Assembly: GCF_018398935.1 (NCBI RefSeq)
Contig: NZ_CP074694.1
Location: forward strand, 870,001 to 902,000
Reading direction: 5' to 3'
From: Telmatocola sphagniphila
Lineage (GTDB): Bacteria; Planctomycetota; Planctomycetia; Gemmatales; Gemmataceae
DNA: 32,000 bases
The notes under the pieces were generated by a model. That model was not told where the DNA came from and did no database searches. It worked only from the letters and a program-made list of their open reading frames with translations. The position numbers and the translations under genes are program-made. The first letter of the stretch is position 1. Each line of letters opens with the position of its first letter. Positions 1 through 32,000 of the stretch are shown piece after piece.

Positions 1-2
1 TC

Positions 3-530
3 CGTTCTTCAGTTCGACTGGAGATAGGGGCAAGATCGGAGAACTGGCCTGCACGGGATGCCACAATCGTGCCTTATGTATCCCAGGATTTTCCCTCGAT
101 CCTCAAAGAGCCTGGATGTCGGGTTGATGTTCTGGCGGCCGAGCGAACATTCTGGGAAAAAATCACATTGCTGCACATGTGGCATCACGCTCCCGCGCGT
201 AAAAAATTCCGGGATCGACAGTCGCGACATTATTTCGACGTCGTTCGGCTTCACGAACACGAGATTGGAAAAGCGGCAATCAAGGATATTGAGCTGTTCT
301 TGAAGGTGGCTAAACACAAGGAGATCTTTTTCCCTGCTGCATGGGCGCGGTATGCGGAGGCGAGGCCGGGATCACTTTGTCTGGTGCCACCTAAAACTCG
401 TTTGCCCGAATTAGAACGAGATTATCGTCTCATGAGTGAAATGATCTTCGGCGAGAAGCCTACATTCGATGAGCTATTGGCAAAGCTGCGAGGTATCGAA
501 GCACAAATCAATGAAAAGGCGGGAGGATAG
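3..530 (+). CDS. Nucleotidyltransferase AbiEii/AbiGii toxin family protein, C-terminal part (5' end lies outside the window)
   Basis: Frame 3 is open from base 3 with no upstream stop, so the listed GTG at 69 is probably internal. The motifs ERTFWEKITLLH and RQSRHYFDVVRL match the characteristic RTFWEK...SRHYYD signature I recall for AbiEii/DUF1814 toxins. Confidence 0.65.
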   Translation, partial: RSSVRLEIGARSENWPARDATIVPYVSQDFPSILKEPGCRVDVLAAERTFWEKITLLHMWHHAPARKKFRDRQSRHYFDVVRLHEHEIGKAAIKDIELFLKVAKHKEIFFPAAWARYAEARPGSLCLVPPKTRLPELERDYRLMSEMIFGEKPTFDELLAKLRGIEAQINEKAGG

Positions 531-822
531 GCGGTTTTGCGGGCTCATGAGTTTCCAAAGCAAAATGAACGGATGGCGTCTTAATGGCTTCTAAGGTCAT
601 CAAATTCACGATTTCCACTATGTAAAATTTGATGATCTGATGACCTCTCTAGGGGTTTGCCGGACACAGAAGGTGTTTCAAGTTACAAATATCCATTCGG
701 ATTGGACCGCCTCTTACGCAAGCAACTCTCAAGCCGAAAGCGTATTTTTCGATGCCGATCTTCAAAATCTCTGTAAAATTCATCTTTTGACGAAATGACG
801 ACTAGCACAGGGTTCGCAATTC

Positions 823-3195
823 ATGCCGGAATCGATTCCAATATCCATCGCCAAGGAAACCCAAGAACGGTATCTGCGGTATGCGCTCTCGGTCATAACT
901 TCTCGCGCGTTGCCCGACGTTCGCGACGGCCTGAAACCGGTGCAACGGCGTATCCTCTACGCCATGCAGCACGAACTGCGACTGGATTTCGAGAATAAAG
1001 CCAAAAAGTGCGCTTCCATCGTCGGCGATGTGATGGGTAAATACCACCCCCACGGCGACTCGGCCATTTATGAAGCTCTGGTCCGCATGGCCCAGAACTG
1101 GATGATGCTCGTCCCCCTGGTACACGGTCAGGGGAACTTCGGCTCGATCATGGGCGACAGCCCGGGCGCCTTCCGTTATACCGAAGCCAAACTGGCGAAG
1201 GCCGCTTCCTACCTGATGCGCGAATTGCGTCAGGAAACGGTTCCCCTACGCTATACGTTCGACAACGAACATATGGAACCGGTCGTGCTGCCCGCCGAGT
1301 TTCCCAATTTGCTGGTGAATGGCTCCTCGGGTATCGCGGTCGGTATGGCCACCAATATCCCCCCCCATAACCTGGGGGAGGTCATTCGAGCGGCTATTCT
1401 GCTCATCGATCAACCCGACGCCAGCACAGCCGTGATCATGGATAAGATCAAGGGCCCCGATTTCCCCAAGGGCGGCAAGATTATCAGCGACCGCACAACG
1501 CTGCGAAAGATCTACGAGTGCGGAAACGGCAGCATCAAGGTTCAAGGGGAATGGAAGCTGGAGGGGGCGGGGACCAAGAAGCCCCAGATCGTCATAACCT
1601 CCATTCCTTACGCCGTGAACGCCGGTAAGCTGGAAGGGGATATCGGCGCGATCATCGAAGCCCGTAAACTGCCGCAGGCTCTGGGCGTCACTGATGAATC
1701 GAACGAAAAAGATGGTTTCCGAATCACCATCGATTTGAAACCGGATGCCGATCCGGCCATGGTCATGGCGTACCTATACAAGAATACGCAGCTTCAGGAT
1801 ACTTTCTCCTTCAATCTGACCTGTCTGGTGCCCAACGAATCCGGAAGCCTGATTCCGCGACAGATCACGCTGAAGGAAATGCTCCAGCACTTCCTCGATT
1901 TCCGTTTCGATACGGTCAAAAAGCGATTCGAGTACGAGCTTCGAATTCTGAAACGAAGAATTCACATCCTCGAAGGTTTCCGGATTATCTTCAATGCGCT
2001 CGACGAGGCGATCAAGATCATCCGCAACTCCACAGGTAAGAAGGATGCCGCCGAGAAACTGATCGCCCGCTTCGAATTGGATGCAGATCAGACAGAAGCG
2101 ATCCTGGAATCGCAGCTCTATAAGATCGCCACCATGGAGATCCAGAAGATTCTGGATGAACTGCGCGAGAAGAAGAAAGAAGCCAAACGGATTCAAGAAA
2201 TACTGGATTCGAAGACGAAGCTCTGGGGAGTCATCAAGGACGAAATGCGGATCCTGGAAGAAACGATGGGCGAACGCCGTCGCACTCGCATGGCCTCGGA
2301 TGAGGATGTGCTGGAGTTCGACGAAGAGGCTTACATCGTTCGCGAAAATACCAATCTGGTTCTCACCCGTGACGGCTGGATCAAGCGCGTCGGCCGGTTG
2401 GCCTCGATCGAAACCACCCGCGTTCGAGAAGGGGACGAGGTCATCGCAGTGGTTCCGGGCAGTACGCTCGATCACGCGGTTTTCTTCGCCGACGACGGCA
2501 CCGCGTATACGATGCGCATGAATGAAATCCCCGCCAGTTCCGGCTATGGCGAGCCTATCACCAAGTTCTTCAAGCTCGACGACCAGGTGAAGATCGTGGG
2601 AGCGGAAACTACCGATCCCCGATTTGTTCCGGAAGAGACTAAACCAGAATCCAAGCAGGATCCGGCCGGGCCCTATCTGCTTTCGGTCACTTCGGCCGGC
2701 TATACGTTGCGCACCCCCTTTGCTCCTTTCCGGCAGGCGTCGACCAAAGCCGGCCGACGTTATGTACGGCTGGAGGAAAAGGATAAAGTGGTGATGGCCC
2801 GAGTTCTTCGGGACGAGGAGAGCATTTTTCTGGCTTCGGCCAACGGGCATGTCATCCATTTCGAAATCAACCAGATCAATATTCTCTCGGGGGCGGGCAA
2901 AGGCGTGATGGGCATCAAGCTGGCCGATGGAGATACCTGCATCGGCGGCGCATTGGTGGGGAACCGTCACGATGCTTTGACGGTCGAAACCTCCGGTGGC
3001 ATCACGAAGGAATTCCGAAGGGGTGCTAATCCAATCGTCAGCCGGGGGGGCAAAGGTGTGGAAGTCGTGAAGCGCGCCACGCTTGTGAAAATCAATCCGC
3101 CGCCGATCGATCTCGTCGATTGGGAAGTCATCGGGGAGCCGGGGGATGTAAAATCCAAGTCGGGAAAGAATGGTCAGGGCAAACTCTTCGATTGA
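823..3195 (+). CDS. Type IIA DNA topoisomerase subunit A (GyrA/ParC family; ParC-like C-terminal domain)
   Basis: 790 aa. The N-terminus reads [33 protein letters not shown], followed by HPHGD, an active-site region AFRYTEAKL, and [23 protein letters not shown]. The canonical QRRGGKG GyrA-box is absent at the start of the CTD. Confidence 0.9.
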
Positions 3196-3259
3196 CATAA
3201 GCGAGTTTTGATCCGATCTCAGGTCGAATCTTCCAGTGCAATGATGCTTTTGAGGAAAT

Positions 3260-5185
3260 ATGGCAAGCAGCAGCGTTAAATACACGGCTAAAGAGTCGAT
3301 TCAGGTTCTGGAAGGACTGGAACCCGTACGCGTCCGCCCTTCGATGTATATCGGCAGTACCGATTCCAAAGGGTTGCATCACCTGTGCTGGGAAATTATC
3401 GATAACTCGGTCGATGAATTTCTCAACGGCTACGGCGACACCATTGCCGTGACGCTGCACAAAAGCGGCGATGCGCTGACGATTACCGATAATGGTCGAG
3501 GCATTCCGGTCGATATTCACCCGAAATTCAAGAAGCCGGGTGTGGAACTCATTCTGACGACGCTCCACTCGGGCGGTAAATTCGGCGAAGGGGATGCCTA
3601 TATCCACTCCGGCGGTTTGCATGGCGTCGGCTCCTCAGTGGTGAACGCCCTCTCCAAGAAACTGGTGGCGACCATCAAAAAAGATGGCTTCGAATGGGAA
3701 CAGAAGTTTTCCAAAGGGAAGCCAACCACCAAGCTGGAAAAACTGGAACCCGTCCGCGGGCACGGCACTTCGATCTACTTCGAGCCGGATGAGACGATCT
3801 TTCGTACGGTGAAATTCGATGTGGAGGAGATCAAGAGCCGTCTCACCGATATGTCCTACATCCACAGCGGCCTGAAATTCATCTTCAAAAATGAAATCAC
3901 CAAGGAAACGCTGGAACTTTATAATCCGGGCGGCGTTCCCGATTTTCTGACGAAAATCGTGGCGGACTCGCAAAAGTCCGTCATTGCTCCGCCGCACTTG
4001 TTTCACGCCAAGCGGGACAACGGCGAGCGAATTGAAGTGGCCGTGCTCTGGACCGAATCGACTGAAGATTCGATCCGCAGTTACGCCAACGGCATTCGCA
4101 ATCCCATGGGGGGCACTCATGAGAGCGGATTCAAGAACGCCGTGACCAAGGCGATTCGCAACTATATCGAAACGCACAAAATCAGCATGGATAAGCTGGC
4201 GATTACGGCCGAGGATATCCGCGAAGGGATAGTCGGCATAGTCAGCGTCTTTTTGAAAAATCCGCAGTTCGAAGCCCAGACGAAAATCAAGCTGTTGAAC
4301 TCGGAAATGACGGCCACCGTGGAAGGGTTCATGCGGCCCGCGATGGAAAACTGGCTGAACAGCAATCAGACGATCGCTGATTCGATAGTCTTTCGCATCA
4401 AGATGGCCGCGCGAGCTCGCCTCGCTTCCCGCGAAGCTCAGGAAGTGACTCGTAAGACTGCGGGTAGCAAGCGACTGAGTCTCCCGGGAAAGCTGGCCGA
4501 CTGCAAATCGAACAATGTGGCCGAGACGGAACTGTTCATCGTCGAAGGGGACTCGGCCGGAGGTTCGGCCAAGCAGGGGCGCGACAATCGAACTCAGGCC
4601 GTGCTACCGCTGCGCGGTAAAATCCTCAACAGCGAGGGAATGAGCACGGCGAAGGTCCTCACGAACCAGGAACTCAACGATCTGGTTTCGGCGATCGGTA
4701 CCGGCGCGGGCGAAAAGCTGATGATGGATAAGCTTCGCTACGGAAAAATCATCCTCCTCATGGATGCGGATGCGGACGGCCATCATATCTCGACGCTGCT
4801 GCTGGACTTTTTCTTCAGGCACATGCCCGATTTAATTCGCAAAGGGCACATCTATATCGCTCAGCCGCCACTCTACCGCATTGATGTTGGCAAGGAGACC
4901 TTCTGGGCCAAGGACGATAATCACAAGGAAGAGATTCTTTCCAAGCTCCGGCAGAATGCGAAGCCCGAGATCAGCCGGTTCAAAGGGCTGGGGGAAATGG
5001 ATGCGAAAGTTCTGAAGTCGACCACTCTGGACCCGCGCAACCGTATTCTCCTGAAAGTGGAAATCGATAATCCGCTGCAGGCGGATCAGATGTTCGATCA
5101 ACTGATGGGTAAAGATGCGAATGCTCGTTACGAGCAAATTATGAACAATGCGATGAAAGTTTCGAGCGACGAGATTGATGTGTAA
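3260..5185 (+). CDS. Type IIA DNA topoisomerase subunit B (GyrB/ParE family)
   Basis: 641 aa. Motifs seen: LEGLEPVRVRPSMYIG, DNGRGIPV, GGLHGVG, the Toprim motif ELFIVEGDSAGGSAKQGRD, LMDADADGHHI and PLYR. The gene lies 64 nt downstream of the A subunit. Confidence 0.92.
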   Translation: MASSSVKYTAKESIQVLEGLEPVRVRPSMYIGSTDSKGLHHLCWEIIDNSVDEFLNGYGDTIAVTLHKSGDALTITDNGRGIPVDIHPKFKKPGVELILTTLHSGGKFGEGDAYIHSGGLHGVGSSVVNALSKKLVATIKKDGFEWEQKFSKGKPTTKLEKLEPVRGHGTSIYFEPDETIFRTVKFDVEEIKSRLTDMSYIHSGLKFIFKNEITKETLELYNPGGVPDFLTKIVADSQKSVIAPPHLFHAKRDNGERIEVAVLWTESTEDSIRSYANGIRNPMGGTHESGFKNAVTKAIRNYIETHKISMDKLAITAEDIREGIVGIVSVFLKNPQFEAQTKIKLLNSEMTATVEGFMRPAMENWLNSNQTIADSIVFRIKMAARARLASREAQEVTRKTAGSKRLSLPGKLADCKSNNVAETELFIVEGDSAGGSAKQGRDNRTQAVLPLRGKILNSEGMSTAKVLTNQELNDLVSAIGTGAGEKLMMDKLRYGKIILLMDADADGHHISTLLLDFFFRHMPDLIRKGHIYIAQPPLYRIDVGKETFWAKDDNHKEEILSKLRQNAKPEISRFKGLGEMDAKVLKSTTLDPRNRILLKVEIDNPLQADQMFDQLMGKDANARYEQIMNNAMKVSSDEIDV

Positions 5186-5187
5186 AC

Positions 5188-5220
5188 AAAAAGGGGAACC
5201 GTCTGAACAGTTCCCCCTTT
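5188..5220. terminator. Bidirectional intrinsic terminator between convergent genes
   Basis: The hairpin AAAAGGGGAAC-(loop)-GTTCCCCCTTT has an A-run on one side and a T-run on the other. It sits between the stop of the B subunit (5185) and the stop of the acidic protein gene (5245). Confidence 0.6.
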
Positions 5221-5244
5221 GAGAATTTATCCGTTACCTGAGGA

Positions 5245-5685
5245 TTACTCCAAAGGAACTTTCAGCATCTGCAGGTAGTAGGATTTCTTGTCGCCCGATT
5301 TCTCGGCGATGAAAGCTTCCGCCTGCTCTTTTTCCTTGTATTCGAACTTCTCCACCTGTTTGCTGGAATTGTCGAATACGGCCCAGATGGCTTTCATACG
5401 AACGATCTTGGCCGCGCGGGTGCGCTTCGGCTTAACGACGGCGACGACTTTCTTCTTGGCCTTCTTTTTCTTCTTAATTGGCTCGCCGTCTTCGTCGAGT
5501 TCCTCGGCTTCCTCGTCTCCACCGGAGTCCTCTTCGCTTTCGGACTCACCATCGCCCTCGGCTTCGGCCTCGTCCTCTTCGCCCTCTTCCTCTTCCTCTT
5601 CAGTTTCTTCGGCTTCGGTTTCTTCCGTTTCCTCTTCGGAATCGGCTCGGTAATCCATACGATTGAGCGTGCGTTTGCGGCCCAT
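5245..5685 (-). CDS. Hypothetical protein with a poly-acidic tract, a poly-lysine tract and a small C-terminal globular domain
   Basis: I use the internal ATG at 5685 (MGRKRTLNRMDY...), which has AAGGA 7-8 nt upstream. The longer ORF start at 5772 would overlap the corA 3' end. The protein has about 60 residues of almost pure E/D/G/S/T, then KKKKKAKKK, then about 60 ordinary residues. Confidence 0.6.
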   Translation of the reverse strand: MGRKRTLNRMDYRADSEEETEETEAEETEEEEEEGEEDEAEAEGDGESESEEDSGGDEEAEELDEDGEPIKKKKKAKKKVVAVVKPKRTRAAKIVRMKAIWAVFDNSSKQVEKFEYKEKEQAEAFIAEKSGDKKSYYLQMLKVPLE

Positions 5686-5753
5686 AGTTGTCCTTTTCAA
5701 TTGACGATTTACTATCTCATTAGGATACGACTGTTCCCTTTCCGGACAAGGGT

Positions 5754-6785
5754 TTATAGCCAGCGACGCCATCGGAAGAAGATCAGGGAAATGATACCGC
5801 AGCCTCCCATGGCCAGTATCGAGAGCCAGAATCCGCCGGGATGTTCCTTGCCGGGAAGGACATCGAAGTTCATTCCGTAGATGCTGGCGATAAGCGTCAT
5901 AGGCAGAATGATCGTCGAGATCATGGTCAGCACTTTCATGATCGTATTCAGTTTGTTGGACACCGCCGCCAAGTGAGTTTGCATCAGATCCGAGATCATT
6001 TCCCGAGCGCCCTCAATCATTTCCGTGTAGCGGATGAGGTGGTCGTAGACGTTGCGGTAGTAGATCACTTCCTGGGGGCTGACCAGTTCGAATTCGTTGC
6101 GGGTCAGTCGAGCCAGAACCTCCCGTTCCAGAATCATGGTCTTGCGAAGAATGACAATGAACGATTTGTGCCGAAGCAATTTACGAAGTAGTGACGGCTG
6201 CGGTTGCTCCAGAATTTCTCGTTCCAGATCGTCCAGGCTTTCCAGTATTTCGTCGATCACCGGGGCACATTCATCCACCAGATCATCCAGCAGCCAGTGA
6301 TAGAGATAATCGGGTCCGCGATTGCCGATAGCCACTTCGTGCGATAGCCGGTTTTTCAGGTGATCGACACAAGATAACTTCGTGTAGTGATGAGTGATCA
6401 AGGCATTCGAGGTCAGAACGGCGCTGAATTGCAGGTAGGCGCGGTGGCGTTCCGTCGGTTGAATTTCATCGCCGCACTGATTGAGGTATTCCCGGTTCAG
6501 AGGATTCACAATCGCGAATAGATAATCGTCCCACTCCTCGACTTTCGGCAGATGCGGCCCCACCTCGGGCTCGCGGATCGGTTTCCGAATATCTTCGAGT
6601 ACTAACGCATGCACGGGTCGGACTTTTTCAAATATCCAGGCTTCCTCTTCGGGAGTCGGAGATTCCAGATCGATCCAGTAATCCGATTTCGATAGCTGGG
6701 GATCAAGGGAAAGATTCTTCACTTGCTCGGCGTCCAGCAGGCAGCACTTTTTGGAGTCTTTATCCCAGCGGTAGACTTGCAGCAT
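5754..6785 (-). CDS. corA: CorA-family magnesium/cobalt transporter
   Basis: 343 aa. The C-terminal region has two TM segments with the signature YGMNF (IYGMNFDVLPG) between them. The start lies only 21 nt downstream of the stop of the preceding 1169-aa gene. Confidence 0.85.
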   Translation of the reverse strand: MLQVYRWDKDSKKCCLLDAEQVKNLSLDPQLSKSDYWIDLESPTPEEEAWIFEKVRPVHALVLEDIRKPIREPEVGPHLPKVEEWDDYLFAIVNPLNREYLNQCGDEIQPTERHRAYLQFSAVLTSNALITHHYTKLSCVDHLKNRLSHEVAIGNRGPDYLYHWLLDDLVDECAPVIDEILESLDDLEREILEQPQPSLLRKLLRHKSFIVILRKTMILEREVLARLTRNEFELVSPQEVIYYRNVYDHLIRYTEMIEGAREMISDLMQTHLAAVSNKLNTIMKVLTMISTIILPMTLIASIYGMNFDVLPGKEHPGGFWLSILAMGGCGIISLIFFRWRRWL

Positions 6786-6806
6786 GACGAATTCGTTACC
6801 CGATGA

Positions 6807-9800
6807 CTATTTGCCAGACCCCGGAGAGGTATTTGACGAACTGGAGAAACCTCGTTCCACCTGGGGCGTTTTCGTTTTGATGTTGTATTTGATGATGACG
6901 CCAATCAGGGTATTGGCCACATTTCCGGTTCCCTTGAATTGGATTAAACGCGCGGGATTGGATCCAGTGCCGATGAAGGTCAGCATGGTTTTCGATTCGT
7001 CATATTTCACGATTTCAGCGTTTGCATCGATATCATCGCCCAGAACGCGGACATCCCCTTCGGCATCCATGCGATGGAAGGTTTTCGTTTGCTTCAATTC
7101 GTCCAGCATTTCGACTGTCGAAATCTCGAGGGATTTTTTGCTGTCCATTTGAATCGATCCTGGCAGCATGGCTCCCTTTTCGATCTTCATCTCGTGATCT
7201 TTGGCGGGGACGTGAATCACGGTGGTCGGCCCCAGGAATTTAGCTCTCTGTTTGCCGAAAGTCTGCATCTGCTGTTCGAACTCAATCCAGGTGAGCTTCA
7301 TTTCCGGTTCGGTTTCGCCTTGCAGAGAATCCTTCTTTTTCGGTTGTTGTTGCGGCGGTTTATTCGGTCCGGAGGTACCATCGAGAAAATCGCTGCCCCC
7401 TTCTTTGAAAATTCGAATCTTTCCGGGCCCGTGGGCTTTGGTATTTCCGTAAGTCTGAGGGGGTGGGGCGTTCTTAACGGGGGCGGCAATCGGCTTACCG
7501 TTGTCCAGAACGTTTTCGTAGTCGAGCTCTTCGGCCACCAGACGTTGGTAGCTAATCAGTTTTTTATTTTCCCACTTTTCTTCGATAGCCAGCACCTGTG
7601 GGACATCATTCGGCTTGAGCGGATTCACTTCGCCCCGTTCGCACCGAACGCGATCGATTTTGGGATTCTCTTTGGGTGTGTTCGTTTTGTCGTTCGGTGT
7701 GGTGGTTCTGAAGTAAACCGGCCGGTCCAGATCGACTTGCATGATCGTGCTCAGCACCTTCGCGGATCCATCTTCCTGCTCGGCCTGTACGGCACCGATG
7801 AAACGAGCCCATTTGCCGGCGCCATCGAACTCCATGCTGTCTTTCCAGTAGATGAAAATGTTGGCATCTTTCTTGAGCTGTTCCCCTTGCATGGTGCTAC
7901 TGGTTTTCATTCGCAGGCCACCGCGTCCGATTACCTGGGCATGATTGTCGCGCTGATCGATCACGATTATTGGCCCGTTGAGCGAGAGTTCTTCTCGGTG
8001 CAACTCGGCCGGTTTGATCTGGGCCACGACATCATTTTCCGCCTTCAAGGTCAGAGTGTGAAGGTTCTCGCCGTGGTGTTGAAGCTCCAGAATGTGAGCG
8101 AGCATCAGCATGCCCCGTTCATTTTTTTTATCCGCAGGGGGGGCTTGTTCGACTTCGACGTTTCCGACGCAGATAGCTTTATCCAGTTCGTGCTTGCCAT
8201 CTTTGCGCAGCACCCAGGCATCCATGCGCTTGGCTTTGATAAAGATCGGTTCGTCTTTTTTCTCCTCGGGTTTGGGAGGAGCGTTCTTGTCGGCCGGGTT
8301 CGTGGCCGTTGTCGGACCGCTCGGCTTGCCGTTGAGTGTTGAACTCGGCGGCATCGGTTTCTGTAGATTCGGATTCGGACCAGGTCCGGGAGTAGGGATA
8401 TCTTTGATGTAAACGAAGAGTTGATCCGCATCGCGTAGGTTCATGTCGGGGGAGTTCATAAATACATGCTGATTGGCTTCCAGTCTGACGGGTCTGGGTT
8501 GCGATTTTGCAACCGTTTCGGTGCCGGTCACGGGTTTCAATGGAGTCGGCACAGTCGCGACCGGGGTCCCGTTCTGATCGTTATCTTTTAACCAGACCCG
8601 TATTTCTTCCCCCTTCAAACTTTGTTTGGCTTTGGTATCGATGAACGAGGCTTTGCCGGTAAAGCGAAGAAATTGCAGCTGTTGGTTATCTTCCACAATC
8701 CGCTCGAAATACATCCAGTCATTCCAGTTGGCATTCTGTACGTGGGAATGAGTGGTCGTATCAAATTCCCCCATACCGATCGTTCCGGGGCCACGGACGC
8801 GAGCTTCTCGAATCCCATTGCTGCCGCCGGGATTTTTCGCCGGGGCGGCTTTAGGATCTTTAGCATCGTTGACGGGAGCGTTCGATTTCAAATAGAGTTC
8901 CAAGCCGCGCATCACATTGCCTTCCTTCACGGCGTAGATGCCCTCATCTTTTGCGCCCTTGAGAATGGTCGTCCTGGTAGCGGCCTCATAGACCAAGTCG
9001 TTTCCGGAGGCGTTCAGCTTTTCGGCGTCTGAGCTAATGGCAATCGCCAATCCCCAGGCATGCGCCCGTTTAATCTGCATCTGAGTTTCATCGCTGGGCG
9101 GAGTGGTTGGAGGCGGTAATGGAGCGGCCTGAGCGGTATTCGAATTGAAATTCGCCGGGGCTGGAGGTGTGTTCTTTACCCGTTCGAATTCAAGCAACAG
9201 ATGATCGCACTTCAGGATATCTAAATTTTCCGTTTTTGCTTTGCGCGTGACCCGCACGTAGTTGGGAAGATTGGGGTTCAGACTGGGAGCGTTATGGAAC
9301 ACGCCGATATCTTTGATCATATCGTAATGAAACGATCCTTGGGTCTCGATCTGGACTATTGAAAGATCGGAATCATCGGGCTTCTTGCCGGGTGCGGTAG
9401 GGGGAGCGTTTCCTCCGGAAAGAAAATTCGATTGGGAATCGGACCAGAAATTCATGGTCACGTCAGATAAAAGATCGATGTGATCGACCCCATTGATTTT
9501 TCGATCGGTATCTTCCTTCTTTTTAACTTTCGGGTCGGGTTCCGCGTCGGATTTCAGGTACATGCGCATACCTCGAGCCAGCAGAGTAGGAACTTTCCCC
9601 CCGACTTTAAACTTACCCGTCATGGAGCGATTATTTTGCCAGTCGTACAATTCCATAATCGCATCGGTCGTGACCATCGCGGGAACATCCGCCTTATGGT
9701 TGTCGATGTAAAACATCGGTCCGACGGTCATGATTTCAATGTCGTCATCGGGAGTTTGACTTTTCCGATTGTTGCGAATGTGAATCCGACCTTTTCGCGC

Positions 9801-10316
9801 ATCCTTCACGGGAATTTCGGGATCGGAAATGATGTCGGCTCGAATGACCTTCTTTCCCACCGCCTCGGCAATACTGTGCACCGGGGAATCGAAAGTGAGA
9901 ATACCCCGGTCGGAATGAAGCGTGGTTATCTCCTGCATGCCATCCGGGCCTTTGTTTTTGCCGAAGACGGCTATACTCAGCGGCGAAGCAAATAGACGGC
10001 CGTCATCGGAGAAGGCTTTTCCATTCGACTGTTTCTCCAGGGTGGCCGCGAGAACGACCCCCTTCGAACCCAGATTCATCTTCATCCCGTAATCGAGTTC
10101 GGCACAGTTAGCGCCAAACGCGACGATCAATTGCTCTTCGATGGGAGATCGAGTGGTGGGAGGAATGAACTCCTGCTGATCGGCGACCTGCGCGAATCTC
10201 TCCGGCAACGGCGGCAGGCCATCGACGCGACCCAGGAGTTGTGCGTAGACGAAGTATCCGAGGATACTCAGCGAGAGTCCCAGCACGGTCAGTAGTATTC
10301 GTCGTGGCGTGTGCAT
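6807..10316 (-). CDS. Large N-terminally membrane-anchored envelope protein; putative concatenated OstA/LptA-like modules
   Basis: 1169 aa. The N-terminus is RRILLTVLGLSLSILGYFVYAQLL, a single TM anchor. Recurrent segments resemble LptA/LptC beta-jellyroll sequence patterns, for example AEGDVRVLGDDIDANAEIVKYDESKTMLTFIGTG, ASGNDLVYEAATRTTILKG and ICVGNVEVEQ. These are separated by Pro-rich linkers. The gene follows kdsD-kdsC in the operon. The coding call is solid; the functional call is tentative. Confidence 0.8.
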   Translation of the reverse strand: MHTPRRILLTVLGLSLSILGYFVYAQLLGRVDGLPPLPERFAQVADQQEFIPPTTRSPIEEQLIVAFGANCAELDYGMKMNLGSKGVVLAATLEKQSNGKAFSDDGRLFASPLSIAVFGKNKGPDGMQEITTLHSDRGILTFDSPVHSIAEAVGKKVIRADIISDPEIPVKDARKGRIHIRNNRKSQTPDDDIEIMTVGPMFYIDNHKADVPAMVTTDAIMELYDWQNNRSMTGKFKVGGKVPTLLARGMRMYLKSDAEPDPKVKKKEDTDRKINGVDHIDLLSDVTMNFWSDSQSNFLSGGNAPPTAPGKKPDDSDLSIVQIETQGSFHYDMIKDIGVFHNAPSLNPNLPNYVRVTRKAKTENLDILKCDHLLLEFERVKNTPPAPANFNSNTAQAAPLPPPTTPPSDETQMQIKRAHAWGLAIAISSDAEKLNASGNDLVYEAATRTTILKGAKDEGIYAVKEGNVMRGLELYLKSNAPVNDAKDPKAAPAKNPGGSNGIREARVRGPGTIGMGEFDTTTHSHVQNANWNDWMYFERIVEDNQQLQFLRFTGKASFIDTKAKQSLKGEEIRVWLKDNDQNGTPVATVPTPLKPVTGTETVAKSQPRPVRLEANQHVFMNSPDMNLRDADQLFVYIKDIPTPGPGPNPNLQKPMPPSSTLNGKPSGPTTATNPADKNAPPKPEEKKDEPIFIKAKRMDAWVLRKDGKHELDKAICVGNVEVEQAPPADKKNERGMLMLAHILELQHHGENLHTLTLKAENDVVAQIKPAELHREELSLNGPIIVIDQRDNHAQVIGRGGLRMKTSSTMQGEQLKKDANIFIYWKDSMEFDGAGKWARFIGAVQAEQEDGSAKVLSTIMQVDLDRPVYFRTTTPNDKTNTPKENPKIDRVRCERGEVNPLKPNDVPQVLAIEEKWENKKLISYQRLVAEELDYENVLDNGKPIAAPVKNAPPPQTYGNTKAHGPGKIRIFKEGGSDFLDGTSGPNKPPQQQPKKKDSLQGETEPEMKLTWIEFEQQMQTFGKQRAKFLGPTTVIHVPAKDHEMKIEKGAMLPGSIQMDSKKSLEISTVEMLDELKQTKTFHRMDAEGDVRVLGDDIDANAEIVKYDESKTMLTFIGTGSNPARLIQFKGTGNVANTLIGVIIKYNIKTKTPQVERGFSSSSNTSPGSGK

Positions 10317-10357
10317 ATCGAGTCAATCGGGCGAAAGTTAGTATTCCTCGAACAAAT

Positions 10358-10927
10358 TCAATCCGACTTCTGGTGTTCCTGACCGCGAGCCGTCAGATCC
10401 GACTTTATCAGATTCGGCCGGAGGAGTAGATCCTGAGAGTCCTCGGAATTAGCAGTTCTCAGAGTAGTTTGTTTGCTCAGAAACAGACTCGGCTCTTGCG
10501 TCTCTCTCGTCACGAACAACGGCTTCAAATCGAAGATCGTGAGATAATTCCAGATCGCGTCTCCTTTATCGCCCAGAACTGTACCGGGAACGATCACCGC
10601 CGTTTCCCAGGAAGCAGAACCGAGAGTCTGCTCCGGAATGGTCCGGGCGGCCACTCGGAAGATTTCGGTCTTCTGCTGGATCGGCGCATCTTCATAGCGA
10701 GTTGGAATCAGCATAAAGGCGGAGGCGTACTTGGAATTCGGCTTGGGAACACTGCGGTCCGCGGGAAGGCCAGCCGGATCGGATGGGGTTTGATTTTCGA
10801 TCAGATAATCCAGCTTGTGGAGAATATGGAACTGTTGGATCCTCCTACCACTCTCTGCGGATCGTTCTTGCGCAGGGCATACAGTGAGCATCAGTAGAAG
10901 TGCCGATAGCAGAACTAGGTATTTCAT
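10358..10927 (-). CDS. Hypothetical secreted protein or possible lipoprotein
   Basis: 189 aa. The signal-like N-terminus is MKYLVLLSALLLMLTVCPAQ, where the Cys after LTV is a non-canonical lipobox. It starts 10 nt after the kdsC stop and ends 41 nt before the giant gene. I recognise no family motif. Confidence 0.65.
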   Translation of the reverse strand: MKYLVLLSALLLMLTVCPAQERSAESGRRIQQFHILHKLDYLIENQTPSDPAGLPADRSVPKPNSKYASAFMLIPTRYEDAPIQQKTEIFRVAARTIPEQTLGSASWETAVIVPGTVLGDKGDAIWNYLTIFDLKPLFVTRETQEPSLFLSKQTTLRTANSEDSQDLLLRPNLIKSDLTARGQEHQKSD

Positions 10928-10937
10928 CCTCTATCCT

Positions 10938-11477
10938 CTAAACCTGGTTCGCGTAACGAAGTACCACTTCATTCCACCGACCCTGGGCTTTTAGTATCCA
11001 TTCGATCGTTTCGCGCACGGCTCCCCGTCCCCCAGGTTGCTGGGTCACATAGTCCGCCACCGCTCGCATTTCCTGCACGCCATCTGCTACCGTTACGGCG
11101 ATGCCGCAGCAATTCATCAGAGCCAACTCCGGTAAATCGTCGCCGATACAGCAAGATTCCTCGATTTTGAAATTCAACTCCTCGGAGAGTATTCGCAAAG
11201 CGGCCTGCTTATTTCCGACACCTTGCAGCACTTTCGCTACATCCGTTTCCTTGGCCCGGCGATCGACCAAAGGTGAACTGCGGCCGCTGATAATCACACT
11301 GCGGTATCCGAGGGAATGCCACCAGCGCAGTGCGATTCCGTCCCGGACATGGAAGGGACGCAGTTCCGTATTCTGATCGCTGTAGAAGATGCTGCCGTCG
11401 GTCAGAACGCCGTCAACGTCCAAAACGAGGACGTTGATGCGAGTCAAACGCTCGGTCAGTGGCGGTTTAGGATTCAT
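10938..11477 (-). CDS. kdsC: 3-deoxy-D-manno-octulosonate 8-phosphate phosphatase (HAD family, KdsC)
   Basis: HAD motif I is VLVLDVDGVLTDG, followed by RDG, SGR and GDDLPE motifs typical of KdsC. I chose the start at ATG 11477 (MNPKPP...), which forms an ATGA overlap with the kdsD stop. The longer ORF to 11621 would overlap kdsD by about 150 nt. Confidence 0.8.
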   Translation of the reverse strand: MNPKPPLTERLTRINVLVLDVDGVLTDGSIFYSDQNTELRPFHVRDGIALRWWHSLGYRSVIISGRSSPLVDRRAKETDVAKVLQGVGNKQAALRILSEELNFKIEESCCIGDDLPELALMNCCGIAVTVADGVQEMRAVADYVTQQPGGRGAVRETIEWILKAQGRWNEVVLRYANQV

Positions 11478-12526
11478 GCCGATTGACGCTCCCACAAGCG
11501 AACCTTCGGGGTCGCTTCCAAAGGATCGTGCAAGGGATCGACGCCGATCAAATCGGTGATATCCAACAAGCCGATCGGTCGACCGACCGCGTCGATCACC
11601 GGTAACTCGCTGATCTTGCAATCGCGGAAAATGCTAATGGCTTCCTGCACCTTGGCGGTGGCAAATATCGTTTTGGGGTTGGCCGTCATCACTTGAGCGA
11701 TTGGCAGATCGAAGGCATTATCCTCCCGGCGCTCGAACAGTTTGGCCAGATCGCTATCGGTGAAGATTCCCATTAACAAGCCGGTTTCATCAACCAGCAT
11801 GATCGCGCCGGTCCGGCGACCCGGGAGGCAGGATTCCGAAAAGACCTGGCGAACCGTATGACTTTGCGAGGCGATTCGGAGTTCCGTACCGCGACGCATG
11901 ACCGTATCGACAATGGCTAATTTCCGGCCAAGACTCCCGGCCGGATGGAAGCGAGCAAAATCTTCGGAAGTGAATGCCCGCAGTTCGACGAGCGAGAAGG
12001 CAAGGGCATCGCCCAGGGCCATCATTACCGTCGTACTGGTACTGGGTGCCAGATTCAGCGGGCAGGACTCGGCCAGTGAGCCGTAGATGATGGAGTGATC
12101 GGTCTGCTTGGCGAGTGTGCTGCGCGGATTGCCCGTCATACCAATGAGTTGATGAGCAATGCCTTTTAATGCGGGAAGCAATCGAAGAATCTCTTCGCTC
12201 TCCCCACTGTGGGACAGGATTAAAACGATGTCTTCTGGATGGACCATTCCCAGATCGCCGTGCATGGCCCGGGTGGCATCGAGAAGATAGGCGCGAGTGC
12301 CCGTGGAATTCAACGTGCCGACGATCTTCTGGGCTACATCGAAAGATTTGCCCACTCCCGTCACGCCCAGTCGGCCGCGACAGCCATAAATGGCCTGCAC
12401 CACCTGTTCGAAACCGGGATCGAGTTTTTCCGCGACCTGATTCAAGGCCTGCGCTTCGATGTGGAGAACCCGTTTCGCAACGTTCAGCGACAGCGGATGC
12501 CCATCCGAGGTTGCACGCAAAGTCAT
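11474..12526 (-). CDS. kdsD: Arabinose-5-phosphate isomerase (SIS domain plus tandem CBS domains, KdsD/KpsF family)
   Basis: 350 aa. SIS motifs are GRLGVTGVGKS and ILSHSGESEE. The C-terminal CBS pair includes GAIMLVDETGLLMGIFTDSDL and LPVIDAVGRPIGLLDITDL. Confidence 0.85.
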   Translation of the reverse strand: MTLRATSDGHPLSLNVAKRVLHIEAQALNQVAEKLDPGFEQVVQAIYGCRGRLGVTGVGKSFDVAQKIVGTLNSTGTRAYLLDATRAMHGDLGMVHPEDIVLILSHSGESEEILRLLPALKGIAHQLIGMTGNPRSTLAKQTDHSIIYGSLAESCPLNLAPSTSTTVMMALGDALAFSLVELRAFTSEDFARFHPAGSLGRKLAIVDTVMRRGTELRIASQSHTVRQVFSESCLPGRRTGAIMLVDETGLLMGIFTDSDLAKLFERREDNAFDLPIAQVMTANPKTIFATAKVQEAISIFRDCKISELPVIDAVGRPIGLLDITDLIGVDPLHDPLEATPKVRLWERQSA

Positions 12527-12598
12527 TGATCCTTCCTTGGATGACTTTCCAGACGGATTTGGTCATCAACTAACAACCACATGCTTACCCGCGATGGC

Positions 12599-12634
12599 AA
12601 AAAAAAACAACACCGGCTTACGTCCGGTGTTGTT
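12599..12634 (-). terminator. Intrinsic terminator of the 12660..13388 gene
   Basis: A perfect 11-bp stem (AACAACACCGG / CCGGTGTTGTT) with a 7-nt loop. On the minus strand it is followed by a run of at least 7 T (A-run 12599-12607 on the plus strand). Confidence 0.75.
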
Positions 12635-12659
12635 GGTATCTTGCGTCGCTTGCTTATCT

Positions 12660-13388
12660 TTACATTTCGCAGAGCGAAAGATAAAGCTGAGCCAAGTGTT
12701 TCCAGCCCGATTGAGCGGGAAGACCTGCTACGGCTTCCTGAAGATCCTTGCGGGCCGATTCACGTTCGCCGAGGAAGATCTTGGCCATACCGCGATTCAG
12801 GCAGATGACCGGATTCGAAGGCTGAATCTTCCAAACTCGGAGGGCCTCGGCATGTTCGCCTCGCATCCAAAGAGTCGAAGCCGCTTCATTTCCGCGGACC
12901 CAGGTTTCCAGACCCTGGCAGCGATTGAGCAATTCCTGAGCCAGATCGAAAGCACCGGCCAGTCGGGCCACACCAACCGCTAACAGGATTTCTTCGCCGG
13001 TCTTCTTGTTTAATTTTTCCTGATTCAAGTTATTCAGAACGCAATCGGCCACCTTAGGAGTCGATTTGATCTGAACCGTTTTGAGCAGACGGGGAATATC
13101 GCTCACCTGTTGAGGATAATTTCCGATCGCACAGGGCAAAGCCACGATCATGCTGTCCAGAAAAGCGTAGCTGGACCATTCATTCGAGAGGGCTGCAGCG
13201 GCTTTGTTCTGGCCGTACAATTTGGCGAGGGTTTGAACCTCATTCCAGGCCGTGACGGGATCGACTTTGACGCCGGCGGAAGAATCGTAAGGTTCAACTA
13301 GGCCGAAGTTTGCATCGAATTCGGTATCGCAGACAAACGAATCCAGAACTCGGTTCATCAATTCTTCGATATTTGGAAGCGTAGTCAT
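12660..13388 (-). CDS. Hypothetical protein (helical, TPR-like C-terminal part)
   Basis: 242-aa ORF with its own terminator and a GGAGA Shine-Dalgarno 7 nt upstream of the ATG. I recognise no family signature. Confidence 0.65.
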   Translation of the reverse strand: MTTLPNIEELMNRVLDSFVCDTEFDANFGLVEPYDSSAGVKVDPVTAWNEVQTLAKLYGQNKAAAALSNEWSSYAFLDSMIVALPCAIGNYPQQVSDIPRLLKTVQIKSTPKVADCVLNNLNQEKLNKKTGEEILLAVGVARLAGAFDLAQELLNRCQGLETWVRGNEAASTLWMRGEHAEALRVWKIQPSNPVICLNRGMAKIFLGERESARKDLQEAVAGLPAQSGWKHLAQLYLSLCEM

Positions 13389-13729
13389 GATTCGTCTCCG
13401 TCTGGCAATTTCAATTTCACTTTACATGAAAGAGACGAATGAAGCGACTGTACTTGCGCAACAGCTTCCAGAAAAGTGTTGCACCTACAGATTCTAACGA
13501 AAATTAGTGGATCTTACCCAAATTGACTCTGACGATTGTATATTTGTTTGGTACAAATCGGCTATTTGATCAGGTGCCTTCCGCTTTTCCGGCTCCGACA
13601 TTCTACCCAAACTATTGAACTTGGAGACATTGCAACGATAACTTCGGACTTTCTGAGACTGTCTGGATTCTCTTTCATAAGCTAATCAAGTCTCAGACAC
13701 GACTATACACCAGGGTAGGATTGGGCCGA

Positions 13730-15346
13730 ATGGCGAAGCATATTTTTGTGACCGGCGGAGTAGTCAGTTCGCTGGGTAAAGGCATCACTTGCGCGTCGAT
13801 CGGCATGCTGCTCGAACGTCGCGGTTTGCGGATTCGCCTCCAGAAGTTTGATCCCTATATCAACGTCGATCCCGGTACCATGTCCCCTTATCAGCATGGT
13901 GAAGTGTACGTAACGGACGATGGAGCCGAGACCGATCTCGACTTGGGCCATTACGAACGGTACACAAACGTTCCGCTCAACCGGGACTGTAATTACACCA
14001 CCGGTCGAATCTACTCGACTGTGATCGCCAAAGAACGCAAGGGCGATTACAAGGGCAAGACCGTTCAGGTCATACCTCATGTGACCAATGAAATCAAAGC
14101 GGCTATTCGCACGTTAGCCACGGAAGATGTGGATATCTGCATCACCGAAATCGGCGGCACTGTCGGCGATATCGAAGGCATGCCGTTTTTCGAAGCCATC
14201 CGCCAGTTCGCACTAGATATCGGCAAGCAGAACTGCCTCTACATTCACCTGACGCTGGTTCCCTACTTGAAGGCCGCCGGGGAAGCCAAAACCAAGCCGA
14301 CCCAGCACAGCGTCATGGAACTGCGGAAGATCGGTATCCAGCCTGATGTGCTGATCTGTCGCACTGAGCGGGAACTTCACAAGGACGATGCGGAAAAGAT
14401 CGCCCAGTTCTGTAACGTCGAAAGGCGGGCGGTGATCGAAGAACGGGATAAGGAAGTTACAGTCTATGAAGTTCCCGTCAGCCTGAAGAACAACAAACTC
14501 GACGAATTCATCATCGAGAAGTTCCAGCTGAAAAATGCTCAGCCGATCCAAATGGATGATTGGCTGGGAATCATCGAAACGATCAAGAATCCCAAGCACG
14601 AAGTCACGATTGCCGTTGTCGGTAAATACGTGAAGCATGCCGACGCGTACAAATCGGTTTACGAAGCGTTGATGCACGCCGGGATTGCCAACGAAGCCAA
14701 AGTCATCGTGAAAAAGGTCTCGGCGGAACATATCGAGCGGGATGGCCTGGAAAAGTTCATGGCGAACATTGATGGACTTCTGGTGCCCGGCGGTTTCGAC
14801 GTCCGTGGGATTCAGGGGAAATTGGATGCCATCCGTCACGCCCGCGAATCCAAATTGCCTTTCTTTGGCATCTGCCTGGGACTCCAGTGTGCGGCGATTG
14901 AATTTGCCCGAAACGTTGTGGGCCTCTCTGATGCGAATTCCACTGAATTCACCAAGACGTCCTCGAATTTTCTGGTCTGCATGCTCAGCGAGTTGAAAGG
15001 GGTTACCAACCTGGGAGGCACCATGCGGTTGGGGGCTTACAACTGCCGGTTGCAGGCCGGCACCCGAGCCTATGCCGCATATAAGAAAGAGATCATCTCA
15101 GAACGGCATCGTCATCGCTATGAAGTAAACAACGACTATCGTGGAATCCTGCAACAGCATGGACTGGTGATTGCGGGTACTACGCTGGATAATTCGCTTG
15201 TGGAAGTGATTGAGTTGAAGGACCATCCCTGGTTTCTGGCCGTGCAGTGTCATCCGGAGTTCAAATCTAAACCGAATGAGGCTCACCCCTTGTTCCGGGA
15301 CTTCATCACCGCGGCCTTGAAACACAAAGCCGAGCGCAAAAAATAA
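13730..15346 (+). CDS. pyrG: CTP synthase
   Basis: The N-terminus is [19 protein letters not shown]. The C-terminal glutamine amidotransferase domain has GICLGLQ and [11 protein letters not shown] 13730 is preferred over TTG 13721 because GGTAGGA lies 10 nt upstream. Confidence 0.95.
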
Positions 15347-15371
15347 GGCGGGACGTTAGCCCGCCTATTTT
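15346..15371. terminator. Bidirectional intrinsic terminator
   Basis: GGCGGG-(7 nt)-CCCGCC is flanked by AAAAAATAA upstream and TATTTT downstream. It lies between the convergent pyrG and the cupredoxin-like gene. Confidence 0.55.
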
Positions 15372-15385
15372 GCAAATGTTCGAAA

Positions 15386-16279
15386 TTATTTGCCTTCGGT
15401 CGGTTTGAGTTTGAATTCGATCGGATCCAGAGCCGTTTTGCCCGGTGTTAAATCAATTTTTACACCAAGCCGTCCTTTCGCAGGAGTTCCCGCCCAACTC
15501 CAACCTTGGCTTTCATGCCAGATGGCCAAGTTGAATTTTCCTACAGGTGCATCTTTAATCTCAAATTTCCCATCGGCATCGGTTACTGCAAAATAGGGAT
15601 GATCGAATACGAAGATTTTCGCGTTCATCCAACCATGGATGCTGCAACTCAAGCTAAGCGGGAAAAGATCAGCTTTGATGAGGCCAACGTCGTGTTGCCC
15701 GCCGGACGGAATCAAAGGATTAATATCGATGTTGCCGCCGGCCAATTTCGCATTGTGTGGTATGCTCGCACTATTTTTTATGATTAGTGATTGGCCTTCC
15801 TGCATTGCGAGGACGTGCGGGATGAATGAGCAGCAGGGTTGGTCGATTTCCGCATTCGGTTTTGCCGGTTTGGCGACTTTAGGATTGATCGAATCGGCTG
15901 GGAATTTGTCCCCTCGCTTGAACCCTTCGGGAACCAGGTAAACGACTGCATTTCGGATGCCGCGATTTTTCGGGTTAATCACCCAGGTCTCATCGCTGAA
16001 CGGGCCGTCTTTCAGGCAGGCTTGTACGTCTTTATTTGGCGTGATATTCGCCATGACCGGGATTTTTTCGTTCTTGGGGAAAAGAATTTGCCCGGTGATC
16101 GTCGTCCATTCGCCCTGAGCGTTATTCGATTCGGCATTGGCCGAAGTGGTTTTAACGAAAGAGGATTGAATAGATTTTTCGGAACTGGAGGGCTGTTGCG
16201 CGAAAGCCGTTCCGACGGTCAAAACAGGGACGCTTACAATCGAAGCAGCAATCATAAATTTACGGAAATTCATCAACAT
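15386..16279 (-). CDS. Secreted cupredoxin-like protein with a C-terminal beta-sandwich (carboxypeptidase-regulatory-like) region
   Basis: The signal peptide is FMIAASIVSVPVLTVGTAFAQQ. A possible type-1 copper ligand pattern runs IPHN ... CSIHGWM (His...Cys-x2-His-x2-Met), followed by HPYFAVTDADGKFEIKDAPVGKFNLAIWHE. The start is set at ATG 16279, downstream of GAGGTG. Confidence 0.55.
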   Translation of the reverse strand: MLMNFRKFMIAASIVSVPVLTVGTAFAQQPSSSEKSIQSSFVKTTSANAESNNAQGEWTTITGQILFPKNEKIPVMANITPNKDVQACLKDGPFSDETWVINPKNRGIRNAVVYLVPEGFKRGDKFPADSINPKVAKPAKPNAEIDQPCCSFIPHVLAMQEGQSLIIKNSASIPHNAKLAGGNIDINPLIPSGGQHDVGLIKADLFPLSLSCSIHGWMNAKIFVFDHPYFAVTDADGKFEIKDAPVGKFNLAIWHESQGWSWAGTPAKGRLGVKIDLTPGKTALDPIEFKLKPTEGK

Positions 16280-16357
16280 TCTACACCTCAATAAGGAAAA
16301 GGGAGGCTAAGGCAGGTTAAGTCTATTATACCTTAAACCGCACTTTTCGACTCGAAT

Positions 16358-17128
16358 CTAACCGTTAATTATTCGAAGAACTTCCCCATGTAACAAGCCA
16401 TTTGTCGCTAGAACTTGCGGAACATCGATGCGAGGAGTTCCCGTCCAATCGCTAAACATGCCCCCCGCTTCCTCGACAATGACTTTCAGCGGGCAGACAT
16501 CCCATTCCTTGACTCCGGAATCGATTGCCACATCGACGGTTCCCTCCGCTAGAAGGGTGAAGCCGTAGAAATCTCCGAAGCCGCGAGTGCGATCGCACTG
16601 AGCTACCAAATCCAGAAACTGCTTCTCGCGATTTTCCTGTTGGAACAGGGTAATGCTGGTGTAAACGACCGTGGCCTTTTTGAGTGAATCGATCTGTGAA
16701 ACGTGTAATTGCTTTCCATCTCGGAATGAGCCATGTCCCTTCAGAGCGTGATAAGTCTGGCTCATGGCCGGGATGACCGCAATTCCTGCGATGACTTCTC
16801 CGTGAAATTTCAGGCCGAGCAAGGTAGCCCAGACGGGTACGCCACGAATGAAGTTGCGAGTTCCATCAATGGGATCGATCACCCACTGGTAGCCGGAGGA
16901 ACCTGGCTGATTACCGAACTCCTCCCCGAGGAATCCATCTTCCGGGAAGTTCTTGGAAATCTCCTGGCGAATGATCTCCTCCGAGGATTGATCGGCCAGC
17001 GTCACCGGACTTTGATCGGCTTTCCATTCGACGACGATGTCTTTGTTGAAGTAAGAAAGCGCATTTGCCCCCGCCTTCTGAGCTACCGTGATAGCGGCTT
17101 CATATCGGCGTTCCCAGTCGTGAGCCAT
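16358..17128 (-). CDS. Inositol monophosphatase family protein (possibly histidinol-phosphatase HisN)
   Basis: IMPase signatures are LGEE, WVIDPIDGTRNF and the VPVWATLL pattern. It is 256 aa. The ROK gene stop lies 3 nt upstream. Confidence 0.85.
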   Translation of the reverse strand: MAHDWERRYEAAITVAQKAGANALSYFNKDIVVEWKADQSPVTLADQSSEEIIRQEISKNFPEDGFLGEEFGNQPGSSGYQWVIDPIDGTRNFIRGVPVWATLLGLKFHGEVIAGIAVIPAMSQTYHALKGHGSFRDGKQLHVSQIDSLKKATVVYTSITLFQQENREKQFLDLVAQCDRTRGFGDFYGFTLLAEGTVDVAIDSGVKEWDVCPLKVIVEEAGGMFSDWTGTPRIDVPQVLATNGLLHGEVLRIING

Positions 17129-17131
17129 CTT

Positions 17132-18088
17132 TTACTTCCCTTCAAAGCGGGTTTTGGCATACGCGGCCGCGCCGACAATCCCGGAATCGTCTCCGAGGGC
17201 CGCGGTGACGAATTTCACATCATTGGTGGCTTTCGGCAGCGAGTACTTCTGGGCGAATTCCCAGATCCGTTCGGTGAAGCTCTCACCGAGTGCGTGAGTA
17301 ACACCGCCGCCAATGACAATAATTTCGGGGCTCAGAAAATTGATGACACTGGCAATACTGCAGCCGATTGCACGCGAAGCATCTTCGACAATCTGTACGG
17401 CAATTGGATCATCGGCTTCGTAAAATTCCGAAAGACTCGAACTTTTCAGAGTCGGTAAAACGATGTCTTTCCAGGGTTTGCGAACTTTCTTAGGAGCGTC
17501 GTCCAGGAGTTCTTTGGCGCGTTTCATCATGTTTTTGCGCCCAGCGATATCTTCGAGTTCCGATCCGCGTCGCCAGTGAATGACGATATGCCCGATTTCG
17601 CCGGCATGGCCGTTGAAGCCGTGGTAGAGTTCGCCGTTGAGAATGAGTCCGCCGCCCACGCCGGTGCCTGCGAAGATTCCAAAAACGTTTTTAGCCCCCT
17701 TGGCGGCTCCCAGGGTCCATTCGCCGTAGGTTCCCATACGAACGTCGTTATCGACGATGACCGGCCATTTCCAAGCTTTGGGCATCAACGGCTTCAGGTC
17801 GTAGTCCCGCCAGTTGAGATTGGGAGCGTAGCGTACGAAACTGCTGTTGGGTTGAATCTGACCCGGCACGGCGAAGCCCATGCCACGAATTTCCGCAGTA
17901 TCGACCTTATTTTCTGTGATTAATTCCTGCACGCTTTCGGTAATACGCTGCAGAACCGCTTCCCCTCCCTGGTCGGCGTCGGTATGTTTTTTGATTTTGG
18001 AAATCAATTTCAGTTTGGAATCAAACAGCCCGGAGAGAATTTTGGTTCCACCCAGATCGATTCCAATCCAATAGGAATTTGCCATCAA
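17132..18088 (-). CDS. ROK family sugar kinase (glucokinase-like)
   Basis: The N-terminal ATP-binding motif is IGIDLGGTKI. The ROK signature region reads GHAGEIGH. It is 318 aa. Confidence 0.85.
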   Translation of the reverse strand: MMANSYWIGIDLGGTKILSGLFDSKLKLISKIKKHTDADQGGEAVLQRITESVQELITENKVDTAEIRGMGFAVPGQIQPNSSFVRYAPNLNWRDYDLKPLMPKAWKWPVIVDNDVRMGTYGEWTLGAAKGAKNVFGIFAGTGVGGGLILNGELYHGFNGHAGEIGHIVIHWRRGSELEDIAGRKNMMKRAKELLDDAPKKVRKPWKDIVLPTLKSSSLSEFYEADDPIAVQIVEDASRAIGCSIASVINFLSPEIIVIGGGVTHALGESFTERIWEFAQKYSLPKATNDVKFVTAALGDDSGIVGAAAYAKTRFEGK

Positions 18089-18161
18089 CGTACCTGCGGA
18101 GGGTAAGAATTTGAACGTACCTGAAAAGTCTTTTTAGCGATTTTGCAAAGATTTGAAGAGA

Positions 18162-18243
18162 TGGCCCAGGAGGGACTCGAACCCACACACCTTTTGGGTA
18201 CTCGATTTTGAATCGAGCGCGTCTGCCATTCCGCCACTAGGCC
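18162..18243 (-). tRNA. tRNA-Leu (anticodon CAA)
   Basis: I folded the cloverleaf by hand. The acceptor stem is GGCCTAG/CTGGGCC with one G-U pair. The D stem is GCG/CGC. The anticodon stem CTCGA/TCGAG carries the loop TT-CAA-AA. The long variable arm is TACCCAAAAGGTGT. The T arm is GTGGG-TTCGAGT-CCCTC and the discriminator is A. CCA is not encoded. Confidence 0.9.
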
Positions 18244-18429
18244 ATGTTCTGAAAAGATACCTGTCTTTGGGCGAAAGGACAAGAGACGAAATGAACGGGT
18301 TCGCAGTTTTCTCCGTAATGACTGGATAACACTTTAATTTCCTTCCGTCCCTTGTTTCAGACCATGGGGCAGATAGAAAAGTTAAACCGAGAAAGACTAG
18401 TGAAATTTAGAATATTTGGAGGATTCAGC

Positions 18430-19482
18430 GTGTTGAAACTGCGATTGGCCTCTTTGCTTGGGCTGATGCTTCTGTTCGGGGTTACCTTCTCGCAAGCTCA
18501 AGAAGCCAAAAAAGACGCTGCGAAGAAGGACCCACCCAAAGTCGAGCCTAAAGCCGAACCCAAAGCGGAAGCCAAGGCGCCCACCCCTTCGGCCGATGGG
18601 AAAGTGGACTTCACCTGGAAACTGGAAAAAGACAAGGTTTTCTACCAATCCACCACCACTTCCACGACCCAGAGCATCAAAGTGATGGGCATGGATGTGA
18701 ACCAGACTCAGGAACAGGTTTTCTACTTCAAATGGCAGCCATTGAAGGAAGAAGGCAAAAAGTGGACGATCAAGCAGACTATCGAAGGTCTGAAGATGAA
18801 GATCGATCTGGCGGGTAATCCGATCGCCTTCGACTCCGAAACTTCTGCTCCCGCCGGCTCCCAGACCCAGCTCTCCGACTTCTTCAAATCCTTGAAAAAC
18901 AGCGAGTTTGTGCTGACGCTCAACGAAAAGATGAAAGTGGAAAAGGTAGAAGGTCGCGAAGAGTTTCTGAAGAAGCTGGGCCAGGCTAATGCTCAGATGG
19001 AAGCTCTTTTGAAAACCATTCTGACTGAAGATGCCATGAAGCAGGTGACCGATCCTACCTTTGGCTTCATTCCGCCGGAACCCAAGAAGATTGGCGAAAG
19101 CTGGAAGGTCACTACGACCCTCAATCTGGGACCGATTGGGACTTACGACAACACCTCTACCTACACCTACAAGGCCAAGGAATCCGACGAAAGACATATC
19201 ATTGAAGTGGTTTCCGAAGTGACCTACAAGGCTCCGACCGATAATAGCGCCGGCCTGCCTTTCAAGATCAAATCGGCCGACCTGAAGACCAAAGATAAGA
19301 CTCCTGGTCAGATCGTTTACAACGCCAAAGCCGGCCGTGTGGACGAAGCTCGCATGGTTCTGAAAATTACGGGCAGCATGAAGATTGAAATCGGCGGTAA
19401 CGAGACCCCGGTGGAACTCAATCAGGATCAGACCACTGTCGTTAAGATTTCCGACAAGAGCTTTGTGACTGAAAAGAAGTAA
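18430..19482 (+). CDS. Hypothetical secreted protein
   Basis: I chose the GTG start at 18430, which is preceded by GGAGGA with 6-nt spacing. The signal peptide is LKLRLASLLGLMLLFGVTFSQAQE, followed by a K/P/A/E-rich linker (KVEPKAEPKAEAKAP) and a beta-rich body. I recognise no family. Confidence 0.7.
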   Translation: MLKLRLASLLGLMLLFGVTFSQAQEAKKDAAKKDPPKVEPKAEPKAEAKAPTPSADGKVDFTWKLEKDKVFYQSTTTSTTQSIKVMGMDVNQTQEQVFYFKWQPLKEEGKKWTIKQTIEGLKMKIDLAGNPIAFDSETSAPAGSQTQLSDFFKSLKNSEFVLTLNEKMKVEKVEGREEFLKKLGQANAQMEALLKTILTEDAMKQVTDPTFGFIPPEPKKIGESWKVTTTLNLGPIGTYDNTSTYTYKAKESDERHIIEVVSEVTYKAPTDNSAGLPFKIKSADLKTKDKTPGQIVYNAKAGRVDEARMVLKITGSMKIEIGGNETPVELNQDQTTVVKISDKSFVTEKK

Positions 19483-19517
19483 TTGCGGACTTTCGTAAGC
19501 TAAACTAATTGAAACTT

Positions 19518-19543
19518 AGGGGTGCCGATGGCACCCCTTTTTC
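19518..19543 (+). terminator. Intrinsic terminator
   Basis: AGGGGTGCC-GAT-GGCACCCCT is followed by TTTTTCG, 36 nt after the stop codon. Confidence 0.75.
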
Positions 19544-19564
19544 GTTGCGGGAGGTCGGATTTCC

Positions 19565-20440
19565 ATGCGATATGCAATAATCGGCTCGGCCGGGCAACTT
19601 GGGACAGCGCTTCAAAAATTACTCGGGAATCAGGCCATTCCCTTGACGCGGGCCGATTTTGACGCTATCGACGCGGCTTCCCTGCGACGCAAATTGACCG
19701 AACTTCAGCCTACTCATCTGATCAATTGCTCTGCCTACAATTTCGTGGATAAAGCGGAACAGGAACCTGAAGTAGCCTTCCGGTCCAACGCCTGGGCCGT
19801 ACGCGATATGGCCACGATTTGCTCGGAATTGAGCGCAAAATTCGTCCATGTCAGTACCGATTACGTGTTCGGTTTAGACACTACCCGAACGATTCCTTTT
19901 CGAGAGACAGACGCTCCTGGGCCTGTGAGCGTTTATGGGGTTAGCAAATTGACCGGGGAGTATTTCGCGCAGACTTACTCCGCGAATCACCTGGTTATTC
20001 GCACCTGTGGACTCTATGGCGTTCGCCAGGTGCAAAGTGGCAAGGGCACGAACTTCGTGGATACCATGCGGAATCTGGCCCGGGCCGGTAAGGCCTTAAA
20101 AGTGATTAACGATCAGCACTGCACTCCGAGTTTCGTGGAGCATGTCGCCCAGGCCTTGGTGGAGATGCTCCACAACGACTTAAAGGGGCTTTATCACGTC
20201 ACTAACAGTGGCCAGACAAACTGGTATGAATTTGCGAAGACGATTTTCGAACTCAGCGGTATCCAGGCCAATCTCAGCCCCACAACCGCGGCTGAATATG
20301 CCAATCAATTTCCTATCGAAAAACGGCCCGCCCGAAGGCCGGGATATTCCGTGCTCTCCTGCGATAAGCTTCTCGCTGGAAATGTTAAGCAACTTCCGGA
20401 CTGGCGGGCAGGTCTGGCCGATTATCTGAAATCCGTCTAA
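19565..20440 (+). CDS. rfbD: dTDP-4-dehydrorhamnose reductase
   Basis: 291 aa. The N-terminal Rossmann motif is IIGSAGQLG. STDYVF and YGVSKLTGE (YxxxK) are typical of the RmlD/RfbD family. Confidence 0.85.
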   Translation: MRYAIIGSAGQLGTALQKLLGNQAIPLTRADFDAIDAASLRRKLTELQPTHLINCSAYNFVDKAEQEPEVAFRSNAWAVRDMATICSELSAKFVHVSTDYVFGLDTTRTIPFRETDAPGPVSVYGVSKLTGEYFAQTYSANHLVIRTCGLYGVRQVQSGKGTNFVDTMRNLARAGKALKVINDQHCTPSFVEHVAQALVEMLHNDLKGLYHVTNSGQTNWYEFAKTIFELSGIQANLSPTTAAEYANQFPIEKRPARRPGYSVLSCDKLLAGNVKQLPDWRAGLADYLKSV

Positions 20441-20461
20441 TGATAATTGTGATAAAATAGC

Positions 20462-20490
20462 TTGCAAGTAGTGCTATATTATTTTATAAT
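20462..20490 (+). promoter_or_regulatory. Sigma-70-type promoter of the feo operon
   Basis: TTGCAA (20462-20467), an exact 17-nt spacer, then TATAAT (20485-20490). It lies 35 nt upstream of the feoA ATG in an AT-rich gap. Confidence 0.55.
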
Positions 20491-20494
20491 ACAT

Positions 20495-20513
20495 ATTGAG
20501 AATCAATCTCAAT
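20495..20513. promoter_or_regulatory. 19-bp Fur-box-like palindromic operator
   Basis: ATTGAGAATCAATCTCAAT is a 9-1-9 inverted repeat with one mismatch and perfect 7-bp outer arms (ATTGAGA/TCTCAAT). It sits immediately downstream of the -10 box. A second Fur-box-like AT-rich motif, TGATAATTGTGATAAAAT, lies at 20441-20458. Confidence 0.45.
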
Positions 20514-20524
20514 AAGATAGAATC

Positions 20525-20752
20525 ATGAAACCACTATCGAAAATCGAAATTGGTAAGTGTTGTCGAGTCGTGGGCATCGAGGGCCAACCCGATCTTTGCC
20601 AGCGATTGATGGAAATGGGGATCTGCGAAGGGGATAAAGTCTCCGTGGTGCGTAAAGCCCCCTTGGGTGATCCCACCGAATATCATTTTGGCTGCAACCG
20701 CATTAGCCTCCGGCAAGTGGAAGCCTCAGCCATTCTGGTGGAGCCGACCTGA
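20525..20752 (+). CDS. feoA: Ferrous iron transport protein A (FeoA family)
   Basis: 75 aa. It follows the FeoA SH3-like pattern (RLMEMGICEGDKVSVVRKAPLGDP...ISLRQVEASAILVEP) and lies directly upstream of feoB. Confidence 0.85.
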   Translation: MKPLSKIEIGKCCRVVGIEGQPDLCQRLMEMGICEGDKVSVVRKAPLGDPTEYHFGCNRISLRQVEASAILVEPT

Positions 20753-20757
20753 AGTTC

Positions 20758-22965
20758 ATGACCGGGACAAAAAAAATACGTGTGGCGCTTCTCGGGAATC
20801 CAAACACCGGTAAGACGACACTGTTTAATGCCCTAACCGGTTTAAAGCAGCATGTAGGGAACTATCCCGGCATCACGATCGAAATCAAAACCGGCATTTC
20901 CCGTTTTGAAGATGTTGAATTCGAAGTAATCGATTTACCTGGCACTTATAGCCTCGCGGCTCGCTCTCCGGATGAGTTGATTGCCCTGGAATTACTTCTG
21001 GGTTTAAGGCCGGGCGAAGCGCCTCCCGACGCGATAATTTCCATAGTCGATGCGACGAACTTGGAACGGCATCTCTATCTGGCCGGGCAACTTTTCGACT
21101 TGCAGATTCCGATGGTTATGGCCGTCAATTTTATTGATGAAGCCAAGGCTAAAGGAATTGAAATCGAGTTCGAGCATCTCAGCGAACGGCTCGGTATCGC
21201 CGTTATCCCGATCCAGGCAAACAAAGGCATCAATCTCGATCGGTTGAAGTCCGCGCTCTATTCGGCCGTCCTCGATAAACGCATTCCCGACAAACTGCCT
21301 GCTCCCGAAGAGTTCGAACAGGCCAAGAAAAAATTGCACGTTCTACTCCCGACTGCGCCCCCCGTGCTGGTGCGACGACTTTTGATCGACGTTGGCGGGT
21401 ATCTGGAAAAAACCTATCTGCCGCGAACCAATCTGGAATTTCGCGAGGAACTCGCAGCAAGTCGGGACAGACTGGCCACTTTCGGGCATGCACTTCCCAC
21501 GGCGGATGTACGCCGGCGATTCGATCAGATTCGGCACATTCTCAAGGGAATTATTACCCGACCGGATGTCCACGTCCGACAGTTCCGGGATCGTCTCGAT
21601 GCCATCTTTACCCATAAAGTGTGGGGGACGCTGGTCTTCTTCCTGGCAATGTTCTGCCTGTTCCAATCGATTTTCAGTTGGGCCGAACCGGCGAAATCGG
21701 TTATTGAGTTCGGTCAGGATTGGCTGACGAGACAAGTGGAATCGGCCATGTCCGCCGGCCCGCTTCGCTCTTTACTTTCCGAAGGAATCATTAAAGGGGT
21801 GGGCAGCGTTCTGGTTTTCCTTCCCCAGATTCTGGTACTGTTTGTTTTCATTAGCGTTATGGAAGACTGCGGCTATCTGGCACGAGCAGCCTTCCTGATG
21901 GACAAATTGATGTCCGGCTGCGGGTTACACGGTCGGTCTTTCATTCCGCTGCTGTCTTCGCTCGCTTGCGCAGTTCCGGGCATTATGTCGACCCGGGTGA
22001 TCGAAAACCATCGGGATCGCCTGACGACGATTCTGGTCGCCCCGTTGATGAGTTGTTCGGCCCGCCTGCCGCTGTACGTTTTGATTATCGGCACTTTCCT
22101 TTCAGATCCCTGGTGGCTGCCCGGCCTGACGTTATTTGGAGTTTATCTGCTCGGCTTCATAGCCGCACCGCTGTTCGCACTGCTATTTAAACGGACGATT
22201 CTCCGCGGTCCGAGGCCGTTATTTGTGATGGAAATGCCACCGTTACGGCGACCGACTCTTCGAAATGTCTTCCGGCGGGTCTACGATGCGGGGAGGGCTT
22301 TTGTAATGCGAGCCGGTACAGTGATTCTCGCCGCCATGATTCTGGTTTGGGCTTCGCTTTACTTCCCGAATAAAGATTTAAATGGGGTTCCCTACGAAGA
22401 TCACCTCGAATTGATTTCCGAGAAGATCGATCATGCGAAAGAGCAGGGGGCCGAAGGAGAGGCGACCGTCGAAAAGCTGGAGGAAGAGAAAAATCAACTC
22501 TTCTACAATTGGCGAAAAGAAAGTTACCTGGGCCGAGTCGGACAGTGGATGGAACCGGTATTTCGACCTCTGGGTTGGGATTGGAAGATCGGCGTTGCAG
22601 CTTTGGCCAGTTTCCCTGCTCGGGAAGTGGTGGTAGGAACTCTCGGGATCCTTTATAAGCAGGGCGAAGTTGAAACGAAGGATCAGCAGATTTCTGAAGT
22701 GGGGGAGACGCCGCTGGCCAAAGCGATTCGAAGCGACTGGAGCGAGGAGCCAAGCCGCAACAAGTACCGCATTGCTACTGCCGTCTCATTGATCGTTTTC
22801 TTCGCGTTCTGCTGCCAATGCGTTTCCACGCTGGCGGTCATCCGCCGCGAGACGCAATCCTTACTGTGGCCGACCTTTACATTCGTTTATATGACTGCTT
22901 TGGCTTACCTGGCGTCGATGGCTACCTTCCAGATCGGTCGGCTTATTATCGACAGGAGTGTATGA
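20758..22965 (+). CDS. feoB: Ferrous iron transporter FeoB
   Basis: 735 aa. The N-terminal G-domain has ALLGNPNTGKTTLFNALTG and DLPGTYSL. A polytopic membrane domain follows. Confidence 0.95.
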   Translation: MTGTKKIRVALLGNPNTGKTTLFNALTGLKQHVGNYPGITIEIKTGISRFEDVEFEVIDLPGTYSLAARSPDELIALELLLGLRPGEAPPDAIISIVDATNLERHLYLAGQLFDLQIPMVMAVNFIDEAKAKGIEIEFEHLSERLGIAVIPIQANKGINLDRLKSALYSAVLDKRIPDKLPAPEEFEQAKKKLHVLLPTAPPVLVRRLLIDVGGYLEKTYLPRTNLEFREELAASRDRLATFGHALPTADVRRRFDQIRHILKGIITRPDVHVRQFRDRLDAIFTHKVWGTLVFFLAMFCLFQSIFSWAEPAKSVIEFGQDWLTRQVESAMSAGPLRSLLSEGIIKGVGSVLVFLPQILVLFVFISVMEDCGYLARAAFLMDKLMSGCGLHGRSFIPLLSSLACAVPGIMSTRVIENHRDRLTTILVAPLMSCSARLPLYVLIIGTFLSDPWWLPGLTLFGVYLLGFIAAPLFALLFKRTILRGPRPLFVMEMPPLRRPTLRNVFRRVYDAGRAFVMRAGTVILAAMILVWASLYFPNKDLNGVPYEDHLELISEKIDHAKEQGAEGEATVEKLEEEKNQLFYNWRKESYLGRVGQWMEPVFRPLGWDWKIGVAALASFPAREVVVGTLGILYKQGEVETKDQQISEVGETPLAKAIRSDWSEEPSRNKYRIATAVSLIVFFAFCCQCVSTLAVIRRETQSLLWPTFTFVYMTALAYLASMATFQIGRLIIDRSV

Positions 22966-23144
22966 CCATGCTCGACTGGCAAACCGCGATAACTGGTACT
23001 CTGATACTCGGGGCCGCCCTGTTTGTAATCCGGCAGTTCTATCTGTCGCTATTTGGCGGTCGAAGTGCTTGTGCCAGTTGCGGCAATTGTTCGAACAAAT
23101 TTCCGGAACCGGTTCAGGATTCCCGGCGGATTTCCCTGCTCTAA
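22962..23144 (+). CDS. FeoB-associated Cys-rich membrane protein
   Basis: 60 aa, with one TM helix (ITGTLILGAALFVIRQFYLSLF) followed by CASCGNC. Its start forms an ATGA overlap with the feoB stop; an alternative ATG lies at 22968. The long listed ORF from 22818 lies inside feoB and was rejected. Confidence 0.6.
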   Translation: MTMLDWQTAITGTLILGAALFVIRQFYLSLFGGRSACASCGNCSNKFPEPVQDSRRISLL

Positions 23145-23794
23145 TTCGTCTGTTCCGAGACGCTCTTCCACCATTGCTTCACGGTGTATTCGGCCGACTT
23201 GCGTAATGGCTCGAAGGATTCCTTGGTCGATTCTCCCATGCTGGTGAAAGCTACCGAAATCGGTTGCCAGGATGGAATCGCATCCGAAGCCCGAAAAGAC
23301 TTGATTTTCAACAGTTTGGAAGGGATCTCCAAGGGGGTTTCCGCGGCACGCAAAGTCGCGGTAGCAACATCGTTGCCGATTGTCTCCCATTGCTTCAGGG
23401 CGGATTTCAGATCTTCGGCCTTGGTGTTTGGAGGCTTAATCGAGACGTCATTGTTCCTGGCCGGTCGTTCCCGCAGATAGACGGCGATAGCGAGAGCCGC
23501 GGCCACGGCGAAAGCACCGAATGTCATCCTCTGAACCCGAATCCAGCGATCCCTTTGCAATCGAGTCATTACGAAAGCGGAAGTCACACGCTTTGGTGGG
23601 CGCGGGGTCGATTGGTATTCTGGCAGTCGCGACAAAATCGCGAAGCCCTTCTGAATCGATTGACAGCGATCGCAGGACTCCAGGTGGTCTTTCGAAAGGG
23701 CCGAAAGCTCCCGGGCATCGCCATCCAGAATGAGATTCCATTCCTGGTCGAAGGCGGAGCAAGCCGTTGGGTTTTTGTTAAATTCGGACATCAT
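23141..23794 (-). CDS. Anti-sigma factor (zf-HC2-type, single-pass membrane protein)
   Basis: The HLESCDRC motif (H-x3-C-x2-C) sits near the N-terminus and the central TM helix is FGAFAVAAALAIAVYL. The gene overlaps the 3' end of the ECF sigma gene by 17 nt. Confidence 0.7.
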   Translation of the reverse strand: MMSEFNKNPTACSAFDQEWNLILDGDARELSALSKDHLESCDRCQSIQKGFAILSRLPEYQSTPRPPKRVTSAFVMTRLQRDRWIRVQRMTFGAFAVAAALAIAVYLRERPARNNDVSIKPPNTKAEDLKSALKQWETIGNDVATATLRAAETPLEIPSKLLKIKSFRASDAIPSWQPISVAFTSMGESTKESFEPLRKSAEYTVKQWWKSVSEQTN

Positions 23795-24335
23795 TTTGAG
23801 ATATTTCCAGCATTCCGCGGGATCGCAGAGTTTCCAACACTTCTAATCGGGCACGGTGCAACCAGGTCTTAATCGTTCCAACAGGCTTGCCAATGGCCTC
23901 TGAAATGGAGAGGTAATCGAGAGCTTCCTCGTGGTAAAGAATGAAAACCTGACGGTAATCTTCTCGGAGAAGTTTCACAGCCCGGGAGATTTCTCTCGCC
24001 ATTTCATTCGATTCTTCGCCAGTTTTCCGGTCTGCCAATTCACTATCGCTTTCCAACTGAACGGTCGATTTTCGCCGGCTCGAAAGCCAGGTGCGACAGC
24101 GGTTGGCTGTAACCTGAAGAATCCAGGGTTTCAGCGGGCGGCTGGAATCCCATCGGTGCAAATAGCGGAAAATCCTCAGGAACGATTCCTGATAGATATC
24201 TTCGGCATCCGAACGATTGCCCAGCATCCTAAAACAGAGGCGGAAAACATCATCGTGAAATCGTTGGATGAAATCGGTGAACGCCTGAGACTCTTTACGC
24301 AGGCAGGCCGCGACCAGTGTCTCTTCGCTTTGCAC
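23778..24335 (-). CDS. RNA polymerase ECF-type sigma factor
   Basis: 185 aa. Region 2 reads DAEDIYQESFLRIF...PWILQVTANRCRTW. The region 4 HTH reads LSISEAIGKPVGTIKTWLHRAR. It uses a GTG start. Confidence 0.9.
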   Translation of the reverse strand: MQSEETLVAACLRKESQAFTDFIQRFHDDVFRLCFRMLGNRSDAEDIYQESFLRIFRYLHRWDSSRPLKPWILQVTANRCRTWLSSRRKSTVQLESDSELADRKTGEESNEMAREISRAVKLLREDYRQVFILYHEEALDYLSISEAIGKPVGTIKTWLHRARLEVLETLRSRGMLEISQNDVRI

Positions 24336-24388
24336 GGTTCTTCCTAGATAGGATTACCTGAGGGGAGGGGAGCTAAGTTTCAAAAAAA

Positions 24389-24643
24389 TTACTTTCGCTG
24401 GGCATCGCGCAAAAGATCCATCACTTCCTGGGGTTCAGCTTCCCGAAGTGTCTTACCGCGCTTTTCGAGGGCTTCCTCGAACCGAATGGCCGTTTCCTGC
24501 ATGCGTTCGTGGGTTTCCGCCGAACCGCCGATCAGAAGAAACTGTTCCGATTGAGTGATGCGCTTTTGATTGTCCGTACCATCCAGACCGACACCCAAAA
24601 GCCCCACAACTTCGACCTTACTCTTTTCTAACCGATTATGCAT
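24389..24643 (-). CDS. Small hypothetical protein (84 aa) heading the ECF sigma operon
   Basis: The ORF has a perfect TATAAT about 30 nt upstream on the minus strand (reverse complement of 24673-24678). It ends 53 nt before the sigma gene start. It is hydrophilic, includes GGSAETHERMQE, and matches no family I recognise. Confidence 0.55.
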   Translation of the reverse strand: MHNRLEKSKVEVVGLLGVGLDGTDNQKRITQSEQFLLIGGSAETHERMQETAIRFEEALEKRGKTLREAEPQEVMDLLRDAQRK

Positions 24644-24688
24644 GGTAAACCTTTCCCAGGAGGTATCTCAAAATTATACTTCACTCTC

Positions 24689-24731
24689 GGAACTTCGGTA
24701 GGCAAATAATAGTCGGGAACTCTAGGCAAAT
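24689..24731 (+). promoter_or_regulatory. Tandem GGAACT...TAGGCAAAT repeat; the first copy fits an ECF-type promoter (GGAACTT-N16-GTC)
   Basis: GGAACTTCGGTAGGCAAAT lies at 24689-24707 and GGAACTCTAGGCAAAT at 24716-24731. GTC at 24712 lies 16 nt after GGAACTT. The orientation points towards the FHA-GAF-PP2C gene. Confidence 0.3.
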
Positions 24732-24823
24732 CCCGGAAATAGCGTGTTGCAGATAAGGCCTTCAAGCGTTACGATAGCTCCATCTATTTATTCTCTATTA
24801 ATTCACCGGTATTTGAGTCGATC

Positions 24824-26578
24824 ATGGCCTATTTGATACTGCTCAAGTCCCCCGATGGGACAAATCAGGGTGAGCGGGTTAACCTGGCCCAGGATTTGGT
24901 GGTCTTAGGCCGCAGCCCGGAAGAGTGCGATATCGTCCTTCCGTTGAACGCCGTCAGCCGAAAGCACGCTCAGATTTCCTACGAAAGCGGCACTCATCAC
25001 ATCGAGGACCTCAACAGCCGCAATAAAACTTTCGTTAACAACAAGCAGATTGCAGGCCGCACGCCATTAAAAGACGGGGATGGCGTAAAAATCTGTGATT
25101 TTCTCTACTGCTATCGCGATGAGAGCAAGCAGGTCGTTAAGTCGAATTTACTCGAACTACCCAAGGATCTCCGCAAATTCGATGAATCGACCGATCTGAA
25201 TGCCAACGAAGATTTCTCCAGTACAACGGTCGAAGCGACTCTCAATCGAGGGCTGGCCTCGAACTTTTTGGAGACCCAGCCTTCCGAGAAACTGAGAGCC
25301 ATTCTTCACATTAGTGCCGCCCTCAGCAAGACGCTGGACATCAAGCTCCTTCTGCCGCAGATCGCCGATGAACTTTTCGCGATTTTTCGACAGGCCGACC
25401 GCTGTTTCATCATTCAGCTGGATGAGACCAATAATCAGCTCATTCCCGTCGTAATGAAAACGCGTCGGCCGATGCCGGGTGGTGATCGGTTCAGCCGGAC
25501 GATCGTTCGAAAATGCCTGGAATCCTTACAGTCTTATCTGAGCGAAGACGCTTCTTCGGATGCCAATGTGGGTTTAGCTCAGTCGATTGCGGAATTTCGC
25601 ATTCGCTCGGTCATGTGCGTTCCACTGGCTACCCAGGATGGCCAACCCCTGGGTGTTATTCAACTCGATAGCCAGGATCGAACTAAGAAGTTTAATCAAG
25701 AGGATCTGAAACTTCTGGTCTGCGTGGCCAACCAGGCCTCGGTCTCTCTGGAGAACGCCCGGCTGCACGAATCGCTGGTCAAACAGCAGAAACTGGAAGA
25801 AGAAAATAAAGCGGCCACCAAAGTTCAGCGCGGCTTCCTGCCGCAAAAATTCCCCAAACTGCTGGGCTACACTTTCTACGCTCATTATCTCGCAGCCCGT
25901 ACCGTGGGCGGGGACTATTACGATTTCATTGAATTGAATGATGGTCGCGTCGCCGTCTTACTCGGGGACGTTTCGGGTAAAGGGGTGCCGGCGGCCTTGC
26001 TCATGGCTCGATTGAGCGGCGAGGCGCGGGTTTGCATCCTGACCCAGAAGACGGTCGGTCAGGCCATCACCAAGTTGAACGAACAGTTGATGCAGGCCAA
26101 TCTCGAGGATCGTTATGTAACGCTGGCCGCCGTGGTGATCGATGCGGAGAAAAATGAAATTACCATGGTCAACGCCGGGCATCTGTCCCCCTGGATATAC
26201 CGGCACGCCGAGCAGAAGCTCGAAAAGTGCTTCGATAAGGACACAGGCGATTTTCCCATCGGTTGGGTGCCCGGATTCGAGTATTCCGAACACAAATTCG
26301 TTCTGGGGGAGGGGGACAGTTTCATCATGTTTACCGATGGAATTGAGGATGCCCAACCCGCAAATGGCGTGCGTTTTGGCACGGAACGTGTACAATCTAC
26401 TATCGAGCAGACGACCGTTACAGCCGGTCCGCTTACCGCCAAGGATATCGGAACGTTACTGATTAAGGCGGTACAAACGCATGCTGCGGGTCATCCGCAA
26501 TTTGACGATATCGCACTGGTATGTTTTGGTCGAGTTGACAAGGATTACGTGACTACGGCCTCATCTACGAAATATTAA
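24824..26578 (+). CDS. FHA-GAF-PP2C (SpoIIE/RsbU-type) serine phosphatase
   Basis: 584 aa. The N-terminal FHA domain includes LGRSPEECDIVLPLNAVSRKHAQI...NSRNKTFVN. A central GAF-like region follows. The C-terminal PP2C/SpoIIE motifs are GGDYYDF, LGDVSGKG, FTDG and DDIA. Confidence 0.85.
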   Translation: MAYLILLKSPDGTNQGERVNLAQDLVVLGRSPEECDIVLPLNAVSRKHAQISYESGTHHIEDLNSRNKTFVNNKQIAGRTPLKDGDGVKICDFLYCYRDESKQVVKSNLLELPKDLRKFDESTDLNANEDFSSTTVEATLNRGLASNFLETQPSEKLRAILHISAALSKTLDIKLLLPQIADELFAIFRQADRCFIIQLDETNNQLIPVVMKTRRPMPGGDRFSRTIVRKCLESLQSYLSEDASSDANVGLAQSIAEFRIRSVMCVPLATQDGQPLGVIQLDSQDRTKKFNQEDLKLLVCVANQASVSLENARLHESLVKQQKLEEENKAATKVQRGFLPQKFPKLLGYTFYAHYLAARTVGGDYYDFIELNDGRVAVLLGDVSGKGVPAALLMARLSGEARVCILTQKTVGQAITKLNEQLMQANLEDRYVTLAAVVIDAEKNEITMVNAGHLSPWIYRHAEQKLEKCFDKDTGDFPIGWVPGFEYSEHKFVLGEGDSFIMFTDGIEDAQPANGVRFGTERVQSTIEQTTVTAGPLTAKDIGTLLIKAVQTHAAGHPQFDDIALVCFGRVDKDYVTTASSTKY

Positions 26579-26670
26579 AGCTATGATGAGTAATAGGCCG
26601 GCTTCGAAAATCACATCATACCGGCGAGCTTGTTGATACCGTTCAGTTGAGGAAAGTGGAAAGCAAACTT

Positions 26671-26997
26671 ATGAGTGGCACCACCGTTCTGCCAGAATTG
26701 GAAGTGGAAGAGGAAGTACGGGTACGCAGGCAGCCCCCTTACCACGTAATTCTTCTGAATGATGACGACCATTCCTATGCTTACGTGATCGAAATGTTGC
26801 GGGAGTTGTTCGGTTACACGATCGAAAAAGGGTTTTTACTGGCCGAAGAAGTGGATAAAAAAGGTCGCGTTATTGTTTGCACGACCTCTCTGGAACGGGC
26901 GGAACTCAAGCAGGAACAGATTCATGCCTATGGTCCGGATCCGCTCATCGAACGCTGCAAAGGTTCGATGACCGCAATCATCGAACCGAGTGAGTGA
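26671..26997 (+). CDS. clpS: ATP-dependent Clp protease adaptor ClpS
   Basis: PPYHVILLNDDDHSYAYVIEMLRELFG...A is the classical ClpS core. ATG 26671 is preferred over TTG 26647. Confidence 0.9.
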   Translation: MSGTTVLPELEVEEEVRVRRQPPYHVILLNDDDHSYAYVIEMLRELFGYTIEKGFLLAEEVDKKGRVIVCTTSLERAELKQEQIHAYGPDPLIERCKGSMTAIIEPSE

Positions 26998-27005
26998 AAC
27001 CGGTC

Positions 27006-27578
27006 TCAGCTGGGGCCGGCCACTTTAACCGATTTGATCACAATGGGGGTCAAGGGCACGTCGCCATTACCGCCTTTGTTGCCCACTTCGACTGCCTTAA
27101 TCTTGTCCACGACGTCCATCCCCTTAATCACACGACCGAAGACCGCATAACCCACGCCATCCCGGGCGTTGGCTTTGTTCAGAAAATCGTTATCTTTCAC
27201 GTTAATGAAGAATTGCGAAGTCGCGCTGTCGGGAACGCCGGTGCGGGCCATCGCCAAGGTGCCGCGATCGTTTTTCAAGCCATTTGAAGACTCGTTCTTG
27301 ATGGGCGCTTTGGTCTTCTTTTCCTTCATATCCTTATCCATGCCACCGCCCTGGATCATAAAACCGTTGATGACGCGATGGAAAATCAAGCCGTCATAGT
27401 GCTTGTCATTCACGTAGCTCAGAAAATTCTTGACGGTGATCGGGGCTTTGTCTTCGAAAAGTTCGATCTCAATTTTCCCCAACGTGGTTTCCATCTCAAC
27501 GACTGGATTCGAAGCGTTGGCTGAGGAAATTCCTGTCATAAGAGCCCCTAAAGCGAATAAAATGTGAAACAGTTTCAT
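27006..27578 (-). CDS. Secreted peptidyl-prolyl cis-trans isomerase (cyclophilin type)
   Basis: [14 protein letters not shown] and the SQFFI cyclophilin motifs are present. The signal peptide is [25 protein letters not shown] 27578 lies 8 nt after AAGGAG and is preferred over 27584. Confidence 0.9.
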
Positions 27579-27710
27579 ACCCATAACTCCTTTAAGATCG
27601 GGTGTTGTCCAATTGCCATTTTAGATTCACCCAGCTTCAAGGAAATGGTTTTTATATTCAAACGCGGCAAAACCAGAAAAGAATTTGACGCGATTTCGAG
27701 AGCTGAAAAT

Positions 27711-29693
27711 ATGAAATTCCTCGTCATTTTTTTCTGCGGAGTCTTTTACGGCATGACTACTCCGGCTTTCGGCCAACCGACTTTCGCCCCCGCACCGCCC
27801 GCGCAGAAAGTTGACGAGACTGTACTAAAGAAAATCGAAGCGAAGCGTGAAGAACTACGCAAAGAGATCGCCAGCGTGAAAAACGGCGAACGGCGTACCG
27901 GCTACGCGGATGTCGCCATCTACCTCAAAGCTCTAGACTGGATCACCCGGCATAACGAATGGTTGGTGAAGGATAGCGACAAACAGGCTCTCGCCGTCGC
28001 CGAGGAGGGGTTAAAACGTTTTAAACTCTGGAAGGAAACTCTGGTTTCGGGGAAGGAATTCTTACCAACGGCCGGCAAAATCGTGGCTCGCGGTTACATC
28101 TCCAAAATCGATGGCTCAATTCAGCCTTATCTGGTCAGCTATCCCTCGGAATACGGCAAAGACCCGCAGCATAAATGGCGATTGGATATCTCGCTGCACG
28201 GCCGCGATGCCACGCTCACCGAAGTCAAACACCTGCTGGCGAACGGGAAAAATACCCCGAAAGATCAGGCCTATGTTCAGATCTCGATTTATGGCCGGGG
28301 GAACAACGCCTATCGCTGGTCGGGCGAAACCGATGTATTCGAAGCCTTAGAGGATTTTTTGAAGAGTGAGTCGCATTACGGCCGGAAGGAATGTTTCGAC
28401 CCGCAACGGATTGTCCTCAAAGGCTTCAGTATGGGAGGCGCTGGAACCTGGCATCTCGGTTTGCACTACCCCTCACTGTGGGCCGTCATGCAGCCAGGGG
28501 CCGGCTTCACCACCACGCACGGCTACGCGGATAAAAACCCAAATGATAAATACCAGTCCCCGATCGAGGAAACTCTAACGATCTATGATGCCGTGAACTA
28601 TGCCGAGAACGCCCGGATGATCCCCGTGGTCGCCTACAGTGGCGAGATCGACGGTCAGAAGAAGGCGGCCGATAATATCGAAGCCATTCTCAAGAAACTC
28701 GATATTCCCATGACCCATATCATCGCGCCGAAACTGGCTCACGTTCCGCCCAAAGGAGAATTCCTGAGTCGGATCGAATCGGAATTTGAAAAGTACATCG
28801 GACCGGGGAAGGGGAAGGATCTCTACCCCGAGGAAGTCAACTATGTGACCTATACGCTGAAGTATCCCAAAGCTTCGAGTTGGATCTTCCTGACGGGCTT
28901 GGACGAGCACTATAAAAAGGCCCGCATTCATGCGAGCCGACGCGGTAATGTCTGCACGATAACGACCGAGAATATCTCGAGTTTCGAGATTCCGCTGTCG
29001 GATTGCCCCTTCAAAATCTCGGAAGTGAAGATCGACGGACGGGAAGTTCCCATCACTACTGGTAAGACTCTCTGGTTTGAGAAGCGAGGTAAAGACTGGG
29101 AACAAAAATCGCGGGAATTGGATCTTCCCTATCCCGGACGGAAGACCGCTCATCATCAGGGCCCAATCGACGATGCTTTTACCAGTCCCTTCCTCTGTAT
29201 TCGACCCAGTCAGTCGGGTTATTCGGCAGAGACCGATACCGCCGTGAAGTCGATTCTGGCGCATTTTGGTAAGGATTGGGATAAGCAGCTGCGCGGCAAA
29301 TTGCCGGAGAAACTGGGGAAAGATTTATCCCCTGCCGATCTCGAAAAGAACCTGATCCTTTTCGGCGACCCGCAGAGCAATCCTCTCATTCGTCAGATTC
29401 TTGAGAAACTTCCGGTGAAATGGGATGCCAAGAAAATTCAAATCGGCGGCCAGGAATTCAGCAGTGCCGATCATCTCCCCGTACTGGTCTATCCGAACCC
29501 ACTCTCCCGGGGAAAGAGCTACGTGGTGATCAATAGCGGTCATACTTTTGGCGAAAAGGAATTCGAGGGCACCAATGCCTTGCTGTATCCTCGTATCGGG
29601 GACTACGGAGTTCTGAAGTGGAACAGCATGGATAAGAAGACAGAGACCGTCTTGAACGGCCTCTGGGATGAACGTTGGAGTTTGAAAAACTAG
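27711..29693 (+). CDS. Secreted alpha/beta-hydrolase (peptidase/esterase-like)
   Basis: I placed the start at ATG 27711, giving the signal peptide MKFLVIFFCGVFYGMTTPAFGQP. The nucleophile elbow is GFSMGG. The listed upstream extension (27564) overlaps the divergent PPIase gene start. Confidence 0.7.
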   Translation: MKFLVIFFCGVFYGMTTPAFGQPTFAPAPPAQKVDETVLKKIEAKREELRKEIASVKNGERRTGYADVAIYLKALDWITRHNEWLVKDSDKQALAVAEEGLKRFKLWKETLVSGKEFLPTAGKIVARGYISKIDGSIQPYLVSYPSEYGKDPQHKWRLDISLHGRDATLTEVKHLLANGKNTPKDQAYVQISIYGRGNNAYRWSGETDVFEALEDFLKSESHYGRKECFDPQRIVLKGFSMGGAGTWHLGLHYPSLWAVMQPGAGFTTTHGYADKNPNDKYQSPIEETLTIYDAVNYAENARMIPVVAYSGEIDGQKKAADNIEAILKKLDIPMTHIIAPKLAHVPPKGEFLSRIESEFEKYIGPGKGKDLYPEEVNYVTYTLKYPKASSWIFLTGLDEHYKKARIHASRRGNVCTITTENISSFEIPLSDCPFKISEVKIDGREVPITTGKTLWFEKRGKDWEQKSRELDLPYPGRKTAHHQGPIDDAFTSPFLCIRPSQSGYSAETDTAVKSILAHFGKDWDKQLRGKLPEKLGKDLSPADLEKNLILFGDPQSNPLIRQILEKLPVKWDAKKIQIGGQEFSSADHLPVLVYPNPLSRGKSYVVINSGHTFGEKEFEGTNALLYPRIGDYGVLKWNSMDKKTETVLNGLWDERWSLKN

Positions 29694-29696
29694 TGC

Positions 29697-30398
29697 TTAC
29701 TTGATGTAGAGACCTCGCCCGCAGTTGGGGCAGACCGTAAACTTCCCCGCCGTAATATCGTGAATGAACTGCTGGGTGACAGAAGTGTGGCAGAACGAAC
29801 AGGCACTGTTCTCCAGCGGGACCACGCATTCCGCGCTGAATGCTTTGACCAAGCGGTCGTAGAGCGGTCGAATGAGAGGATCGAGTTTTTTCTCTTCCAC
29901 GGTCAATTCGCCAGTCGATTTTTTGAGATCGGCCTGCAAGCGGGCCAGTCGATCCTTACCTTCGGCCTGATAGGTGATGAAATCCGCCTGTGCCTTTTTC
30001 AGTGCGGCGTCCAATTCGGGGATTTTGGCCTGCCGTTCCTCGATCTCGCTGATCAAGAGGATCGATTCTTCCTCTGTGGTCGCGATGGTCTGCTTGGTAT
30101 GCGCTATTTGATGGCTGAGGGCATCCATCTGTTTTTGTTCGCTGGCTTCGTTGAGCTGAGTTTCGTAGCGGGCCAGTTGCTGATAAGCCGTTTTGGTCGA
30201 AAGTTCTTTTTCTTTGAAGGTGACTTGAAGCTTTTTGAGCTCGTCGTGGGCAAGCTTCAAACCTGCTTCTTGCTTCTGAAGCTTGGTTTGATGGGCTTTT
30301 AGAACGCGGGGCCCGCGTTCTATCTCCGCCTGGAGGTCGCGAATAAAAATGCGGAGACGATGTATCTCCGCAAGTAGTGTTCCTAATTCTGTTGCCAT
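29697..30398 (-). CDS. Coiled-coil protein with a C-terminal C4 zinc ribbon (COG1579/DUF164-like)
   Basis: 233 aa. A long heptad-rich region is followed by CSFCHTSV...CPNCGRGLY. The gene lies 38 nt downstream of rpoD. Confidence 0.7.
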   Translation of the reverse strand: MATELGTLLAEIHRLRIFIRDLQAEIERGPRVLKAHQTKLQKQEAGLKLAHDELKKLQVTFKEKELSTKTAYQQLARYETQLNEASEQKQMDALSHQIAHTKQTIATTEEESILLISEIEERQAKIPELDAALKKAQADFITYQAEGKDRLARLQADLKKSTGELTVEEKKLDPLIRPLYDRLVKAFSAECVVPLENSACSFCHTSVTQQFIHDITAGKFTVCPNCGRGLYIK

Positions 30399-30436
30399 AT
30401 CTATTGATCTACAGGGGAGTTCAATTCCTGCAATCT

Positions 30437-32000
30437 TTACTTGTGGGAATTGTCCACGAAACCTTCCAGTTGGCGGCTTCGCACGGGGTGCTGAAGCTTC
30501 CGAACCGCTTTGGCTTCGATCTGCCGGACGCGTTCCCGGGTCACTTTGAAAATACGCCCAACCTCTTCCAGGGTATAGGTATAGCCATCCCCCAGCCCGT
30601 AGCGGAGCTTGATGATTTCCCGCTCCCGGTAGGTTAGCGTCTTCAGAACATGCTCGATTTTGTCCTTGAGCATTTCGGAAGTCGCGGCACTGACGGGAGA
30701 TTCCGCTCCCGGATCTTCGATGAAGTCGCCGAAGTAGCTGTCTTCGCTTTCTCCCACCGGCCGATCGAGGGAAATCGGGTGCCGGCTAATCTTGAGAACT
30801 CTCTTGGTTTCTTCGCAGGAAATACCCGCCTCGGCGGCCGTTTCCTCGATCGTCGGTTCGCGGCCCAACTGCTGAACCAGCTTCTTGGAGACGTTGCGAA
30901 GCTTGCTCATGGTCTCGATCATGTGAACCGGAATTCGGATCGTACGAGCCTGATCCGCGATGGCTCGGGTGATCGCCTGCCGGATCCACCAGGTCGCGTA
31001 AGTCGAGAATTTATAACCACGGCGATATTCGTATTTATCGACGGCACGCATCAGGCCGGTGTTGCCTTCCTGGATGAGATCCAGGAAACTAAGACCGCGG
31101 TTGCGATATTTCTTCGCAATGGAGACGACCAGTCGCAAGTTGCCGCCGGAAAGTTCTTTCTTCGCTTGTTCGTATTCGTCGAATCGCTGGTTCATCACTT
31201 CGACGCGGCGTTTGAGGGTTTCCGGCTCTTCGAGCGTCAACCGCATCAATTCGTGCATTTCCTTCGTCAACGATTCAATTTCGACCTGAGCGGATTTTTC
31301 CTTTTTGAGATCCTGGAGCTGGGATTCCAGTTCCTGCATGCGACGGCAGATCTGTTCCAGCTTCTTCATCAGCGGCTGAATTTTCTGCGTCCGAATGCTC
31401 AGTTCTTCCACCAGCGTGACGGTCTTGCGACGGCGAGCCTTAATTCGGCGACGCACTTCATCCCGCTGATCGTCCGAGATGCTGTTCTCGATCATCTTCT
31501 CGAATTCCTCGAGATTCTGGGACATCAGCGGTTCCAGAGTCTTGAGGTTGTGCGGCATGCGAGCGAGGATTTTTTCCTTCTCGAGATTTTCCGTCTGAGA
31601 GACTTTGACGGTTCGGTCGAATGGCAGTTCGCCGGTGTGAACGCGCTTGAGTGTATCGACGACATTGCGAAGTGCAAAATCGCATTCGAGCACCTTGCGG
31701 CGGAAGCGACGGCGCGTGACTTCAATTTTCTTGGCGAGGTTCAGTTCCTGGTTGCGGGAGAGCAGGGGAATTTCGCCCATCTGCGTCAGGTACATCCGAA
31801 CCGGATCGTCCGTCCCTTTACCATCCCCTTCCTCGAAAACCGTTAATTCGGCTTCGCGGGAAAGATCTTCCTCGCTCAGGACCGGGGTGATACCCAGTTC
31901 TTCGACCTGATCGTCTTCGATGATACTGATGCCGGCTTGTTCCAGCATTTCGAGTATCTTGTCGAGGCGTTCGGGTTCGATCGTATCGGGGGGAATTTGG
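30437..32000 (-). CDS. rpoD: RNA polymerase primary sigma factor RpoD (5' end beyond the window)
   Basis: Region 2 reads [56 protein letters not shown], region 3 follows, and region 4 reads [15 protein letters not shown]...[20 protein letters not shown]. The frame stays open upstream of the listed ATG (31948) up to the window edge (…[20 protein letters not shown]). Confidence 0.92.

Follow-up and report, generated by a model that had tools for sequence, protein, structure and literature searches.

A candidate single-chain LptC/LptA-like LPS bridge encoded behind kdsD-kdsC in Telmatocola sphagniphila

In E. coli the lptC gene lies immediately downstream of kdsC, and the LPS bridge consists of LptC, its first module on the LptB2FG extractor, and an uncertain number of LptA monomers, which are made with a cleavable signal peptide. 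The OstA fold comprises 16 antiparallel strands with a V-shaped groove and stacks head to tail, and both the LptA stoichiometry in vivo and the response of the bridge to the width of the periplasm are described as open (PMC6164715). LPS and LptD are present in planctomycetes, whose periplasm is capable of great enlargement (PMC3422733; PMC5394234), LptD having been reported in all planctomycete genomes published by then (PMC3422733). No description of planctomycete periplasmic Lpt components was found in the literature searched.

We analysed a 32-kb stretch of the Telmatocola sphagniphila genome (32,000 nucleotides, hereafter the window), for which a concatenated Lpt bridge had been proposed from the sequence. 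The gene in question, KIH39_03750, is a minus-strand ORF of 1169 amino acids with an ATG start. As originally described, it stands behind the ATGA-coupled pair kdsD-kdsC and a 189-aa ORF; profile matches establish the identity of the pair. The locus has the following features:

6807 to 10316, minus strand: giant gene KIH39_03750, apparent N-terminal anchor and, behind it, four beta-rich blocks (ORF and identity to the NCBI protein, LptD_N match, AlphaFold model)
10358 to 10927, minus strand: 189-aa ORF, N-terminus resembling a signal peptide (MKYLVLLSALLLMLTVC)
10938 to 11477, minus strand: kdsC, Kdo-8-phosphate phosphatase (TIGR01670, 6.2e-42; ATGA overlap with kdsD)
11474 to 12526, minus strand: kdsD, arabinose-5-phosphate isomerase, with SIS and CBS domains (KpsF/GutQ TIGR00393, 1.2e-70; KdsD NF008141, 7.6e-70)
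12606 to 12634, minus strand: terminator-like hairpin upstream of kdsD, an 11-bp stem followed by a T-run (consensus match only)

The ATG of kdsC at 11477 overlaps the TGA stop of kdsD, 10 nt separate the kdsC stop from the start of the 189-aa ORF, and 41 nt lie between the stop of the latter and the giant ATG. The hairpin, in a region where the total count of terminator-like sites is not above chance, probably marks the start of a kdsD-kdsC-orf189-giant transcription unit. The resemblance to the E. coli order kdsD-kdsC-lptC-lptA-lptB is partial: kdsD and kdsC do precede the giant gene, but the next gene downstream, 21 nt away, is corA and not lptB. Since none of lptB, lptF, lptG, lptD and lptE is present in the window or in the flanks (up to 10 kb) of related loci, the link to the Lpt machine is drawn only from homology and from the kdsD-kdsC neighbourhood.

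The 189-aa ORF, counted as part of the cluster in the original prediction, does not belong to its conserved components. Although its GC3 of 0.58 is coding-like, it matches no Pfam or NCBIfam profile, has one homologue (95% identity) among 5.8 billion proteins, and was not found by tblastn in any of 40 related loci. It is a lineage-specific orphan, and in Telmatocola it separates kdsC from the giant gene.

The giant protein itself belongs to a large family, with 967 cluster representatives at E<=1e-30 that measure about 1000-1300 residues and align end to end. All 146 full-length homologues compared (29-43% identity) have the same number of modules, while length variation is confined to the loops: alignment occupancy is 0.8-1.0 in the structured blocks and 0.3-0.6 in the loops. 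The placement after the Kdo genes is kept as well. Upstream DNA is available for approximately 33 related loci, mostly from Gemmataceae and including Gemmata, Zavarzinella, Frigoriglobus and Limnoglobus (25-35% identity), and in all of them the order is kdsD-kdsC-giant, with the genes on one strand and little space between them. KIH39_03750 is labelled 'hypothetical' at NCBI, while members of the family are named at IMG either 'LptA', assigned automatically to several of them, or 'hypothetical'.

The predicted architecture of the protein comprises an N-terminal helix, a juxtamembrane motif and four blocks separated by disordered linkers, which map to the minus strand as follows:

10233 to 10307, minus strand: single hydrophobic helix, aa 4-28 (Kyte-Doolittle window; model helix 4-28)
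10203 to 10235, minus strand: juxtamembrane motif LGxxDGLPPLP, aa 28-38, nearly invariant across the family
9165 to 10091, minus strand: block A, aa 76-384, 18 strands predicted, sequence matched by none of the Lpt profiles; candidate counterpart of LptC
9090 to 9164, minus strand: Pro/Thr-rich disordered linker of variable length, aa 385-409 (pLDDT < 50 at 388-410; alignment occupancy 0.29)
8391 to 9089, minus strand: block B, aa 410-642, 14 strands, OstA/LptA-like module (LptD_N and TIGR03002 matches)
8256 to 8390, minus strand: Pro-rich disordered linker, aa 643-687 (pLDDT < 50 at 647-678; 30-aa windows with as much as 33% Pro)
7392 to 8255, minus strand: block C, aa 688-975, 20 strands, one or more OstA-like modules (LptD_N and NF002997 matches)
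7311 to 7391, minus strand: Pro/Lys/Gln-rich disordered linker, aa 976-1002 (pLDDT < 50 at 975-1001)
6831 to 7310, minus strand: block D, aa 1003-1162, 12 strands, closest to LptA among the modules and LptA-like at its C-terminal edge (LptD_N and TIGR03002 matches)

The single N-terminal transmembrane helix foreseen for the product is borne out by both methods: residues 6-29 form the sole hydrophobic segment (19-aa Kyte-Doolittle window > 1.6), and a helix is modelled at residues 4-28. Tyr24 and Gly29 are nearly invariant in 147 sequences, and G29, D32, G33, L34, P35, L37 and P38 of the adjoining motif are at least 90% conserved in the same set and invariant in a six-sequence alignment. The helix is probably a signal-anchor like the transmembrane helix of LptC, and we infer that the giant protein is held in the membrane rather than processed by signal-peptide cleavage.

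Profile searches lead to the OstA/LptA family. LptD_N/OstA (PF03968) is the sole Pfam family found with the query (24.3 bits, gathering cut-off 20.4) and is matched by 39 of 43 homologues (best 2.1e-13), which match no other family. When a profile of the 147 sequences was searched against 177,635 PDB sequences it retrieved LptA chains only. The query is not an LptA proper: its score against the NCBIfam LptA equivalog TIGR03002 is 17.1 bits, far below the cut-off of 71.7, and it has 1169 residues in four blocks, an N-terminal hydrophobic helix and corA downstream.

At the level of individual segments, LptD_N, TIGR03002 and NF002997 are matched by blocks B, C and D, each independently of the others, and OstA/LptA-type beta-jellyroll sequence thus occupies at least three separate regions of the protein. 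For block B, the query segment matches LptD_N at residues 412-474 (E 0.0044), and the family consensus matches the same profile over positions 9-106 of 113 (21.0 bits, E 3.9e-4) and TIGR03002 with E 2.7e-4. The consensus of block C reaches 24.0 bits against LptD_N (E 4.9e-5), and this block also aligns with positions 24-149 of the LptD profile NF002997, i.e. the N-terminal jellyroll (E 0.0043). The strongest signal comes from block D, where the best LptD_N stretch of the query is located (residues 1075-1148) and where the consensus matches LptD_N with 41.9 bits (E 1.3e-10) and positions 36-129 of 142 of TIGR03002 with 41.7 bits (E 9.6e-11). In hhalign, residues 104-151 of E. coli LptA align with residues 1095-1152, the C-terminal strands of block D, at a probability of 58%. 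The stretches originally singled out for an OstA-like strand rhythm all fall within these blocks (residues 431-454 and 610-637 in B, 698-724 in C and 1055-1118 in D).

Block A, which makes up the N-terminal quarter to third of the protein, behaves differently. It has no Pfam or NCBIfam match at E<=10, the OstA profiles and the LptC profiles PF06835 and TIGR04409 included, and hhalign against E. coli LptC gives a probability below 1%. The LptC part of the original prediction thus finds no counterpart in the sequence of the membrane-proximal block; as strong sequence divergence is a known feature of LptC, this miss does not exclude an LptC-like role. Blocks B and C are colinear over 180 columns (probability 67%); apart from this the internal repeat signal is weak, with 9-15% similarity between A and C. 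As block A carries no OstA signal in its sequence, the 'four or five' modules anticipated are reduced to three in the sequence, and the predicted structure shows about four.

In the AlphaFold (AF2) model (pLDDT 78.9, pTM 0.61) helix 4-28 is followed by 64 consecutive beta strands, i.e. 4 x 16, in four blocks with disordered Pro/Lys-rich linkers. The confident Foldseek matches in the PDB are all Lpt proteins, namely LptA (probability 1.0, TM 0.60-0.68 normalised to LptA), LptH, LptC (probability about 1.0) and the LptD jellyroll (probability 0.92-0.99). As the TM values for LptD (0.14-0.21 normalised to LptD, rmsd about 28-43 Å) are of the size expected for the jellyroll alone, the LptD match is confined to that domain. 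The protein was accordingly not assigned as LptD: its C-terminal module is LptA-like, its C-terminus reads ...SPGSGK, without a terminal aromatic residue, and the LptD alignments do not fit the 26-strand outer-membrane beta-barrel. The predicted fold of the giant protein is thus that of an LptA/LptC-like jellyroll and, with confidence, of no other family. The layout is of the LptC type, with one N-terminal helix, a predicted jellyroll behind it and a gene that follows kdsD-kdsC. The linkers of 25-45 residues could arrange the modules as beads on a string and not as a rigid rod.

From these data we consider the giant protein to be, probably, a single-chain LPS bridge of the LptC/LptA-like type, anchored in the inner membrane and with its number of modules fixed. 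For the fused LptC-(LptA)n bridge originally proposed, the OstA modules, the fold, the anchor, the synteny and the constant module number all speak in favour, while the missing LptC signal in block A does not. The giant gene would be co-transcribed with the Kdo-synthesis genes kdsD-kdsC, and the single N-terminal helix would hold the envelope protein in the inner membrane. The periplasmic part of about 1100 residues would form a chain of about four OstA/LptA-type jellyrolls joined by the disordered Pro/Lys-rich loops, with the helix and block A occupying the place of LptC at the LptB2FG extractor. LPS would travel with its lipid A acyl chains in the hydrophobic V-groove that the stacked modules form, and at the outer membrane block D would pair, through its LptA-like C-terminal edge, with LptD at the latter's N-terminal jellyroll. 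What in E. coli is assembled from several polypeptides would here be one, with a fixed module count. That the modules stack continuously, that the chain docks to LptFG and LptD, that it carries LPS and that it replaces separate LptC and LptA proteins are inferred parts of this scheme.

The most serious competitor, though an unlikely one, is a periplasm-spanning conduit built from OstA modules that carries phospholipids or lipoproteins, as an analogue of YhdP/TamB or of the Borrelia Lpt system, while separate LptC and LptA serve LPS. Its outline of one N-terminal anchor and some 1100 residues of continuous beta structure is shared with YhdP and TamB, lptB and lptFG are not adjacent to the giant gene, and Lpt-type machinery of Borrelia has been proposed to carry lipoproteins (bioRxiv 10.1101/2022.12.21.521298). 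Yet the query matches none of the AsmA, AsmA_2, TamB and YhdP profiles, and with the consensus blocks none is significant, the 12.4 bits of block D against Pfam YhdP lying well below the cut-off of 46. In the fold comparison a weak match of model 1 to the bridge-like lipid transfer protein LPD-3 (E 7e-4, probability 0.38) was gone with the better model, and TamB and YhdP chains are absent from the top 50 PDB matches. The invariable position of the gene directly after the Kdo genes kdsD-kdsC also speaks for LPS as the cargo.

The N-terminal helix bears on another reading, in which the protein is a soluble, secreted giant LptA that loses its helix as a signal peptide and extends the bridge together with a separate conventional LptC instead of replacing it. 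A potential cleavage site, VYA|Q at residues 23-26, the cleavable signal peptide of E. coli LptA, the lack of LptC similarity in block A and the automated 'LptA' names at IMG would fit. We nevertheless regard this as quite improbable, as a hydrophobic stretch of about 23 residues is long for a signal-peptide core, the helix and the LGxxDGLPPLP motif are among the best-conserved parts of the family, which would be unusual for a removed leader, and the gene holds the lptC position directly after kdsC. It is very improbable that the jellyroll has been reused in a purely structural envelope protein without lipid transport, be it an inter-membrane spacer or tether, peptidoglycan-associated or adhesin-like. 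The long Pro/Lys-rich disordered loops (89 Pro and 99 Lys in the protein) do recall linkers of envelope tethers and cell-wall-binding proteins, and teneurin-like beta-shell proteins lead the Foldseek list by E-value at low probability (0.35-0.47). These teneurin alignments, with TM about 0.05 and rmsd > 40 Å, reflect a generic long beta sheet, whereas the high-probability fold matches and the profile matches are all to Lpt proteins. No adhesin, Ig-like or peptidoglycan-binding domains were found with Pfam and NCBIfam in the query or its homologues, and the synteny is with Kdo genes.

Returning to the single-chain LPS bridge, a wider proposal can be made tentatively, and with rather less than even confidence. 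Gemmataceae, and probably other Planctomycetota, may lack separate LptC and LptA, one anchored chain of about four jellyrolls being the whole periplasmic LPS bridge with genetically fixed length and stoichiometry, and the conserved Pro/Lys linkers could be hinges for a variable, enlarged periplasm. If the bridge assignment is true, the LptA copy number, open for E. coli, could be read straight from the sequence of a natural single-molecule Lpt bridge. Its defined length and composition would make it attractive for structure determination and in-situ tomography, and a gap in planctomycete envelope biology would be filled.

Judged from profiles and model, a natural, anchored, covalent LptA-like chain of about four modules appears to be a variant of the known kind of Lpt bridge. 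With LptA of E. coli (YhbN; PF03968, TIGR03002) and Pseudomonas LptH it shares the predicted beta-jellyroll, and with LptA the profiles matched by blocks B, C and D. LptA, however, is one 16-strand module of about 185 residues that forms non-covalent oligomers after loss of its signal peptide, while the giant protein combines about four modules in one chain, appears to be anchored in the membrane, contains long disordered insertions and is not encoded beside lptB. LptC (YrbK; PF06835, TIGR04409) likewise has a single N-terminal transmembrane helix before its jellyroll and a gene directly downstream of kdsC, but the giant protein is about six times longer and its N-terminal block matches LptC neither by profile nor by hhalign. 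The AsmA-like proteins YhdP, TamB and YdbH and the eukaryotic LPD-3/BLTP1 follow the same design of one N-terminal anchor and one very long chain whose hydrophobic beta groove is long enough to bridge the space between two membranes. They belong to another fold family, with a beta-taco or repeating beta-groove instead of the OstA jellyroll, and are thought to carry phospholipids and not LPS; an AsmA-like identity of the giant protein was rejected, with no significant profile match and no robust fold match. Consecutive Lpt jellyrolls have likewise been joined covalently in engineered LptC-LptA fusions, labelled 'LptCA' in the literature and used in structural and inhibitor work. Those constructs are laboratory-made and contain two modules, whereas the giant protein is natural and conserved, with about four modules and its native anchor.

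The 1169-aa protein KIH39_03750 of Telmatocola sphagniphila (Gemmataceae, Planctomycetota), a 100% match to the NCBI entry 'hypothetical protein KIH39_03750 [Telmatocola sphagniphila]', is encoded by a giant gene that lies downstream of two Kdo genes:

12526-11474, minus strand: kdsD, upstream of the giant gene (TIGR00393, 1.2e-70; KdsD NF008141, 7.6e-70), with SIS and CBS domains
11477-10938, minus strand: kdsC, upstream of the giant gene (TIGR01670, 6.2e-42)
10927-10358, minus strand: 189-aa ORF between kdsC and the giant gene
6807-10316, minus strand: giant gene, ATG start, 1169 aa

ORF coordinates and profile matches confirm the giant ORF, the 189-aa ORF and the coupling of kdsD to kdsC named in the original prediction, the kdsC ATG and the kdsD TGA stop overlapping as ATGA. 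The expected gaps of 10 nt (kdsC to the 189-aa ORF) and 41 nt (189-aa ORF to giant gene) agree with the coordinates, and the proposed single N-terminal transmembrane helix corresponds to the sole hydrophobic segment of the protein, amino acids 6-29. The analogy drawn with the E. coli cluster holds in that the giant gene follows kdsD-kdsC, but it does not extend to lptB: neither lptB nor any other lpt gene was found within the 32-kb window, and the next gene, 21 nt downstream, is corA (TIGR00383, 2.6e-63). A promoter and terminator scan gave counts no higher than chance, with one noteworthy site, a terminator-like hairpin at 12634-12606 on the minus strand (11-bp stem with 6 GC pairs, then TTTTTTT) located between a TPR-like gene (12660-13388) and kdsD. 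As a consensus match, this hairpin would be compatible with a transcription unit beginning at kdsD.

The 189-aa ORF has a GAGGA-type ribosome-binding site and a start resembling a signal peptide with a cysteine (MKYLVLLSALLLMLTVC|PAQ), possibly a relaxed lipobox. It matches no Pfam or NCBIfam family, has one homologue (95% identical) among 5.8 billion proteins, and gives tblastn matches in none of 40 related loci. It is apparently an orphan, inserted in the Telmatocola lineage into a conserved operon and outside the conserved unit; as an orphan, it was rejected as a conserved component of the LptC or LptE type.

A word-indexed search with the giant protein found only 5 relatives (27-36% identity, 1111-1267 aa), and an exhaustive profile search extended this to 3227 cluster representatives (E ≤ 1e-3), of which 967 reach E ≤ 1e-30. 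The best 150 of the 3227 are mostly 1000-1300 aa long and align across nearly the entire profile. Automatic naming in IMG is mixed: 'lipopolysaccharide export system protein LptA' for some members, 'hypothetical protein' for others. In a 147-sequence alignment, occupancy is 0.8-1.0 in the predicted structured blocks and 0.3-0.6 in the Pro-rich loops. Length differences between orthologues are thus confined to the loops, and the comparison of module number that had been suggested for orthologues returns a constant block count across this alignment.

Against Pfam, the Telmatocola protein matches LptD_N/OstA (PF03968) alone, with 24.3 bits (cut-off 20.4) summed over weak stretches. Scanned in segments, it gives hits at amino acids 412-474 (E 0.0044) and 1073-1148 (E 0.087). 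The same family is matched by 39 of 43 diverse members, a subset of the 147-sequence alignment that was also used for structure prediction; the best value is 2.1e-13, and no other Pfam family appears among the 43. For more sensitivity, the family consensus was emitted and scanned against Pfam and NCBIfam over each of the four beta-rich regions of the protein, blocks A to D:

Block A, amino acids 76-384: no match in Pfam, none in NCBIfam
Block B, amino acids 410-642: LptD_N, 21.0 bits, E 3.9e-4, profile positions 9-106 of 113; NCBIfam LptA TIGR03002, E 2.7e-4
Block C, amino acids 688-975: LptD_N, 24.0 bits, E 4.9e-5; NCBIfam LptD NF002997, positions 24-149 (the jellyroll of LptD), E 0.0043
Block D, amino acids 1003-1162: LptD_N, 41.9 bits, E 1.3e-10; NCBIfam LptA TIGR03002, E 9.6e-11, and a weak LptC tail

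By profile, the predicted OstA/LptA-like modules are therefore recovered in blocks B, C and D, which match LptD_N, LptA or LptD, and not in block A. Searched against all PDB sequences, the 147-sequence profile hits LptA chains alone, weakly (E 0.02-0.5), and a 6-sequence profile gives only noise (snake-venom lectins at E ~0.2). A profile of E. coli LptA, narrow (Neff 1.4) as its 120 listed homologues are all Enterobacteriaceae, adds little, with 58% probability at the C-terminus of the family and 9% for 423-577, LptA residues 104-151 aligning to amino acids 1095-1152 of the giant protein. E. coli LptC, its query sequence confirmed against the PDB, gives no similarity signal with the family. 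In an hhalign search for tandem repeats most block pairs remain below 30% probability, the exceptions being blocks B and C (67%, E 5e-5, colinear across 180 columns) and the sub-blocks 500-580 and 780-872 (89%), so the modules diverged long ago and are not recent duplicates.

The fold was predicted with AF2, which reached a pLDDT of 64 with 6 sequences and of 78.9 with the 43-sequence subset (pTM 0.61; 853 residues at pLDDT ≥ 70). The latter model has a helix at 4-28 and a short one at 58-67; 64 beta strands follow, with practically no further helices. The strands are distributed over the four blocks as 18, 14, 20 and 12, with disordered Pro/Lys-rich separators at 385-409, 643-687 and 976-1002 and more disordered loops within blocks. 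The OstA jellyroll has 16 strands (PMC6164715), and 64 strands equal four such jellyrolls. The AlphaFold and Foldseek check advised in the original prediction yields as confident fold matches in the PDB LptA (probability 1.0, TM 0.60-0.68 normalised to LptA), LptH with high probability, LptC from LptB2FGC complexes and crystals (probability about 1.0) and LptD (probability 0.92-0.99). The TM of just 0.14-0.21 normalised to LptD is of the size expected for a match to its N-terminal jellyroll alone; these match sizes, together with the LptA-like C-terminus, exclude an LptD-like barrel protein. Results with the 6-sequence model were similar. Teneurins lead the E-value list (probability <0.5, TM ~0.05, rmsd >40 A) and reflect a generic long beta sheet, and no TamB, YhdP, adhesin or Ig-like structure is among the PDB matches listed. 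These matches are for the whole chain; that block A in particular shares the fold, and that the groove runs unbroken from block to block, is inferred.

The gene order is conserved. On two homologue contigs kdsD (SIS and CBS), kdsC (HAD) and the giant gene adjoin on the same strand. Scanning one genome per GTDB species, with a 6-sequence seed alignment that biases recovery towards Gemmataceae, we obtained 38 loci with the giant gene, from Gemmata, Zavarzinella, Frigoriglobus, Limnoglobus, other Gemmataceae, Gemmatales MAGs and a single MAG labelled Singulisphaera. In tblastn with the window proteins, kdsD-kdsC lies directly 5' of the giant gene (25-35% identity) in all of the ~33 loci with enough upstream sequence.

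Four loci carrying the Gemmataceae-type kdsD-kdsC-giant arrangement at 27-37% identity (L012, L017, L022 and L035) belong to MAGs recorded as 'Bacteroidales bacterium' or 'uncultured Alcaligenaceae bacterium', bins that are probably mislabelled or contaminated. In the relatives' loci L001 (11502-13313) and L002 (11415-13276) the stretch between the giant gene and corA holds an ECF sigma factor plus two small, unannotated ORFs, on the opposite strand; in Telmatocola corA follows directly, and an ECF-type sigma factor sits elsewhere in the window (23778-24335). The end of corA is overlapped by 19 nt by a 175-aa ORF (5245-5772, minus strand), whose product carries an extremely acidic stretch of Glu and Asp and, after it, a Lys-rich tract; its C-terminal part is conserved (48-59% identity) just 3' of corA in L001, L002, L011, L030, L031 and L040.

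Also in the window, a 153-aa ORF at 69-530 (plus strand) aligns with AbiEii, a nucleotidyltransferase toxin of type IV toxin-antitoxin systems (PF08843, 7.5e-15), over the C-terminal half of the toxin; as the match begins at profile position 114 of 238, the ORF seems N-terminally truncated. A DUF6263 protein (PF19777, 9.6e-20; 18352-19482, plus strand) adjoins an RmlD-type dTDP-4-dehydrorhamnose reductase gene (19565-20440), and this neighbourhood could be another envelope-polysaccharide-related region.

The giant protein combines an LptC-like N-terminal anchor, three to four jellyroll modules and an LptA-like C-terminal edge. We consider it probable that it acts as an LPS bridge, the single-chain equivalent of LptC-(LptA)n. 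Anchored at LptB2FG, it would conduct LPS acyl chains along the stacked groove of its modules and pass LPS on to the jellyroll of LptD. The nearly invariant LGxxDGLPPLP motif directly after the anchor suggests, from its conservation, a contact at the membrane surface. With modules of ~4-6 nm, bounded by our own estimate (4.8 A for each of the eight strands in a sheet) and by the 6 nm per LptA of a Borrelia model (bioRxiv 10.1101/2022.12.21.521298), four modules would span roughly 15-25 nm, LptF/G and LptD not counted. The disordered linkers, conserved in presence and variable in length, may provide flexibility. That LptC and LptA do not exist separately besides the giant protein is a stronger and tentative claim, somewhat short of an even chance. 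Alignment positions 856 and 892 are Cys in most family members, likely a periplasmic disulfide; the Telmatocola protein has Ser at 856 (window 7749-7751), keeps C892, and its four Cys are at 71, 370, 716 and 892.

A conduit of OstA modules for a cargo other than LPS, analogous to YhdP or TamB, would suit the architecture and the lack of an adjacent lptB, but the invariant linkage to Kdo genes and the absence of any AsmA-family signal, for which AsmA-like membership was rejected, make it unlikely. Whether the protein could instead be a giant secreted LptA working with a separate LptC turns on cleavage of the N-terminal helix; the length and conservation of this helix argue for an anchor, and we regard this reading as very unlikely. 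A purely structural tether or adhesin is highly improbable; no supporting domain was found, and adhesin identity was rejected.

By profile and by predicted fold, the giant protein is a member of the OstA/LptD_N superfamily. It is not an LptA equivalog, scoring 17.1 bits against the TIGR03002 cut-off of 71.7 and being unlike LptA in size, architecture and neighbour. It also fails the LptC profile, while sharing with LptC the N-terminal anchor and the gene position. Full-text literature, with thin coverage of subscription journals, yielded no account of a natural LptC/LptA that is multi-module or fused, nor of a planctomycete LptA or LptC. With AsmA-like and bridge-like lipid transfer proteins it shares the overall design of one anchor and one very long groove, but the fold differs and the likeness is one of convergence. 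In its working the giant protein would resemble LptC and LptA together, and it would thereby offer a natural case in which the stoichiometry of the bridge is fixed.
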